Origin: an uncultured delta proteobacterium
Lineage (GTDB): Bacteria > Desulfobacterota > Binatia > HRBIN30 > BPIQ01
Direction of reading: 5' to 3'
Assembly: GCA_963761335.1 (NCBI GenBank)
Contig: CAVXGR010000011.1
Coordinates: 512,001 to 576,000, forward strand
Length of the DNA: 64,000 nt
Positions within the stretch are counted from its first letter, which is position 1. Every line of letters starts with the position of its first letter. Positions 1 to 64,000 of this stretch are shown here, piece after piece. The translations under genes and the position numbers were made by a program. The notes under the pieces were generated by a model. That model searched no databases and was not told the DNA's origin. It worked only from the letters and a program-made list of their open reading frames with translations.

Positions 1-87
1 AGGGAAAAGACGGGTGTTGGGTGTTGGGTGTTGAGGTGTTGGGCGTTGGGACCGGGTCTGCCCAACGGGATGCCCGTTGGCTGCGGG

Positions 88-172
88 CGCGTTGTTGGTT
101 GCTACGTTGTTAGGTTGTTAGGTCAGTTCACCCCTTCTTGCCAACAACCAACAACGCAACAACCCAACAACC
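88..172. repeat. Repeat family A: (GTTGTTRG)n / (CYAACAAC)n inverted octamer palindrome
   Basis: gttgttggttgctacgttgttaggttgttaggtcagttcaccccttcttgccaacaaccaacaacgcaacaacccaacaacct; near-identical copies at 2954-3039 and 3761-3846 (reverse), variant at 29351-29463. Confidence 0.9.
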
Positions 173-256
173 TGCGGCGGCGCATCTTCTACCTTGACAG
201 CCTGAGAGGGAGAGGGCAGCAGTTGATGAGATGTGCTCGCGCCTCACCGACCAGGT

Positions 257-1117
257 ATGGCGATGCGAGTCGAGCGGCTGGCGCCGGCGGCGAGAGCACC
301 GGCGGTGAACTCGACGTCGCTGCGGCTGCTGTCGTGGAATCTCCACGGGCCGCCCTTGGCACCGCGGCGGCGCCAGCGCATGCGCGCCGCGGCCGCGCGC
401 CTTCGCGAGGAGAGCCCCGACCTGCTGGTGCTTCAGGAGGTGTGGCTGCGCCAGGACGAGCGCCAGCTCACCCGCGCCCTGGATGCGGATTTCGCGCCCT
501 TGCCCATGCCCGCGGGAGGCTGGCCCCTGCGCCGCTCGGGGCTTCTCTCCTATCGCCGGCGCGCCTCGGCCTGGGAGGTGAGCGCCCTGCGCCTGCACTC
601 CTTCCAGCGCGCCGCTCCGGCGTGGCGCATCTGGGAAGGCGACGGCCTCGGACGCAAGGGCGTCCTCGAGATCCGCATCCGCAACGCCGACGCGGAGGTC
701 GCCGTGCTCGGCGCCCACCTGCAGGCGGCATACGTCGGCAACGAGCACACCGCGGTGCGCGCTGCGCAGCTCCAGCAGCTCGAGGCGCTGGCGACGCGCC
801 TTTCACAGGAGGTGCCGGTGATCGTCGTCGGCGATCTCAACACCCAGCCGCACGAGCCCATCTTCGCCCATCTCGCCGGCGGCACCGATCTCACTCGGCC
901 GCTGCGCGCCGCCGGAAAGTGCGACACCCATCTGGGCGGCGACGGCACCCACGGCGGCTGGCTCGACTACATCATCGGCTACCCGCATCGGGACTGGCGG
1001 GTCGGCGCCGAGGATCTCCGCCTCATCGAGAACGAGGCGCCCGATCATCCCTACTCCGATCACCACGCCGTGGCGGCGCACATCCGCCTGCTAGCACGAC
1101 CCGTTGACATTGGCTGA
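257..1117 (+). CDS. Endonuclease/exonuclease/phosphatase (EEP) family protein
   Basis: Motifs LLSWNLHG, DLLVLQEVW, GAHLQA, VVGDLN, WLDYI, YSDHHAV; start 257 or 263 uncertain. Confidence 0.9.
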   Translation: MAMRVERLAPAARAPAVNSTSLRLLSWNLHGPPLAPRRRQRMRAAAARLREESPDLLVLQEVWLRQDERQLTRALDADFAPLPMPAGGWPLRRSGLLSYRRRASAWEVSALRLHSFQRAAPAWRIWEGDGLGRKGVLEIRIRNADAEVAVLGAHLQAAYVGNEHTAVRAAQLQQLEALATRLSQEVPVIVVGDLNTQPHEPIFAHLAGGTDLTRPLRAAGKCDTHLGGDGTHGGWLDYIIGYPHRDWRVGAEDLRLIENEAPDHPYSDHHAVAAHIRLLARPVDIG

Positions 1118-1148
1118 CCACTGTCCTCACGCCCCGGCGAGCGAGGGT

Positions 1149-1349
1149 TCCCTCTCCCGCATCTTTTCGCGGGAGAGGGTCAGGGTGAGGGTTCCGATCT
1201 CTCTGAACGGCGCAATACTCATGGACTTTCAGTGAGGAAGGAACCCCTCACCTTGATCCTCTCCCCGCGAAAAGATGCGGGGAGAGGAAACCCTTGTGCG
1301 ATGCGGGCAGGAAATTACTGCGGGGTCGGCAGAGCAAATTAGACACTAC
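1149..1349. repeat. Repeat family B (CCCTCTCCC...GGGAGAGG double hairpin) with ~70-nt conserved tail
   Basis: ccctctcccgc..gcgggagagggtcagggtgaggg / ccctcaccttgatcctctccccgcgaaaagatgcggggagagg; other copies at 8683-8825, 20654-20833, 24294-24450, 45389-45575, 50566-50670. Confidence 0.9.
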
Positions 1350-1358
1350 CGGGCGCTC

Positions 1359-1886
1359 CTACTCCGGCCCCTCGTCGGGCGGACCGCGCCGTCCACCCGG
1401 AGAGCGATTGTGCCGCTGCTTCTCCATCTCCTCGTGGATCTTCACCATCTCCTGTCGCTGCTCCGGGGTGAGCAGGGCGCGGATCTGCAACATCGTATGC
1501 AGCCGCTGCTTGCTGAGCTGCGTCTGCAGCTCGCCGATGCGTTCGGCCTGGCGCATCACCGCGGCTTCATCGGGGATGTCCTGCTTCAGGAGCTGCCGCA
1601 TCTCTTCGCGCAGCGGCCGCAGGTGCTCGCGTATCTGCTGCTCGCCGGCGCGCGCCGTCTCGGCGATGGTCTGAATGCGCGCCTGGGTCGCCTCGTCGAG
1701 CTTCAATCGATCGGCATAGCGCTCGAGGATGCGCTCGAATGGCGGCGGCCCATGGCGGTGCGGTCCGCCGCCGCCGGGCGGAAGGCCGTCGTCGCCCGCC
1801 CAGGCGACGGTGGCGGCACCGAGGGCTGCGGCGAGCACCCAGGTGATCGCCAGCACCGTGGCGGAACGCAGTCGCGTCTCTTTCAT
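1359..1886 (-). CDS. Spy/CpxP-family periplasmic protein (LTxxQ motif)
   Basis: Signal peptide, LKLDEATQARI and LLTPEQRQ motifs, helical; ggagg RBS upstream. Confidence 0.85.
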   Translation of the reverse strand: MKETRLRSATVLAITWVLAAALGAATVAWAGDDGLPPGGGGPHRHGPPPFERILERYADRLKLDEATQARIQTIAETARAGEQQIREHLRPLREEMRQLLKQDIPDEAAVMRQAERIGELQTQLSKQRLHTMLQIRALLTPEQRQEMVKIHEEMEKQRHNRSPGGRRGPPDEGPE

Positions 1887-1900
1887 CCCGATCGACCTCC

Positions 1901-2326
1901 TCAGCTGCCCAGGAACACGCTCTCGATCGCCTGGTAATCGTCGGGGAGCGCCTCGTCCGTCTCCGCACTCGGCTCCGCCAGCATCGCCAGCAGAGCCTGC
2001 TCAGGCGTGTGGAGAGAGGCGACGGCGGCAGTCCCCGGCGTCGAGGCGGACTGCGGGAGCGGCTGTACGATCTGATCGCCCGTCCAGGTGCGCACGGTGA
2101 CCAGAAGGGCGAGCGCCGCGACGGCGGCGAGCCCGGCGAGGGGGACGCGCCGGCCGCGGCGGCGCCGCTGCTCGAGCCGTCGCTCGAGGGCGGCGTTGAA
2201 GGCGACGCGACGGGAAGGCGACAGAGGCGATACCGCGTAGGCATCGGCCAGGCGGCGCACGAACTCCTCCTCCGCGGCCGTCAGGCGCACCTCGTCGCGG
2301 CCCTTGATCTCTGTCCGCTCAGTCAT
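1901..2326 (-). CDS. Putative membrane-anchored anti-sigma factor
   Basis: Arg run followed by a single TM helix; overlaps the 3' end of the ECF sigma gene. Confidence 0.7.
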   Translation of the reverse strand: MTERTEIKGRDEVRLTAAEEEFVRRLADAYAVSPLSPSRRVAFNAALERRLEQRRRRGRRVPLAGLAAVAALALLVTVRTWTGDQIVQPLPQSASTPGTAAVASLHTPEQALLAMLAEPSAETDEALPDDYQAIESVFLGS

Positions 2327-2903
2327 GACTCACCGTCTCCGCTGCCGGCCACAGGTCGGCCAGGTCCTGGCGCAGGGACTGGAGCGCGCGGTGGAGGTGG
2401 GACTTCATGGTGCCCACGGCTCTGCCGCTCAGCTCGGCGGCCTCGCGAACGGTGAAGCCTTCGAGGTGGACGAGGACGAAGGCCTCGCGTTGGCCGCGTG
2501 GCAGGCGATCGAGCGCCGCGCTGATCCGCCGCCGCAGGCCGGGGTCGCCCGTATGCGCGGCTCGCGGATCCTCGGGGTCATCGGGCACCTCGCCGGCGAG
2601 GCGCTGTCTCACCCACCGCCAGCGGCGGTATCGCTGCGCCTCGTTGACGAGAATTCTGTAGAACCATGTGCTCATTTCCGCTTCGGCTCGATAGCGGTCG
2701 AGGCCGCGGTAGGCGCGCAGAAAGGCCTCCTGGGCCACGTCCTCGGCCGCCTGCTGGTCGCCGCCGATCAGCCGCCAGGCCATACCGACGGCCCGTTCCC
2801 GCTGCTCCGCGACCAATTCGCCGAAGCGCCGCTCGCGGTCAGCTTCAATCTCGGTCACGCCTTCTCCGGCCGACGCCCACAGTATCGAGCTCAGTTCGGA
2901 CAT
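2319..2903 (-). CDS. ECF-type RNA polymerase sigma-70 factor
   Basis: AEDVAQEAFLRAYR, STWFYRILVN, LPRGQREAFVL, GTMKSHLHRA; alternative GTG start at 2858 with GGAG RBS. Confidence 0.93.
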   Translation of the reverse strand: MSELSSILWASAGEGVTEIEADRERRFGELVAEQRERAVGMAWRLIGGDQQAAEDVAQEAFLRAYRGLDRYRAEAEMSTWFYRILVNEAQRYRRWRWVRQRLAGEVPDDPEDPRAAHTGDPGLRRRISAALDRLPRGQREAFVLVHLEGFTVREAAELSGRAVGTMKSHLHRALQSLRQDLADLWPAAETVSHD

Positions 2904-2917
2904 GGATACTCGACCTG

Positions 2918-2945
2918 TTTGACCCGCGACAAGCAAGAGGGGTTT
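2918..2945 (-). promoter_or_regulatory. Putative ECF sigma promoter (AAACC-N15-GGGTCAAA)
   Basis: Same motif and spacing found upstream of the second spy-like gene (3609-3636). Confidence 0.65.
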
Positions 2946-2953
2946 ACTGCGGG

Positions 2954-3039
2954 CGGGTTGTTGGTTGCTACGTTGTTAGGTTGTTAGGTCAATTCACCCC
3001 TTCTTACCAACAACCAACAACGCAACAACCTAACAACCT
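2954..3039. repeat. Repeat family A copy
   Basis: Near-identical to 88-172. Confidence 0.9.
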
Positions 3040-3113
3040 TCGGTGGTGGCACCGTGGGCTCGATTCGTCGGGCAGCCGGGGGTTTCAACCCCCGGCTATG
3101 CGAGTGGGCGGCC

Positions 3114-3575
3114 TCAGGAGGCCGGTTGGTCCGGCGCGCCGCGCTGGAAGTGTTTGTGGAGCTGCTGCCACTGATCGGCGGTGAGCAGCTTGCGGACCTG
3201 AAGCAGGTTCTGCAGCATCGACTTGCGCATCTCCGTCTGCAGCGCCCCGAGGGTATCCGCCTGGGCGAGGACCGCGTTCTCGTCGGGGTTGTCCTGCGCC
3301 AGGAGCTCGCGCATCTGCTTGCGCGCCGCGTGGAGCTTGTCCCGCGTCGCCTGCGCGTCCTGCTTCGCCTGGTCGATGATGTCGTGCACCGACTTCTGCG
3401 TCGCCGCGTCGAGACCGAGGCGATCGATGCGGCGCTCGATGTGCCTCAGCCGCGACCCGTCGTGACAGCCGCCGCCGGGGCCGCCGCGATGCGCCTGCGC
3501 CACCGCCGGTGCCAGCAGGGCGAAGGCGCCAATCAGCGCCACCGCGCTACCCATCCAACGAAATACTCTCTTCAT
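3114..3575 (-). CDS. Second Spy/CpxP-family periplasmic protein
   Basis: Signal peptide (AQA), LGLDAATQKSV, LLTADQWQQ; strong RBS gaggaggag. Confidence 0.85.
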   Translation of the reverse strand: MKRVFRWMGSAVALIGAFALLAPAVAQAHRGGPGGGCHDGSRLRHIERRIDRLGLDAATQKSVHDIIDQAKQDAQATRDKLHAARKQMRELLAQDNPDENAVLAQADTLGALQTEMRKSMLQNLLQVRKLLTADQWQQLHKHFQRGAPDQPAS

Positions 3576-3608
3576 TGCTCTCCTCCTCTGGTTTTAGGTT
3601 CTGTCGGA

Positions 3609-3636
3609 TTGGACCCCCTCACCCCGGATTCGGTTT
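3609..3636 (-). promoter_or_regulatory. Putative ECF sigma promoter (AAACC-N15-GGGTCCAA)
   Basis: Matches 2918-2945. Confidence 0.65.
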
Positions 3637-3760
3637 GCATGGAGTGGAATCGCTTGAATGGAAGACGACGGAAGCAGCTCATTTGCCCCCGGCGCGCGCC
3701 GTGATCACAGCCTGGGGGTGGCTTTGCCCAACGAGTCGAACGGACGGTGCCACCGTCGAA

Positions 3761-3975
3761 GGTTGTTAGGTTGTTGCGTTGTTGGTTGTTGGTAAGAAGG
3801 GGTGAACTGACCCAACAACTTACAACGTAGCAACCAACAACACCTGCCCGCAGCCAACGGACATCCCGTTGGACAAAGCCGCCTGGGGGTTTCAGAGGCT
3901 GTCTCAAAACCGTGCCCGCGCCCGTGCCCCTGCCCGTCCTGGGAGCGGCCAAGAAAGACGGGCACGGGCACGGAA
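3761..3975. repeat. Repeat cluster: family A (reverse), GAGGCTGTCTCAAAA end, (CGTGCC)n/(GGCACG)n palindrome
   Basis: Read directly from sequence. Confidence 0.8.
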
Positions 3976-4038
3976 CAGCTCGGGTGAAGCGTCCATATGT
4001 CGAGCACTTGCAGCGGTCCGATCGAATGAGTGCTCGGC

Positions 4039-4264
4039 TCAGCTGCAGAGCGACATGAGGCGTTCGAGCGTATACGGTCGCAGGCCATCGGTACGTCCGG
4101 CGCAGTAGCGGTTGAACAGGTCTTCCGGCGTCGGGTGCTCGATCACAGCAAGGCCGGAGCGTCTCGCAAGCGCTTCCATCTCGTCTGGCGCGAGCCGCGT
4201 CAAGGCTGCCTCCCAGTGTTTGGCTCACGAAGTCGGTGGGCACGAGAATATGGCATTCGCTCAT
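4039..4264 (-). pseudogene. Gene debris beside the tRNA 3' end: USP-like N-terminal fragment plus SAM-methyltransferase-like C-terminal fragment
   Basis: MSECHILVPTDF from 4264; in a different frame 4203-4039 LTRLAPDEMEALARRSGLAVIEHPTPEDLFNRYCAGRTDGLRPY. Confidence 0.45.
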
Positions 4265-4381
4265 CGGAAGCGCGAGAGCGGCGACGCGTTCCAGCTTCCA
4301 ACACCGGGGGACACGGACAAAAGACCAACAATCGGGCAACGCCGAGAAGAGAGTCGCTGCGTAAATGCTTGAAAAGAAAAG

Positions 4382-4454
<73 letters not shown>

Positions 4455-4490
4455 ACACGTGGGTTGGCGGGCGGGTGTTGCAGTGGGCGG

Positions 4491-4519
4491 AGGGTACCAG
4501 GGAGGGGGGCGAATTTCAA
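4491..4519 (-). promoter_or_regulatory. Sigma70-like promoter for tRNA-Ala
   Basis: TTGAAA-N17-TACCCT. Confidence 0.5.
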
Positions 4520-4554
4520 ACGCAGTGGGAATGATTTCGGGGGGTTCAGGGCGG

Positions 4555-4668
4555 GAGAATGTAGAATGGAGAACCGGTGACCGGTGATGGAGAACCGGTC
4601 AATGATCGTGCAACCGTTTGCCGGTTTTTCATCACCGGTCACCGGTTCTCCATTTTACATTCTCTTCT
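4555..4668. repeat. Repeat family G (GAGAATGTARAATGGAGAACCGGTGACCGGTGA ... inverted)
   Basis: Also at 16701-16780/17948-18000 and 42502-42623. Confidence 0.88.
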
Positions 4669-4714
4669 CTCCCCCGCTCTTGCCCGCCCGGCCTCGGCGC
4701 GTCAATGATGGCGC

Positions 4715-5239
4715 ATGAGCGAGACCTGTGGCCAACGGCCTCCCGCCGCCGCACCGCCGGCTGACGATGGCCGCGACCCCTCGACCTGGACGCCCGAGAT
4801 GCTGGCGCGCCTGCAGCGCCTTCTCGACCGCAGCGCCGCCAGCGCCGGCGCCGCGGTGCGCGACACCTTCGAGAGGCCGGAGCGGCGCATGTCCGCTGCC
4901 GAGCTCGTCGCTTTCTGGAACACCTCGCGCATGAAGGCCATGGCCACCGCCGGGCGGCGCGGGCCCCATATCGCCCCGGTGCACGCCGAGCTGGTCGACG
5001 GCCGCCTGCGCACCACCATCTACGAGACGGCGCTGCGCCGCCGCGACATCCGCGCCAACCCCGAGGTCGCCTTCACCACCTGGGGCGACGGCGGCGCGGT
5101 CGCCATCGTCTACGGCCGCGCCCGGGAGCTGCCGGGGAGCCTGCGCGAGACGCGCCCCGGCGCCACCGGGGCCCCGCGCCGGGTGGTCACCCTGGAGGTC
5201 GAGATGTCGCGCATCTACGCCATGCGCGGCCGCTCGTAG
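4715..5239 (+). CDS. Pyridoxamine 5'-phosphate oxidase-like (split-barrel flavin/F420-binding) protein
   Basis: MATAGRRGPHIAPV, RRRDIRANPEVAF, AIVYGRA. Confidence 0.75.
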   Translation: MSETCGQRPPAAAPPADDGRDPSTWTPEMLARLQRLLDRSAASAGAAVRDTFERPERRMSAAELVAFWNTSRMKAMATAGRRGPHIAPVHAELVDGRLRTTIYETALRRRDIRANPEVAFTTWGDGGAVAIVYGRARELPGSLRETRPGATGAPRRVVTLEVEMSRIYAMRGRS

Positions 5240-5292
5240 GGAAAGGTTCGGGCCTTGCGCCCGGGCGCGAGCTGTAGTTCTTTCTGAGCGCC

Positions 5293-6387
5293 ATGGCCGA
5301 GGAACAGAAGACGATCCCCAGCGATCCGCCCGAGACCATCGCCATCCGCAGCGGCGAGGACTTCGACCACGAACGTCTGGCCGCCTATCTGCGCGGCCGG
5401 CTGCCCGGCTCGGAGCGGCCGCTCGAGGTGGTCCAGTTCGCCGGCGGGCACGCCAACCTGACCTATATGCTGCGCTACGGCGACAGCGAGTACGTCCTGC
5501 GCCGCCCGCCGCTCGGCCCGGTGGCGCCGTCGTCGCACGACATGGGCCGGGAGTACCGCGTCCTCTCCGTCCTCCACAAGGGCTATCGGCCGGCACCGCG
5601 CGCCTACGTCTTCTGCGAGGACCCCGCCGTCATCGGCGCCCCCTTCTTCGTCATGGAGCGCCGCCGCGGCGTGGTGGTGCGGCGCCACGTTCCGCCGCAG
5701 TTCGGCGGCGGCGAGGACGCCGGCGTCAACCGCCGTATCAGCGAGGTGCTGATCGACACGCTCGCCGATCTGCACGAGGTCGACACCGCGGCGGTCGGCC
5801 TCCAGGATCTCGGCAAGCCCGAGGGCTTCATGCGCCGGCAGATCGACGGCTGGACGGCGCGCTACGAGCGGGCGAAGACGAAGGACGTCGCCGTCGTCGG
5901 CGAGCTGTCGCAGTGGCTGCGCGACCGCCTGCCGCCCTCGCCGGCGCCGACGCTGCTGCACAACGACTGGCGACTCGACAACATGATGCTCGACGCCAAC
6001 GACCCGGGGCGCTGCGAGGCGGTGTTCGACTGGGACATGTGCACGGTCGGCGATCCGTTCGCCGATCTCGGCACCCTGCTCTCCGCCTGGATCGAGGACG
6101 GCGAGGCCGTGGGCGGCTCGAACTGGGTGAGCATGCCCTCGATGACGCCCGGCTTCATGACCCGCAAGCAGGCGGTCGAGCGCTACGGGAAGCGCCGCGG
6201 CATCGACGTCAGCAACGTCCCTTTCTACTACGTCTTCGGCATCTTCAAGATCGCCATCGTCCTGCAGCAGATCTACTACCGCTACCACGTCGGGCAGACG
6301 CGGGACGAGCGCTTCGCCGGCTTCGAGCAGGGCGCCGAGATGCTCTTCTGGATCGCCAAGCAGCGCAGCGAGTCGATGACGCTCTGA
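5293..6387 (+). CDS. Phosphotransferase (APH/ACAD10-11 kinase-like) family protein
   Basis: QFAGGHANLTY, VLRRPPLG, HDMGREYRVL, LLHNDWRLDN, AVFDWDM. Confidence 0.93.
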   Translation: MAEEQKTIPSDPPETIAIRSGEDFDHERLAAYLRGRLPGSERPLEVVQFAGGHANLTYMLRYGDSEYVLRRPPLGPVAPSSHDMGREYRVLSVLHKGYRPAPRAYVFCEDPAVIGAPFFVMERRRGVVVRRHVPPQFGGGEDAGVNRRISEVLIDTLADLHEVDTAAVGLQDLGKPEGFMRRQIDGWTARYERAKTKDVAVVGELSQWLRDRLPPSPAPTLLHNDWRLDNMMLDANDPGRCEAVFDWDMCTVGDPFADLGTLLSAWIEDGEAVGGSNWVSMPSMTPGFMTRKQAVERYGKRRGIDVSNVPFYYVFGIFKIAIVLQQIYYRYHVGQTRDERFAGFEQGAEMLFWIAKQRSESMTL

Positions 6388-6391
6388 AGGC

Positions 6392-6691
6392 GAGGTGTTG
6401 AGGTGCTGGGGTGATGGGGGGAACCGCAGAGGCGCTGAAGACGCAGAGGAGAAAACCGCCAAGGCGCCGAGGACGCCAAGAGAAGAGCGCAGAGAAGAAG
6501 AGGGGAGAGGCTACTTCGCGCGCCCGGAACCGCCCGCACGGCACTAGTCGCCGCGGGAAGTAGCCTCTCCCCTCTTCCCCTTGGCGTCCTTTCTTTGCGT
6601 TCTTGGCGCCTTGGCGGTTTTCCTCTAGGTCCCTCAGCGCCTCTGCGGTTCCATTTCCCTCAACACCTCAACACCCCAACACCCAACACCT
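6392..6691. repeat. Nested multi-layer palindrome between convergent genes
   Basis: Outer (GGTGYTGR)n/(CAACACCY)n, then AACCGCAGAGGCGCTGA, AAAACCGCCAAGGCGCC and GAAGAGGGGAGAGGCTACTTC, each with an inverted partner. Confidence 0.85.
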
Positions 6692-6699
6692 CGTCTTTC

Positions 6700-7893
6700 T
6701 CACTCGTACTGCGCGAGGATGCGGCGGGCGACGACCATCTTGTGGACCTCGTCCGGGCCGTCGTAGATGCGCGCCAGCCGCGCCTGCCGATAGAACATCG
6801 ACAGCGGGTGATCCTCGGTGACCCCGGCGGCCCCGAAGATCTGGATGGCCTTGTCGACGACGCTCTGCAGCACCCGTGCGCCGAAGAACTTGATCAGCGA
6901 GATCTCCTCGCGGGCTCCCTGGGCGCCGGCGGTATCGATCTTCCAGGCGGCGTGCAGGGTCATCAGGCGCGCCGCCTGGATGTCGGCGCGGGCTTCGGCC
7001 ACCCAGTCCTGGATGTTCGCCTTGCGCGCCAGTGTGCTGCCGAACATCTCGCGCTGGTTGGCGTAGCGGCACATCATCTCGAAAGCCCGCTGCGCCACGC
7101 CGAGCCAGCGCATGCAGTGATGGATTCGCCCTGGGCCGAGGCGCTCCTGGGCGATGACGAAGCCCATGCCCTCGCCGCCGAGGATGTTGGTCACCGGCAC
7201 CCGGCAGTCCTCGTACCAGATCTCGGCGTGATGGTTGTCGTAGTCGCCCATCACCGGCACGCCGCGGGCAATGCGAAACCCCGGGGTGTCCACCGGCACG
7301 ATGATCTGACTGAAGCGCAGGTAGGGGTTCTCCTGATCCGGGTTGGTCATCGCCATGACGATGGCGAAGGAGGCTCCGTGGGCACCGCTGGTGAACCACT
7401 TGTGCCCGTTGATGACGTAGTCGTCGCCGTCGCGCACCGCCGTGGTGCGCAGCAGTCGCGGATCCGAGCCGGCGACCTCCGGCTCGGTCATCGAGAAGCA
7501 GCTGCGGATGTCGCCGTTGACCAGCGGCGCGAGCCAGCGCTTCTTCTGCTCGTCGGTGGCGAAGCGCCAGAGGATCTCGGCGTTGCCGGAGTCCGGCGCC
7601 TGCGAGCCGACGCAGACCGGCGCCACCGGGCTGCGCCCGAGAATCTCGTTGACGAAGACGTAGTGCATGAAGGGCAGACCGGCGCCGCCGGCCTCGCGCG
7701 GCAGGTGGAAGGCCCAGTAGCCCGCCTCCTTCGCCTTCGCCTGCACGGCGCGGATGAAGGGCGGATAGGCGGGTCCGCCCACCTCCATCTTCCAGCCCTC
7801 GTGCCGCTGCTCCAGCGGATATACGTACTCGTCCATGAAGGCGCGCACATTGTCGCAGAGGGTCTGAATCTCTTCGGGGATCTCGAAGTCCAT
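6700..7893 (-). CDS. Acyl-CoA dehydrogenase (ACAD11/FadE2-like)
   Basis: QAPDSGNAEIL, CFSMTEPEVAGSD, INGHKWFTSG, RLGPGRIHHCMR, RIYDGPDEVH. Confidence 0.95.
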   Translation of the reverse strand: MDFEIPEEIQTLCDNVRAFMDEYVYPLEQRHEGWKMEVGGPAYPPFIRAVQAKAKEAGYWAFHLPREAGGAGLPFMHYVFVNEILGRSPVAPVCVGSQAPDSGNAEILWRFATDEQKKRWLAPLVNGDIRSCFSMTEPEVAGSDPRLLRTTAVRDGDDYVINGHKWFTSGAHGASFAIVMAMTNPDQENPYLRFSQIIVPVDTPGFRIARGVPVMGDYDNHHAEIWYEDCRVPVTNILGGEGMGFVIAQERLGPGRIHHCMRWLGVAQRAFEMMCRYANQREMFGSTLARKANIQDWVAEARADIQAARLMTLHAAWKIDTAGAQGAREEISLIKFFGARVLQSVVDKAIQIFGAAGVTEDHPLSMFYRQARLARIYDGPDEVHKMVVARRILAQYE

Positions 7894-7977
7894 GGCGTCC
7901 TCCTCGGCTCACCGTACCAATGGGACATTCGCGGCTCTGGGTCAAAGGGGGGACAGGCATCGGCTCCGGGGGTTGAA

Positions 7978-8094
7978 GAGGCTGTCTCAAAACCCGGGCA
8001 AAACGATTCCGCCGGCCCGCGGGCCAAGGTAGAAGCGGCGTCTCGCCGCTTCGGGAAGCGCCGGGACGGCGCTTCTACTTTTTGAGACAGACTC
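7978..8094. mobile_element. MITE-like element (family E, TIR GAGGCTGTCTCAAAA) carrying a GTAG-REP doublet
   Basis: gaggctgtctcaaaa...ttttgagacagactc; internal GTAGAAGCGGCGTCTCGCCGCTT and inverted GTAGAAGCGCCGTCCCGGCGCTT; reverse copy at 31000-31118. Confidence 0.75.
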
Positions 8095-8162
8095 TTCAAC
8101 CCCCGGCGAGCATCATGGGGCCAGGCTCTGGCGAAGATCCTCCACCCAACAGATTTTCGAAG

Positions 8163-8929
8163 CAGTGCATCATGAGCCTTGCGGCTCACCAGTCGACGAT
8201 GAAAATGAGGCCGGGGATCTGCCCCGGCAAGAGATTTGGAGGCCCTCGCCTGGGCGAAGTTCGCCCCGGAGGGGCGGTGGCATGTAGCCCCGGGTGAAAC
8301 CCGGGGAAAGATGCGCGCTTTGTCATGCGCGCCCCGCCAGGGGCGCGGGCAAACTTTCGTCGATGTCGCGCCTGTACGCCGATGATCACCGCTGGGTGCG
8401 TGGGAAGCTCATCGAGGTGATTCACGCGGCCTCTACGCCTGCGCTCCTCCGGGGCGCTGAACTGGGCCAATCGGAGCGGTCCCCGGGTTGACACCCGGGG
8501 CTACATGCCTGCGCCCCTCCGGGGCGATAAGCTCCACCCCAAGCGCCACGGCTCCGCCAGACTTTCACCCAACAGATTTTCGAAGCAGGCTACTTTGCGG
8601 TCCGGGATCATCACCGCATCGCCGGATCCACCGCAAAAGTAGCCTGCTTCGAAAATCTATTGGGTGGCGCTTCGGGGGCGCGTTCCCTCTCCCGCACTAC
8701 TGGCGGGAGAGGGTCAGGGTGAGGGCGCCGATCTCTGTGAAGGCCGTGGAGATTCACCAGCTTTCAGTGAGAGGGACCCCTCACCTTGATCCTCTCCCCG
8801 CGAAAAGATGCGGGGAGAGGAAACCCGCCCCCGCGGCGCGGAAATATCATCGCAAGCGTCTGATCAGTGAATCAGGACGCCGTCCATTTTCATCGTCTGC
8901 TGGCGAGCCGCAAGGCTCATGATGCACTG
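8163..8929. mobile_element. Non-coding composite element (family C) bounded by 45-bp inverted repeats
   Basis: 8163-8207 vs 8885-8929 (3 mismatches); contains GTAGCCCCGGG REPs plus family D and B palindromes; left part re-occurs from 37315. Confidence 0.7.
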
Positions 8930-8961
8930 TCCCCACTGGCGGCTGTCGCACCAGCCTTGGT

Positions 8962-8990
8962 TTGACCCTCCTCCACCCCAATGGTAAACG
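8962..8990 (+). promoter_or_regulatory. Sigma70-like promoter for the glycan cluster
   Basis: TTGACC-N17-TAAACG upstream of ATG 9035. Confidence 0.4.
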
Positions 8991-9034
8991 GCTGACGCAG
9001 CCAGCTTTTCTCTGCGGAAGTGCGAAATCCCTCA

Positions 9035-9982
9035 ATGAATCCGAAACGGGTCCTGGTGACCGGTGCGGCGGGATTCGTCGGTGCCGTCCTGGTGCGGCGG
9101 CTGCTCGCCGACGGTCACGAGGTGCATGCGATCGTCCGCGCCAGCAGCTCGCCTTGGCGCCTCGCCGACGTCGATGCCGATCTGCGCTGGCACGCGCTCG
9201 ACCTGCGCGACGCCGCGGCGCTCGACCGCGCCCTGGCGGCGGCTCGCCCCGAGGTCGTCTTTCACCTGGCGGCGCACGGCGCCTATCCGGCGCAGACGGA
9301 GGTGGACGACATCCTCTCCACCAACGTCACCGGCACCTGGAATCTCCTCCGCGGCCTCGGGCGGCGCGACTACGAGATCCTCGTCAACACCGGCAGCTCC
9401 TCCGAGTACGGCTTCCGCGACACGCCGATGAACGAAGGGGATCGCCCCGCGCCCAACAGCTACTACGCCGTGGCCAAGACCTCGCAGACGCTGCTCTGCC
9501 AGCACGTCGCCCGCGCCGAGGGGCGGCCGATCACCACCTTCCGCCTGTTCAGCATCTACGGGCCGTACGAAGAGCCGACGCGCCTCATCCCCACGATCAT
9601 CCGCCGCTGCCTGAGCGGCGAGGACCTGGTGCTCACCTCTCCGCAGACAGCGCGCGACTTCGTCTTCGTCGACGACGCCGTGGACGCCTACCTGCGATTC
9701 GACCGCCTGGCGACTCTCTCCGGCGAGGTGATCAACATCGGCAGCGGCACGCAGAAGACACTGCAGGAGGTGGTCGATCTCGTGCTCCGGCACACCGGCG
9801 CCCGGGTGCGCTGCCAGTGGGGCACCATGCCCGACCGCATCTGGGACGCGCAGACGTGGGTCGCCGACGCGACGAAGAGCCGCCGGCTGCTCGGCTGGGA
9901 GCCCCACACCTCTCTCGACCAGGGCATCGCGCGTACGGTCGCGTGGAACCAGGAGCAACGTGCTGTCCCGCGAGTCGCCTGA
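9035..9982 (+). CDS. NAD-dependent epimerase/dehydratase (extended SDR)
   Basis: VLVTGAAGFVG, FHLAA, GSSSEYG, YAVAK, RDFVFVDD. Confidence 0.93.
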   Translation: MNPKRVLVTGAAGFVGAVLVRRLLADGHEVHAIVRASSSPWRLADVDADLRWHALDLRDAAALDRALAAARPEVVFHLAAHGAYPAQTEVDDILSTNVTGTWNLLRGLGRRDYEILVNTGSSSEYGFRDTPMNEGDRPAPNSYYAVAKTSQTLLCQHVARAEGRPITTFRLFSIYGPYEEPTRLIPTIIRRCLSGEDLVLTSPQTARDFVFVDDAVDAYLRFDRLATLSGEVINIGSGTQKTLQEVVDLVLRHTGARVRCQWGTMPDRIWDAQTWVADATKSRRLLGWEPHTSLDQGIARTVAWNQEQRAVPRVA

Positions 9983-10823
9983 GCCGGCCGCGGCAGGCGC
10001 GTTGGCGGAGGCCCATCTCGCCGAGCTCGCGGCGCGCGCCCGCACCGTGCGCGCCGCCGTGGTGCGCATGGCGCACTCCGGACGCACCCCGCACGTGGGC
10101 TCTGCCCTCTCCTCAGTCGACATCCTGGTGACCCTTTACTTCCGCGCCCTGCGCCTCGATCCGGCGGCGCCGGCCAGCGCTGCCACCGACCGCTTCATCC
10201 TCAGCAAGGGCCACGGCTGCATGTCCTACTACGCCACCCTGGCCGAGCGCGGCTTCTTCCCGCGCCAGTGGCTGGACACCTACGCGCTCAACGGCGGCCG
10301 CCTGGCGGAGCACCCGAGCCCGCGCGGCATCCCCGGCGTGGAGGTCGCCACCGGCTCCCTCGGCCACGGCCTCGCCGTGGGCACCGGGGCGGCGTTGGGG
10401 CGGCGGATGAACGGCCGGCCGGGACGGACCTTCGTCCTGCTCAGTGACGGCGAGTGCAACGAGGGCAGCGTCTGGGAAGCGGCGATGTTCGCCGCCGGCC
10501 GGCGGCTCGACTCGCTGGTGGCGATCGTCGACTACAACAAGCTCCAGGCGATGGGTCGCTCCGAAGAGATCACCGCGCTGGCGCCGCTGGCGGAGAAGTG
10601 GCGCGCCTTCGGCTGGTGCACCCGCGAGGTCGACGGACATGATCTGGCGACGCTGGCGCGCTGCTTCGACGAGGTTCCCTTCGCCGCCGGACAGCCAAGC
10701 GCCGTGATCGCGCACACGGTGAAGGGGAAGGGCGTGTCGTTCATGGAGGACGACACCGAATGGCACTACCGGCCGCCGACGGACGAGGATCTGGCCCGCG
10801 CCCTCGCCGAGATCGAAGGCTGA
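9960..10823 (+). CDS. Transketolase-like protein, N-terminal (TPP-binding) subunit
   Basis: HVGSALS, DRFILSKGHG, TGSLGHGL, SDGECNEGSVWEA, HTVKGKG. Confidence 0.93.
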   Translation: MLSRESPEPAAAGALAEAHLAELAARARTVRAAVVRMAHSGRTPHVGSALSSVDILVTLYFRALRLDPAAPASAATDRFILSKGHGCMSYYATLAERGFFPRQWLDTYALNGGRLAEHPSPRGIPGVEVATGSLGHGLAVGTGAALGRRMNGRPGRTFVLLSDGECNEGSVWEAAMFAAGRRLDSLVAIVDYNKLQAMGRSEEITALAPLAEKWRAFGWCTREVDGHDLATLARCFDEVPFAAGQPSAVIAHTVKGKGVSFMEDDTEWHYRPPTDEDLARALAEIEG

Positions 10824-10828
10824 GCTTT

Positions 10829-11755
10829 ATGCGCAACGCCTTCATTCGCGCCCTCACCGAGGTAGCCGGCGACGACGAGCGCATCGTCTTTCTCACCGCC
10901 GACCTCGGCTTCAAGCTCTTCGACGACTTCGCCCGCCGCTTTCCCGGCCGCTTTCTGAACGTCGGCGTCGCCGAGGCCACCATGGCGAGCGTCGCCAGCG
11001 GCCTCGCCCTCGAGGGCAAGAAGCCGTTCATCTACTCGATCGTTCCTTTCGCCACGCTGCGTTGCTACGAGCAGATCCGCGTCGACATCTGCTACCACGA
11101 GGCCGACGTCACCGTCGTCGGCGTCGGCGGCGGCTACAGCTACGGATTGAACGGCCCCACGCACCACGCCATCGAGGACATCGCGGTGATGCGCGCCCTG
11201 CCCAAGATGACGGTGATCTGCCCCGGCGACCCGCTCGAGACCGCCGCCGCGGTGCACGCCCTGGCGCGCCACCGCGGCCCCGCCTACCTGCGCCTCGGGC
11301 GCGCCGGCGAGCCGGTGGTGCACGCCGCGCCGCCCCAGCTCCGCATCGGCGAGAGCATCCAGCTGCGCGACGGCGGCGACGTCTCGCTGCTGTCCACGGG
11401 CAACATGCTCGCCACTGCCGTCTCGGTTGCCGACCTGCTGTCCCCGCAGGGCGTCTCCTGCCGCGTGGTGAGCATGCCGACGGTCAAGCCGTGCGACACC
11501 GGCGCCATCGCCGCGGCAGCACGCCGCACGCCGATCATCGCCACCCTGGAGGAGCACAGCCGCATCGGCGGCCTCGGCAGCGCCGTCGCCGAGCACATCG
11601 CCGAGATGGGCGTGCCGGTGCGCCTGCAGCGCTTCGGCGCCGCCGACGAGTTCTCGCACGTCTGCGGCGATCAGGATTTCCAGCGCCGGGAGAACGGTCT
11701 GGCGCCGTCGCAGATCGCCGCCCGCCTGCTCGAGCTGGTGCAGGGCGCCTCCTGA
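10829..11755 (+). CDS. Transketolase-like protein, C-terminal subunit
   Basis: LTADLG, NVGVAEATM, RCYEQIR, GPTHHAIED, LEEHSRIGGLGSAV. Confidence 0.93.
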   Translation: MRNAFIRALTEVAGDDERIVFLTADLGFKLFDDFARRFPGRFLNVGVAEATMASVASGLALEGKKPFIYSIVPFATLRCYEQIRVDICYHEADVTVVGVGGGYSYGLNGPTHHAIEDIAVMRALPKMTVICPGDPLETAAAVHALARHRGPAYLRLGRAGEPVVHAAPPQLRIGESIQLRDGGDVSLLSTGNMLATAVSVADLLSPQGVSCRVVSMPTVKPCDTGAIAAAARRTPIIATLEEHSRIGGLGSAVAEHIAEMGVPVRLQRFGAADEFSHVCGDQDFQRRENGLAPSQIAARLLELVQGAS

Positions 11756-11795
11756 AGCAGGCCGCCGGAACCTCCCCGGCGCACGGCCGCCAGCC

Positions 11796-12518
11796 ATGAG
11801 CGAGCATCCCGAAGTATCGATCATTCTTCCGATCCACAATCAGGCGGATCACCTCGCCCCGGTGGTCCAGGGCTACCTCTCCGTGCTCGAGCGCCTGAAG
11901 CACACCTTCGAGCTGGTGTTGGTGGTCAACGCCAGCAGCGACGCCTCGCTGGAGGTCTGCCAGCAGATGGCGGAGAAGCGCGCCGACCTGCGCGTCCTCC
12001 ACAGCGAGGAGGGGGGCTGGGGCCGCGCCGTGCGCGACGGCATCGAGGCGGCGCGCGGCGACATCATCGCCTACACCAACTCGGCGCGCACCAGCCCCTA
12101 CTCTCTCGGTCTTCTCGTCATGCTGGCGCTCGCCAACCCCGAATGCGTGCTCAAGGCAAACCGCCGGCTGCGCTATCCCTTCTTTCGCCGCCTCGGCTCG
12201 ATGCTCTACAACCTCGAGTGCCGCGCCCTCTTCAGCCTCGCCGTGTGGGACGTCAACGGCACCCCCAAGGTGTTCAACCGCCGGCAGAGTCGGCTGCTGA
12301 ACCTGCAGGAGAGCGGCGATCTGATCGACCTCGAGTTCGTCGTCAAATGCCGTCGCCACAACCTGCAGATCCTCGAGGTGCCGATCGTCTCGGCGGCGCG
12401 CTACGGCGGCGACTCGACGACGCGCCTGGGCTCGGCCCTGGGCATGTACCGCGGCGCCCTGCGCATGTGGCGCGCCATGCGCCAGCCCCTCCCCGAGGAG
12501 GACTCCGCAGCGCGATGA
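11796..12518 (+). CDS. Glycosyltransferase family 2 (DPM synthase-like)
   Basis: VSIILPIHNQA, GWGRAVRDG, DVNGTPKVF, ILEVPI; the usual DxD aligns to TNS. Confidence 0.85.
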   Translation: MSEHPEVSIILPIHNQADHLAPVVQGYLSVLERLKHTFELVLVVNASSDASLEVCQQMAEKRADLRVLHSEEGGWGRAVRDGIEAARGDIIAYTNSARTSPYSLGLLVMLALANPECVLKANRRLRYPFFRRLGSMLYNLECRALFSLAVWDVNGTPKVFNRRQSRLLNLQESGDLIDLEFVVKCRRHNLQILEVPIVSAARYGGDSTTRLGSALGMYRGALRMWRAMRQPLPEEDSAAR

Positions 12519-13696
12519 AAGAGCCGCGCCGCGACCAGCTGTGGGCCGCGCACGACGCGGCGCTGCGCCAGCCCGAGGACATCGTCGCCTTCTGGGAAGG
12601 GGCGCCGGCGCCCGATCCCCGCCTGCTCCGCTGCCAGACGCGCGGCCGCTGGTGGGAGACACTCGCCGAGAAACGCATCACCCTCCTGGTCACCCGCGAG
12701 TACGAGCACCTGCTGATGGCGCTCTCGGCCGGCGAGAGCGGCTCCTCGGCGACCTTCCTGCGGCTGCCGCATCCCTCCGGCCTGGTCGCCGATCGCCAGC
12801 GAAGGCGCGTCTACGTCGCCAGCACGCGCAATCCCAACCAGATCTACGTCCTGCGCCCGGCCGCAGCGCCGCCGGCGGAGCGGCCGCTGATGCCCGCCGC
12901 CGCCTGGTTCTTTCCCGGCCGCCTCTACCTGCACGATCTGGCGCTGATCGGCGGGGCACTGTACGGCAACTCCGTGGGGCAGAACGCGGTGGTGCGCCTG
13001 CGCCCCTCGGGAGAGCACGAGCGCGCCTGGTGGCCGCGCTGCATCGAGATCGATGACCAGCCGCGGTTCGCGCGCAACCATCTGCAGCTCAACTCGATCG
13101 CCGCCGGCGCCAGCCTCGAAGATTCCTTCTTCTCCGCCTCGACCGACGAGGTCGGCGAGAGCGTTCCGGGCGACGCCGACTTTGCCGTCGATCGGCGCGG
13201 CGTGATCTTCTCCGGGAGATCGCGCCAGGTGATCGCCCGCGGGCTCACCCGGCCGCACTCGGCGCGGCTGCACGGCGACGCGCTCTGGGTCGACAACAGC
13301 GGCTACGGGGAGGTCGGCGTGGTCGAGGCAGGAGGCTTCCGCGCCGTCCATCGGCTCTGCGGATGGACCCGCGGGCTGGCCTTCTGCGACGACGTGATGT
13401 TCGTCGGCACGTCTCGCGTTTTGCCGCGATTTCGGCAATATGCACCTGGTCTCGAGGTCGAGACCAGCGAGTGCGGCGTGCACGCCATCGATCTGGCCTC
13501 GGGCGAAATCCTGGGCAGCATCGTCTGGCCCTTTGGAAATCAGATCTTCGCAATCGACTGGACCCCCGTGGAGATGACCAGGGCACTGCCCTTTCGGACG
13601 GATGAGGAGCCCTCGAGCCAGCGGCGCGTCGGCCTCTTCTACGGCTTCGATCTGGAGGCGAGCGGGAACGATTCGGCCGAGGAGGATTCGAACTGA
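12515..13696 (+). CDS. DUF4915/TIGR03032-like beta-propeller protein
   Basis: YLHDLA, NHLQLNSIA, GLTRPHSARLH, LWVDNSGYGE, GWTRGLAF; start overlaps the GT2 stop (ATGA). Confidence 0.8.
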   Translation: MKEPRRDQLWAAHDAALRQPEDIVAFWEGAPAPDPRLLRCQTRGRWWETLAEKRITLLVTREYEHLLMALSAGESGSSATFLRLPHPSGLVADRQRRRVYVASTRNPNQIYVLRPAAAPPAERPLMPAAAWFFPGRLYLHDLALIGGALYGNSVGQNAVVRLRPSGEHERAWWPRCIEIDDQPRFARNHLQLNSIAAGASLEDSFFSASTDEVGESVPGDADFAVDRRGVIFSGRSRQVIARGLTRPHSARLHGDALWVDNSGYGEVGVVEAGGFRAVHRLCGWTRGLAFCDDVMFVGTSRVLPRFRQYAPGLEVETSECGVHAIDLASGEILGSIVWPFGNQIFAIDWTPVEMTRALPFRTDEEPSSQRRVGLFYGFDLEASGNDSAEEDSN

Positions 13697-14622
13697 TGGC
13701 GGATTTTCGATTGCTCATGTTGTCGGCGATGTACGAGAACGGCGGCAACACGACGCACCGGCTCCTCGACGGGCACCCGCAGCTGCGCGTCTACCCGTTC
13801 GAGTCACAGCTCGGCACCCATCTGGTCCACGACCACCTGACCTCGATGTTTCCGGTCAAGTACCGCTGGCCGGTGTTTCGCCTCGACGCCACCCCGGAGG
13901 AGGACTACCAGGCGATCATCGACGAGGAGGGCAAGGTGCGGGCGCGCACGCCGCAGGTGAGCAAGTTCCGCCACATGCCCTTCGATTTCAGCGACGACGA
14001 GCGCAAGCGCCTGTTCGTCCGCTACGTGCGCGAGAGCGGCCGCTCGCGGGCCCACAACGTCGCTGCTTTCTTCCGCGCCACCTTCGACGCCTGGCGCGAT
14101 TTCCGGCGCACCGAGGAGCAGAGCGTGCACGTGGGCTACAGCCCGATCGTGGGGGTGGACGCCGACAAGATCCTCGACGACTTCGCCGAGGCGCACGTGC
14201 TGCACGTGGTGCGCAATCCGTGGTCTGCCTACGGGGATACCAAGAAGCGGCCGGTGCCGATGTCGCTGGAGCGATACGTCACCGCCTGGGTGACCACGCA
14301 GCACCACGCCCTGGTCTTCCAGCGCCGCTACCCCGGCCGCATGCACGTGCTGCGCTACGAGGACATCATCGATGACCCGCAGGCCATTCTCGGCGCGCTC
14401 TGCGAGGCCATGGGGCTGCGGAAGAGCGCGACCCTGGCGCGGCCGACGTGGAACGGCACGGAGCTCGAGGAGGTCTACCCGTGGGGCACCATCCGGCGGG
14501 CAACGCCCGCGGTGAACGAGAGCACCGCGCAGGAGCTGTCCTCACAGGAGCAGGAGCGAATCCGCCTCTGGGCCCAGCCGTACCTCGATACCTTTCACTA
14601 CGATCGACCCGGACGCGGCTGA
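13696..14622 (+). CDS. Sulfotransferase-fold protein with atypical PAPS motifs
   Basis: ENGGNTTHRLLDGHPQL, LHVVRNPW, VLRYEDIIDDP. Confidence 0.8.
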   Translation: MADFRLLMLSAMYENGGNTTHRLLDGHPQLRVYPFESQLGTHLVHDHLTSMFPVKYRWPVFRLDATPEEDYQAIIDEEGKVRARTPQVSKFRHMPFDFSDDERKRLFVRYVRESGRSRAHNVAAFFRATFDAWRDFRRTEEQSVHVGYSPIVGVDADKILDDFAEAHVLHVVRNPWSAYGDTKKRPVPMSLERYVTAWVTTQHHALVFQRRYPGRMHVLRYEDIIDDPQAILGALCEAMGLRKSATLARPTWNGTELEEVYPWGTIRRATPAVNESTAQELSSQEQERIRLWAQPYLDTFHYDRPGRG

Positions 14623-14644
14623 GAGTGTGTTCAGCTCGAGCAGC

Positions 14645-14812
14645 AAGAAGGGGACTGGCTCCTTTTCGGCGCCAAGGCGATTCGAGCAAGGACTCGCTGC
14701 TCGTCGCCGAAAAGGTGCCTGTCCCCGCCCGCTCGTGCCGGGGGACAGGCAACTTTTGCGGGCGAGATTGCTGCTGCCATGAGATGCCGAGGCGCAAAAG
14801 TAGCCTGTCCCC
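14645..14812. repeat. Repeat family D (AAAAGGTGCCTGTCCCC / GGGGACAGGCAACTTTT palindromes)
   Basis: Related arms at 8567-8667 and 38495-38573. Confidence 0.8.
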
Positions 14813-14827
14813 AGCCCTGATCTTCCC

Positions 14828-16690
14828 GTGGCTGCACCGCTGATCACTGCGGCAATTCTCGCCGGCTACGCCGTGAGTCTCTGGTGGCTGCTGCGCGGCG
14901 AGCCGCGCCCTGCTCTGCTGGCCCTCATCGTCATCTGCAGCCTCTCGCTGACTTTGCGCCTGGCGTTCACCGGCGACTACCCCGCCGGCCTGCACGACGA
15001 CGAGCCCAAGATCCTCGGCAGCGTCATCCCGCAGCTGCGTCGCAGCGAGCTGTTCGCCGAGGACTCCACCGGCCTGCCGGTGCTGATGACCGCCATCTTC
15101 CAGGCGCAGCTGGTACCCCTCCTCGGGCCCGGGCGATGGGCGATCCGCACCTACTCCTTGGTCACCGGCGTGCTCGCCAGCCCGGTGGCCTATGCCGCTG
15201 CCCGCGGCATCGGCCTGACCGTCGGCTCGAGCCTCGCCGCCGGAGCCTTCCTCGCCGTGCTCCCCTGGTCGATCTTCTGGGGCCGCGTCTCCATGGGCGG
15301 GGAGCTGCCCTTTCATCAGCTGCTGCTGATCGCGGCGCTGGCGCGCTTGATCTGGCGCCGCGGCCGCTTCGCCGAGGTCGGCGTGGGCGGCCTCGGGCTG
15401 GCGGGCCTGCTCTACGACTATCTCGCCGGCCGCGTCATGCTCGGTCTGCCGATCCTGGCGGCGGGGCTCGCCAGCGGCTGGCGGCGGCGCCTCCTCTGCC
15501 TCGCGGTTCTGCTGCTGGCACTCGCCGCTTGGTATCCGTACATCGGCTCGGGGCCGCGGCACGGCATCCACAGCGGCACGGATCTGATCGACCCGGGGTA
15601 CGCGCAGCGGCCCGTGGCCACGGTGCTGGCCAAGCTCGGCGGCGTCGCTGCGGCGCTGGTCTCACCGGCAGCCACCCACGGAGCCCTGACGATCGCCTCC
15701 GGGGCCATGCATCCGCCGCTGATCCTGGCGCTGGCGCTGATCGGCTCGCTCTATCCGTTTCGCCGCGCCCTCTTCCTCTGGGGCGGCTTTCTCGGCGGCC
15801 TGGTGCCGACGCTGCTGAGTGTCGGTGTGTCGGTGAGCTCACACCGCATGATCATGGCCTATCCGTTTCTGCTGCTCGCCGCCGCCAGCTCCTTCGATCT
15901 GTTGCGGGTCGCGCGGCTGCGCCACCTCGCCACCGCCGCCGCGGTGCTGGTGATCGCCGTGCAGAGTATCGGGCTCTACTTCTCTCCGGCCTTCTGGCCG
16001 GTCGAGGATCGCTGGTCGTTCAACGCCGACCGCACCGCCCTGATCGAGTCGCTGCCGATGCCGCCGCACCCGCCGATCTACATCGGGCCCAACTTCGGAT
16101 CCTTCTTCAAGCCCCGCCTGGAGGTGGACGGCGGCATACGCCTTCTGTCGGTCGACAACTGGTTCCCTCCCGACAACACCCCCACCACCTTCGCCTTCAG
16201 CGTGCTGGCGGCGCCGCTGCGCCCCTTCTACTCCGACCTGCTCGGCACGCAGCGCATCCAGACCTTCGGGGGAGAGTTCCTGGTCCACTTCGAGAGCCGC
16301 GACTGGTCGTGGATGCGCGGCCACGGCTGGACGTACGAGGTCACCTGCGGCATCGAGACCCGGCGCACGCAGATCCCCGTCATGTACCACGCGGCGCTGA
16401 CCTTCACCGGCATGTTCTGCCCGCAGCTCTCACGGCACACCTGGCGCGGACAGTGGCATGGACCGGCGGAGACGGTGCGCCTGCGCTTCAATGGCCACGC
16501 CTCGGTCGCCGTTGACGGGCGTCCGCTCGCCGACGGCCAGGGACGGGAGCAGAAGCTCGACTTCGAGGTCACCCCGGGCGCCCAGATGGAGATCCAGGTC
16601 GACACCATCGGCAATCTCTGGGCCGCCATGATGGAGCTGACGCCGGTCGCCGAGCATCTCCCGGCGTGGGACCTGGTGACGCCGGGGTGA
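14828..16690 (+). CDS. GT-C fold membrane glycosyltransferase (PMT/GT39-like) with C-terminal periplasmic beta domain (PA14-like)
   Basis: YPAGLHDDE motif after the first TMs, many TM helices, WAIR, C-terminal WRGQWHG..LRFNGHASVAVDG. Confidence 0.7.
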   Translation: MAAPLITAAILAGYAVSLWWLLRGEPRPALLALIVICSLSLTLRLAFTGDYPAGLHDDEPKILGSVIPQLRRSELFAEDSTGLPVLMTAIFQAQLVPLLGPGRWAIRTYSLVTGVLASPVAYAAARGIGLTVGSSLAAGAFLAVLPWSIFWGRVSMGGELPFHQLLLIAALARLIWRRGRFAEVGVGGLGLAGLLYDYLAGRVMLGLPILAAGLASGWRRRLLCLAVLLLALAAWYPYIGSGPRHGIHSGTDLIDPGYAQRPVATVLAKLGGVAAALVSPAATHGALTIASGAMHPPLILALALIGSLYPFRRALFLWGGFLGGLVPTLLSVGVSVSSHRMIMAYPFLLLAAASSFDLLRVARLRHLATAAAVLVIAVQSIGLYFSPAFWPVEDRWSFNADRTALIESLPMPPHPPIYIGPNFGSFFKPRLEVDGGIRLLSVDNWFPPDNTPTTFAFSVLAAPLRPFYSDLLGTQRIQTFGGEFLVHFESRDWSWMRGHGWTYEVTCGIETRRTQIPVMYHAALTFTGMFCPQLSRHTWRGQWHGPAETVRLRFNGHASVAVDGRPLADGQGREQKLDFEVTPGAQMEIQVDTIGNLWAAMMELTPVAEHLPAWDLVTPG

Positions 16691-16700
16691 AGAAGAAGAA

Positions 16701-18000
16701 GAAGAGAATGTAAAATGGAGAACCGGTGACCGGGGATGGAGAACCGGTTATCGGTTAGCTCTACATTTTTCATCACCGTCGCCGATTGTTCGTTGCGTTC
16801 CTCCGGCGGCCGGGACGGCCGCGCTCCCAGGCGAGCGATCAGACTGGTAGAAGCGGCGTCCCGCCGCTTTCGGTGGCGGGCGGCCGGTCATTCGACATTC
16901 TCCGTCACCGGTCACCGGTTGTTCGTTGCGTTCCTCCGGCGGCCGGGACGGCCGCGCTCCCAGGCGAGCGATCAGACTGGTAGAAGCGGCGTCCCGCCGC
17001 TTTCGGTGGCGGGCGGCCGCTCATTCGACATTCTCCGTCACCGTCGCCGATTGTTCGCTGCGTTCCTCCGGCGGCCGGGACGGCCGCGCTCCCAGGCGAG
17101 CGATCAGACCAGTAGAAGCGGCGTCCCGCCGCTTTCGGTGGCGGGCGGCCGGTCATTCGACATTCTCCGTCACCGTCGCCGGTTGTTCGCTGCGTTCCTC
17201 CGGCGGCCGGGACGGCCGCGCTCCCAGGCGAGCGATCAGACCAGTAGAAGCGGCGTCCCGCCGCTTTCGGTGGCGGGCGGCCGGTCATTCGACATTCTCC
17301 GTCACCGTCGCCGGTTGTTCGCTGCGTTCCTCCGGCGGCCGGGACGGCCGCGCTCCCAGGCGAGCGATCAGACCAGTAGAAGCGGCGTCCCGCCGCTTTC
17401 GGTGGCGGGCGGCCGGTCATTCGACATTCTCCGTCACCGGTCACCGGTTGTTCGTTGCGTTCCTCCGGCGGCCGGGACGGCCGCGCTCGCAGGCGAGCGA
17501 TCAGACCAGTAGAAGCGGCGTCCCGCCGCTTTCGGTGGCGGGCGGCCGGTCATTCGACATTCTCCGTCACCGGTCACCGGTTGTTCGCTGCGTTCCTCCG
17601 GCGGCCGGGACGGCCGCGCTCCCAGGCGAGCGATCAGACCAGTAGAAGCGGCGTCCCGCCGCTTTCGGTGGCGGGCGGCCGGTCATTCGACATTCTCCGT
17701 CACCGTCGCCGGTTGTTCGTTGTGTTCCTCCGGCGGCCGGGACGGCCGCGCTCCCAGGCGAGCGATCAGACCAGTAGAAGCGGCGTCCCGCCGCTTTCGG
17801 TGGCGGGCGGCCGGTCATTCTACATTCTCCGTCACCGTCGCCGATTGTTCGTTGTGTTCCTCCGGCGGCCGGGACGGCCGCGCTCCCAGGCGAGCGATCA
17901 GACTGGTAGAAGCGGCGTCCCGCCGCTTTCGGTGGCGGGCGGCGGGTCATTCTACATTCTCCGTCACCGGTCACCGGTTCTCCATTTTACATTCTCTTCT
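16701..18000. repeat. Tandem array of 9 x 132-133 bp composite REP units inside a family G element
   Basis: GCGATCAGAC at 16835, 16968, 17100, 17232, 17364, 17497, 17630, 17762, 17894. Confidence 0.97.
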
Positions 18001-20635
18001 CTTCTTCTCCCGTCTTCTCCGCCAGCCAGCGGTTCAACCCGCGCGCCGCCCGGCGGCGGAACTCCTCGTTGAGATCGAAGCGCTCGAGCGCCTGCTTGAG
18101 GGCGCGCTTGGCGGTCGGCACCGGGTGGGCGCGGAAGAAGGCGGTCACCTCTTTCTTGTAGGCGCGTGTCTTCAGCGCCGGAGTGGAGTCCACGACCCGC
18201 GACACCATCATCGGCGGCAGGCGTTTGGAGATGTCCTTCCAGCGCCGCACGACGAACTGCCACGTCTGCTCGCGGGCGTTGCGATTGGCGAACAGGCGCA
18301 TGAGCAGAATGCCGACGTCCTGGGTGGCAACCGCGTCGGTGAGCGCCAGGGCGAGCGTGCGGCGCACCAGCGCCGGGCGGCGGAACTCGGCGAGCGCCAG
18401 CTGGAAGCGGCGGCGCTCCTGGGGCGTGCGAGCGGCGCGGGCGAGATCCTGAAAGCGCGTGTAGAGCGCCTCGTCGCCATGGCGGGCGGTGATGTTGACC
18501 AGCGAGTCGGCGAGGTTCGGCTCGATCGCGGTGCGCTCGCGGGCGTACTCCTCGAAGTGGGCGCGCGCCTCGGCCGCGACTCCGGGATCCTCGGCGATCT
18601 CGCCGACGATGCGCAGCAGCGCCGCGCGGCGCAGCCGGCGATCGTCGGACTCGCCGGCGGCGGCGCTCCAGCCGAGCTCGCTCCACGCCGGAGAGAACGC
18701 CGAGCCGACCCAGCGGTGAAAGCGCCGCCGGCCGCCGCCCTCGTCCTCGAGGAGCTGATCCTCGGTGAAGCCGAGCGGCGCCATGAGCGAGCCGAGGACG
18801 TCGAAGTCGGTTTCGCCGCGCAGCGCATCGGCGAGCGAGAGAAAGCTCTCGATCTTGCCGTGACCGGCGCGCAGCGCCGCCCACTGATGGCCGATGAGGC
18901 CCATGCGCTCGACGGGCGTCAGCACCTCGGAGAGCGAGGCGGCGAGTGCCGCGAGCGTCTCCTCGTCGTGGAGCGGCCGGTAGAAGCCGCCCTCGGCGGC
19001 GTTGGCGTAGTACCAGGGAATCTTTCCGGCGCCGAGATCGAGCCGATCGCGGGAACGCGTCATCAGGTGGCGCAGCAGCTGCGGGGCGCGGCGTCCGGGA
19101 ACCTTGACGACCAGCGGGATCGGCCACGTCTGCGGCGTCGCCTTCGCCTTGCTGCTCGCGAAGAAGCGCTGCTGGCGCATGGCGAGCGCGGTGCGCCCGC
19201 CGCGCGAAGTGCGGCTCACCTCCAGCAGCGGAAACCCCGGCTGCTCGATCCAGTCGCGCACGATGCGCGTCACCTTCTGCCGCGACGCTTCCTCGAGTGC
19301 CCGCCACAGATCGGCGGCCTCGGCGTTGCCCTCGCGGTGGCGGCGAATGTACTTGCGCACGCCATTGCGAAAGGCATTTGCCCCCAGGTAGTTCTCCACC
19401 ATGCGCACCACCGAGGCACCCTTCTCGTAGGTGATGGCGTCGAAGTTCTCGGTGGCCTGCGCGGGGTTGTCAACCTCCGCATAAATCGGGTGCGTGTTGT
19501 TGAGGGCGTCGAGAGCGAGCGCGGCGGCGCGGTGATGTTCGAAATTGTTCCACATGCGCCATTCTGGGTGCCACTCGTCGATCACGCGAAAAGCCATCCA
19601 GGTGGCGAACGCCTCGTTGAGCCAGAGATCGTTCCACCACTTCATGGTCACCAGGTCGCCGTACCACATGTGCGCCAGCTCATGCGCAATCACCTCGGCG
19701 ACGCGCTTGCGCTCGGGCAGCGTGATGGTGGCCGGATCGACGAGCAGCAGGGTCTCGCGAAAGAACACCGCCCCGGCATTCTCCATGGCACCTGCTTCGA
19801 AGTCCGGCACCGCGACCAGGTCGAGCTTCTCGTACGGATACGGCAGGCCGAAGTATTTCTCCAGACGCGACAGCGACTCGGCCGCGGCCTCGAGGGCGAA
19901 ATCGGCGAGATCGCCTTTCCCGGGGACGAACCAGACCCGCACTGGCGTGCGCCCGACGCGCTTCTCGGCGGAGCACTCCAGCTGACCGACGGCGAGAGCG
20001 CAGAGATACGTGGAGAGCGGCGGCGTCGACTTGAAGTGAACCGTCTTGCGGCCGTCGCCGTGCTCCTCGAGGCGCTCGATCGGGCTGTTCGAGACGACCG
20101 CATGCGCGGCGCTGGTGGTGACCGAGAAGACGAAGCGCGCCTTGAAGCTGGGCTCGTCGAAGCACGGGAAGAAGCGCCGGGCGTCGGCGGCCTCGAGCTG
20201 GGTGAAGCCGTAGCGCCGCCCATCGCTCTCGGCGCCGTAGAAGCCCCGCAGGCTGGTCTGCAAGCGGCCGCTGAACTCGAGCGTCAGGCGCGACTTGCCA
20301 GGCGGAATTGCCTGCGGGAAGCGCAGCTCGACGGTCTCGCGCGCCGGGTGCAGGGCGACCTCGGCCGTCTGCGCGGCGCGGCCGGCAGTCGCGCCGGCGG
20401 CGGTGATCTGCATGTCGGCGGCGTGCAGCTCGATGCGCTCCGCCGCCTTCGAGAGGGTCAGCTCGATGTCGACGCGGCCGCGATAGGTGCCGGCGTCCAG
20501 ATCCGGCTCGATATGCACCCGGTAGCGTGCCGGTCGAATCTGCTCGGCGAGGCGAAAACGCTCATCGCTCGGGCGGGCCGCAGGTGCGGTTCTCTTGCGG
20601 GCGGGCTTTGACTTGCGTGCGCGGCTCTTTGGCAA
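17987..20635 (-). CDS. pepN: M1 family aminopeptidase with ERAP1-like C-terminal domain
   Basis: GAMEN and HELAH-x18-E motifs, ARRFFPCFDEP, YEKGASV; TTG start at 20635 with GGAGGAG RBS. Confidence 0.93.
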   Translation of the reverse strand: MPKSRARKSKPARKRTAPAARPSDERFRLAEQIRPARYRVHIEPDLDAGTYRGRVDIELTLSKAAERIELHAADMQITAAGATAGRAAQTAEVALHPARETVELRFPQAIPPGKSRLTLEFSGRLQTSLRGFYGAESDGRRYGFTQLEAADARRFFPCFDEPSFKARFVFSVTTSAAHAVVSNSPIERLEEHGDGRKTVHFKSTPPLSTYLCALAVGQLECSAEKRVGRTPVRVWFVPGKGDLADFALEAAAESLSRLEKYFGLPYPYEKLDLVAVPDFEAGAMENAGAVFFRETLLLVDPATITLPERKRVAEVIAHELAHMWYGDLVTMKWWNDLWLNEAFATWMAFRVIDEWHPEWRMWNNFEHHRAAALALDALNNTHPIYAEVDNPAQATENFDAITYEKGASVVRMVENYLGANAFRNGVRKYIRRHREGNAEAADLWRALEEASRQKVTRIVRDWIEQPGFPLLEVSRTSRGGRTALAMRQQRFFASSKAKATPQTWPIPLVVKVPGRRAPQLLRHLMTRSRDRLDLGAGKIPWYYANAAEGGFYRPLHDEETLAALAASLSEVLTPVERMGLIGHQWAALRAGHGKIESFLSLADALRGETDFDVLGSLMAPLGFTEDQLLEDEGGGRRRFHRWVGSAFSPAWSELGWSAAAGESDDRRLRRAALLRIVGEIAEDPGVAAEARAHFEEYARERTAIEPNLADSLVNITARHGDEALYTRFQDLARAARTPQERRRFQLALAEFRRPALVRRTLALALTDAVATQDVGILLMRLFANRNAREQTWQFVVRRWKDISKRLPPMMVSRVVDSTPALKTRAYKKEVTAFFRAHPVPTAKRALKQALERFDLNEEFRRRAARGLNRWLAEKTGEEEKRM

Positions 20636-20653
20636 GGCGACTCCTCCGTTCGG

Positions 20654-20833
20654 CAGTGTCCCAGTTTGCCGGTCCGACTCTGCAACTATCTCCCGCCCGC
20701 CTCGCGCAAGGGTCTCCTCTCCCCGCATTCTTTTCGCGGGGAGAGGATCAAGGTGAGGGGCTTCTTCCTCACTGAAAGTTCACGATTTCCCCTCACCCTG
20801 ACCCTCTCCCGCCAAAGAGGGCGGGAGAGGGGA
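20654..20833. repeat. Repeat family B copy with tail
   Basis: Highly similar to 45389-45575. Confidence 0.88.
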
Positions 20834-20868
20834 CCTGTTGCCGGACCGGGAAACATTCACGAAAGCAC

Positions 20869-20949
20869 GAAGGCGGGGAGCCTTGCTGGCTACCCCGCCT
20901 TCTGCGTCTGATCCGATTCGCGGCGGGCGGTGAGACGCCCCCGCGAATC
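20869..20949 (-). terminator. Two GC-rich hairpins downstream of the Thr-Pro protein gene
   Basis: GAAGGCGGGG..CCCCGCCTTC and GATTCGCGG..CCGCGAATC; weak U tract. Confidence 0.45.
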
Positions 20950-20962
20950 GCTGTCGATTCGC

Positions 20963-22641
20963 TTACGGCCGCATCGAGCGCGCCGCCCGCGTCAGGGCCC
21001 AGAGCATCGCCAGGGCGAGGAACAGGATCATCAGCAGGCCGGCCGGCGAGGTCGGCGAGGCGACCACCGGAATCGGCGGGCGCGTCCGCGTCGGCGACGG
21101 CGTGAAGGTCTCCGTCGGCGTCACCGTCGGCGTCTCCGTCGGCGTCAAGGTCGGCGTCTGGGTCGGCGTCGTCGTCGGCGTGTTCGTCGGTGTGCGCGTC
21201 GGCGTCTCCGTCGGCGTGTTCGTCGGCGTCGTCCGTCGGCGTGTTGGTCGGCGTCTCCGTCGGCGTATTCGTCGGCGTATTCGTCGGCGTCACCGTCGGC
21301 GTGTTGGTCGGGGTGTTCGTCGGCGTGCTGGTCGGCGTCTCCGTCGGCGTATTCGTCGGCGTTTCCGTCGGCGTATTCGTCGGCGTTTCCGTCGGCGTGC
21401 TGGTCGGCGTCTCCGTCGGCGTGGCGGTCGGCGTGTTGGTCGGCGTGCTCGTCGGCGTCTCCGTCGGCGTCTCCGTCGGCGTGGCGGTCGGCGTGTTCGT
21501 CGGCGTTTCCGTCGGCGTGCTCGGTCGGCGTGTTCGTCCGTCGGCGTGTTCGGTCGGCGTGCTCGTCGGCGTGCTCGTCGGCGTCTCCGTCGGCGTGTTC
21601 GTCGGCGTATTGCCGTCGGCGTGGCCGTCGGTGTCTCGGTCGGCGTGTCCGTCGGCGTGCTCGTCGGCGTCTCGGTCGGCGTCTCCGTCGGCGTGCTGGT
21701 CGGCGTCGGCGTCAGCGTGAAGAAGATCTGGTTCTGCTGCGCCCCCTCAGTGGTCGTCTGCATCAGGCTGCCGTCTGCCGTGAACCCAGCCGCTGCAAAT
21801 CCAACGCTATTCGATCCGTCCTGCGTGGCCGTGAAGACGATGATCTGGCAGGTGGAGGTGCTGGAGCAGTTTCCCTGGAGGAGGAAGCCGTCCGGGCGGG
21901 CCGGCTGCGAGGTCGGATTGCCGACCCGGGTTCCGGAGGTGTCGTCGAAGGTGATCGACTGATTGGTCACCTCTCCCGTATTCGGATCGGAGAAGGTGTT
22001 GCCCACTCCACCGACCGGAAAGGCCATGGTGTTGCCGCTACAGGTCACCGGGTTGCCGAACATGGTGATGGTGCGGCGTGGTGCTCACGTCGACGGCGGC
22101 CGGAACGGCGCTGGGATTCGTGGCAGAATTGGGATCGGCCATGGACACCGGTACCAGATCCTCGGTCGAGAAGGCGGCGTTGGTGCTCACCGTCCGCGTG
22201 CCGGGGCCGGGCAGGGTGAAGACGCCGGAGCCGCCGGCGCCGGCCGGATTGAAGTTGGTGGAGCAGGAGACGGTGTTGGTGTTGAAGCCGGAGAGCACGG
22301 TTGTACGCATCCGGTTGGGCAGGAGCACGTTTGGGCCGGCGGAGAAAGCCGTCAGCACCGTGCCCGACGGACCGATCTCGGAGAGGCTGCACGTAGTGCC
22401 GGAATTCAGGGCAACGCTGGTCACCATCGTGCCGATCGAGCCCGGACCCGGTGGTGAGGATCATGTAGACGGTGTTGTTGTTGGACACGCAGCGCTCGAC
22501 GGTGAGCGCCCAGACCGAGGAGCTCACCAGAAGAGCGCAGCTGCCGATCGCGAGGGCGGCGATCCGGATCAATGAGGGTGCCGACTTTCGAGCCGGTGCT
22601 GCCGGGCAGGCTGCCCGGGCTTGGTCCACTCTCACACGCAT
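20963..22641 (-). CDS. Secreted Thr-Pro-repeat surface protein with C-terminal sorting signal (paralog A); frameshifted as sequenced
   Basis: Signal peptide to ALTVERCVS; reading continues across small insertions near 22440, 22075 and in the 12-nt repeats; ends [39 protein letters not shown]. Confidence 0.8.
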
Positions 22642-22704
22642 CTCTCCACCACCTTTCCTAACTGCTGGTGCAAGCTCGCTTCTCGGCCCTGTTGCAGACG
22701 ACAC

Positions 22705-24025
22705 TCAGCTCTTCGCTCCGAAGCGCGTAGCCCGGGACAGACCCCAGATCATCGCGGCAATCAGTCCCAGGATCATCAGGAGACCGGCCGGGGACGTCGG
22801 CGAGGAGACCACCGGAATCGGCGGCCGCGTGTTCGTCGGCGAAGCCGTCGGCGTGCGCGTCGGAGTGACCGTGGGGGTGATCGTCGGCGTCAGCGTCGGC
22901 GTGATCGTCGGCGTCTCTGTCGGCGTGATCGTCGGCGTCAGCGTCGGCGTGATCGTCGGCGTCTCCGTCGGCGTCAGTGTCGGGGTAATCGTCGGCGTCT
23001 CGGTCGGCGTGATCGTCGGCGTCTCCGTCGGCGTGATCGTCGGCGTCTCCGTCGGCGTCTGCCGTCGGCGTGATCGTCGGCGTCTCCGTCGGCGTCACCG
23101 TGTTGAAGATCTGATTCTGCTGCGCCCCCTCCGTGGTGTTCTGCATGAAGCTGCCGTCCGCCGTGAAGCCCGCGGCGGAGGTGCCAAAGCTGTTGGCGCC
23201 GTCCATGGTGGCGATGAATACGATCGTCTGGCAGGTGGCGGGGTTCGAGCAGTTGCCCTGCAGCAGGAAGCCGTCCGGGCGGCTCGGCTGCGAGGTCGGA
23301 TTGCCGATGCGGGTTCCGGAGGTGTCGTCGAGGGTGACCGACTGGTTGGCCACCTCACCGGTATTCGGATCCGAGAAGGTCGTACCCGACCCGCCGATCG
23401 GGAAAACCATGGCATTTCCGCTGCAGACAACGGGGTTGCCAGATTCCGTGATCGTGCGCGAGGTGAGAATATCCACCGCGGGTGGGACAGCGCTAGGATC
23501 GGTCGCGAAATTGGTGTCGCCCGTGGTCACCGGAACCAACGGCTCGGTGGTCGTGTTCGGGTCGGCGCTGACAATCTGAGTCCCACCTGGGAGCGTCAGG
23601 GCACCCTTTCCTCCAGCCGCGGTAGCATTGAAGTTCGTCGAGCAGGAGATCGTGTTGTCAGGCAGTCCCGAGATCACCTGGGTGCGCACCCGGTTCGGGA
23701 GGAGCGGCCCCGGACCGGCGGCAAAGGCCGTCAGCACCGTACCTGCTGGACCGATCTCCGAGAGGCTGCAGGGGCTACCGGCATTGAAGCCGACGCTGGT
23801 CACCATGGTGCCGATGTTGCCCGAGCCCGTGGTGATGATCATGTAGGCGTGGTTGTCCTGCGAAACGCAGCGCTCGACGGTGAGGGCGCTGGCGATGCCG
23901 CTCAAGCCGAGCGTCGCGGCGACGACGACGGCAGCGGCTCGGGAGAACAGGTGACTGTGCCCGCGAATCTTGCCAACGAGCGACTCAGCCTCGTACTGCG
24001 CGTATCGATTCATCTCTGCTCCCAC
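22705..24025 (-). CDS. Secreted Thr-Pro-repeat surface protein with C-terminal sorting signal (paralog B); one frameshift near 23061
   Basis: GTG start with AAGGAGG RBS; N-terminal domain highly similar to paralog A; ends [40 protein letters not shown]. Confidence 0.82.
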
Positions 24026-24121
24026 GAGCCCCTCCTTAACTCATCTTGTCCGCCACATGTTTGTGATCGCGGGCGGCAAACGACCGGCGTGTACCTATCG
24101 GAGAGGAGGCTCGCTGTCAAG

Positions 24122-24158
24122 TGAAAAGAAGCGGGGTCCCGCCGGCTTCCGCCCCGCT
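24122..24158 (-). terminator. Intrinsic terminator-like hairpin
   Basis: AGCGGGG..CCCCGCT followed by TCTTTT on the minus strand, just upstream of a TTGACA hexamer (24120-24115). Confidence 0.45.
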
Positions 24159-24855
24159 CAACGCCTGCAAAACCGCCGATCTACAAGCCGAATTGCGTTG
24201 CGGCGCCTCCGCGGGGGGTCGTCCAGGCACGCCGCCTCGAGATAACGATGTTTTGCGACCCCGCGGGACTCCCCCAGAGCCGTTCGGGCGCGGGTTCCCT
24301 CTCCCGCACTACTCGCGGGAGAGGGGTCAGGGTGAGGGCCACCGAGCTCCCTGGGCTGGGCAGCTCCCATCGGCTGCAGCCGATGGTCCGGCTTCGCCGG
24401 TCAATCTCGTTCCCCTCATCCTGACCTTCTCCCGTCCGGGAGAAGGAACCCATGGCCGCAGCGTCCTGACTTTACCCCTCTTGCGCGGGCGCGAGATCAC
24501 CTCGCGATGGAGCAGGCAATCTCGCGGGGTATCACACCCCTTCCGCCCGCGACATGTTGGCGGAGATCCCTGGCACGGCAAGTGGAATACCATCCGCCAG
24601 ACGACCTGCCGATTGGGGAAGCCCGCCATCGAAAGAGGCTTCCAGCAAATAATTATACTGGACAGACCGCATGTTACTTTGGTATAGCCGCGCCGCCGCG
24701 CAAGCCTTCAGTGGGGAGCGTTGCGCGGCGGTTTGCATCCGGCGACAGATCGCGTCACGGCATTCCCGGCCAAGGCGTCGAACTTTTGCCGGGGCGTATT
24801 CGCTGGGGCCGGCGGAGTGAACGATAAAGTGGCTGGCACGGCGGATGTAACCGGG

Positions 24856-27800
24856 ATGGGCATGAGGTATCGAGCAAAGCAGAATCCCACGCGAAGAAAA
24901 TCCTTCGTCCCCGTTCTCTGGACCCTTCCGCTGCTGCTGGCACTGGCCGGCACCAGTCTCGCCTCGGGCATCATCGACACAATGGTCGGAGGCTCGAACG
25001 GCGACGGCTACCCCGCAGACGTTGCGACCTCCAATCCGAAGGGCCTCGCGCTCGACCCCAGCGGCAACCTCTTCTTCGCCGACACCTTCGACAATCGCGT
25101 TCGCCGGGTGGATGAGCGGACGAACATCATTACCAGCGTCGCCGGCATCGGCCTCTTCGGCTACTCGGGCGACGGGGGACCAGGAACCGAGGCCAAGCTC
25201 GGATACCCGACCGGCGTTGCCAGCGACTCGCAGGGCAACATCTACTTCGCCGACCAGCTGAACCATCGGGTGCGCCGCATCGACCACTTCACCGGCATCA
25301 TCATCACCGTCGCCGGCAACGGCTCGTCCGGCTACGGCGGCGACGGCGGCCTCGCCACCAGCGCCAAGCTGAACTACCCGAGCGGCGTGTCCATCGCCGC
25401 CGACGGCAGCCTGCTGATCGCCGACAGCAGCAACAACAGGATCCGGCGGGTGGCGGCCGGCATCATCACCACCGTCGCCGGCACGGGAGTCAGCGGCTAC
25501 GATGCGTCCTCCGAGGGCGCCCCCGCCAATCAGTCCAGAGTGAGCAATCCCACCGACGTGGTCGCCGACTCGCAAGGCGGCTACTACATCGCCGATCGCG
25601 GCAACTGCCGCATCCGCTACGTCGACGGTCTCAGCGCCAACGCCAGGATCTTCACCATCGCCGGCATCTCGACCTGCGGCTTCTCGGGCGACGGCGGACC
25701 GGCGATCGAGGCCAAGCTCAACGGCCCGCAGTACCTGTCGCTGTATGCCGATCACTTCCTCTACGTCGCCGAGCTGATCACGCCGCGGGTTCGCCGCATC
25801 GATCTCTCCACCGGCATCATCAGCAGCTACGCCGGCGTCGGCTTCCCGGGCTACGACGGCGACGGCGGCCCGGCGACGCAGGCGCACATCGACGGGCCGG
25901 CCGGCCTCGCCAACGACGCCGCCGGCGGCCTCTACATCGGCGAGTCCTCCGGCGGCCGCGTCCGCTACGTCGATCCCTCCGGGGTGATCAGCACGGTGGT
26001 GGGCGGCGGCAACGGCGACGGGCTGCCGGCAGACGTCGCCAAGGTCGAGCCGCAGCGCATGACCTTCGACCGCGACGGCAACCTGCTGATCAGCGACCGC
26101 GGCACCAACAGCGTGCGCCGCATCGACGCGCTGACCAACGTCACCTCGACGCTGGCGGGATCAGGCGTGTACGGGTACTCCGGCGACGGCGGCCTCGCCA
26201 CCGCCGCGAAGCTCGCCTACCCGACCGGCCTCGCCGCCGACAACGACGGCAACGTCTACGTGGTCGACCAGCTCAACCAGCGCGTCCGCCGCATCGACCG
26301 CAACGGCGTGATCACCACCTTCGCCGGCAACGGCTCGAGCGGCTACGGGGGCGACGGCGGCCCGGCCACCTCGGCGAGGCTCAACTACCCGCAAGGTGCG
26401 ACCCTGGCGCCGGACGGCAGCCTGGTGATCGCCGACTCCAGCAACCAGCGCGTGCGCCGCGTCAGCCCACAGGGCATCATCACCACCATCGCCGGCAACG
26501 GCCTGCTCGGCTACAGCGGCGACGGCGTCGCCGCCACCAGCACCCGCCTCAGCAACCCCACCGACGTGGCCTACGACGACGCCGGCAACCTCTACATCGC
26601 CGATCGCAACAACTGCCGCGTGCGCCTGGTCGACGTCAACGGCATCATCAGCACCATCGCCGGCAGCGGCGGCTGCGCCTTCGGCGGCGACGGCGGCCCG
26701 GCCACGCAAGCCTATCTCAACGGACCGCTGGTCCTCGCCTGGGACCCGCGCGGCGCCCTCTACATCGCCGAGGAGTTCATGCCGCGGGTGCGCCAGGTCG
26801 ACCTCGGCTCCGGAATCATCACCACCTACGCCGGCACCGGTGTGCCCGGCTACAGCGGCGACGGCGGCCCCGCCAACCAGGCGCAGTTGAAGCGCACCAG
26901 CGGCGTGCTCGTCGACGCCGGCTTGCGCCTGCTCTACATCGCCGACTCCGACGCCCAGAACATCCGCAGCGTCGAGCTCGACAGCAGCAATCCGCCGGCG
27001 GCGACGGCAACGCCGACGCCGATCCCGTGGACACCGACGGCGCCGCCTACGCCGACGTCGACTCCGCTGCCGTCGACGCCAACACCGACACCGATCCCGT
27101 CGACGCCGACGGCACCGGCGACCGCCAGCCCGACGCGCACCGCGACGGTGACCCGGACGCCCACCCGCACCGGGACACCGACGCAAACGCCGACGGTGAC
27201 CCGGACGCCGACCTCGACCAACACTCCTTTCCTGACCTTCACGGCGACGCGGACGCTGACGCCAACCCGCACGGGAACGGCGACCCTCACGGCGACGCTG
27301 TCGCCGACACCGACCAGGACGGCGATTCCGCCGACCGCTACTCACACCGCGGTGCCGCCGACGGCGACCAGAACCCTCACCCCGACGCCGGCGTGGACAG
27401 CCACCCCGGCGGTCAACCTGGCGCTCGGCCAGGCAGCGGCACAGTCGAGCGTGCTGGACGGCGCCGTGCCCTCGCGGGCCGTTGACGGCAACACCAACGG
27501 CAACTGGAGCGGCGGCTCGGTCACCCACACCAACCTCAACCAGGATCCGTGGTGGCAAGTGGATCTCGGCGTCGTCGACTCGATCGCCAGCGTCGACGTG
27601 TGGAACCGCACCGACTGCTGCGGCGACCGGCTCAAGGGATTCTACGTGCTCGTCTCCGACGTCCCCTTCACCTCGACGGGGCTGGCCTCGACCCTGAGCC
27701 AGTCCGGTGTGTCGAGCTACTTCGTCGCCGGACAGGCCGGTAGCCCCACCAACGTCCCCGTGAACCGCTCCGGCCGCTACCTGCGCGTGCAGATCAGCGG

Positions 27801-29346
27801 GGCCCAGTACCTGGCGCTCGCCGAGGTGCAGGTGTGGCGCGGCAATGGGCCGATTCCGCCGACGGCGACGCCGACGAATACGGACACGCCGATGCCGGCG
27901 AGCACGGCGACACCGACCAGCGGCGGCGGGCTCATCGACATCGCCCTCCACCAGCCCGCCACGCAGTCGAGCACGCTCTCCGGCGCCGACGCCGCGCGCG
28001 CCGTCGACGGCAACACCAGCGGCAACTGGAACGACAACTCCCTCACCCACACCAACTTCGACTATCAGGGGTGGTGGCAGGTCGACCTGGGCACCGTGGC
28101 CCCGATCAACAGCATCGACGTCTGGAACCGCACCGACTGCTGCTCCGAACGTCTCAGCAACTTCTACGTCCTGGTCTCCGACACGCCGTTCACCTCGACC
28201 GACCTGAACGCGACCAGGAACCAGTCCGGCGTCTCCGCGTACTACGTCTCCGGAACCGCCGGCAGCCCGACCAGCGTTCCCGTGGATCGCAGCGGCCGCT
28301 ACGTGCGCGTGCAGCTGAGCGGCGCCGAGTACCTGGCGCTCGCCGAGGTGCAGATCTGGAGCAGTGGCGGGCCGCTACCGCCCACCTTCACGCCGACGGC
28401 GACTCCGGCCGGCGGCGGCGCCGGAGTGAACCTGGCGCTCGGGCAGCCGGCGTCGCAGTCGAGCACGATGATCGGCGCGGTGGCCAGCCGCGCCGTCGAC
28501 GGCAACACCAGCGGCAACTGGAGCGACGGCTCGGTCACCCACACCAACTTCGACTTCCAGGCGTGGTGGCAGGTCGACCTCGGCTCGGTGCAGTCGGTCG
28601 GCGACGTCGACGTGTGGAACCGCACCGACTGCTGCGGCGATCGGGTCACCTCGTTCTACGTCCTGGTGTCGGAATCGCCGTTCGCCAGCGACAACCTCGG
28701 CAACCTGCTCGACGATCCCGCGGTCACCGGCTTCTACGTCGACGGTCAGGCCGGGACGCCGACCACGGTCACGGTCAACCGCCTGGCGCGCTACGTGCGC
28801 GTGCAGCTGAGCGGCGCCAACTACCTGAACCTCGCCGAGGTCCAGGTGATGGGCGCCGGCGGACCGCTGCCGCCGACGCCGACACCGACGGCGACCGTGC
28901 AGATGGGCTCGACCAATCTCTCCCTCGGCCGGCCGGCGACGCAGTCCAGCACCATCGAGGGCGCCATCGCCGCACGCGCCGTCGACGGCAACACCAACGG
29001 CAACTGGTCAGCCGGCTCGGTCTCGCACACCAACTTCGACGTCGAGTCGTGGTGGCAGGTCGATCTCGGCGCCGTGCAGCCGATCAGCGTCGTCGACGTG
29101 TGGAACCGCACCGACTGCTGCGGCGACCGCCTGACGTCGTTCTACGTCCTGGTCTCCGACACGCCGTTCACCTCGAACGACCTGGATACGGCCAAGAGTC
29201 AGTCCGGTGTCAGCTCCTACTTCGTCAGCGGCCGCGCCATGACGCCGACCATGGTCGGCGTCAGCCGCACCGGCCGCTACGTGCGCGTCCAGTTCCCCCG
29301 GCAGGAATACCTGGCCCTCGCCGAAGTCCAGGTCTGGGGACAGTGA
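24856..29346 (+). CDS. Secreted NHL-repeat beta-propeller protein with Thr-Pro linker and four F-type lectin (FTP/F5-8 type C) domains
   Basis: Repeated GYSGDGGPATxAxL NHL blades; 4x AVDGNT..THT..WWQVDLG..WNRTDCCxxR; start 24856 or 24862. Confidence 0.92.
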   Translation: MGMRYRAKQNPTRRKSFVPVLWTLPLLLALAGTSLASGIIDTMVGGSNGDGYPADVATSNPKGLALDPSGNLFFADTFDNRVRRVDERTNIITSVAGIGLFGYSGDGGPGTEAKLGYPTGVASDSQGNIYFADQLNHRVRRIDHFTGIIITVAGNGSSGYGGDGGLATSAKLNYPSGVSIAADGSLLIADSSNNRIRRVAAGIITTVAGTGVSGYDASSEGAPANQSRVSNPTDVVADSQGGYYIADRGNCRIRYVDGLSANARIFTIAGISTCGFSGDGGPAIEAKLNGPQYLSLYADHFLYVAELITPRVRRIDLSTGIISSYAGVGFPGYDGDGGPATQAHIDGPAGLANDAAGGLYIGESSGGRVRYVDPSGVISTVVGGGNGDGLPADVAKVEPQRMTFDRDGNLLISDRGTNSVRRIDALTNVTSTLAGSGVYGYSGDGGLATAAKLAYPTGLAADNDGNVYVVDQLNQRVRRIDRNGVITTFAGNGSSGYGGDGGPATSARLNYPQGATLAPDGSLVIADSSNQRVRRVSPQGIITTIAGNGLLGYSGDGVAATSTRLSNPTDVAYDDAGNLYIADRNNCRVRLVDVNGIISTIAGSGGCAFGGDGGPATQAYLNGPLVLAWDPRGALYIAEEFMPRVRQVDLGSGIITTYAGTGVPGYSGDGGPANQAQLKRTSGVLVDAGLRLLYIADSDAQNIRSVELDSSNPPAATATPTPIPWTPTAPPTPTSTPLPSTPTPTPIPSTPTAPATASPTRTATVTRTPTRTGTPTQTPTVTRTPTSTNTPFLTFTATRTLTPTRTGTATLTATLSPTPTRTAIPPTATHTAVPPTATRTLTPTPAWTATPAVNLALGQAAAQSSVLDGAVPSRAVDGNTNGNWSGGSVTHTNLNQDPWWQVDLGVVDSIASVDVWNRTDCCGDRLKGFYVLVSDVPFTSTGLASTLSQSGVSSYFVAGQAGSPTNVPVNRSGRYLRVQISGAQYLALAEVQVWRGNGPIPPTATPTNTDTPMPASTATPTSGGGLIDIALHQPATQSSTLSGADAARAVDGNTSGNWNDNSLTHTNFDYQGWWQVDLGTVAPINSIDVWNRTDCCSERLSNFYVLVSDTPFTSTDLNATRNQSGVSAYYVSGTAGSPTSVPVDRSGRYVRVQLSGAEYLALAEVQIWSSGGPLPPTFTPTATPAGGGAGVNLALGQPASQSSTMIGAVASRAVDGNTSGNWSDGSVTHTNFDFQAWWQVDLGSVQSVGDVDVWNRTDCCGDRVTSFYVLVSESPFASDNLGNLLDDPAVTGFYVDGQAGTPTTVTVNRLARYVRVQLSGANYLNLAEVQVMGAGGPLPPTPTPTATVQMGSTNLSLGRPATQSSTIEGAIAARAVDGNTNGNWSAGSVSHTNFDVESWWQVDLGAVQPISVVDVWNRTDCCGDRLTSFYVLVSDTPFTSNDLDTAKSQSGVSSYFVSGRAMTPTMVGVSRTGRYVRVQFPRQEYLALAEVQVWGQ

Positions 29347-29350
29347 GGCA

Positions 29351-29463
29351 GGTTGTTGAGTTGTTAGGTTGTTGGTTGTGAGGTGCTCGGGGTCGGAATC
29401 GGCATCGATTCCGATCCCGACTGGTCAACCTAACAACCTAACAACCAACAACCTAACAACCTG
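29351..29463. repeat. Repeat family A variant with central hairpin, between convergent genes
   Basis: GGTTGTTGAGTTGTTAGGTTGTTGG..CCTAACAACCTAACAACCAACAACC; central GTCGGAATCG..CGATTCCGA. Confidence 0.85.
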
Positions 29464-29469
29464 CCCTTC

Positions 29470-30129
29470 TCACCGGCGGGCTTTGGTGCGCGTGCGCTGC
29501 TGGCGGCGCGCCGCGGCGCGGTTTCCGGAGGCGGCGACGGCCGGCTCGGGCACCTTCGGCTGCACCCAGCGGATCAGCTGGCGGAAGTGGACGCCGGCCC
29601 AGATGACCACTGGGAACAGCTGCGTGTCGAAGCTCTCGAAGAAGGCGTCGGTGAACTGGTAGATCGTGCGCTGGGTGTTGCTGTAGAACTCGAAGCTGAA
29701 GCCGCCGAGCTGCCAGGCCCAGGTGGACTTGATGGCCACCACCAGACCGATCACCTGGAGCGCCATGGCGACGCCGACGGCGATCCCCAGGCGCACGAAG
29801 CGCGCCCTCCAGGTCGGCGCCGGAGTGGCGAGCATGAGCGGGATCAGCAGCACCATGTTCGCCTGCACCCAGTCCGCCGGGATTCCCGGAGGGTGCAGGT
29901 GGGGGAACATGCGGTGCACGAAGAAGATGCCCCTGCCCTGCGCGAACACCGTGGTGGCGGCGCGCGTCGGCGGCGGTCCGAAGAGCTCGGTGGCGCGCAT
30001 GGCGACCTGCGCCATGGCGGCGAGCAGCCTGGTGTAGAACGGCGCCACGTACTCCCAGAGGAAGTAGGTCAGCGCGAAGAAGAACAGCAGGCGCGCCAGG
30101 AAGACGATGGGCTTAACGCCCAGGGGCAT
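29470..30129 (-). CDS. Exosortase H-associated membrane protein
   Basis: Multi-TM, NMVLLIPLMLATP motif; overlaps the exosortase stop. Confidence 0.7.
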   Translation of the reverse strand: MPLGVKPIVFLARLLFFFALTYFLWEYVAPFYTRLLAAMAQVAMRATELFGPPPTRAATTVFAQGRGIFFVHRMFPHLHPPGIPADWVQANMVLLIPLMLATPAPTWRARFVRLGIAVGVAMALQVIGLVVAIKSTWAWQLGGFSFEFYSNTQRTIYQFTDAFFESFDTQLFPVVIWAGVHFRQLIRWVQPKVPEPAVAASGNRAAARRQQRTRTKARR

Positions 30130-30655
30130 GCACGAATCGTCCGGCCCAGAAGAGCCAAGTTGCGACCGCCACCGCGACCACCAGCGCCTGGGCGATGTAC
30201 ACGTGCGTGTCGTGGAAGAGCTGGGCGTAGTAGATGCCGATCAGGAACAGGGCGACGACGCGGATCAGGTTCAAGCCGTTGATCACCAGAAGCCCCAGCA
30301 CGGAGCCGATCACCTTGGCGCGCGCCGACGCCGGGTACGCCAGAACCGCCGACAGATAGATCATGCTGGGCACCGCCCCCGAGCACGCCGGGCTGACGTC
30401 CACCTCGAACTGTCCGGAGCCGAGAATGGTGCCGTTGCGGCTGACGTCGAAGCCGAGGAAGTGGCCGACGCCGTCGAGAAACAGCCAGCTGAGAAAAGCG
30501 CTGACCCTCGCCAACCCGGAGGCGAGATCGATGCGCTCGACGATCGGGGTGTAGGTCAGCATGGTGAAGAACACCACGATGAGCAGCACGAAAAGGCTCA
30601 CCACCCGGATTCCCACCCAGTTGGCAACAATCATCTGGCGAATGCGATCAAACAT
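30113..30655 (-). CDS. xrtH: Exosortase H/archaeosortase-type protein-sorting transpeptidase
   Basis: Short multi-TM protein with catalytic Cys (PACSG), Arg (NLIRV) and His (THVY); AVLAYPAS motif. Confidence 0.85.
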   Translation of the reverse strand: MFDRIRQMIVANWVGIRVVSLFVLLIVVFFTMLTYTPIVERIDLASGLARVSAFLSWLFLDGVGHFLGFDVSRNGTILGSGQFEVDVSPACSGAVPSMIYLSAVLAYPASARAKVIGSVLGLLVINGLNLIRVVALFLIGIYYAQLFHDTHVYIAQALVVAVAVATWLFWAGRFVHAPGR

Positions 30656-30707
30656 CGAGGCGGGGGAACGGGCTGTCGGCGGATTCTACGGCGGGCTCGG
30701 TGAATGG

Positions 30708-30917
30708 TCAAGGTTGGGCGCCGGAGGAGGCTTGATATCCCGGGCAGGCGCGCACCGGCAGCGGCGGGTAGCGCGGCAGCTCCGGCCGGCGCGCCGACAG
30801 GCCGCACATGACGAACAGGGAGCCGCGGCGCGTGCGCACGGCGCGGCTGTGAACGCAGGTCGCGCACAGCCCCGCTCCGCGAGGAATGGCGCCTTCGACA
30901 GAGTATGGATCTTTCAT
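30708..30917 (-). CDS. Small 4-Cys hypothetical protein
   Basis: GLCATC..RGSLFVMC..PRYPPLPVRACPGY; same strand, 52 bp upstream of xrtH. Confidence 0.65.
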   Translation of the reverse strand: MKDPYSVEGAIPRGAGLCATCVHSRAVRTRRGSLFVMCGLSARRPELPRYPPLPVRACPGYQASSGAQP

Positions 30918-30999
30918 GGAGTATGGGGACAGCCTACATTTGCCTCTCGTCGTCTCTCGAAGGCAACAACCTCGTTCGCAAAGGTTGCCTGGGGCTGGC

Positions 31000-31118
31000 G
31001 GCTGTCTCGAAACCAGAGTAGAAGCGCCGTCCCGGCGCTTTCCGAAGCGGCGAGACGCCGCTTCTACCTTGGCCCGCGGGCCGGCGGAACCGTTTTGCCC
31101 GGGTTTTGAGACAGCCTC
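31000..31118. mobile_element. MITE-like family E copy with REP doublet
   Basis: Reverse near-copy of 7978-8094. Confidence 0.75.
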
Positions 31119-31238
31119 TAGTGTCCCGGGGTTACACTACGAGGGCCGGGGCCTTCGGTGAAGCATTCTTGCGCCGAAAAGGAGCACTGTCCCCAGCAAC
31201 CTTTTGACTTTGGCCCGCCGACATTTCAAGGATGCGGA

Positions 31239-31703
31239 ATGACATCGGGAGAGGGAGATGCCGGGGCGCTGCAGCGCCTCTCGCACCTGGGGATCTGCGT
31301 TTCCGACATGGAGCGCTCGTTGCGCTTCTACCGCGACGTCCTCGGCTTCCGCTATGTCTCGGAGCTGCAGGTGGCCGGCGAGCCGGGCAATACGCTCCTG
31401 CGGCTGCCCGACGTCGATCTGCGTGCCGTCTATCTCGAGCGCGACGGCACGCGCATCGAGCTGCTCCACTACCGCTCGCCGGGGCACAGCGGCGAGCCGC
31501 GGCCGCGGCCGATGAATCAGCTCGGCCTCACGCACCTCTCCTTCCGCGTCGTGGACCTCACGGCCGTCGTCGCGCGACTGGAAGCCGCCGGCACACACAT
31601 CCTCGCCGATACCCGTATCGACGTTCCGCAGGTCGGCGCCGCCGCCATCTTCGTCACCGACCCCGACGGCGTCCTCGTCGAGCTGGTTCAATCCCCCTCG
31701 TGA
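31239..31703 (+). CDS. VOC/glyoxalase family protein
   Basis: HLGICVSDMERSLRFYRDVLGF, IELL, THLSFRV, FVTDPDGVLVELVQ. Confidence 0.92.
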   Translation: MTSGEGDAGALQRLSHLGICVSDMERSLRFYRDVLGFRYVSELQVAGEPGNTLLRLPDVDLRAVYLERDGTRIELLHYRSPGHSGEPRPRPMNQLGLTHLSFRVVDLTAVVARLEAAGTHILADTRIDVPQVGAAAIFVTDPDGVLVELVQSPS

Positions 31704-31770
31704 TTCGGCGACCCCCAACAGCCAGCACCTCACCAAAAGGCGGCCAAGATGGCCGCGCTCCCAGGAGGCC

Positions 31771-32718
31771 TCAGGGAATCACCAGCACCTTGAGGACGCC
31801 GGGCTCGGCGGCATGGTGCAGCGCCTCGGCGGCGCGCTCGAGGGGAAAGCGGGCAGCGATCAGCGAGGCGACCTCGACGCTGCCGGCGGCGAGCGCGGCG
31901 AGCGCCGGCGGAAAAGGACCGCAGCGCGAGCCCACCACGGTGATCTCGTTGATCACCAGCGGCGCCAGATCGATCTCGGCGGCGCCGGCGACGGTGCTCT
32001 TGAGGACGAGAATGCCCCGCGGCCGCGTCGCCGCGGCGGCGAGCGAGAAGCCCGCGGCCGTGCCGGTGGCCTCGACGACCACATCCGCGGGCCGCCGATC
32101 CCACTCCGCAATCGGCGCGGTGGCGATCCCGCGGCGGCGCAGCAGCGCCAGCTTGTGGTCGTGCTTGCCGACCGCGAGGACGGCGACGCCGGCCTGGTGC
32201 AGCACCTGCGCCACCAGCAGCCCGAGCTTGCCGTCGCCGAGCACCACCGCCTCGGCGCCCGGGGCCGGCTGCACCTGCTCGAGGATCTCGAAGGCGGCGG
32301 CGAGCGGCTCGGCGAACACCGCGACCTCGTCGGCGACCTCGTCCGGCACGGCGTGGAGGTTGGCCACCGGCACCGCGACGCGCTCGGCGAAGGCACCGTC
32401 GGCGCCGAGGATGCCCATCACCTGCCGCCGGGGGCAATGGCGCCCGAGACCGCGATCACAGAAAGCGCAGGCGCCGCACGCAAAGTTGATCTCGCCGACG
32501 ACGCGTCGCCCGATCCATTCGGCGGGGCCTTCCAGCACGGTTCCGGTGAACTCGTGGCCGAGGATGCCGCGGAAGCCCATGTAGCCGCGCACCAGCTCCA
32601 GGTCGGTGTTGCAGACCCCGGCCGCGGTCACCGCCACCACCGCGGTCCCGGAAGCGGCGCGCGGTGCGGGGCGATCCGCAGCTCGCGCCGCCGCCCCGTC
32701 CCAGAAGAGCGCCCGCAT
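31771..32718 (-). CDS. Zinc-dependent alcohol dehydrogenase (MDR family)
   Basis: GVCNTD, LGHEFTG, CGACAFC..C, GDGKLG. Confidence 0.92.
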   Translation of the reverse strand: MRALFWDGAAARAADRPAPRAASGTAVVAVTAAGVCNTDLELVRGYMGFRGILGHEFTGTVLEGPAEWIGRRVVGEINFACGACAFCDRGLGRHCPRRQVMGILGADGAFAERVAVPVANLHAVPDEVADEVAVFAEPLAAAFEILEQVQPAPGAEAVVLGDGKLGLLVAQVLHQAGVAVLAVGKHDHKLALLRRRGIATAPIAEWDRRPADVVVEATGTAAGFSLAAAATRPRGILVLKSTVAGAAEIDLAPLVINEITVVGSRCGPFPPALAALAAGSVEVASLIAARFPLERAAEALHHAAEPGVLKVLVIP

Positions 32719-32765
32719 GTCGACGGACGGAGCGGCCGCCGAGCTTCCGGCGGCCGTCCCAATCT

Positions 32766-33356
32766 CTACTTGCGCAGGTTGTTGACGAAGCTCGCTTCCA
32801 TGCGCTCCACGGTGCTGGCGGCGCGCTCGGCGGACTTCGCCGCGGCGGCACTATCCGCTTCCGCTCGTTCGGCCGCCTGCGCCGCGCGGTCGGCGGCGCT
32901 CATGACGCGAGCCATGGCGTCGCTCTTCGGGCCGCCGGCGGCGCAGAGCCGCGGCGCGCTGGCGAGCCGCGTCAGGTCCTCGGCGCGCAGCGGCCCCTCG
33001 TACTTGACGATGCCGTACGCCTGGATGCCGGGAGCGAAGTAGGCGTTGCCGAAGGCCGCCTGCAGGTCCTGGCGCAGGTAGTACACGCGCACCTCGTACG
33101 GCTCCCACGGCGCCTCCGGGCGAATCTCCTGCACCTCGGCGATGTCCGGGTAGCCGAAATAGAGGATGAACTCGCGCAGGTCCGTATTGCGTGTCATCTC
33201 GCGGTTGAGCCGGCCCACGTCGATGGGCTGAGGCTCGCCGATCTCGACGATGTACGGCCGGTTCTCTGGAATCACCCTCCGCACGTTCTCGGCCCGTCCC
33301 CCGGGCGCCGCGGCCAAGACCAGCAGCGCCCCCGTCACGATCGCAAGTCGCTTCAT
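32766..33356 (-). CDS. Secreted hypothetical protein with C-terminal alanine-zipper
   Basis: Signal peptide MKRLAIV..; GGAGG RBS; C-terminus AADRAAQAAERAEA..ERMEASFVNNLRK. Confidence 0.75.
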   Translation of the reverse strand: MKRLAIVTGALLVLAAAPGGRAENVRRVIPENRPYIVEIGEPQPIDVGRLNREMTRNTDLREFILYFGYPDIAEVQEIRPEAPWEPYEVRVYYLRQDLQAAFGNAYFAPGIQAYGIVKYEGPLRAEDLTRLASAPRLCAAGGPKSDAMARVMSAADRAAQAAERAEADSAAAAKSAERAASTVERMEASFVNNLRK

Positions 33357-33467
33357 CGAAGACCTCCAACCCGCTCTATGCAAGCGAATGCGGTGCCATC
33401 TTCCCTGGTGAAGCGGCGCCCGCGCTCGCGCTCCCACGTCTGGTGACCTAGCATAGCAGCTGACCCC

Positions 33468-34646
33468 CTATCTTCTCCAGACCGTGCGGCCGCGGCAGAT
33501 CGTTGCCACCACCTCGAGGTCGCGGTCGAGGATGACACAGTCGCCGAGCCGCCCGGGGGTGATGGCGCCGCAGTCGGTTTCACCGATCAGCGCCGCCGGC
33601 GCCGCGGTGACCGCAGCGATCAGCTCGGGCAGCGGCAGGCGCGGGCACCAGGCCCGCAGGTTGCGCACGGCGCGGTCGAGGCTCAGGCAGCTGCCGGCCA
33701 GCGCCCCGGATCCGGCGAGCCGCACGGCCCCGCCGCCAACGACGCAGCGGACGCCGAACATCTCATACTCACCGTCGGCCATGCCGAGCGCGCCGACGGC
33801 GTCGCTCACCAGCACCGTCTTCCCCGGCGGCTTGCAGCGCAGGGCCAGATCGACGACGCGCGGCGCCAGATGGTGTCCATCGCAGATGAGCTCGACCGAC
33901 AGGCGGTCGTCCGTCAGGGCGACGCCGACCACGCCCGGCTCGCGGTGGTGAAGGCCGCGCATGGCGTTGAAGAGGTGGGTGACGTGCGTGGCACCCGCCT
34001 CGACGCTGCGCAGCATCACCGCCTCGCCGGCGTCCGAATGACCGACGGAGACGGCAATGCCGCGGCGGCGCATGGCGGCGATGAAGGCGAGCGCCTCGTC
34101 GCACTCGGGCGCCAGGGTGATCAGACGCACACGGCCGCCGCAGAGCTCCTGCAGGCGGTCCACCTCGGCTGTCGACGGCGGCCGCATGCACGGCACCGAC
34201 TGCGCCCCGGCACGCAGCGGGCTCAGGTACGGCCCCTCCAGGTGAATGCCGAGGATGCGCGCCCCCGGCTCGCGGCCGGCGACGGCGGCGACGGCGGACA
34301 CTGCCGCGGCGGTGGCCGCCTCTTCGAGCGTGGCAATGGTCGCCAGAAAGCCGCTGACGCCGAAGCGCGCCAGGGTCGCCGAGATGCGCTCGACCGCGGC
34401 GCCGTCCCCTTGCTCGAACATGGCACCGGCGGCGCCGTGGACGTGCACGTCGATGAATCCGGGGGCCACGAAGCTACCGCTGGCGTCGATCACCGCAGCG
34501 GCCCCGGGCCGCAGCCCGGCGGCCACCGCGGCGATACGCCCATTCTCGATGGCGACGTCGACGCCGGGGCGCAAACCGCCGGCGTCGACGACCGTGCCGT
34601 TGCGGATGAGGAGCGGCGGCACTGCGGATCCGGCGATGGCGCTCAT
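33468..34646 (-). CDS. nagA: N-acetylglucosamine-6-phosphate deacetylase
   Basis: PGFIDVHVHG, GIHLEGPY, TLAPE, THLFNAM, HREPG, DGHH, LAGS. Confidence 0.95.
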   Translation of the reverse strand: MSAIAGSAVPPLLIRNGTVVDAGGLRPGVDVAIENGRIAAVAAGLRPGAAAVIDASGSFVAPGFIDVHVHGAAGAMFEQGDGAAVERISATLARFGVSGFLATIATLEEAATAAAVSAVAAVAGREPGARILGIHLEGPYLSPLRAGAQSVPCMRPPSTAEVDRLQELCGGRVRLITLAPECDEALAFIAAMRRRGIAVSVGHSDAGEAVMLRSVEAGATHVTHLFNAMRGLHHREPGVVGVALTDDRLSVELICDGHHLAPRVVDLALRCKPPGKTVLVSDAVGALGMADGEYEMFGVRCVVGGGAVRLAGSGALAGSCLSLDRAVRNLRAWCPRLPLPELIAAVTAAPAALIGETDCGAITPGRLGDCVILDRDLEVVATICRGRTVWRR

Positions 34647-34650
34647 CGGC

Positions 34651-35397
34651 TCACCAGTGGCGGAGGCGCGGCCGCAGGCGCGCCACTTCCTTCATGACGT
34701 CGCCGAGGTCGGCGGCGCCGACGTTGGCGCTCGGCAGGTTCACCACCTCGACACCGGCGGCAACCAGCCGTTCCATCACCTCGATCATCAGCGCCTGCAC
34801 GACCGCGGCGCCGAGCACCGTCGAGGTCGGGCCCACGGGATAGCGCACGCCGGGCATGCGCAGGGCGGCGTCGCCGCGAGCCCCTCCCGTGTCGAGGACG
34901 ACGTCGGCGATGTCGCGCAGATGTGCGGCGCCTCGCCCGCCGCCGTCGGCAGCCGCCGCACTGGTCACGGCGATCACCGGCATGCCCTTCGCCTTCATCA
35001 GCACCGCCATCTCCACGGGCGCCGGGTTGCGCCCGGAGTGCGAGATGACCACGCCGGCATCCACGGCGCGCAGGTCGTAGCCGGCGGCGATCTGCGCCGC
35101 AGCCCCCGGCGTGCGCTCCGTCTCCGTGCTGCGCGCCGCGCCACCGCTGAGCACCACTGTCGTATCGAGCATGGCATTCACCGCTGCCAAGCCGCCGGCG
35201 CGGTAGAAGACCTCCTCGGCGATCATGTGCGAGTGGCCGGTGCCGAAGAGGTGCAGCACACCGCCGCCGGCGAGGCGCGCCGCGATCAGATCGGCCGCCT
35301 GCCGCAGCGGCTCCCGCTGGGCATTGCGGAAGCGCTCGAGCAGCTCGACGAGTCGCTCGAGGTACACATCGACGGTGGAAAGCGCCGGGGTGCTCAT
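34651..35397 (-). CDS. SIS domain sugar isomerase-like protein
   Basis: FGTGHSHMIAEEVFYRAGGLA, ISHSGRN, GPTST. Confidence 0.9.
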   Translation of the reverse strand: MSTPALSTVDVYLERLVELLERFRNAQREPLRQAADLIAARLAGGGVLHLFGTGHSHMIAEEVFYRAGGLAAVNAMLDTTVVLSGGAARSTETERTPGAAAQIAAGYDLRAVDAGVVISHSGRNPAPVEMAVLMKAKGMPVIAVTSAAAADGGGRGAAHLRDIADVVLDTGGARGDAALRMPGVRYPVGPTSTVLGAAVVQALMIEVMERLVAAGVEVVNLPSANVGAADLGDVMKEVARLRPRLRHW

Positions 35398-35444
35398 CGA
35401 GGCGGCGCGACCGTATCAGCTCCGCGCCGCGAGGTCCACGCTCT

Positions 35445-37262
35445 TCACGCCGCCGGCCATTCGCGCTCGACCTCGAGGACCTCGGCGAGAGCACTCGGCG
35501 CACCGGCCGGGCGCGCCGCCAGGAGCACGTCGCCGGCGGCGAGCAACAGGTCGGCGGAGGCGATCAGCAGATGCTCGCGGCGGCGCAGACAGAGGGCGAA
35601 CTCGCCCTCGCCGTACGCCAAGGCATCGAGGCGCTTGCCGGCGATCTCATCGCCACAGGCGGCGTGCTCGGCGATGCGCAGGCGATCGCCGCGGATCTGG
35701 CGGTTCACCTCCTCCGGCCCCGGGAAGTTGCCGGGAAAGGGATAGGCGTCCAGCTCCTTCTCGCGGCGCGTCGCCTCGTCGACGACGGCGAGCAGGCGCT
35801 GCACGCGGAAATTGTCACCGATGCGCTGCGCCACCAGAGTGTTGAGCTCGGGGTTGGTGGTGACCGTCAGCACGGTGTCGACGTAGCGGGCTCCGGCTTC
35901 CTCGAGGGCCTCCACGGAGAGGGCGTCGCCGTTGTATGCGGTGAGGTTCTCGGCGTGCGCGGCGCGGCACAGGCGCGGGTTGCGGTCGAAGAGCAGCACC
36001 TGGCGCCCCTGCTCGGTCAGCATGCGCGCCAGCAGCCGCCCGAAGCGGTCGGCGCCGACGATCATGGTGCCGAGAAGCGACGGGGTGTCGATTTGCAGGG
36101 CGCGCGCCACCGGCCCGATGGTCAGACCCTGAACGGTCACGGTGAGCGCCACGGTGACGAAGACCAGCGCCTCGAGCTGGTTGCCGCCGGGGATCTCGGC
36201 GGCGTTCAAGAGGATGCGGAAGAGACCCGCCACCGAGGCGGCGACGATGCCGCGCGGACACACCCAGGAGAGGAAGAGGCGCTGGCGCACGCTCATGCCG
36301 GCGCCGGCGGTACAGATGAAAACGGCGAGCGGGCGGCCGATCCACACCAGTGCGGCGACCACGCCGAGCGCCGGCCAGCCGAGAGCGGCGACCTCGCTGA
36401 GAGGCAGGTCGGCGGCGAGGAGCACGAAGATGAAGGAGAGCAGGACGATGGTCATCTCCTCGTTGAACTGCCGCAGCCGCCGCAGCTCGCGCAGCCCGGT
36501 ATTCGCCATCACCACTCCCTGGGTGACGGCCGCCATCAGTCCCGACTCCCCGGAGATCCGGCTCGCGGTCACCGACGCCATCAGCACCGAGGCCAGCACC
36601 ACCGGGTTCCAGAGGTCCTCGCGCACCCAACGGCGGCGCAGGACGAAGGTCATGAGCAAGCCGGCGCCGGCGCCGAGCCCGGCGCCCACCACCAGACGCC
36701 ACAACACCACCCAACCGGTCGCCAGCACACCGTGCTCGCCGATCAGGTACTCCAGGGTGACGATGGCGACGATGGCGCCGATGGGATCGATGAGCACGCC
36801 CTCGCCGATGAGCAGCTCGCGCACCGAGCGATCGACGGTGAGCCGCGACAGCAGCGGCGTCACCACCGTGGGGCCGGTGACGATCATCAGGGCGCCGTAG
36901 AGGGCCGCCGTGTACCACAGCATGCCGAGCCCGTAGCGCGCCGCCAGCATGCCGGTGACCATCGAGATCAGCCCGCCGACGGTGAGCAGCAGGATCAGGC
37001 TGCGCTGCTGCTGCCGCAGGTCCTCGAGGCGCAGCCCGAGCCCACCTTCGAAGAGGATCACGGTGACCGCCAGGCTCACCAGATCGGTGTGCGCGGCGCC
37101 GAAGACGTCGGGCTGGAGAAGCCCGAGCACGTCGGGGCCGATGGCAACGCCGGCGGCCAGAAGGAGGACGATGCCCGGCAGCGCGAAGCGAACCGCCACC
37201 GCCTGAGCCGCCATGCCGACCGCGACCGCGAGGGCTGCGTGGTAGAGTGCCGAGTCGCTCAC
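35445..37262 (-). CDS. Cation:proton antiporter (CPA1/NhaP-like) with TrkA-type C-terminal domain
   Basis: ILFEGGL, VTGPTV, EGVLIDPIG, PRGIVAASVA; C-terminal IVGADRFG..GDAL. Confidence 0.92.
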   Translation of the reverse strand: MSDSALYHAALAVAVGMAAQAVAVRFALPGIVLLLAAGVAIGPDVLGLLQPDVFGAAHTDLVSLAVTVILFEGGLGLRLEDLRQQQRSLILLLTVGGLISMVTGMLAARYGLGMLWYTAALYGALMIVTGPTVVTPLLSRLTVDRSVRELLIGEGVLIDPIGAIVAIVTLEYLIGEHGVLATGWVVLWRLVVGAGLGAGAGLLMTFVLRRRWVREDLWNPVVLASVLMASVTASRISGESGLMAAVTQGVVMANTGLRELRRLRQFNEEMTIVLLSFIFVLLAADLPLSEVAALGWPALGVVAALVWIGRPLAVFICTAGAGMSVRQRLFLSWVCPRGIVAASVAGLFRILLNAAEIPGGNQLEALVFVTVALTVTVQGLTIGPVARALQIDTPSLLGTMIVGADRFGRLLARMLTEQGRQVLLFDRNPRLCRAAHAENLTAYNGDALSVEALEEAGARYVDTVLTVTTNPELNTLVAQRIGDNFRVQRLLAVVDEATRREKELDAYPFPGNFPGPEEVNRQIRGDRLRIAEHAACGDEIAGKRLDALAYGEGEFALCLRRREHLLIASADLLLAAGDVLLAARPAGAPSALAEVLEVEREWPAA

Positions 37263-37314
37263 GCCGGTTGGTCATTGATAACAGAGTGACCGGCACTGGG
37301 GAAGCAGATGGGGA

Positions 37315-38573
37315 CAGTGCGTCATGAGCCTTGCGGCTCACCAATAGACGATGAAAATGAGGCCGGGGATCTGCGCCGGCAAGAGACTTGGAGGTCCTCG
37401 TCCGGCTGAAGTTCGCCCCGGAGGGGCGGTGGCGTGTAGCCCCGGGTGAAACCCGGGGAAGAATGCGCGCTCCGTCAGGCGCGCCCCGCCAGGGGCGCGG
37501 GCAAATTTTCGTCGATGTCACGCCTGTAGGCCGATGATCACCCCTGGGTGCGTGGGAAGCTCATCAACGTGATTCACGCGGCCTCTACGCCTGCGCCCCT
37601 GCGGGGCGCTGATCTGGGCCAATCGGAACGCGCTCCCCGGGTTGACACCCGGGGCTACATGCCGGCGCCCCTCCGGGGCGCTGATCTGGGCCAATCGGAA
37701 CGCGGTCCCCGGGTTGGCACCCGGGGCTACATGCCGGCGCCCCTGCGGGGCGCTGATCTGGGCCAATCGGAACGCGCTCCCCGGGTTGACACCCGGGGCT
37801 ACATGCCGGCGCCCCTCCGGGGCGCTGATCTGGGCCAATCGGAACGCGGTCCCCGGGTGACACCCGGGGCTACATGCCGGCGCCCCTCCGGGGCGCTGAT
37901 CTGGGCCAATCGGAACGCGCTCCCCGGGTGACACCCGGGGCTACATGCCGGCGCCCCTCCGGGGCGCTGATCTGGGCCAATCGGAACGCGCTCCCCGGGT
38001 TGGCACCCGGGGCTACATGCCTGCGCCCCTGCGGGGCGCTGATCTGGGCCAATCGGAACGCGCTCCCCGGGTTGACACCCGGGGCTACATGCCGGCGCCC
38101 CTGCGGGGCGCTGATCTGGGCCAATCGGAACGCGCTCCCCGGGTTGACACCCGGGGCTACATGCCGGCGCCCCTCCGGGGCGCTGATCTGGGCCAATCGG
38201 AACGCGGTCCCCGGGTGACACCCGGGGCTACATGCCGGCGCCCCTCCGGGGCGCTGATCTGGGCCAATCGGAACGCGCTCCCCGGGTTGGCACCCGGGGC
38301 TACATGCCGGCGCCCCTGCGGGGCGCTGATCTGGGCCAATCGGAACGCGCTCCCCGGGTTGACACCCGGGGCTACATGCCGGCGCCCCTCCGGGGCGATA
38401 ATCTCCACGCCAAGCCCCGGGGCTCCGCCAGACCTTCCGGGGCGATAAGCCTCCACGCCAAGCCCCGGGGCTGCGCCAGACCTTCACCCGATCGATTTTC
38501 GAAGCAGGCAAACTTTTGCGGCCGAGGCCATTCCCCTCCTGTGACTCCGAAGGGCAAAAGTAGCCTGTCCCCC
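37315..38573. mobile_element. Family C element containing an 11 x 71-72 bp tandem GTAG-REP array
   Basis: Collinear with 8163-8600; GATCTGGGCCAATCGG at 37611, 37683, 37755, 37827, 37898, 37969, 38041, 38113, 38185, 38256, 38328. Confidence 0.9.
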
Positions 38574-38581
38574 TGGTGGGC

Positions 38582-40966
38582 TCAGCTTGGCGGCGCGACG
38601 GTGATGTCGATCTTCACCACCGGGTCGAAGTAGAGATAGAAGCGACCGAACACGGTGTAGGTGCCGGGATCCACCAGCTTGCCGTCGTTGTCCTTGAGGT
38701 CCCAGAAGGCGAGCGCCTGGTAGCGGGGCCGCGCCTCGTCGGTCGCCGGAGCTCCGGCCGGCAGGAAGGGCTCGCCGCATCCCTCGTTGCGCACCGTGCG
38801 CACCAGGCGATCGCCCTGATAGACGAACAGATCGAGGCAGGGATCGAAGATGCCGCCCGGGCGCTCGCGCTCGGTCACCGTAAAGCGCAGGGCCGCCACT
38901 GCCGGCGGCGTGTAGGTGGCGCAGTCCGACTCGAGGACGACGCGGTCGTAGGCATCCGACCAAACGCCGCGGTTGATATTTTGCGGATCGCAGTAGTCGA
39001 TGGCGCTCTCCTCGAAGACCTCGATCGGCAGGTGACTGCTCTCCTGGCCGTCGAGCTCCGCCCATACCTGCACGGTGCCGGCAGCGCGCCCGGTGAAGAC
39101 GCCGGCGTCGTCGAAGCCGCCGACGCTCTCGTCGCTACTGCGCCAGGTGGCGCGGGCGGTGACGTCGCGCTGAAAGCCGACGTCGTAGTTGCCGTAGGCC
39201 TGGAAGTACGCCTGCTCGCCCTTGGCAATCGCCCGGTCCTGCCCGTCCTGGTAGATGTACAGGTTGAGCAGGGTGGCCTCGCTCACCACGTGCAGGGCGA
39301 CGGCGTTGCTCTGCACCTCGCCGAGAACAGCATCGATGGTGGAATCGCCGGCGGCGGCGGCCGTTGCCAAGCCGCCGCTGTCGATGGACGCCACGCCGGC
39401 GGCGCTGCTGCGCCAGGTGACCAGACTGGTGACGTCCTCCCAGTCGCCGGTGTCGTAGAAGGCGGTGGCGTGGAACTGCAGCTGATCGCCGAGCAGCACC
39501 GTCAGCTGATAGCTGCAGTCGACGCACGGCTCGGGGGGCAGAGCCTCGGCGCCTGCCCCGGCCGCGTCCAGCAGCGGGAAGAAGCCGTTGTCGGCGTAGA
39601 TCGAGAGGTCGACCACAGTGGGATTGGTGACCACGCGCACGCTCGCCGGATCGCTCACCACGCCGTCGAGAGAGGCGCGCAGCATCGCCGTGCCCTCCTG
39701 CCGGCCGGTGAACAGCCCGCCGACGACGTCGCCGACGTCGGAGGGCATCAGCTCCCAGTCGACCTCGCCACTGACGTCCTCAACCACGCTGTCGCCGAAG
39801 TATCCGTACGCCGCGAACTGAATGGTGCCGCCGACGCGGACCACCTGGCGGCAATCGGGCACGGCAAAGACGCCGGAGGGCAATGGATCGACGGTGGGCA
39901 GCTCCGGCAGCGGCAATCCTCCCGGGGTTCCCGGAAGGTAGACGGGATAGAAGCAGGAGACGTTGCGCACCTCGATGCGCGTCAGCGGCGGCCGTTCGCC
40001 GACCTGCAACGACAGCGGCGCGCTGGTGATTTCGCCCAGCGACGCCGTGATCTCGGCGCTGCCGGCGCCGTGGGTGGCGATGCCGCCCCAACCGTCGACG
40101 GTGGCCACCCCGGGGTCGCTCGACTCCCAGTCGACCAGGCCGGTGACCTCGATCGACGAGCCGTCGTCGAGAGTGGCGGTTGCCGAGACGTACCCCATCT
40201 GCCCGAGAACCAGGGACGACGGGCCGTTCAGCTCGATGGCGGAAATCGTCACCGGCGGACAGCCGGGCTCGCAGTCGAAGACGCCGTCGCCGTCGGCATC
40301 CACCAGCGTGCGCCCGCTGCCGCGGATCTCCTCGGCGCGCCCGTCGACGGTGAGCAGATGCGCGTCTCCCGGCGCAAACACCTCGGTGCGCGCCTGCCCG
40401 TCCTGGACGTAGCTCGAGCTCGAGCGCACCAGCCCCTGCCCGACCTCGACGAGCACGGTGGCGCCGTGGTCGCCGACCGCGAACGGCGCCTCGAAGTTGA
40501 CCAGGTCGCCGCGCAGCGTCCGGGTGAGCTGTAGCGAGTAGTGACCCGGATCGATGGTGTCGATCTGAAAGCTGCCGTCGGCGCCGGTGGAGCCGCGCAG
40601 CCCGGAGCCCGCGTCGACGGTCCAATCCGCATGCGCCAGCGCCCGATCGAACACGGCTCCCGCGGGCGAGTCCTGCCACACCTGCGGCGGCGCACCCAGC
40701 GCATCTCCCGGGCCGGCGGCGACGTCCTGCCGCAGCACCACCAGTCCGGAGACGGCGGCGGTGGCCGATGTGGTCGCCGTCGGCGTCGCCGTGATGGTCG
40801 CCTCCGGGGACACCGGTGTCGCCGTGCCCGTCGCCTCGGACACCGCCGTGGCCGTCGGCGAGGGAGTGCCGAGAACGGCGATCGGATCGCTGCCGCTACA
40901 ACCGGCAACCGCCATCGCCAGCACCGCCGCCGTCAACGAGAACCACTGCTGCGCACGTCTCTCCAT
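38582..40966 (-). CDS. Lipoprotein with tandem Ig-like (Big_2) domains and C-terminal FlgD/BsuPI-like Ig domain
   Basis: Lipobox VAGC; repeats VxWxSSDxxVAxV; WDLKDNDGKLVDPGTY; AAGGAGGAG RBS. Confidence 0.85.
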   Translation of the reverse strand: MERRAQQWFSLTAAVLAMAVAGCSGSDPIAVLGTPSPTATAVSEATGTATPVSPEATITATPTATTSATAAVSGLVVLRQDVAAGPGDALGAPPQVWQDSPAGAVFDRALAHADWTVDAGSGLRGSTGADGSFQIDTIDPGHYSLQLTRTLRGDLVNFEAPFAVGDHGATVLVEVGQGLVRSSSSYVQDGQARTEVFAPGDAHLLTVDGRAEEIRGSGRTLVDADGDGVFDCEPGCPPVTISAIELNGPSSLVLGQMGYVSATATLDDGSSIEVTGLVDWESSDPGVATVDGWGGIATHGAGSAEITASLGEITSAPLSLQVGERPPLTRIEVRNVSCFYPVYLPGTPGGLPLPELPTVDPLPSGVFAVPDCRQVVRVGGTIQFAAYGYFGDSVVEDVSGEVDWELMPSDVGDVVGGLFTGRQEGTAMLRASLDGVVSDPASVRVVTNPTVVDLSIYADNGFFPLLDAAGAGAEALPPEPCVDCSYQLTVLLGDQLQFHATAFYDTGDWEDVTSLVTWRSSAAGVASIDSGGLATAAAAGDSTIDAVLGEVQSNAVALHVVSEATLLNLYIYQDGQDRAIAKGEQAYFQAYGNYDVGFQRDVTARATWRSSDESVGGFDDAGVFTGRAAGTVQVWAELDGQESSHLPIEVFEESAIDYCDPQNINRGVWSDAYDRVVLESDCATYTPPAVAALRFTVTERERPGGIFDPCLDLFVYQGDRLVRTVRNEGCGEPFLPAGAPATDEARPRYQALAFWDLKDNDGKLVDPGTYTVFGRFYLYFDPVVKIDITVAPPS

Positions 40967-40991
40967 GGGCTCCTCCTTGTCGTCAAGGCGG

Positions 40992-41020
40992 CTTCTAAAC
41001 AAAACTTGTTTACTTGTCAA
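40992..41020 (-). promoter_or_regulatory. Sigma70-like promoter with overlapping palindromic operator candidate
   Basis: TTGACA-N17-TAGAAG; TAAACAA-N3-TTGTTTA at 40996-41012. Confidence 0.7.
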
Positions 41021-41049
41021 TCAACTTTTTTTTGGCTATTTTCGGGCGC

Positions 41050-41862
41050 ATGATCTCGGGGCCGGAGCGGCATCGCCGCGGCATCAAGGACATCTTCTAC
41101 GAGACCCGCGTGCTCATGGGCCGCGACTTCACCCTGCGCCGCTTCGCCGCCGAAGCCCTCGGCGGCAGCGTCGATCCGGTCATGCTGGGCTACGTCGAGA
41201 AGGGCAAACGCCTGCCCAACGAGGCGCTGGTGCGCCGTCTGGCGGCGCTGCGCAAGCAGGACCCTCATGAGCTGCTGGCCCTCCTCTGGCGCGACCGCAT
41301 GCTCTACGCCTTCGGCCGCGAGCTGCGCCGCGTGCTGAAGGCGCCGAAGGCGGTGGGCGGCATCGAGGACGCCGAGCTCGCCGTTTGCGTCAGCCAGGCA
41401 ATCGCCGCTCTGCCGGACGACGGCGGCTGGGTTCCGGTGCGCCGCTGGCGCTCGCAGTTCCGCCGCAGCGAGGACCGGCGCTCGCGCACGCCGCCGCTCT
41501 CCGCCGCGGTGGCCACCGAGGTAGAGCGGCTGCTGCGCCAGCGGCATCTGATCGAGGTCGCCGGCGGCCAGGTGCGCCGGCGGGAGCGGCACTACGTGGC
41601 CCGCGACAGCGGCGAGCGGCAGTCACTGGCGCTCGAGTTCTGCGCCCTCTTCCTCAAGGGGTTGCTCGACAAGCTCGCCCTCCCCGAGGCGGAGACCGGC
41701 ACCTACATGCGCAACCACTACTTGAACATCGAAGCCGACAAGCTGCCGGCGTTTCACCAGCGCCTCGACGCGGCGCTGCGCCAGCTGGCGGAGGAGTTCG
41801 CCGCCGAGGCCGCACCGGGGACGCGCTTCCTCAACGTTCTGGTCACCGCCACGCCCTTCTGA
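41050..41862 (+). CDS. HTH (XRE-like) transcriptional regulator, possibly TIGR02147/DUF4423-like
   Basis: FTLRRFAAEALG..MLGYVEKGKRLP HTH; wHTH-like middle; C-terminal LNIEADKLPAFHQRL. Confidence 0.65.
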   Translation: MISGPERHRRGIKDIFYETRVLMGRDFTLRRFAAEALGGSVDPVMLGYVEKGKRLPNEALVRRLAALRKQDPHELLALLWRDRMLYAFGRELRRVLKAPKAVGGIEDAELAVCVSQAIAALPDDGGWVPVRRWRSQFRRSEDRRSRTPPLSAAVATEVERLLRQRHLIEVAGGQVRRRERHYVARDSGERQSLALEFCALFLKGLLDKLALPEAETGTYMRNHYLNIEADKLPAFHQRLDAALRQLAEEFAAEAAPGTRFLNVLVTATPF

Positions 41863-41871
41863 GAGGAGATC

Positions 41872-42474
41872 ATGCACGCCCACAGATCGAGCCGGTCGAT
41901 TGTCGCCGTTGCCGTCGCCGCGGGGCTCGCCGCCGTCCTGGCCGCCTGCTCGGGCGGCAGCGGCTCGAGCGGCTTCGACATCACCGCCGCCCTCGAGAAC
42001 CAGCAGATCGGCACGGCTCTCGACGAGCGGAGCTGCGTCGCGGGCGCGGCGCTCACCATCTGCGCCAGCGGCGCCCTCCTACCGGCACCCATGGACCAGC
42101 CCTCTGCGGGCAACGAGACGGTGGAGCTCGACGCCGGCTTTCCCGCCGACGTGGTCACCTGCGCTCCCGCCGGCGCCGGCACCTGCACCGTCGAGGTGCA
42201 CTTCTCGGCCGCCGGCTTCGCCGCAGGGACGCGCTATCGCCTCGCCTGGCGCGGCGTCGAGCCGACCACTGCCTGGACGATTGGCGATGAGCCCGAGAGC
42301 AGCGGCGCCGGGAGCTTCGCGGCAACGGCGGCGTTGCCGGTCGCCGTGGTCCGCGCCCAGCTCGCCGTGCTCGCCTTCCTCCCTCCCGGCGGCGGCGTCG
42401 CCGGCGTCGTGCAGACACTCGGCGAGAGCGGCGCCGATCTCGCCTTCGTCAGCCCGGAGCTGGGCGTGGAGTAG
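41872..42474 (+). CDS. Hypothetical lipoprotein
   Basis: Lipobox LAAC; AGGAG RBS; 9 bp after the regulator stop. Confidence 0.78.
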   Translation: MHAHRSSRSIVAVAVAAGLAAVLAACSGGSGSSGFDITAALENQQIGTALDERSCVAGAALTICASGALLPAPMDQPSAGNETVELDAGFPADVVTCAPAGAGTCTVEVHFSAAGFAAGTRYRLAWRGVEPTTAWTIGDEPESSGAGSFAATAALPVAVVRAQLAVLAFLPPGGGVAGVVQTLGESGADLAFVSPELGVE

Positions 42475-42501
42475 GGCCGGAGCGAAGAGTAGGGGGGGCA
42501 C

Positions 42502-42623
42502 GAAGAGAATGTAAAATGAAAAACCGGTGACCGGTGATTCAGAACCGGCAAATGATTTCTCCCTGCATACCCTTGGCCGGTTCTCCATTCTCCATCACCG
42601 GTTCTTCATTTTACATTCTCTTC
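42502..42623. repeat. Repeat family G copy between convergent genes
   Basis: GAAGAGAATGTAAAATGAA..TTCATTTTACATTCTCTTC. Confidence 0.88.
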
Positions 42624-42642
42624 GTATCCCTCCCTGCTCCCC

Positions 42643-44184
42643 CTACTCGCCGCCGGGCAGACCGGGCGGCGGCGGCACCTCGCCGGCGCCGTTGGCGCGA
42701 GCCCGGCGACGGCGGGCACGGCGCGGCTTGGCGTCGAGCGGCGTCGGCGGCGTCTGGCGCGACGCCGTCTCGCTGCTGGCACCGGCCAGCACCCGCAGCT
42801 CGTCGAAGGAGTCGCGGGTCGCCTGCACGAAGGCGGAGAGATCGGGCAGGAGATCGTAGTCGGCGTTGAACCCCCAGCAGAGCTTGCCGTCGTAGCTCAG
42901 CAGGGCGATGCCGAGGCCGAGGCGATCGAGGAGCGGCACCAGCGGATACGCCTCGAGCATGCGCGCCCCGACCATGTACATCGGGAACTGCGGCCCCGGA
43001 ACGTTGGTCACCACCATGTTGAAGGCCAGCAGCCGCGTGCTGTTGCGCGCCCCGAGGGCCAGCAGCGTCGAAGGGGTCCACTCCGCCACCTGAGTCAACA
43101 CCTCGGCGCCCACCGCCTGCTTCGAGTCCTTGAGCTCCGCGGTGCGCTTGCGGATGCGTTCCAGCTGGCGGCGCGGGTCGCGCTCGCGCACCGGCAGCTC
43201 GACGACCCAGGCCGAGACGCGGTTGCCGAGCTGGCCGCGCTCGTCGTCGTTGCGCACGCTCACCGGAGTCATGACGCGAAAATCGATGGCGCCGGGATCG
43301 ACGTGGCGGCGTTCGAGAAAGCGGCGCACCGCCCCCGTGACCACGGTGAGAACCACGTCGTTCAAGGTGCCGCCGAGCTGCCGGCGCGCTTCCTTGATCT
43401 GCGCCAGGTCCATGGTCAGCCAGTCGAAGCGGCGATTTGGTCCGATCTCGTGATTGAAGGGCGTCGCCGAGGCGAAGTGCAACGTCGTTCCCAGGGTGCT
43501 GGCGACGGCGCGGGCGCGGCTGACGATCTCGCGCCGCACGTCCTGGGCCTCGGTGGCGAGGTCGCGCACGCCGCGCAGCACCGAGAGCGGCAGCGCCGCG
43601 CGGCGCATGAGCTCGTGGCGCAGGAGCTCGATCCCCGAGGGCGTCCGCCGCGGGATGTAGGGCAGCGGCTCCGGCAGCTCGTACTCCGGCGTGGGGCTCA
43701 TCAGGATCTTCATCAGATCGACGCCCGAGATGCCGTCGATCATGCAGTGGTGCACCTTGGAGACGAGCGCGAAGCGGTTCTCGTCGAGGCCCTCCACCAC
43801 CCAGATCTCCCACAGCGGTCGGGAGCGGTCGAGGCGCTGCTGCATGATGCGCGCCGACAGGCGCTTGAGCTGCTCGTCGTCGCCGGGACGCGGCAGGCTG
43901 GTGTGGCGAATGTGGAAGTCGAGGTTGAACTGGTCGTCGTCCACCCACACCGGCTGATCCAGAATGGGCACGTAGGCCAGCTTCTGGCGATAGCGCGGGA
44001 TCAGGTGCAGACCCGCCGCCACCGCCGCCTTGATGGCATCGGCGTCGATGCCGCCGTCGGGCTTGCGCAGCGGCCCGGCATCGAACACCTGCGTCGAGGC
44101 CACGTGCATGCAGGCATTGGGGCCCTCCAGGAGCAGAAACGAGTTGTCCAGCGCGGTGAGTCGGTCGTACGCGTATCGCGCCAT
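42643..44184 (-). CDS. Wax ester synthase/diacylglycerol acyltransferase (WS/DGAT)
   Basis: LDRSRPLWE, HHCMIDG catalytic motif, TLNDVVL, TNVPGPQ. Confidence 0.95.
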   Translation of the reverse strand: MARYAYDRLTALDNSFLLLEGPNACMHVASTQVFDAGPLRKPDGGIDADAIKAAVAAGLHLIPRYRQKLAYVPILDQPVWVDDDQFNLDFHIRHTSLPRPGDDEQLKRLSARIMQQRLDRSRPLWEIWVVEGLDENRFALVSKVHHCMIDGISGVDLMKILMSPTPEYELPEPLPYIPRRTPSGIELLRHELMRRAALPLSVLRGVRDLATEAQDVRREIVSRARAVASTLGTTLHFASATPFNHEIGPNRRFDWLTMDLAQIKEARRQLGGTLNDVVLTVVTGAVRRFLERRHVDPGAIDFRVMTPVSVRNDDERGQLGNRVSAWVVELPVRERDPRRQLERIRKRTAELKDSKQAVGAEVLTQVAEWTPSTLLALGARNSTRLLAFNMVVTNVPGPQFPMYMVGARMLEAYPLVPLLDRLGLGIALLSYDGKLCWGFNADYDLLPDLSAFVQATRDSFDELRVLAGASSETASRQTPPTPLDAKPRRARRRRARANGAGEVPPPPGLPGGE

Positions 44185-44280
44185 CCGTGAGACCTCCGTA
44201 CGCCGCAGTGTTCCACTTCCCATCCGCATCGTAAAGGGGGCTCCCGACGCGGGCCGGGGGAGGGCTTCGGAAAGCAGTCG

Positions 44281-45333
44281 CTACGCTGAGGCAGGCCCCC
44301 GCGGCCGATACGCCGGGCTGCCGCGCTCCATCCACTTGGTGTAGAGGTCGATGAACTCGGGGGAGGTCATCGGGTCGATGCCCATGATCGGCATGGCGGC
44401 GCGGCGGACGGTAAAGTCGTCGGGCGACAGCTCGCCGGCACGCGCAAAGTGGCGCGCCGCCGCTTCCACCCTGCCCTCGCGGTGCAGGTACCAGCCGAGC
44501 GCAAACTCCGCCTTGGCCAGCTGCTCCTCGGCCGTCGGCAGCATCTGCCGGCTCTTCACCTCGTCGGGAGTGAAGGGCGTTCGCCCCTCCTTCACCCAGG
44601 CGCGCAGCGCCTCCAGGTACGGGCCCGACTCGAAGCCGCTCAGGTCCTTGAAGGTGTCGGTGCCGAAGGCGACCTCGTGGGGACGCGCGATGCGTCCCTG
44701 CTCGTCGATCCAGATCGCCGTCGGCACATTGATGATCCCGAAGAGACTGGCGACCCGGTGCTCGGTGTCGATCAGGCTGGGGTGCTGCGGACGGGCGGCC
44801 TCGATGAAGGGGCGCGGATCCTCGGGGCTCCGGTCGAGGGCGACGGTGAGCACCGTGAACCCGTGATCCTTCAGCTCCGCGTACAGTTCCTGCCAGACCG
44901 GCAGGTCATAGCGGCAGCCTCACCAGGAGGCGTAGGCGACCAGCAGGACCTTCTTGCCGCGCTGCGCCGCCAGCGAGTGCAGCCGGCCGCTCAGATCGGG
45001 GAGCGTGAAGTCGGGCGCCTCGAGCGAGGCGAGCTGCGCGCCGCGCTCCCGCGCCGAGTCGCCGAGACAGCCGGCACGCTCGTCGAGGTCGAGCGCCAGG
45101 GGCCGCCCGAGCGTCTCGGCGAGCGCCGCCAGGTCAACGCCGTTTGCGTCGGCCAGCGCCGACGGGTCGCGGAGCGGAATGCACTGCTGGTTGCGGCAGA
45201 GCCCCTGCGGCTTGATCTCCCAGCCGAGGATACGGGCGACATCAGCGGCGGCAAGCCGTACCGACTCGCCGTCGATCCGCGCCGTCAGCGCCTCGCCGCG
45301 CCCATCGGCAATCAAGGTGAAGCGGCTTTCCAT
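44281..45333 (-). CDS. Selenocysteine-containing TlpA/ResA-like thioredoxin-fold protein (YASWUGC)
   Basis: Two same-frame ORFs joined by TGA at 44920-44922: APDFTLPDLSG..VLLVAYASW-U-GCRYDLPVWQELY. Confidence 0.88.
44889..44905 (-). promoter_or_regulatory. Putative bacterial SECIS hairpin
   Basis: CCTGCC-GGTCT-GGCAGG beginning 15 nt after the UGA, with G at the start of the loop. Confidence 0.7.
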
Positions 45334-45388
45334 GACCTCCACCATATATGGAGTGCGTCGATTCGCGGCAAGGGACTGCCGGAATTTG

Positions 45389-45575
45389 GTACTGTCCTGG
45401 TTTGCCGGTCCGACTCTGCAATTATCTCCCGCCCGCGCTCGCACAAGGGTGTCCTCTCCCCGCATTCTTTTCGCGGGGAGAGGATCAAGGTGAGGGGCTT
45501 CTTCGTCACTGAAAGTTCACGATTTCTGCGGCGCACCCTGCCCCTCTCCCGCGAAACAATGCGGGAGAGGGAACC
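45389..45575. repeat. Repeat family B copy with tail
   Basis: Similar to 20654-20833. Confidence 0.88.
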
Positions 45576-45790
45576 CGCGCCCGCAGCGGCGTGAACATCG
45601 AAGATCTCGAGACCATGGAAAGTCGCCAACCGCCGGGCAAGCGGTTCGACGTATCCATCCTGCGCCGCGCGCTGCAGCTCGCCGAATAACCCGGCTCCAG
45701 GCGCGAGGTGACGCACGGCTAAATCGGCGTAGCTTCTCGACGCCATGCGGGCAGTATTCCGATGGCGGCAGTGGCGACCCCCGGCGATGA

Positions 45791-48700
45791 TCATTCCTTC
45801 ATCGCGCCGGGCAGCTGAATGGCGGCCGGGATTGGATCGGCCGCCGCGCCGACGCTCGCTGTCGGGGAAGCAGGCGTCGCGGTTCCCCTCGCCGGATTCG
45901 GCGTCTCCGTGGGCGCCGGCGTCGGCGAAGCGGCGGCCGGATCGTAGACCCGATAGAAGCCGGCCATGCCCTCCGAGCCCGCACCCTGACGGGCGATCAG
46001 GTCTCCCTCCGGGCTGAAGGCGATGCCGGCGGCGCCGTTCCAGTTGGGCGGAGTGTAACCGGAGGTGTCGCGGGTCGAGAAGGCGTGGGGCAGCCCCGTC
46101 CCGAAGGTCCGGAAGGCCTGCATGGCGGTCGAGAACGGCGGCAGAAATTCGGTGACGCCCCCGCCGTCGTTGACGTACAGGCGCCCGCTGGGTGCGAGTG
46201 CAATGGAGTAGCCGCCGATCAGCCCGGTGGACCAGTCGCAATAGACGCCGTTCATGGGATGCGAGAGCGCCGGAGATGGCCCCGGCCCCTTCCCCGCGAG
46301 CGGACACCCGCAGGTGCCTCCCGGGCAGTCGGAGTCGCTCCCGCACTCGGCGTACGGCTTCTCCCCTCCCACACACGTGAGCCGGTGGGTGCTCGACGGT
46401 GCCGGGTTCCACTTCGCCGCCTCGTAGGTGCAAGGGGCGCCGGCGGCCGAGCTGCGCGAGCTGCAGACACCCCGCGGCCTGCCGTCGGCGATGTTGCCGT
46501 ACCTGGAGAAGGAGCCGTCCGGAATCCCCAGCACGGTATCTGCGGGCATGCCGCTGGCGAGAGCTGCCGGGGCCGAGTTGTTGTAGATCAGAACCCGCCC
46601 TCCGTTGGCAGCGCACCTGCCTCCCGGGCACCCGCCCTCGCAGTTCATGGCGTTGTCGTGGGCGCCCCCGACGCAGTAGCGGTTGGGGCGGAAGTCCACG
46701 ACGTATACGCGGCAAGATCCGTCCACCGCTACGTCCCGCGGCTGGCAGAGTGTGGAGGCGGTGGGATCGGCGCAATCGGCGGAGGAATACGCCGCCGTCA
46801 GATCGGGCTTCCCGAGAACGAGGTCGGCGGCCGTATCGCGCGAGTTGGCCGGGGTACAGATATGGGTGCCGGAAGAACCACAGGGGAGAGATCCCGGTCT
46901 TCGACAGTAGAGCAGCACACGCCCATTTCCGGAGTCCGCGACCCACAGATTTCCCCACGGGTCGATGCCAATGCCCTTGGGGACATTGAGCGAGTCGGAG
47001 CTGGCGGAGCTTTCCCGATTCGCCTTTCGGCCGCTGAAGGTCGCCTGGCCGAACACCCGAATGGAGCTCGGGCCGGCGCCGTCGGTGTCGGAAACGAGAA
47101 ACTGCAGGACCCGATGGTTCCCGAGATCGGAGACGAACAGCGACTCTCCGTTCGGATCGGACAAAGAAACGCCGAGGTCGAAGGGAGCGTGCAGGCCGCG
47201 GGCATTTGTCCCCAGGACTCCGGCGCCGCCGTTCACCCGGTAGTCATCGGCCGAGGGCTGTCCGATGATCGCGTCCGGCTCGGCGTAGCGCCAGGCGGCG
47301 TTCGGATCGCCGTAGACGAGCACGCGGTTGTTGCCCGGGTCTTCGAGGAAGAGCTTGGTCGAGCCATAGGCCGCATTGCCTCCTATCGCCAGCGCAAAGC
47401 CCCGGCCGGCCGCCCTCCGGTGGCGGGTGGCGCAATCGCCGTGGGGCTGTCCGAGGAGGCACGTGGCTCCCATTCCGTTACTGAAGGGAGGCGTGAAGCC
47501 GAGGTAGCGATAGTTGTTCTGGTCGGCGACCCAGATGGTCGAGGCGCTGGAATCCCAGGCAACGCCGCCGGGCGACGTCATGCGGTCGCAGCTGGAGCCG
47601 TCGGAGCTCGCGAAGCCGGGAATGTCCTGGGTGAAGTCCGGCTGGCCGAGCACCAGATCCGCCGCCGCGCCGGAGCCGGGACAGGTGATCGGATCGGTGC
47701 CGGAGCAGGAGTAGCGGAGGACGCGATGGTTCGCCTGATCGGCAACCAGCAGCGCCCGGGTGGCGGTACCGGCCCCGGAGTCGACCACTGCCAGCTGCCG
47801 CGGCTTGCCGAGGGACGAGGCCGTGGGCGAGTCCGCGGCGGCATTGGAGACGAAATCCGCCTGCCCGATCACCGCATCGGCGGCGCTCCCGGAGACGAAC
47901 CCCCGGGGGAACCGCAGGATGCGGCGGTTACCCGAATCGGACACCCAGAGCTCGCCGGCCGAATCGAAGACCACGCCCTCGGGCGTGCAGAGCCTGTCGG
48001 CGGCGATCCCTCCGGCGTTGCAGCCGACCGCGCTCGCATCGGCCTGCCCCAACACATACGTCGGCGGGGCTCCGTTGGCGGCAATCGAGCCAATGTCGGC
48101 CCAGTAGAGAACCCGGCTCCCGCCGGCGTCGGCGACCGCGAGCCCGCTGGGGCAGGTACCGCCCGCGGCGCAGGAGACGCCGCCCACGCCACAGTACCTG
48201 CCGTTGTCGGTCCCACCATGACAGCGGCGCTGGATCGCCAGGGCCACGGCGCCGGCGCCGCTCATCCGCCCGCCGGCCGTGGAGAGCTCGGCCCCGGCCA
48301 TGTCGGACGAGCCGAGGACATAGTCCGCACAGGCGCCGGTGAGCGGCTTGGTCGACAGGTAGATCAACACCCGGTCGCGATCGCCGATCACCGTGCGCCC
48401 GCTGTAGTAGTCGACGGCCACCGGATGCGTCTCGGTCTTGGTCATCGTCCGGCAGGTGCGCAGGCGGGACCCGGCGGTAGCGAGGTCCCCGGGAATGTCG
48501 TCGCCGCATTCCTGCATCGAGTAGTTGCAGCTGCCCACCCCGATGCAGGCATCCACAGCCGTGTTGTTGGCGTTGAAGGAGTCTCTTCGCGTCACGCGCG
48601 TCGGCTCGGATCCCCAGAGACGATCCGGGTCGGAGCCGGTGGGATCATGGGAGAGGTACACCGAGGATGCGGCGTCGTTGGAGTAGGCGTCGATCTCCCC

Positions 48701-49264
48701 GGACCAGTCGTCCTCCGTGGTGCGCATTCCCGCCACTCGATCCGCGTAGGTGTCCCCCTTCTCACCGGTCGAGCGATACGGCCCGGAGTACTGCCCCTGC
48801 TCGATGCCGTTGATGCACTCGCCCGCGCCGACGGCGCAGGTGCTCCCCGGGCAATCGACGTCACCGCTGCATCCGTGACCGCGACGACTCCCGTTGACGC
48901 AGTAGCTGCAGTCGGAGTCCTCGGCACAGGAGATCCGGGCATCCTCGTTCCAGTAGCAGTAGTCGAGATAGTCGTAGCTGGGTCCCTGGTAGCCCGGGCA
49001 GTCGAAGTTGTCGTCGCACCTCTTCCAGGTGGCGACGGCACAGTAGCTGCGCCAGCGACACTTGCGGGCATGCCCGAGCCGGGTGCAGATCCCGCCGCCG
49101 CCGCAATCGACATCGCCCTTGCAGGGGAAGCCGTGGCGGCTTCCGCCGCGACAGAAGTGCGGCTGAATGCCGACCGAATCGGTCACACCCGCGGGCGCGG
49201 GAGAGAGGGCCGGTGAGCAGAGGAGGAGAATGAGACCGGCAGCCTTCCACCACGGACGACACAT
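45791..49264 (-). CDS. Large secreted NHL-repeat protein with inserted Cys-rich minidomains
   Basis: Signal peptide MCRPWWKAAGLILLLC..; NHL blades (VADxxNxRVL, ADxVLGQxDF); repeated CxGGxxxGxxCxxDxDCPGxxC. Confidence 0.85.
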   Translation of the reverse strand: MCRPWWKAAGLILLLCSPALSPAPAGVTDSVGIQPHFCRGGSRHGFPCKGDVDCGGGGICTRLGHARKCRWRSYCAVATWKRCDDNFDCPGYQGPSYDYLDYCYWNEDARISCAEDSDCSYCVNGSRRGHGCSGDVDCPGSTCAVGAGECINGIEQGQYSGPYRSTGEKGDTYADRVAGMRTTEDDWSGEIDAYSNDAASSVYLSHDPTGSDPDRLWGSEPTRVTRRDSFNANNTAVDACIGVGSCNYSMQECGDDIPGDLATAGSRLRTCRTMTKTETHPVAVDYYSGRTVIGDRDRVLIYLSTKPLTGACADYVLGSSDMAGAELSTAGGRMSGAGAVALAIQRRCHGGTDNGRYCGVGGVSCAAGGTCPSGLAVADAGGSRVLYWADIGSIAANGAPPTYVLGQADASAVGCNAGGIAADRLCTPEGVVFDSAGELWVSDSGNRRILRFPRGFVSGSAADAVIGQADFVSNAAADSPTASSLGKPRQLAVVDSGAGTATRALLVADQANHRVLRYSCSGTDPITCPGSGAAADLVLGQPDFTQDIPGFASSDGSSCDRMTSPGGVAWDSSASTIWVADQNNYRYLGFTPPFSNGMGATCLLGQPHGDCATRHRRAAGRGFALAIGGNAAYGSTKLFLEDPGNNRVLVYGDPNAAWRYAEPDAIIGQPSADDYRVNGGAGVLGTNARGLHAPFDLGVSLSDPNGESLFVSDLGNHRVLQFLVSDTDGAGPSSIRVFGQATFSGRKANRESSASSDSLNVPKGIGIDPWGNLWVADSGNGRVLLYCRRPGSLPCGSSGTHICTPANSRDTAADLVLGKPDLTAAYSSADCADPTASTLCQPRDVAVDGSCRVYVVDFRPNRYCVGGAHDNAMNCEGGCPGGRCAANGGRVLIYNNSAPAALASGMPADTVLGIPDGSFSRYGNIADGRPRGVCSSRSSAAGAPCTYEAAKWNPAPSSTHRLTCVGGEKPYAECGSDSDCPGGTCGCPLAGKGPGPSPALSHPMNGVYCDWSTGLIGGYSIALAPSGRLYVNDGGGVTEFLPPFSTAMQAFRTFGTGLPHAFSTRDTSGYTPPNWNGAAGIAFSPEGDLIARQGAGSEGMAGFYRVYDPAAASPTPAPTETPNPARGTATPASPTASVGAAADPIPAAIQLPGAMKE

Positions 49265-49275
49265 GTGACCACCGT

Positions 49276-49619
49276 AATGAATGAACACACGCAGCGGTTT
49301 CAACCCCGGGGCCCTCCGCCGGCACACCGGCGAAGTAGAAGCGGCGTCTCGCCGCTTCGAGAAGCGCCGGGACGGCGCTTCCACCTTGCGCAATGAATGA
49401 ACACACGCAGCGGTTTCAACCCCGGGCTCCGCCGGCAAACAGGCGAAGTAGAAGCGGCGTCTCGCCGCTTCGAGAAGCGCCGGGACGGCGCTTCTACCTT
49501 GCGCAATGAATGAACACACGCAGCGGTTTCAACCCCGGGGCCCTCCGCCGGCACACCGGCCAAGTAGAAGCGGCGTCTCGCCGCTTCGAGAAGCGCCGGG
49601 ACGGCGCTTCTACCTTGCG
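49276..49619. repeat. Tandem array of 3 x ~113-116 bp REP-doublet units
   Basis: AATGAATGAACACACGCAGCGG at 49276, 49392, 49505; each unit has the GTAGAAGCGGCG doublet; family E remnant follows at 49643-49694. Confidence 0.93.
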
Positions 49620-49695
49620 TCTTCGCCCAGCGGTTGCGACATTGTCTCAAACCCAGCAAAACGATCTTGGCTCTTCCGGGGTTTTGAGACGGCCG

Positions 49696-50490
49696 ATGCT
49701 CGTCGATGCTCACGTCCACTTGCTCCCCGACCGCCTGGGGGCAGCGATCCGGCGCTTCTTCCCGCCCGAGATCACGGCGCGCTTCGTCTATCCGCACGAC
49801 CCATCTGCCGCCCGCCAAGCGCTGGTCGACGCCGGCGTGGGCCGCTGCTGGAGCCTGCCCTATGCCCGGCGCCCGGGATCAGCGAGCCAGCTGAACCGGT
49901 GGATGGCGGCAACCTTCGGCGGCGATTCAGTCGTCGTTCCCGGGGCCACGCTGCATCCCGGCGATGACGTGGAAGCCGTTCTCCGCGAGGCGCTCGATGA
50001 TCTCGGACTCGGCCTCCTCAAGCTCCACTGCTCGGTGGGAGACTTCGATCCCGGCGATCCTCGCCTCGAGCCGCTCTGGCGGCGGGTATCGACGACGGGT
50101 CATCCGGTCGTCGTGCATGCCGGCCACGCGGTGAACGGCACCACGTCGGCAGCAGACGTGCAGGCCATCGGGCGGGTCGCGAAGCGCTGGCCGGAAGCTC
50201 GCATCATCGTCGCCCACTGTGGCGCCCCGGCGGTGCAGGCCACCCTCGCGCTGCTGCGCTCGACGCCATCCACCTACGCGGACCTGACTCCGGTGGTGAC
50301 CGCGGCCGTGCCGTTGGATCGCGCCGCGATCCACGGGCTGGAGCGGCGGCTTCTCTTCGGCAGCGACACGCCCAACGTGGCGATTGCGGTCGAAAGCCTG
50401 GTGGAACACGTGCGCTCCCTCGAGCTGCCGGCGAGCGACGAGGCCGCCATCCTCGGCGGAACGGCGAGCAACCTTCTGCGCCGCTCGTAG
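49696..50490 (+). CDS. Amidohydrolase_2 family metal-dependent hydrolase
   Basis: VDAHVH, LKLH, VVVHAG, IVAHCG, LLFGSDTP. Confidence 0.9.
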   Translation: MLVDAHVHLLPDRLGAAIRRFFPPEITARFVYPHDPSAARQALVDAGVGRCWSLPYARRPGSASQLNRWMAATFGGDSVVVPGATLHPGDDVEAVLREALDDLGLGLLKLHCSVGDFDPGDPRLEPLWRRVSTTGHPVVVHAGHAVNGTTSAADVQAIGRVAKRWPEARIIVAHCGAPAVQATLALLRSTPSTYADLTPVVTAAVPLDRAAIHGLERRLLFGSDTPNVAIAVESLVEHVRSLELPASDEAAILGGTASNLLRRS

Positions 50491-50565
50491 CTCCGCCCTG
50501 GGAGTTGGTGTCTAAGTTGCCAACCTGGATTTTGCGCTTGTCACTGCAGCCCGGCGCCCCAGGGT

Positions 50566-50670
50566 TTCCTCTCCCCGCATTTCCGCGGGGAGAGGATTGA
50601 GGGTATTCGCGGCGTTCAAAGATCGGCACCCTCACCCTGCCCCTCTCCCGCAGGCAATGCGGGAGAGGGA
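50566..50670. repeat. Repeat family B copy
   Basis: cctctccccgc..gcggggagagg / ccctctcccgc..gcgggagaggg. Confidence 0.85.
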
Positions 50671-50742
50671 GCTCACGCTTGCAGCGACGCGAAGGCCAAC
50701 CGATCATCGTTGTCGATGGCTCGCATTGCGCACCTGAGGACA

Positions 50743-51354
50743 CTACCTGCCGGGAGAGGCTGCCGCGATCAGCGCCCGCAGGCGCGCGATCGCGTCGTCG
50801 TAGCGCGCCATGGTCGCCGCGATCTCGCGGCGCTCGGCGGCGCTCTTCCCGGCGGCTTCGAGGTCGCGGTGGAGCTTCTCCCGATAGGTGAGGAAGAAAT
50901 CGAGGGTGTCGCGGCGCTCCTCCGCTCGGTTCAGCTCCGGCATCCGCCGGGCCATCTCGAAGTAGATCTCGGGGTGGCGCAGGTCCTGCTCCGTGAACCA
51001 CTGGTTGGTCGCGAACTCCCTCTCGCCGCCGCTGGTGCGGGGTTCCGCCGTGCGCGGCAGAGCAGCGAGGTCGAACACCGGTAGCGTTGGCGCGGCTGAC
51101 GGCGACCGCTCCGTCCGCTGCGGCACCGGTGACGCCGGAACCGATTGGCGCGCGCGCCGCGTCTCCGCAGCGGGCGATGACCGAGTCGCGTCGCTTGGCG
51201 ACTCGTAAAGGCGCGGCGACGGCAGGGCCGCGGGAGGCAGCACAGCCCGCGGCCGGCCGCCGGCAATCCACCGCGTCAGAGCGAAGGCGGCGAGCAGGAC
51301 CGCCACCACGGCCAGCGCCATCCTCCACCCGCGAGACGCACGCGGCTGCATCAC
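50743..51354 (-). CDS. Membrane-anchored hypothetical protein (TM, Pro/Ala linker, helical domain)
   Basis: N-terminal TM; starts 9 bp after the upstream stop. Confidence 0.7.
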   Translation of the reverse strand: MMQPRASRGWRMALAVVAVLLAAFALTRWIAGGRPRAVLPPAALPSPRLYESPSDATRSSPAAETRRARQSVPASPVPQRTERSPSAAPTLPVFDLAALPRTAEPRTSGGEREFATNQWFTEQDLRHPEIYFEMARRMPELNRAEERRDTLDFFLTYREKLHRDLEAAGKSAAERREIAATMARYDDAIARLRALIAAASPGR

Positions 51355-51363
51355 CAGCTCCGC

Positions 51364-53490
51364 TCAGCGGATGCCGAGGAACGGATTGAACTGGTAGCTG
51401 ACGTCCACTGCCTCGCTGAAGGTGAGCTGGCGCAGCACGGTACGGGCGGGATCGATCGTCCAGTCGCCGGCGGCGAGGTTGTTGTCGCCGTCGCTCTGTG
51501 CCCACCACGCGGTGCCGGCGTCATCGGCGTAATCGTCGCCGTCCATCGCCCCGCCGATGTAGGCGCTGCCGTTGCCGGCGACCCCGGGATAGATGAAGGG
51601 TGCGTCGAAGGTCATGTTGTTCCCGAGGCAGGAGCGCAGCACCCAGACGTCGTCCCACAGGGAGATCAGGTTGTACGGGCTCTTGAAGTTGTACCACTGC
51701 CCGCCGCTCGGATCCGGCGGCGGCGACGGCGTGGCGGTCTCGCTCGGGTAGTACATGACGCCGTCGTTGCCGGAGGTGCCGACCTTGTCGTCGGCGTGCG
51801 CGCAGACGGGGCCGTTGTTGTCCCACCAGTCGCAGATGCCGTGGCCTTTCGCCTCGATGTAGATGGCGGGGCGCGGATCGTTCACGCCCACGGAGGTGTC
51901 GGTGAACAGGCTGAAGCCGCGCTCCGGGTCGTTGTCGAGATCGTCGGCGTCGGCGCCGACGCCGTTGCCGACACCGTCGTTGGCCACGGCGTACTCGTAG
52001 AAATTGCCGTGCGCCTCGGTCTCCAGGACGCGGAATCGCCCGTAGGTGGTGCCGTCCTTCTGCACCATCACCATGAGGTCTTCCGTATCGTTCTCATGGC
52101 AGTCCGGATCCGGCCCGCAGGTGCCGAAGAAGACGTTGTCCCAGTCGCGCGGGTGGAACGTGTGGTAGTGAATGAACCAGTGCGTCGAGGTCTCGAGGAC
52201 GTCGTAATAGAGGTACGGGGCAATACCGGCATCCGGCAGGTTGTTCCAGTTGTTGTTGCTGCGCCAGTCGTTATCGTAGTTGATCTTGCCGATGTAATCC
52301 GCGTTCCACTTGCTGGCGGTGTCCTGGAAGATGAGCGGCGCCCAGCGGTAGGCGAGGCTCCGATAGAAAGCCGGCTCGCTGTACGACTCGCTGTCGGGGT
52401 TGCAGGGCTGTGGCGTCGCCGCCGTCGCCGTCGCCGAGGCGGTCGAGGTCGCCGAAGGGCCTGGCGATGGTGACCGAGTCGCCGTCGCCATCGTCGTCGG
52501 GGTGGGGAAAACCGTCGCCGGCAGGCTCGGCGTCGGTACGGCCGTGGCGGTGGCGGTGAGAGTAATGGTTCCGGATGGGGCGGCAGTTGCCGTGGGCGTC
52601 GGCGTGGGGTTGAACGGCCGGTACACGGCATCGAACAGATCATCGGCGTGCAGCTCGACCACCGCCTTGACGCAGGCGCCCTCCGCCGTCAGATCGGCGC
52701 CGCAGCTGTCGAGATCGGCGAAGGCAATCGTCTCGCAGCGCGCCAGGATTTCGTCGACCCGGGCGCGTGCCCGAGCCACTCTTCCCTTCACATCGGCTGT
52801 CCGGCAGTCCAGCCCCGTGGGAGCGCGATCCTCCTGGAGCTGGCAACGCTGCTGCTCCTTCATGCGCGCCCCGAGGTACTTCCGCAGCGCCTTGCCGATG
52901 TACCCCTGACACGTGACGCTGTTGGCAGCCGCAGGTGCGGGCGGCGTCCCATAGGCCGCGGTCACCACCTGGGTGGCGTGCTCCTCGGCGACGCACGCAA
53001 GACACGCGGCGACGCCGGCGTAGTCCGAGATCGCTATGGTGTCGCAAGGCGCCGGGCAGACCGCGTACTGGTTGTCCGCCGGCGACAGGAATTGGCAGCC
53101 GCGTACCGCCAGCGAAGCCAGTCTCCTCTCGGCGGCGGCAACCCGCACTGAGGCCGGCGCGCTCACCGGGTCATTGCAGTCGACGCCGGCAGAGATGCTG
53201 CCGCGCATGCGCAGCTTGTGACACGTGGCCCGTTCAGCCAGCACGGTGTCGGCGAGCTTACGGACACCTTTGCCGATGTTCTTGCGGCACTTGGCGCGTT
53301 CCCGCGACAGCTGCGCCCCGGCCCGCGGCGCCGCGACGATCAGCAGCAGAAACGCCGCCGCGACGCACACCGGAATGCGGCGCGCGGTCGTCCGCCGGTA
53401 TCCACCGCGATTCCCAATAGCGAGCGTGACACCCGTCCCCCAGATCGCTGCATACTCCCGGAGCAGGGAGAAAGGCAATGGCCAAGTCAT
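51364..53490 (-). CDS. Secreted protein: Cys-rich helical repeats, Thr-Pro linker, NPP1/Vps62-like C-terminal domain
   Basis: Signal ..AAFLLLIVAAPRAGA; YRWAPLIFQD, YYDVLET, FHPRDW, CHENDTE, EAHG, IEAKGHG; start uncertain. Confidence 0.75.
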   Translation of the reverse strand: MTWPLPFSLLREYAAIWGTGVTLAIGNRGGYRRTTARRIPVCVAAAFLLLIVAAPRAGAQLSRERAKCRKNIGKGVRKLADTVLAERATCHKLRMRGSISAGVDCNDPVSAPASVRVAAAERRLASLAVRGCQFLSPADNQYAVCPAPCDTIAISDYAGVAACLACVAEEHATQVVTAAYGTPPAPAAANSVTCQGYIGKALRKYLGARMKEQQRCQLQEDRAPTGLDCRTADVKGRVARARARVDEILARCETIAFADLDSCGADLTAEGACVKAVVELHADDLFDAVYRPFNPTPTPTATAAPSGTITLTATATAVPTPSLPATVFPTPTTMATATRSPSPGPSATSTASATATAATPQPCNPDSESYSEPAFYRSLAYRWAPLIFQDTASKWNADYIGKINYDNDWRSNNNWNNLPDAGIAPYLYYDVLETSTHWFIHYHTFHPRDWDNVFFGTCGPDPDCHENDTEDLMVMVQKDGTTYGRFRVLETEAHGNFYEYAVANDGVGNGVGADADDLDNDPERGFSLFTDTSVGVNDPRPAIYIEAKGHGICDWWDNNGPVCAHADDKVGTSGNDGVMYYPSETATPSPPPDPSGGQWYNFKSPYNLISLWDDVWVLRSCLGNNMTFDAPFIYPGVAGNGSAYIGGAMDGDDYADDAGTAWWAQSDGDNNLAAGDWTIDPARTVLRQLTFSEAVDVSYQFNPFLGIR

Positions 53491-53594
53491 TGCCGGTGGA
53501 TTCACAACGCGCCGGCGTCCCACGCCACCGAGCCCGGGCGCGCTGCAGAGCGTCAGCATCCGGCTGGGGACCAGGCCGCCCGCGGGAGGGCCAC

Positions 53595-54155
53595 TCAGCC
53601 CAGAATCTCGCTCACTCGGAGAAGGATGCGCGGGAAGGCCGCGGACGCGAGGCGCCGGCCCCGGGTCAGAATCTTGACCTCGCGATAGACGCGAAATGAT
53701 GGCTCGCGGTGCACTTCGATCCTCCGCCCGGGAAGATCGACGAGCCAGACCTCCGGGATGCCGGCGCGTGCATAGAGTGGGATCTTGGTGCGCCGGTCGT
53801 AGAGGAGCGAGGAGTCGGCGACCTCGACTACCAGGAGCACGTCGTCCGGCTCGGGATGCCGTCCGCCGTAATAGTCGGAGCGCGGTCGCAAGACGGCGAT
53901 ATCAGGCTCGGGCTCGGAGTACCGGTTGAGAACGATCGGATTCTGCGTCGCGACGATCGCCCGGCGTCCAAGACGCCGGTGCAGCAGAGCCGATGTGCGG
54001 TTCACGCATCCAGCGTGGGGGCTGCGGATCGGGCTCATCGGAATGATCACTCCCTCGATCAGCTCGACGCGGTCGTCGGGCCGCAGGAGCCCGTCGTCGA
54101 CCATCCGGTGGTAGTCCCCGATGGTATAGAGCCGTCGCGTCGAATGCGTCTTCAT
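53595..54155 (-). CDS. Uma2 (DUF820) family endonuclease-fold protein
   Basis: RVELIEG, SEPEPDIAV, LVVEVADSS, KIPLYARAGIPEVWLVDL. Confidence 0.93.
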   Translation of the reverse strand: MKTHSTRRLYTIGDYHRMVDDGLLRPDDRVELIEGVIIPMSPIRSPHAGCVNRTSALLHRRLGRRAIVATQNPIVLNRYSEPEPDIAVLRPRSDYYGGRHPEPDDVLLVVEVADSSLLYDRRTKIPLYARAGIPEVWLVDLPGRRIEVHREPSFRVYREVKILTRGRRLASAAFPRILLRVSEILG

Positions 54156-54200
54156 GGCGCCCGACGAAGCTAGCACGGCTGCACCGGCGAGACCAACTCT

Positions 54201-54866
54201 TCAGCCGCCGAAGTCGGCGATCAGCCGCGGGCGCAGCACCGCAGTCCACAGGACGTAGCCGGCCGGCGATAGGTGCAAGCCGTCTTCGAGAAACAGCTCG
54301 CGCCGCCGGTGGCCGCGCCGGTCGAAGGAAGGAGTCGCAACATCGACCCAGACGCGCCGCGCATCTTCTCGCGCCAAGGTGGCGAGGAGCTCGTTCAGTC
54401 GCCGCACGAGCGGCCAGCGCCGCCGGCGCGCCGGGCTGGGCTTCACCGAGAGCAGATAGAGACGCGCCTGCGGCACCTCGCGTGCCAGCAAGTCGGCAAA
54501 CGCCGCGACCTCCGCGAGCACGTCCTCCGGTCTCTTGCCGGTGCGGGCCTCGAGGTCGTTCTCCCCGGCGTAGAGCACGACGCCTCGCGGCCGGTACGGC
54601 AGCACGATGCGCGGAGCGAAGAACAACGCTTGATGGGCCTGAGAGCCACCGAAGCCGCGGTTGAGCACGGCGAGGGGCGCCATGTCGGCGGCGAGCGTCG
54701 TCCACATGCGAATGCTCGAGCTTCCGGTGAAGACGATGGCACCGAGGGGCGGCGGCGAGCGCTGGCCTTCCTGCTCGAAGGCGCGAATCTCCGCTTCCCA
54801 GGTCTCCGGAGGCTCCAGCCACAACCGTCGGCTCACGTCGCGCCTCGACGGCAAACCTTTGGACAC
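54201..54866 (-). CDS. SGNH/GDSL hydrolase
   Basis: FTGSSSIRMW, NRGFGGS, YAGEND, DGLHLSPAGY. Confidence 0.92.
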   Translation of the reverse strand: MSKGLPSRRDVSRRLWLEPPETWEAEIRAFEQEGQRSPPPLGAIVFTGSSSIRMWTTLAADMAPLAVLNRGFGGSQAHQALFFAPRIVLPYRPRGVVLYAGENDLEARTGKRPEDVLAEVAAFADLLAREVPQARLYLLSVKPSPARRRRWPLVRRLNELLATLAREDARRVWVDVATPSFDRRGHRRRELFLEDGLHLSPAGYVLWTAVLRPRLIADFGG

Positions 54867-54919
54867 AGCACCTCTGCGTGTGTATTGGCTATCTCGTACA
54901 CGACAGCTTCAATGCCGCA

Positions 54920-56218
54920 ATGAGCTCGGCGCGACAACGGGACCCGCTTCTCGACCTCTGGCGAGGCATCGCCCTCGTCGACATGGCGTGGGTGCACCTG
55001 GCGCTCTATCCGATCGGCATGCCCGCCGCCTTCGCCACCTGGATGGGGGAGCTGACGCGATTTGCGGCCGGGTCCTTCGTTCTCATATCGGGAATGACGG
55101 TGGCGCTGGTGTTCGGCCCCAAGCTCGCCGGCTCGGCCGCAGAAGCGAGCGCGGCGCGCCATCGCTTGATGCGCCGCGCCGCGATGCTCGCCTGCGTCGA
55201 CCGCATCGCTGCCGTCGCCTACGTGCTCATCGAGCGCTTCCGCGTGATACCGCCGGGGGTGACCCCGACCCACTCGAATCTCTCCGATCTCGCTCTCTTC
55301 GGTGAGCCGGGCGTCACCGGAGGCCTGCTCGTCCTCTACGCCGTGCTGCTGGTAGCGACGCCGCTTCTCGACGCGTCCCGGCGGCGCTTCGGCGGCGGAG
55401 CCGTCCTCGCCGCGAGCCTCGGGCTGTATGGCATCGCCTACGCGTCTGCGCCAGGGCCACACCATGCAGTGTGGCCATTCCCGGTCGCCATGTGGCAGCT
55501 TCTCTTCGTCCTCGGCTATGTCGTATCGCCCGGGCTCGACCGATTGCGCAACCTCGGCGGCGGCGTGGCTCTGTGGTGGAAATGTGTCGTTTCCTGCGCC
55601 TTCGCCGCCGTCTTTCTCGCCCGCAATGGAACATCACTCGGCCTCCCCGTGCCGTCGATGCTGGCCGGCTGGCAGTTCGGCAAAGTGCCGCTGAGCCCGG
55701 GCGAGCTCGCCTGGTACGTGCTCGCCTCGGCCTTCGTGCTGACGTGGTCGGCGTGGGCGTGGGAGGGCGCCGCGTGGACGCGGTCCGGGCTCGCCTGGTT
55801 GTGCCGTCTCGGCCGCAAGAGTCTGCTCGTCTACGTCGCCCACCTCTTCATCCAGATTCCCGTGCTGGAGCTGCTGACGCTCGTCGATCCGTCACCGCTC
55901 TGGCGGGCGACGATGCTTCCTCTCACGGCCGTCATCCTGCTCGGTGTCGCCGCCGCCGGCGAGCAACTGGACGTCGCCCTGGCGCCGCACGCCTCGTCGG
56001 GATCTCCGGGCCGCATCGGCCTTCGCCTACCCACCTCCGGGATCGTCGGCAGCACCGTCGCCTTCGCCGCCCTTCTCGCGGTGGTCACCCTGCACACGTT
56101 CATTCGCCCGACCGGGGTGTGGAACGCCCCGCCCGCCGGCAACGATCGCGACAACCCGCCGATCGTCACCGAAACCATGCGAGGCGTGGAAGACGCCCTG
56201 GTGTCTCCGGGCGGATAG
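54920..56218 (+). CDS. opgC: OpgC-domain membrane protein (putative periplasmic glucan acyltransferase)
   Basis: RDPLLDLWRG, FVLISG, WQLLFVLG, LGRKSLLVYVAH. Confidence 0.75.
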   Translation: MSSARQRDPLLDLWRGIALVDMAWVHLALYPIGMPAAFATWMGELTRFAAGSFVLISGMTVALVFGPKLAGSAAEASAARHRLMRRAAMLACVDRIAAVAYVLIERFRVIPPGVTPTHSNLSDLALFGEPGVTGGLLVLYAVLLVATPLLDASRRRFGGGAVLAASLGLYGIAYASAPGPHHAVWPFPVAMWQLLFVLGYVVSPGLDRLRNLGGGVALWWKCVVSCAFAAVFLARNGTSLGLPVPSMLAGWQFGKVPLSPGELAWYVLASAFVLTWSAWAWEGAAWTRSGLAWLCRLGRKSLLVYVAHLFIQIPVLELLTLVDPSPLWRATMLPLTAVILLGVAAAGEQLDVALAPHASSGSPGRIGLRLPTSGIVGSTVAFAALLAVVTLHTFIRPTGVWNAPPAGNDRDNPPIVTETMRGVEDALVSPGG

Positions 56219-56226
56219 CCTCGGGG

Positions 56227-59200
56227 TCAGGCCTGGGCTTCGACGACGCTGGCACCCGCCAACCGCCGTCCGAGGACGACGCGCACACGATGTGTGGCGC
56301 CGTCGTCGACGAGGACGACGCGCGCGCCGTCGTCCGGAAGTGCCACGCCGTCGAGCTCCGCGTACGCGACTCCACGGCCAATGCCGCCCGGGTTCTCGAC
56401 GCCGATCTCGTAGCGCGCCGAGTGGTAGCGAAAGGCGATCTCGAAGCCGCGCCATGCCCTGGGCACACATGGGTCGATGTGGAGAACCGTACCCTGCAGG
56501 CGAAATCCGAGGATCCATTCGAGCCCGGCGCGATACATCCAGCCGGCAGACCCGGTGTACCAGGTCCAGCCGCCGCGTCCGACGTGCGGCGGCCGCGAAT
56601 AGAGATCCGCCGAGACGACGTATGGCTCCACCTTGTAGCGATGGCTGGCAGCCCGGGTGTTGGCGTGATTGATCGGGTTCAGCAACGAGAACAGCTCGCC
56701 CGCTCTGTCACCATCGCCGAGCATCGCGAAGGCGATGACGGCCCAGGCGGCCGCATGAGTGTACTGGCCGCCGTTCTCGCGAATGCCGGGCGGGTATCCC
56801 TTGATGTAGCCGGGATCGAGCACGGTCTCGGAGAACGGCGGCGCGAACAGCAGGACCAGCCCGTCGCCGCGGCGCACCAGATGCTCATCTACCGACGCCA
56901 TGGCGCGCACCGCGCGCCTCGCATCCGCGGCGGCAGAGATCACCGCCCACGACTGGGCGATCGAGTCGATGCGGCACTCGTCGTTCGAAGACGACCCGAG
57001 CACCGTTCCGTCATCGAAGTAGCCCCGCCGGTACCATTTGCCGTCCCACGCCTCTCGTTCGAGTGATTCCCGCAATGCGGCCGCATGCCGTCTCCAGGTC
57101 GAGGCGCGTACCGACTCGCCACGCGCCTTTGCCACAGGAGCGAAGGCCGAGAGCGCCGCGTGCAGAAACCACGCCAGCCAGACACTCTCGCCTCGGCCGA
57201 GCTCGCCGACGCGGTTCATGCCGTCGTTCCAATCCCCCGTCCCGATCAGCGGCAGACCGTGCCCGCCAACGGCAAGACTCCCGTCGAGGCCGCGCGCGCA
57301 GTGCTCGAACAGCGAGGCGCTCTCCTCGGTCAGCATCGGCTGGAAGTACGAATCGTGCTCGCCCGGGCGCAGGGCCGGCCCTTCGAGAAAAGGGACCATC
57401 TCATCGAGCACGGCGCGGTCGCCGGTGACCTGAACGTAGTAGGCAGCGGCGTATGCCAGCCATACCCGGTCGTCGGAGATGCGGGTGCGCACTCCCTGGC
57501 CCGATGGCGGCAGCCACCAGTGCTGCACGTCGCCCTCGACGAACTGCCGCGATGCGGCGCGCAGGAGATGCTGGCGGGTCAGCTCCGGCTTCGATACCGC
57601 GAGTGCCATCACGTCCTGCAGCTGGTCGCGGAAGCCATAGGCGCCACTCGCCTGATAGAACGCCGACCGCGCGAAGACCCGACAGGCGAGGGTCTGATAG
57701 AGCAGCCAGCGATTGAGGAGGATGTCCATGGAGCGATCGGGAGTCTTCACCTCCACCACTCCGAGCACGTCATCCCAGTGCTCGGTCACGGCGCGGAGGA
57801 TCTCGTCGAGGTCGGCGCCGCGATAGCGCCTGACCATGGACAGCGCCTCCGGGCGCGAGGCGGCGTCTCCCAGAAAGAAGACGATCTCGACGACGCCGTT
57901 GGGCTCGAGCGTGAGCGGAGCTTGGAGGGCGCCACAGGGATCGAACCCGGCCCCGGTGCGATTGGAGAGCGGGACGCGACCGGCCAGCGCCGCCGGTTGA
58001 GCCAGTGTTCCGTTGCGGCCGAGAAACTCCGTCCGGTCGCCCGTCCAGGCGAGCTGTCTCCCTGCCAGATCGGCAAAGGCGACGCGGCCACCGAAGCCAT
58101 TGCTCCAGGGGTTGCGCGCCAGCATCACGCTGCTCTCCGCGTCGACCTCCGTGACCACGGACTGCGCCGAGACGTCGCGAGAGGTGCCGAGCACCCACTC
58201 CACATACGCGGTCACCGAGAGTCGGCGGGATTGGCGCGAGTCATTGCGAACCTTCAGCCGGGAGATCTTGATCGAATCGTCGACGGGTACGTACTGCAGC
58301 AGCTCGAGGCCGATGCCGTGCGCGGTGTGCTCGAAACGGCTGTACCCCTGTCCGTGCCGGACGAGATATGAGCCGCCCTGGTCGCGGGTGGGGAGCGCGG
58401 TTGGGCACCAGAGCACGCCGCTGTCTTCGTCGCGCACATAGATCGCCTCACCCGGTCGATCGCTCACGGGATCGTTCGACCACGGGGTCAGCTGATGCTC
58501 GCGACTGTTGGCCGACCAGGTGTACCCCCCGCCCTCGACCGACACCTGGAAGCCGAACGACGGGTTGGCAATGATGTTGATCCACGGCGCCGGTGTCCAC
58601 TGCCCTTCACCGAGGACGGTCACATACTCGCGGCCGCCGCCGGCAAAGCCGCCGATGCCGTTGAAGAACTCCATCGGCGGCGGAGCCGTCTCGGCCGCTT
58701 CCCCGGATTTTCCTCTGACGCCCTGCTTGAGGAGCAGCGGCCGAGACACGCGCGGCGCCGGCGGTGCGGGAGCCGCCCACAGAGCCGCCGGCTCTTCTTC
58801 CAGACGTTTGACCTGCTCCGACAGGCTGCCGCGGCGGCTGAGAAGCACCGCACGCGCCGCGGTTTGCAGGAGAGTGCGAACCTCCACTGATATCTGGTCG
58901 GCGCGCAACACGAAGACGTTGCCCCGTACCACCTCTCCCTCGCCAGCGGAACGCGACTGACTCGTCCGCACCAGCGCTTCCACGGCACCGTGCAGGTCCT
59001 GAGCATACGACGCCGGCCTTTCGTTGAGGATGACCAGGTCCACCGCCAACTGCTTCATCCGCCAGTACTGGTGCGCGCGCAGGAGCTGTCGCACGATCTC
59101 CAGATCCTGGGCTTCGTCGATGCGAACCAGAACGATCGGCAGGTCGCCCGAGATCGCATGGACCCACAGGGTCGACGAGCTGCGCTCATTTCGTTTGAGG

Positions 59201-62200
59201 ACGGCCGACGACGGACGAAGCGCCGGGTTACAGTAGATCACGTGGTTGGCAAGGCGCTGGAAGAGATAGGCCTCCTCCGGCGCGCAACCGAGGTGGCGGA
59301 GCTGAACCTGAGCCTGCGTCCACGCCAGAGTGAGCGCGCGGTCAAACGCCGTGGCATCGCGATGCTTGTCCGCCAGGTCGAGGGCTTCGCTGCGGGATGG
59401 CGCGATCAGCGTCCAGAAGGCCACGCGCGCCGTGGCGCCGGGTGGGATCCGCACGCGGCAGCGCAAGCTGAAGATCGGATCGAGCACGGTGCCCACGGTG
59501 TTGGAGAGAGGTTGGCCCTCCAGCATCGAGATCGCCGTGCGAATCTCGCGCCCACGCCCGAGGAAGCGCGCCCGATCGGTCTCGAACTGGACGTCGCCGA
59601 TCGTCTCGCCTTGCACCACGGCGAGGTGGGCCGCCCACACCTCGGCTTCGCCGGGGGAGCGGCGACGACGCGTCGCCAGCAATACGCCGATGTTGTCCAC
59701 GAATTCCGTGTGCACAAAGAGCTTGGAGAACACCGGATGCGCGGCATCCGCTGCCGCCGGCGCCAGCACGACCTCCGCGTATGAGGTCAGCTCGATCTCG
59801 CGGGACCGGCTCCCGAGGTTGGATACCGACACGTGACGCACCTCGGCATCCTCCTCGGCAGACACCGCCACCTTGAGCGTCGTCATGATCGTCCCGTCAC
59901 GGCGCATGATCTCGGCCCGACCCTCGGCGAACTCCACCTCGTAGCTGTCCGGCTCGACGCCGCTCGGTTGGTACCCGGCGGACCAGACTTGGCCATTGCC
60001 GAGGTCGCGCAGGAAGACGTAGGCACCCCAGCAATCGCAGGTCACGTCCTCCCGCCAACGGGTCACCGCGAGGTCTCGCCAGCGACTGTATCCCGAGCCG
60101 GCCGCGGTCAGCATGACGGCATAGCGACCATTCGACAGAAGGTGCGTGCGGGGAACAAGACTGTGCGGAGAATGAAAGCGACGCAGCAGCGGTGGAACGA
60201 TCTCGCGAACGTTGGCGGCCCCGTTCACTTCCTCGGCTCGCGGGCGGGCAACCGCGACGTCGCGTGGAGTGCGCTCCTGCAGCAAGAGCTCGGTCGCCTG
60301 GACGATCGGCTCGGCGTGAAAGCGGGAGCGCATCTCCCCATCTCGAAGGGCGTTGGCGATCGCGATCACGGACATTCCTTGGTGATGTGCCATGTAGGCG
60401 CGCACCACGGCCACCGCCTCGCCTTCCGGTAGGCGCGTCGGCGTGTAATCGAGAGCCTCGTAGAACCCGTACCGGCCACAGCCGCCGGCGGCCGCCAAAC
60501 GCGAGAAATTCTGCGCCGCCGCCCTCACATCCACCATCGCCGCCAAGGCGGTCGCATAGGGGGCGATGACGGCGTCCTCGCTGAGCCCGCGTTTCAATCC
60601 CAGACCGGGCACTCCAAAGTTCGAGTACTGATAGGTGAGCTGCAGATCGCGCACGTTGTAGGCCGATTCGGAGATACCCCAAGGCACACCGAGCTCGGCG
60701 CCGTAGCGGATCTGACGGCGGACGACGAGACGGCTCGTCTGCTCCAACAGGCTCCCCGCCGGCGCGCGCATCACCAGCCCCGGCATCAGGTACTCGAACA
60801 TGGAGCCCGACCAGGAGATCAACGCCGAGCCGCGGTCGATCGGCGTGAGGGGGCGCCCGAGCCGCGACCAGTGGCGCACCGGCACGTCTCCCTTGGCGAT
60901 GGCCACGAAGCTCGCCAGTCGCGCCTCGGAGGCGAGCAGATCGTAGCAGCTGGGATCGAGACTGCCCTCCGCGGCCGACAGGCCAATCGACAGAAGCTGC
61001 CGCGCCGGGTCGTAGAGACGGCCGAACTCCATGGCGTCAAACATCTCCGCGGCAAGCTCGCGCAGCGCCACCAGGCGTCGATGCAACGCCCGGGCGTTTC
61101 GCGCCGAGCGCCCGAGGGCTTCGACCGCCGCATCGATGCGGGCGCAGGCGCCGCCATCCGCATCGGCCGGTGCGGCGCTCGCGGCTCGGCGGCGCGCCAG
61201 AATCTGGGAGGCCGCATCGCAGCGGTCGGGCAGATCGACGAGCGACGGAAGCGGATCGAAGAGAGGCTCGAGTGGCTCCTCCGGGAGATCTCCCCCGAGG
61301 GCAGAGATCAGGGGCATCCAGGGCAGCAGCTGCTCGAGATCGCGCTCATGGCTTCGAATGCAATTTCGCACGGTCTCCGCCCAGCTCAGCACTTCGCCGC
61401 CGCTGCCGTCGCCGCGCTCCGCAGTGAGAGTTCCGGCGATGTCGACGAGGCTGTCGGCCTGGCGGCCGAGCTCCGCCAGCCGCCCGCCAAGCGACGCCGC
61501 GGTGGCGGGTGCCGGCTCCAGCAGGGCAGCGAGCGCCTCGACGGCCTCTTCCAGCTGCTTTCGCGTCACCGTTTGCGTTCGCCGGTCGTCCGCCAGCGCG
61601 CCCAGGGCTTCGCGGGTCAGCGCCAGCGCATCGTCGATCCCGGCGAGCGGCTGCGAACGGACGACGGGTCCCTCGCTGAATTCCCGGCAGGCGTTGCCGA
61701 GGGCGAGCAGATGTCCGGCGAGATTCCCGCTGTCCACGGAGGACACATATCGCGGCTCCAGCGCCCGCAGATCGCGCGTGTCGTACCAGTTGTAGAAGTG
61801 ACCATGGAGCCGCTCCAGGCGACTCATCGTCGCCATCGTCGCCTGCAGCCGCTCCACGGTGTCGACGATCCCGAGCCAGCCAAAATCGCGGGCGGCGACT
61901 GCCGACAGCAGATACAGCCCGAGGTTCGTGGGCGACGTCCGATAGGCCACCACCGGACTGGGGTCCTCCTGAAAGTTGTCGGGAGGGAGATGGTTGTCCT
62001 CGGCGACCACGAAGGTATCGAAGAATCGCCACGTGCGGCGAGCGATCAGCCTCAGTGCCTGCACATCGGCAGCGGATCGCGGCGTGGGAGCCGCCAGAGG
62101 CGGCGGACGGCTGGCGACCTGCGCGACGATTGGGGACAGCACCCACAGGAGCACGAATGGAGCGGCGATCGGCAGAGCGGCCGGCTCGAGGAAGGCGACG

Positions 62201-64000
62201 ATGCCCCCCGCCGCCAAGGCCAGCACCACACCGCCCGCCATTCGCTGATAGAATCCGCGGACGTCGAGCGGGAGGCTGAACTTTGCCTGAGCGGCGGTGA
62301 CCCACTCCAACATGTGCCGCCGCGTCACCAGGAGACGAACCATGGTTCGCGCGATGGCGTCACTCATCAACCATGCCTGATGGGCGAGCAGCGTGACGAC
62401 GAAGCCGATCTGCCACAGCGCCAAGGCCAGGTCCTCGCCCATGGCGCGCAGATGGCTGCGTTTCGAGAACCCGAGCCGTCGCGGCACGATCCCCGCGAAG
62501 AACGGCAGGAGAGCGGGCAGCGCCAGCATACCGAGCACCGCCGCACTCCACACCGCGGCGGCCCGGGGCAGCAGAGTCCATCCCAGGAGCAACGCCAGCA
62601 GCGTGGCCGGCGCCGCCAGGGTGCGGCGCAGGTTGTCCATCAACTTCCAGCGCCCGACGAACGGAATCGCCCGCCACGCCGAATCGATATGCCCGCCGCG
62701 CCCGCGAGCGAATATCCAGGGAATCAGCTGCCAATCGCCACGCGCCCAACGATGCTGGCGAGCCGCGGCGACGTCGTAGCGCGATGGAAATTCCTCGACG
62801 ACCTCGACGTCGGAGACGAGTGCGGCGCGTGCGAAGATTCCCTCCAGGAGATCGTGACTCAGCACCGCGCTCTCCGGAATCCGCCCCTCGAGCGCCGCCT
62901 CGAAGACGTCCACGTCATAGATCCCCTTGCCCGTGTAGGAGCCCTCTCCGAGGAGATCCTGGTACATGTCGGAGACGGCGAAGGCGTACGGATCCGTGCC
63001 CCCCGGCCCGGAGAACACGCGCTGGAACAGCGAGCCCTCGCGCCCGCTCGGCAAGGTCGGCGTGACCCGCGGTTGCAGGATCGCGTGCCCCTCGATCACC
63101 CGGCGCCGGCGCCTATCGAGCAGCGGCCGGTTGAGGGGGTGCGCCATCTTCCCGACCAGCCGCCTCGCGGCTCCGCGCGGCAGACGCGTGTCGGCATCGA
63201 GGGTGATCACGTAGCGAACGCCCGGGGGCACGGCCGGCGCGCGACCGCCGACGGTCAGAAAGCTCGTCTCTGTGGCGCCGCGCAACAATCGGTTCAGCTC
63301 GTGCAGCTTGCCGCGCTTGCGCTCCCATCCGATCCATTTCCCCTCTGTCTCGTTCCAGACGCGCCGCCGATGGAGCAATAGGAAGCGATCCCCATCCGGC
63401 CCGCGACCGTACTGCCGATTGAGGCGCGCGATGCCGGCCGCGGCGACCGCGAGAAGCTCCTCGTCGCCCGGAGCCTGCTCGGTGCTGGAATCCGTCCAGT
63501 CCGAGAGCAGGGCGAAGTAGAGATCGTCCTCCGGACCGGCGAGGTGATGCACCTCGAGATGCTCGATCTGTTCCTCGATCGCCGTCGCCGTCGTCAGCAG
63601 CGTCGGCACCGCGACCAGGGTACGCAAGGCGGACGGCACTCCGTCGCGCAGCGCCATGCCGGGCAGCACCTTGGGTCCGAACTGATTGGTGACGTGGCGG
63701 TTGACCAGCACCACGGCGGCATCCGAGGCAGGCACCAGAGCCGCAAGGGCAAGCAGGACGAGGGCGAACCCGGCGACCCCCAGATGGGCCAGGATGAGCA
63801 GGGGAAGCGCCAGGATGACGGCAGTGACGGCAGCAACGGTTGCCAGGTAGCCGGGCATGGCGGCCGCAGCGTAGATGCGGGCCACCCAATCTCCGATCGG
63901 GACGCGAAAGCCGATCTGCCGCTCGAAGGCCCGGCGCCCTCTCGAGACGAGGAAATACCCCGGGTCCTGCTCGGGACGGACGGCGCCGCGGCCGCTTCGT
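56227..64000 (-). CDS. ndvB: Cyclic beta-1,2-glucan synthase/phosphorylase (GT84 + GH94), 5' end beyond the window
   Basis: GWERKRGKL, ITLDADT, SHDLLEG, RWARGDWQ, FYQASGAYGFRDQLQD, GDWNDGMN, RENGGQYTH; frame stays open to the window edge (DPGYFLV). Confidence 0.95.
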   Translation of the reverse strand, partial: RSGRGAVRPEQDPGYFLVSRGRRAFERQIGFRVPIGDWVARIYAAAAMPGYLATVAAVTAVILALPLLILAHLGVAGFALVLLALAALVPASDAAVVLVNRHVTNQFGPKVLPGMALRDGVPSALRTLVAVPTLLTTATAIEEQIEHLEVHHLAGPEDDLYFALLSDWTDSSTEQAPGDEELLAVAAAGIARLNRQYGRGPDGDRFLLLHRRRVWNETEGKWIGWERKRGKLHELNRLLRGATETSFLTVGGRAPAVPPGVRYVITLDADTRLPRGAARRLVGKMAHPLNRPLLDRRRRRVIEGHAILQPRVTPTLPSGREGSLFQRVFSGPGGTDPYAFAVSDMYQDLLGEGSYTGKGIYDVDVFEAALEGRIPESAVLSHDLLEGIFARAALVSDVEVVEEFPSRYDVAAARQHRWARGDWQLIPWIFARGRGGHIDSAWRAIPFVGRWKLMDNLRRTLAAPATLLALLLGWTLLPRAAAVWSAAVLGMLALPALLPFFAGIVPRRLGFSKRSHLRAMGEDLALALWQIGFVVTLLAHQAWLMSDAIARTMVRLLVTRRHMLEWVTAAQAKFSLPLDVRGFYQRMAGGVVLALAAGGIVAFLEPAALPIAAPFVLLWVLSPIVAQVASRPPPLAAPTPRSAADVQALRLIARRTWRFFDTFVVAEDNHLPPDNFQEDPSPVVAYRTSPTNLGLYLLSAVAARDFGWLGIVDTVERLQATMATMSRLERLHGHFYNWYDTRDLRALEPRYVSSVDSGNLAGHLLALGNACREFSEGPVVRSQPLAGIDDALALTREALGALADDRRTQTVTRKQLEEAVEALAALLEPAPATAASLGGRLAELGRQADSLVDIAGTLTAERGDGSGGEVLSWAETVRNCIRSHERDLEQLLPWMPLISALGGDLPEEPLEPLFDPLPSLVDLPDRCDAASQILARRRAASAAPADADGGACARIDAAVEALGRSARNARALHRRLVALRELAAEMFDAMEFGRLYDPARQLLSIGLSAAEGSLDPSCYDLLASEARLASFVAIAKGDVPVRHWSRLGRPLTPIDRGSALISWSGSMFEYLMPGLVMRAPAGSLLEQTSRLVVRRQIRYGAELGVPWGISESAYNVRDLQLTYQYSNFGVPGLGLKRGLSEDAVIAPYATALAAMVDVRAAAQNFSRLAAAGGCGRYGFYEALDYTPTRLPEGEAVAVVRAYMAHHQGMSVIAIANALRDGEMRSRFHAEPIVQATELLLQERTPRDVAVARPRAEEVNGAANVREIVPPLLRRFHSPHSLVPRTHLLSNGRYAVMLTAAGSGYSRWRDLAVTRWREDVTCDCWGAYVFLRDLGNGQVWSAGYQPSGVEPDSYEVEFAEGRAEIMRRDGTIMTTLKVAVSAEEDAEVRHVSVSNLGSRSREIELTSYAEVVLAPAAADAAHPVFSKLFVHTEFVDNIGVLLATRRRRSPGEAEVWAAHLAVVQGETIGDVQFETDRARFLGRGREIRTAISMLEGQPLSNTVGTVLDPIFSLRCRVRIPPGATARVAFWTLIAPSRSEALDLADKHRDATAFDRALTLAWTQAQVQLRHLGCAPEEAYLFQRLANHVIYCNPALRPSSAVLKRNERSSSTLWVHAISGDLPIVLVRIDEAQDLEIVRQLLRAHQYWRMKQLAVDLVILNERPASYAQDLHGAVEALVRTSQSRSAGEGEVVRGNVFVLRADQISVEVRTLLQTAARAVLLSRRGSLSEQVKRLEEEPAALWAAPAPPAPRVSRPLLLKQGVRGKSGEAAETAPPPMEFFNGIGGFAGGGREYVTVLGEGQWTPAPWINIIANPSFGFQVSVEGGGYTWSANSREHQLTPWSNDPVSDRPGEAIYVRDEDSGVLWCPTALPTRDQGGSYLVRHGQGYSRFEHTAHGIGLELLQYVPVDDSIKISRLKVRNDSRQSRRLSVTAYVEWVLGTSRDVSAQSVVTEVDAESSVMLARNPWSNGFGGRVAFADLAGRQLAWTGDRTEFLGRNGTLAQPAALAGRVPLSNRTGAGFDPCGALQAPLTLEPNGVVEIVFFLGDAASRPEALSMVRRYRGADLDEILRAVTEHWDDVLGVVEVKTPDRSMDILLNRWLLYQTLACRVFARSAFYQASGAYGFRDQLQDVMALAVSKPELTRQHLLRAASRQFVEGDVQHWWLPPSGQGVRTRISDDRVWLAYAAAYYVQVTGDRAVLDEMVPFLEGPALRPGEHDSYFQPMLTEESASLFEHCARGLDGSLAVGGHGLPLIGTGDWNDGMNRVGELGRGESVWLAWFLHAALSAFAPVAKARGESVRASTWRRHAAALRESLEREAWDGKWYRRGYFDDGTVLGSSSNDECRIDSIAQSWAVISAAADARRAVRAMASVDEHLVRRGDGLVLLFAPPFSETVLDPGYIKGYPPGIRENGGQYTHAAAWAVIAFAMLGDGDRAGELFSLLNPINHANTRAASHRYKVEPYVVSADLYSRPPHVGRGGWTWYTGSAGWMYRAGLEWILGFRLQGTVLHIDPCVPRAWRGFEIAFRYHSARYEIGVENPGGIGRGVAYAELDGVALPDDGARVVLVDDGATHRVRVVLGRRLAGASVVEAQA

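Follow-up and report, generated by a model that had tools for sequence, protein, structure and literature searches.

An order-restricted C-terminal tail in uncultured Binatia as a candidate exosortase sorting signal

Here we describe a C-terminal tail, the class II tail, that is a real sorting-type domain: portable, restricted to one order of the Ca. Binatia, and linked at several loci to the gene for an exosortase of a distinct clade (clade A) with an intact catalytic triad. We think it probable, though well short of certain, that the class II tail is an order-specific exosortase sorting signal that is read by clade A together with the membrane partner encoded beside it. That exosortase subfamilies have tail flavours of their own is already known; what is new here is an uncatalogued tail variant, which extends the catalogue. 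One such subfamily, exosortase H (XrtH), pairs with IPTL-CTERM tails according to the names of its NCBIfam models, among them midcut-by-XrtH (NF033207), a system reportedly defined by Haft in 2012.

Results

Two tandem paralogues end in nearly the same tail

The DNA analysed (the window) is a stretch of 64,000 nucleotides from an uncultured delta proteobacterium (GTDB lineage Bacteria; Desulfobacterota; Binatia; HRBIN30; BPIQ01), comprising positions 512,001–576,000 of the forward strand of contig CAVXGR010000011.1 (assembly GCA_963761335.1); the feature under study occupies positions 20,963–30,655 (Table 1). Six-frame translation of the minus strand revealed, as a first-pass annotation of the window had claimed, two tandem paralogues with nearly the same tail. 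In particular, genes 1 and 2, whose DNA is 75% identical over 1075 bp, each specify a start that resembles a signal peptide, a domain containing Cys and a Thr/Pro repeat, and both end in RPPIPVV(S/A) plus 12 further residues, giving PPIPVVxSPTSPAG, then a hydrophobic transmembrane helix, basic residues and a stop. Between these genes and the exosortase lies a large divergent gene; relatives also have a large divergent surface protein at this spot.

Table 1 Features of the locus, in window coordinates
Feature	Position	Strand	Remark
Gene 2: secreted protein composed of a beta-domain, a Thr/Pro linker and a class II tail; five or more frameshifts in the assembly	20963..22641	-	Paralogue of gene 1
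Gene 2, class II sorting tail: motif and TM helix, then basic residues and stop	20963..21082	-	53-aa orphan P0003
Gene 1: signal peptide, 261-aa all-beta domain (23884-23102), Thr/Pro linker, class II tail	22705..24025	-	Start at 24025/24013, end at 22705; extra base at 23062
Gene 1, class II sorting tail	22705..22827	-	
Divergent large secreted NHL-repeat + F5/8 protein with Thr/Pro linkers, without tail	24721..29346	+	
Membrane protein partnering the clade-A exosortase; matches XrtH_assoc weakly	29470..30129	-	Overlaps end of exosortase gene
Clade-A XrtH-like exosortase, 180 aa, Cys91/Arg132/His151	30113..30655	-	

The surplus base in gene 1 is evident from comparison with P0117, an intact 435-aa relative from another assembly that is 97–98% identical. 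For gene 2, a near-strain contig is one base shorter over positions 21921–22128, with a single gap placed only to within that interval, which is consistent with an error at the shift near 22080. Frameshifts had been proposed to hide both tails from standard annotation. This is so for gene 1, whose tail was dropped by the gene caller (P0116), but the tail of gene 2 was called, and intact relatives are likewise named 'hypothetical protein'. The tail matches no curated model, which is therefore the main reason that it stays unannotated.

The class II tail is a portable C-terminal domain

We built a tail profile from both window tails and four relatives. On the genome from which the window derives, the profile scored 72.8, 71.5 and 32.0 bits at three places (next best, 12.2); because the window tails are included in the profile, only the third hit (32.0 bits) is independent. 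On this sequence comparison the tail is not a chance match. Among 1.84 billion representatives, the tail was found on 112 protein clusters, with the consensus [RP]PP[IV]PV[VI]xSPxSP[AS]G–TM helix–W[MA]LRR. In every one of the 112 the motif starts 27–44 residues from the C-terminus, a placement expected of a sorting signal; Pro5, Pro10 and Gly15 are conserved at 100%, 99% and 99%, respectively, and 109 of the 112 have at least two Lys/Arg among their final 14 residues. The helix is predicted at residues 280–305 of P0004. According to a crude hydrophobicity test (not SignalP), a signal-like start is present in 66 of 76 full-length members and an internal helix in none, and a Thr/Pro linker precedes the tail in 66 of 86 members.

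The proteins that bear the tail are diverse. They fall into at least three lineage-specific domain groups with undetectable mutual profile similarity, and their Pfam domains include Ice_binding, SdrD_B, DUF11, HYDIN-Ig, TSP_C and Dicty_CTDC. The gene-1 domain has homologues with a class II tail, with a tail of a second class (class I) and with no tail. Judged by the Haft criteria for a tripartite C-terminal sorting signal, the class II tail displays, besides its C-terminal placement, the features of criteria 2 to 8, namely copies/linkage, near-invariant residues, a TM helix, a basic cluster, a signal peptide and unrelated/swapped cargo.

The tail lies outside the catalogued models

The tail had been put forward as apparently non-canonical, and comparison with catalogued models agrees with this. 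None of 42 tails reached the cut-off of IPTL-CTERM (TIGR04174; 20.5 bits, best 12.2), VPXXXP-CTERM (TIGR04143; 30, best 23.7) or PEP-CTERM (TIGR02595; 16 bits, best 13.5), the last of which has a Glu that the class II motif lacks; the IPTL-CTERM Pfam model PF18203 gave one weak match in the 42. Like IPTL-CTERM, the class II tail opens with [IV]P and ends with S-x-x-G, a helix and Arg, but it has four extra residues between IP and Gly, has invariant prolines, is without WG and ends in W[MA]LRR. VPXXXP-CTERM provided the commonest weak match (11 of the 42 tails), but the matches lie mainly in the helix part, and that system is archaeal. Together with archaeosortase B (TIGR04144), VPXXXP-CTERM (TIGR04143) makes up a minor sorting system that accompanies a principal one. 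We found no description of the class II tail among the open literature listings.

Tail and clade A are confined to one order

The class II tail is present in 46 of 52 genomes of the order, including 32 of the 33 of high quality, for a total of 105 tails at 1–4 per genome. Clade A, which is always single-copy, is present in 49 of the 52 and likewise in 32 of the 33 of high quality; five genomes (G100, G262, G266, G274 and G448) carry clade A with no tail found. (G numbers denote genomes of the order; f2, below, denotes a family.) Tail and clade A were both absent from the 251 other genomes of the class searched, and the tail was absent from 146 genomes from other classes of the phylum. Wide occurrence of the tail in genomes lacking the enzyme had been named beforehand as one of the observations that would tell against a lineage-specific sorting signal; instead, among the genomes searched, a tail distinct from IPTL-CTERM is confined to the clade-A-bearing order, which supports that proposal. 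In a DNA-pattern scan of metagenomes, 98 of 125 loci among the matches listed have a true tail, 8 have a motif match without a helix and 19 are without an in-frame motif.

The linked exosortase is XrtH-like

An intact-triad exosortase and a membrane partner had been placed about 5.5 kb away on the same strand; the measured distance from gene 1 is 5.4 kb, and all 35 of the 35 orthologues retain Cys91, Arg132 and His151 (as well as His148). In the loci examined, the partner gene immediately follows that of clade A. The window enzyme is a member of the exosortase/archaeosortase superfamily (TIGR04178; 48.6 bits, cut-off 23). Its description as part of an exosortase H-type system needs qualifying: XrtH (TIGR04177) is the best model and the partner adjoins, but the enzyme scores 78.7, short of the cut-off of 86. 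Five further clade-A proteins score 65.9–83.1, so that six of six tested fall below the cut-off; four of six control exosortases belonging to neither clade A nor clade B (a second clade, described below) pass it, at 91.2–103.4. The partner scores 15.2 on XrtH_assoc (NF041730, cut-off 35), and two orthologues of it gave no match at E 1e-4. On the basis of these scores we class the enzyme as XrtH-like, not XrtH proper, and provisionally the partner likewise. In a quick tree, made without bootstrap and with L160 left out, clade A is monophyletic (SH-aLRT 99) and lies beside cut-off-passing XrtH proteins.

Clade A resembles exosortase H in being a short enzyme whose best model is XrtH and which is followed by a membrane partner. 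Unlike XrtH, which is sporadic, clade A is near-universal and single-copy within one order, has 1–4 predicted targets in each genome, and is found alongside another class of tail and another clade of enzyme. The window enzyme is distinct from archaeosortase B (44.9 against a cut-off of 150) and archaeosortase A (16.1 against 75). No solved structure matched clade A at E up to 1, and a search of plasmids gave no exosortase match. Profile alignment (Prob 0.2%) gave no support for viewing the partner as an exosortase paralogue gone dead.

Gene linkage points to clade A as the probable reader

The same genomes carry midcut-type tails and class I tails (APALS-type, close to IPTL), the latter order-wide, as well as clade B, which occurs in 49 of 50 order genomes (84 copies, one or two per genome). 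Because class I and clade B, neither of which the first-pass annotation had noticed, are both order-wide, co-occurrence cannot pair a tail with an enzyme; only linkage does. The proposed check for co-occurrence with this xrtH clade showed the two to be order-wide together, but clade B co-occurs equally well, making the pairing less certain.

Tail and clade A occur together in 44 genomes; in 28 of these they are on different contigs, and hence uninformative on linkage, and in 16 they share a contig. Clade A lies 4.6–15.3 kb from the tails in 13 of the 16, in two families. These 13 cases are one inherited arrangement, not 13 independent events. Linkage is lost in family f2 (G014, G132 and G298), where tail and clade A are 0.15–1.2 Mb apart, and also in G068 and G116. 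Clade B was near the tail in none of five same-contig cases, and no tail was found in any clade-B locus examined. Among the metagenome matches listed, six loci extend at least 7 kb upstream of the tail; clade A was found in none of these, and the partner, at the edge, in one.

These observations bear on an alternative that we regard as unlikely but deserving of weight, namely that the tail is an exosortase signal that is not dedicated to clade A, either because clade B cuts it or because all XrtH-like enzymes of the order read both tail classes through the S-P-x-G box that these have in common ahead of the helix. Clade B is just as restricted to the order, class I and class II tails can be aligned (Prob 90%) across 28 columns beginning at that box, and a single domain family can bear either type. 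Moreover, in G050 and G206 the class II pair has a class I gene after it, and clade A may therefore serve both classes; and G216 (97% complete, 270 contigs) holds two tails together with clade B and canonical XrtH, but no clade A and no partner of it were found there. Against shared reading, the classes separate cleanly, class II tails scoring at least 38.6 on their own profile and at most 15.6 on that of class I, and class I tails at most 13.8 on that of class II; the IP/AP dipeptide is 11 residues from the Gly in class II versus 7 in class I. Strict conservation of the longer motif suggests that it has its own reader, and clade B was never found linked to the tail in the loci and genomes examined or the metagenome matches listed.

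It is distinctly improbable, in our view, that the tail is instead an uncleaved type-I membrane anchor with a Pro/Ser motif kept for a glycosylation site, a helix cap or oligomerisation. The motif does follow a Thr/Pro linker and is itself Pro/Ser-rich, but the tripartite layout is without a spacer and is borne by unrelated domains, the tail swaps with IPTL-like tails on homologous proteins, and an intact-triad exosortase is a conserved neighbour. Cleavage by another intramembrane protease, of rhombosortase or myxosortase type, is very improbable: many tails have Gly-Gly within the helix, two of the 42 pass the short MYXO model TIGR03382 (via the helix and arginines) and a MYXO-CTERM-like tail occurs elsewhere in the genome, but the motif is without the invariant Cys of MYXO-CTERM, none of the 42 passes TIGR03901, and no rhombosortase was found in the window genome (best 27.6, cut-off 84).

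Predicted folds of the cargo

The gene-1 domain has a confidently predicted fold (pLDDT 95) for which Foldseek gave no match at E 0.001; its best VIA match was to adhesin/cohesin-type sandwiches (Z 6.6, rmsd 3.2, 132 aligned), a score within the common range, and an Atlas search yielded no more than leads. A second cargo family matched pilin/cohesin sandwiches (Z 11.3, rmsd 2.9, 134 aligned), and numerous other matches scored almost as well. As modelled, these folds are generic beta-sandwiches that show no function. The codon similarity of gene 1 to ribosomal genes is unremarkable (38th percentile), and a promoter scan found no sigma-70 promoter.

Discussion

By analogy to the archaeosortase/PGF-CTERM and PEP-CTERM systems, we infer how dedicated reading by clade A might proceed. 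The signal peptide would direct export of the cargo, which the C-terminal helix would retain with the arginines on the inner side. The enzyme of clade A and its adjacent partner would then recognise the Pro-rich motif and cut near the motif–helix junction, using Cys91, whereupon the mature beta-domain, on a Thr/Pro stalk that is probably O-glycosylated, would receive a lipid-type anchor and be displayed at the surface, possibly through a type II secretion system. The model for this is PGF-CTERM and archaeosortase A of Haloferax volcanii, for which helix removal, lipid attachment, a Cys/Arg/His triad and S-layer cargo are described (bioRxiv 10.1101/2023.06.07.544157; PMC7157517); that system has another motif, is archaeal and is without an outer membrane.

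A role for the Binatia cargo in an S-layer is plausible by analogy. In the diderm bacterium Methylomirabilis lanthanidiphila, the S-layer protein has been shown to be mela_00855, a hypothetical protein of 316 aa that has a signal peptide and whose tail is predicted to be IPTL-CTERM (PMC8671808). Going by that description, its size and layout resemble those of the Binatia cargo, but its tail is canonical IPTL. More tentatively, and on balance doubtfully, two orthogonal channels might operate: clade B would serve a variable pool of 1–22 IPTL-like (APALS) surface proteins, and clade A with its partner would be a dedicated line that cleaves and lipid-anchors major coat/S-layer subunits, whose tail and gene position stay while the exposed domain swaps among unrelated beta-folds. 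In that case, the S-layer genes of an entire uncultured order would be recognisable by their tail.

For over 100 clusters of 'hypothetical' proteins, the class II tail predicts a location and a processing route, and it can serve as a marker, at the level of the order, for a Binatia lineage that is uncultured. The presence in one cell of two tails that can be told apart, along with two clades of exosortase, also makes a natural pair for tests of substrate choice by these enzymes, whose chemistry a paper cited here still calls unresolved. Should the tandem cargo prove to be S-layer protein, the tail would point to the cell-coat genes of the order.

Tail-bearing genes and a nearby exosortase

Six-frame translation bore out the first-pass annotation's report of two tandem paralogues sharing a C-terminal tail. 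Gene 1 and gene 2 both combine a signal-like start with a Cys-containing domain and a Thr/Pro repeat, and both end in RPPIPVV(S/A)[26 protein letters not shown], a tail here termed class II. The same-strand exosortase and membrane partner described alongside them were likewise confirmed, the triad (Cys91, Arg132 and His151) being invariant in 35/35 orthologues (clade A). A divergent NHL/F5-8 protein lies between the two gene pairs. Among 12 named loci with close exosortase relatives, 10 belong to Ca. Binatia or "delta proteobacterium" MAGs, one to an unclassified bacterium and one to a contig labelled Margulisiibacteriota (L006); the latter carries clade A in a Binatia-like gene order and is probably misbinned or mislabelled. 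Aminopeptidase N adjoins the tail genes, as it does in genomes G005 and G132, and many relatives carry, upstream of clade A and divergent from it, a membrane-anchored M1-peptidase-like gene (L004:7190-9823 and other loci of family f3).

Features of the locus in the window
Feature	Position	Strand	Remarks
Gene 1, tail-bearing paralogue	24025/24013-22705	minus	six-frame translation
Gene 2, tail-bearing paralogue	22641-20963	minus	six-frame translation
Exosortase, 180 aa	30655-30113	minus	same strand as genes 1 and 2, 5.4 kb off
Membrane gene (partner)	29470-30129	minus	same strand as genes 1 and 2; overlaps exosortase gene
Aminopeptidase N	17987-20728
Intergenic tandem array	16773-17979		132 bp x 9.1, near-perfect, REP-like
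Intergenic tandem array	37589-38404		72 bp x 11.4, near-perfect, REP-like

Frameshifts had been thought to hide both tails from annotation. This is true of gene 1, whose tail the gene caller lost (P0116), but not of gene 2, whose tail was retained as a 53-aa orphan (P0003), and intact relatives also carry the name "hypothetical". Set against P0117, an intact 435-aa protein of a different assembly that has the same tail and is 97-98% identical, gene 1 has one extra base at 23062, so this shift is most likely an assembly error. Gene 2 has at least five frameshifts; there is weak support for one being an assembly error, and the shifts may instead reflect pseudogenisation.

The class II tail is a portable C-terminal domain

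A 42-tail profile searched against 1.84 billion representatives matched 112 clusters, C-terminally in 112/112, with the consensus [RP]PP[IV]PV[VI]xSPxSP[AS]G-L-helix-W[MA]LRR, in which Pro5, Pro10 and Gly15 are 99-100% conserved. By crude tests, 66 of 76 full-length tail proteins have a signal-like start and none of the 76 an internal helix. By BLAST, 117 N-terminal parts of tail proteins form 21 groups, and profile comparison collapses the five main cargo groups (the largest split in two) to three unrelated sets; other members contain Ice_binding, SdrD_B, DUF11, HYDIN-Ig, TSP_C and Dicty_CTDC domains (Pfam matches in 9/21 tail-related proteins). Homologues of the gene 1 domain end in a class II tail, an APAAS-type tail, a soluble domain or nothing. 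All eight attributes on Haft's list (bioRxiv 10.1101/2023.06.07.544157) are found in the tail. Elsewhere in the window's genome, a third, unlinked class II tail lies on an unrelated Dicty_CTDC plus HYDIN-Ig protein (C17:225038-226939, L029), and two tandem gene 1-domain paralogues, 69-77% identical, lack a tail (C12:58062-60433, L197 and L198), one ending in a soluble domain common to P0134-P0139.

None of the 42 tails reached the cut-off for IPTL-CTERM (20.5; best 12.2), VPXXXP-CTERM (30; best 23.7), PEP-CTERM (16; best 13.5) or TIGR03901, which agrees with the earlier view that the sorting signal is apparently non-canonical. Two of the 42 passed the short MYXO model TIGR03382, both without its Cys, and a literature search found no description of the class II tail. 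A MYXO-CTERM-like tail (Gly-Gly-Cys, helix, Arg cluster) occurs near C17:322504 of the window's genome.

The tail and clade A are order-specific in the genomes searched

Among 301 genomes of the class, the tail was found in 45/50 of the window's order and 0/251 outside it, and in 0/146 genomes sampled from other classes of the phylum, in keeping with its proposed lineage specificity. Across all 52 order genomes, the tail occurs in 46 and clade A in 49, always as a single copy (each in 32/33 high-quality genomes); the best exosortase match beyond the order is at most 41% identical. In a quick tree clade A forms one branch (SH-aLRT 99) whose neighbours include a cut-off-passing XrtH. XrtH was reportedly defined in a 2012 paper. 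The assignment of the window's enzyme to XrtH itself did not survive, since all six clade A proteins tested fall under the XrtH cut-off.

A second tail class and exosortase clade

The window's genome encodes three exosortases: clade A, the XrtH-like clade B and XrtK. It also has 20 class I matches (APA[LM]SxxG; L016-L033) on many contigs, 3 of which pass the IPTL cut-off; class I also matches the midcut-by-XrtH model. Close to IPTL-CTERM, class I tails number up to 22 per order genome and occur in 44/50, with divergent forms in 3 more at looser thresholds. The two classes have an S-P-x-G box and helix in common, but score and spacing (11 residues in class II, 7 in class I) tell them apart cleanly. 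Clade B is present in 49/50 order genomes, mostly in two copies. In the window's genome it lies at C11:274688-275278 (L001, L034), with an INHECT motif and its own downstream membrane gene; the clade scores under the XrtH cut-off, and no target is linked to it. Some class I tails of this genome are internal (C5:27256, C4:90979 and C9; L030-L032); in three of these another signal-like helix comes next, and the tail on C4 continues in an apparently shifted frame. On C27 (L035), an exosortase K passing TIGR04287 immediately follows a 730-aa frame that closes with a VPEPG-helix-Arg tail; this is a separate dedicated system.

Linkage favours clade A

The co-occurrence of tail and exosortase clade that the first-pass annotation proposed to check was found, but because both tail classes and both clades are order-wide, presence/absence patterns cannot pair tail class with enzyme. 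The genomes are also all kin. Linkage favours clade A over clade B. Tail and clade A are both present in 44 genomes and share a contig in 16, lying 4.6-15.3 kb apart in 13 (families f1 and f3; exosortase, partner, divergent large surface protein(s), tail pair) and far apart in 3 (family f2). Clade B lay within 70 kb of the tail in 0/5 same-contig genomes, and no tail was found in the clade B loci examined. Among the matches listed, 98 metagenome tail loci, most too short to reach an exosortase, include clade A in 2 (probably one organism), the partner in 1 and clade B in none; of the six listed with at least 7 kb upstream, five have neither clade A nor partner. Counting against the pairing, G216 has tails with neither clade A nor partner found, in five genomes clade A was found but no tail, and a class I gene follows the tail pair in G050 and G206. 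The gap in G282 is a contig end.

Proposed mechanism and role

The class II tail is very likely a genuine sorting signal, specific to the order and apparently missing from existing catalogues. That an exosortase-family enzyme processes it is predicted with good confidence; that this enzyme is specifically clade A is predicted more tentatively, as the likelier candidate. By analogy with archaeosortase and PEP-CTERM, cargo would be exported by Sec and retained by its C-terminal helix, cleaved by Cys91 near the motif-helix junction, lipid-anchored and then displayed at the surface; because the genome encodes a GspD secretin, display may involve a type II secretion step. The tail would work in the same way as IPTL-CTERM/XrtH, but tail and enzyme score below the curated cut-offs for that system.

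The cargo folds are all-beta domains; that of gene 1 has no clear structural match, and the fold of a second family is similar to pilin/cohesin sandwiches. A precedent is a Methylomirabilis S-layer protein with a predicted IPTL-CTERM tail (PMC8671808). The near-universal presence of tail proteins, their 1-4 copies per genome, tandem pairs (33/46 genomes) and Thr/Pro stalks suggest that the cargo is a putative structural coat.
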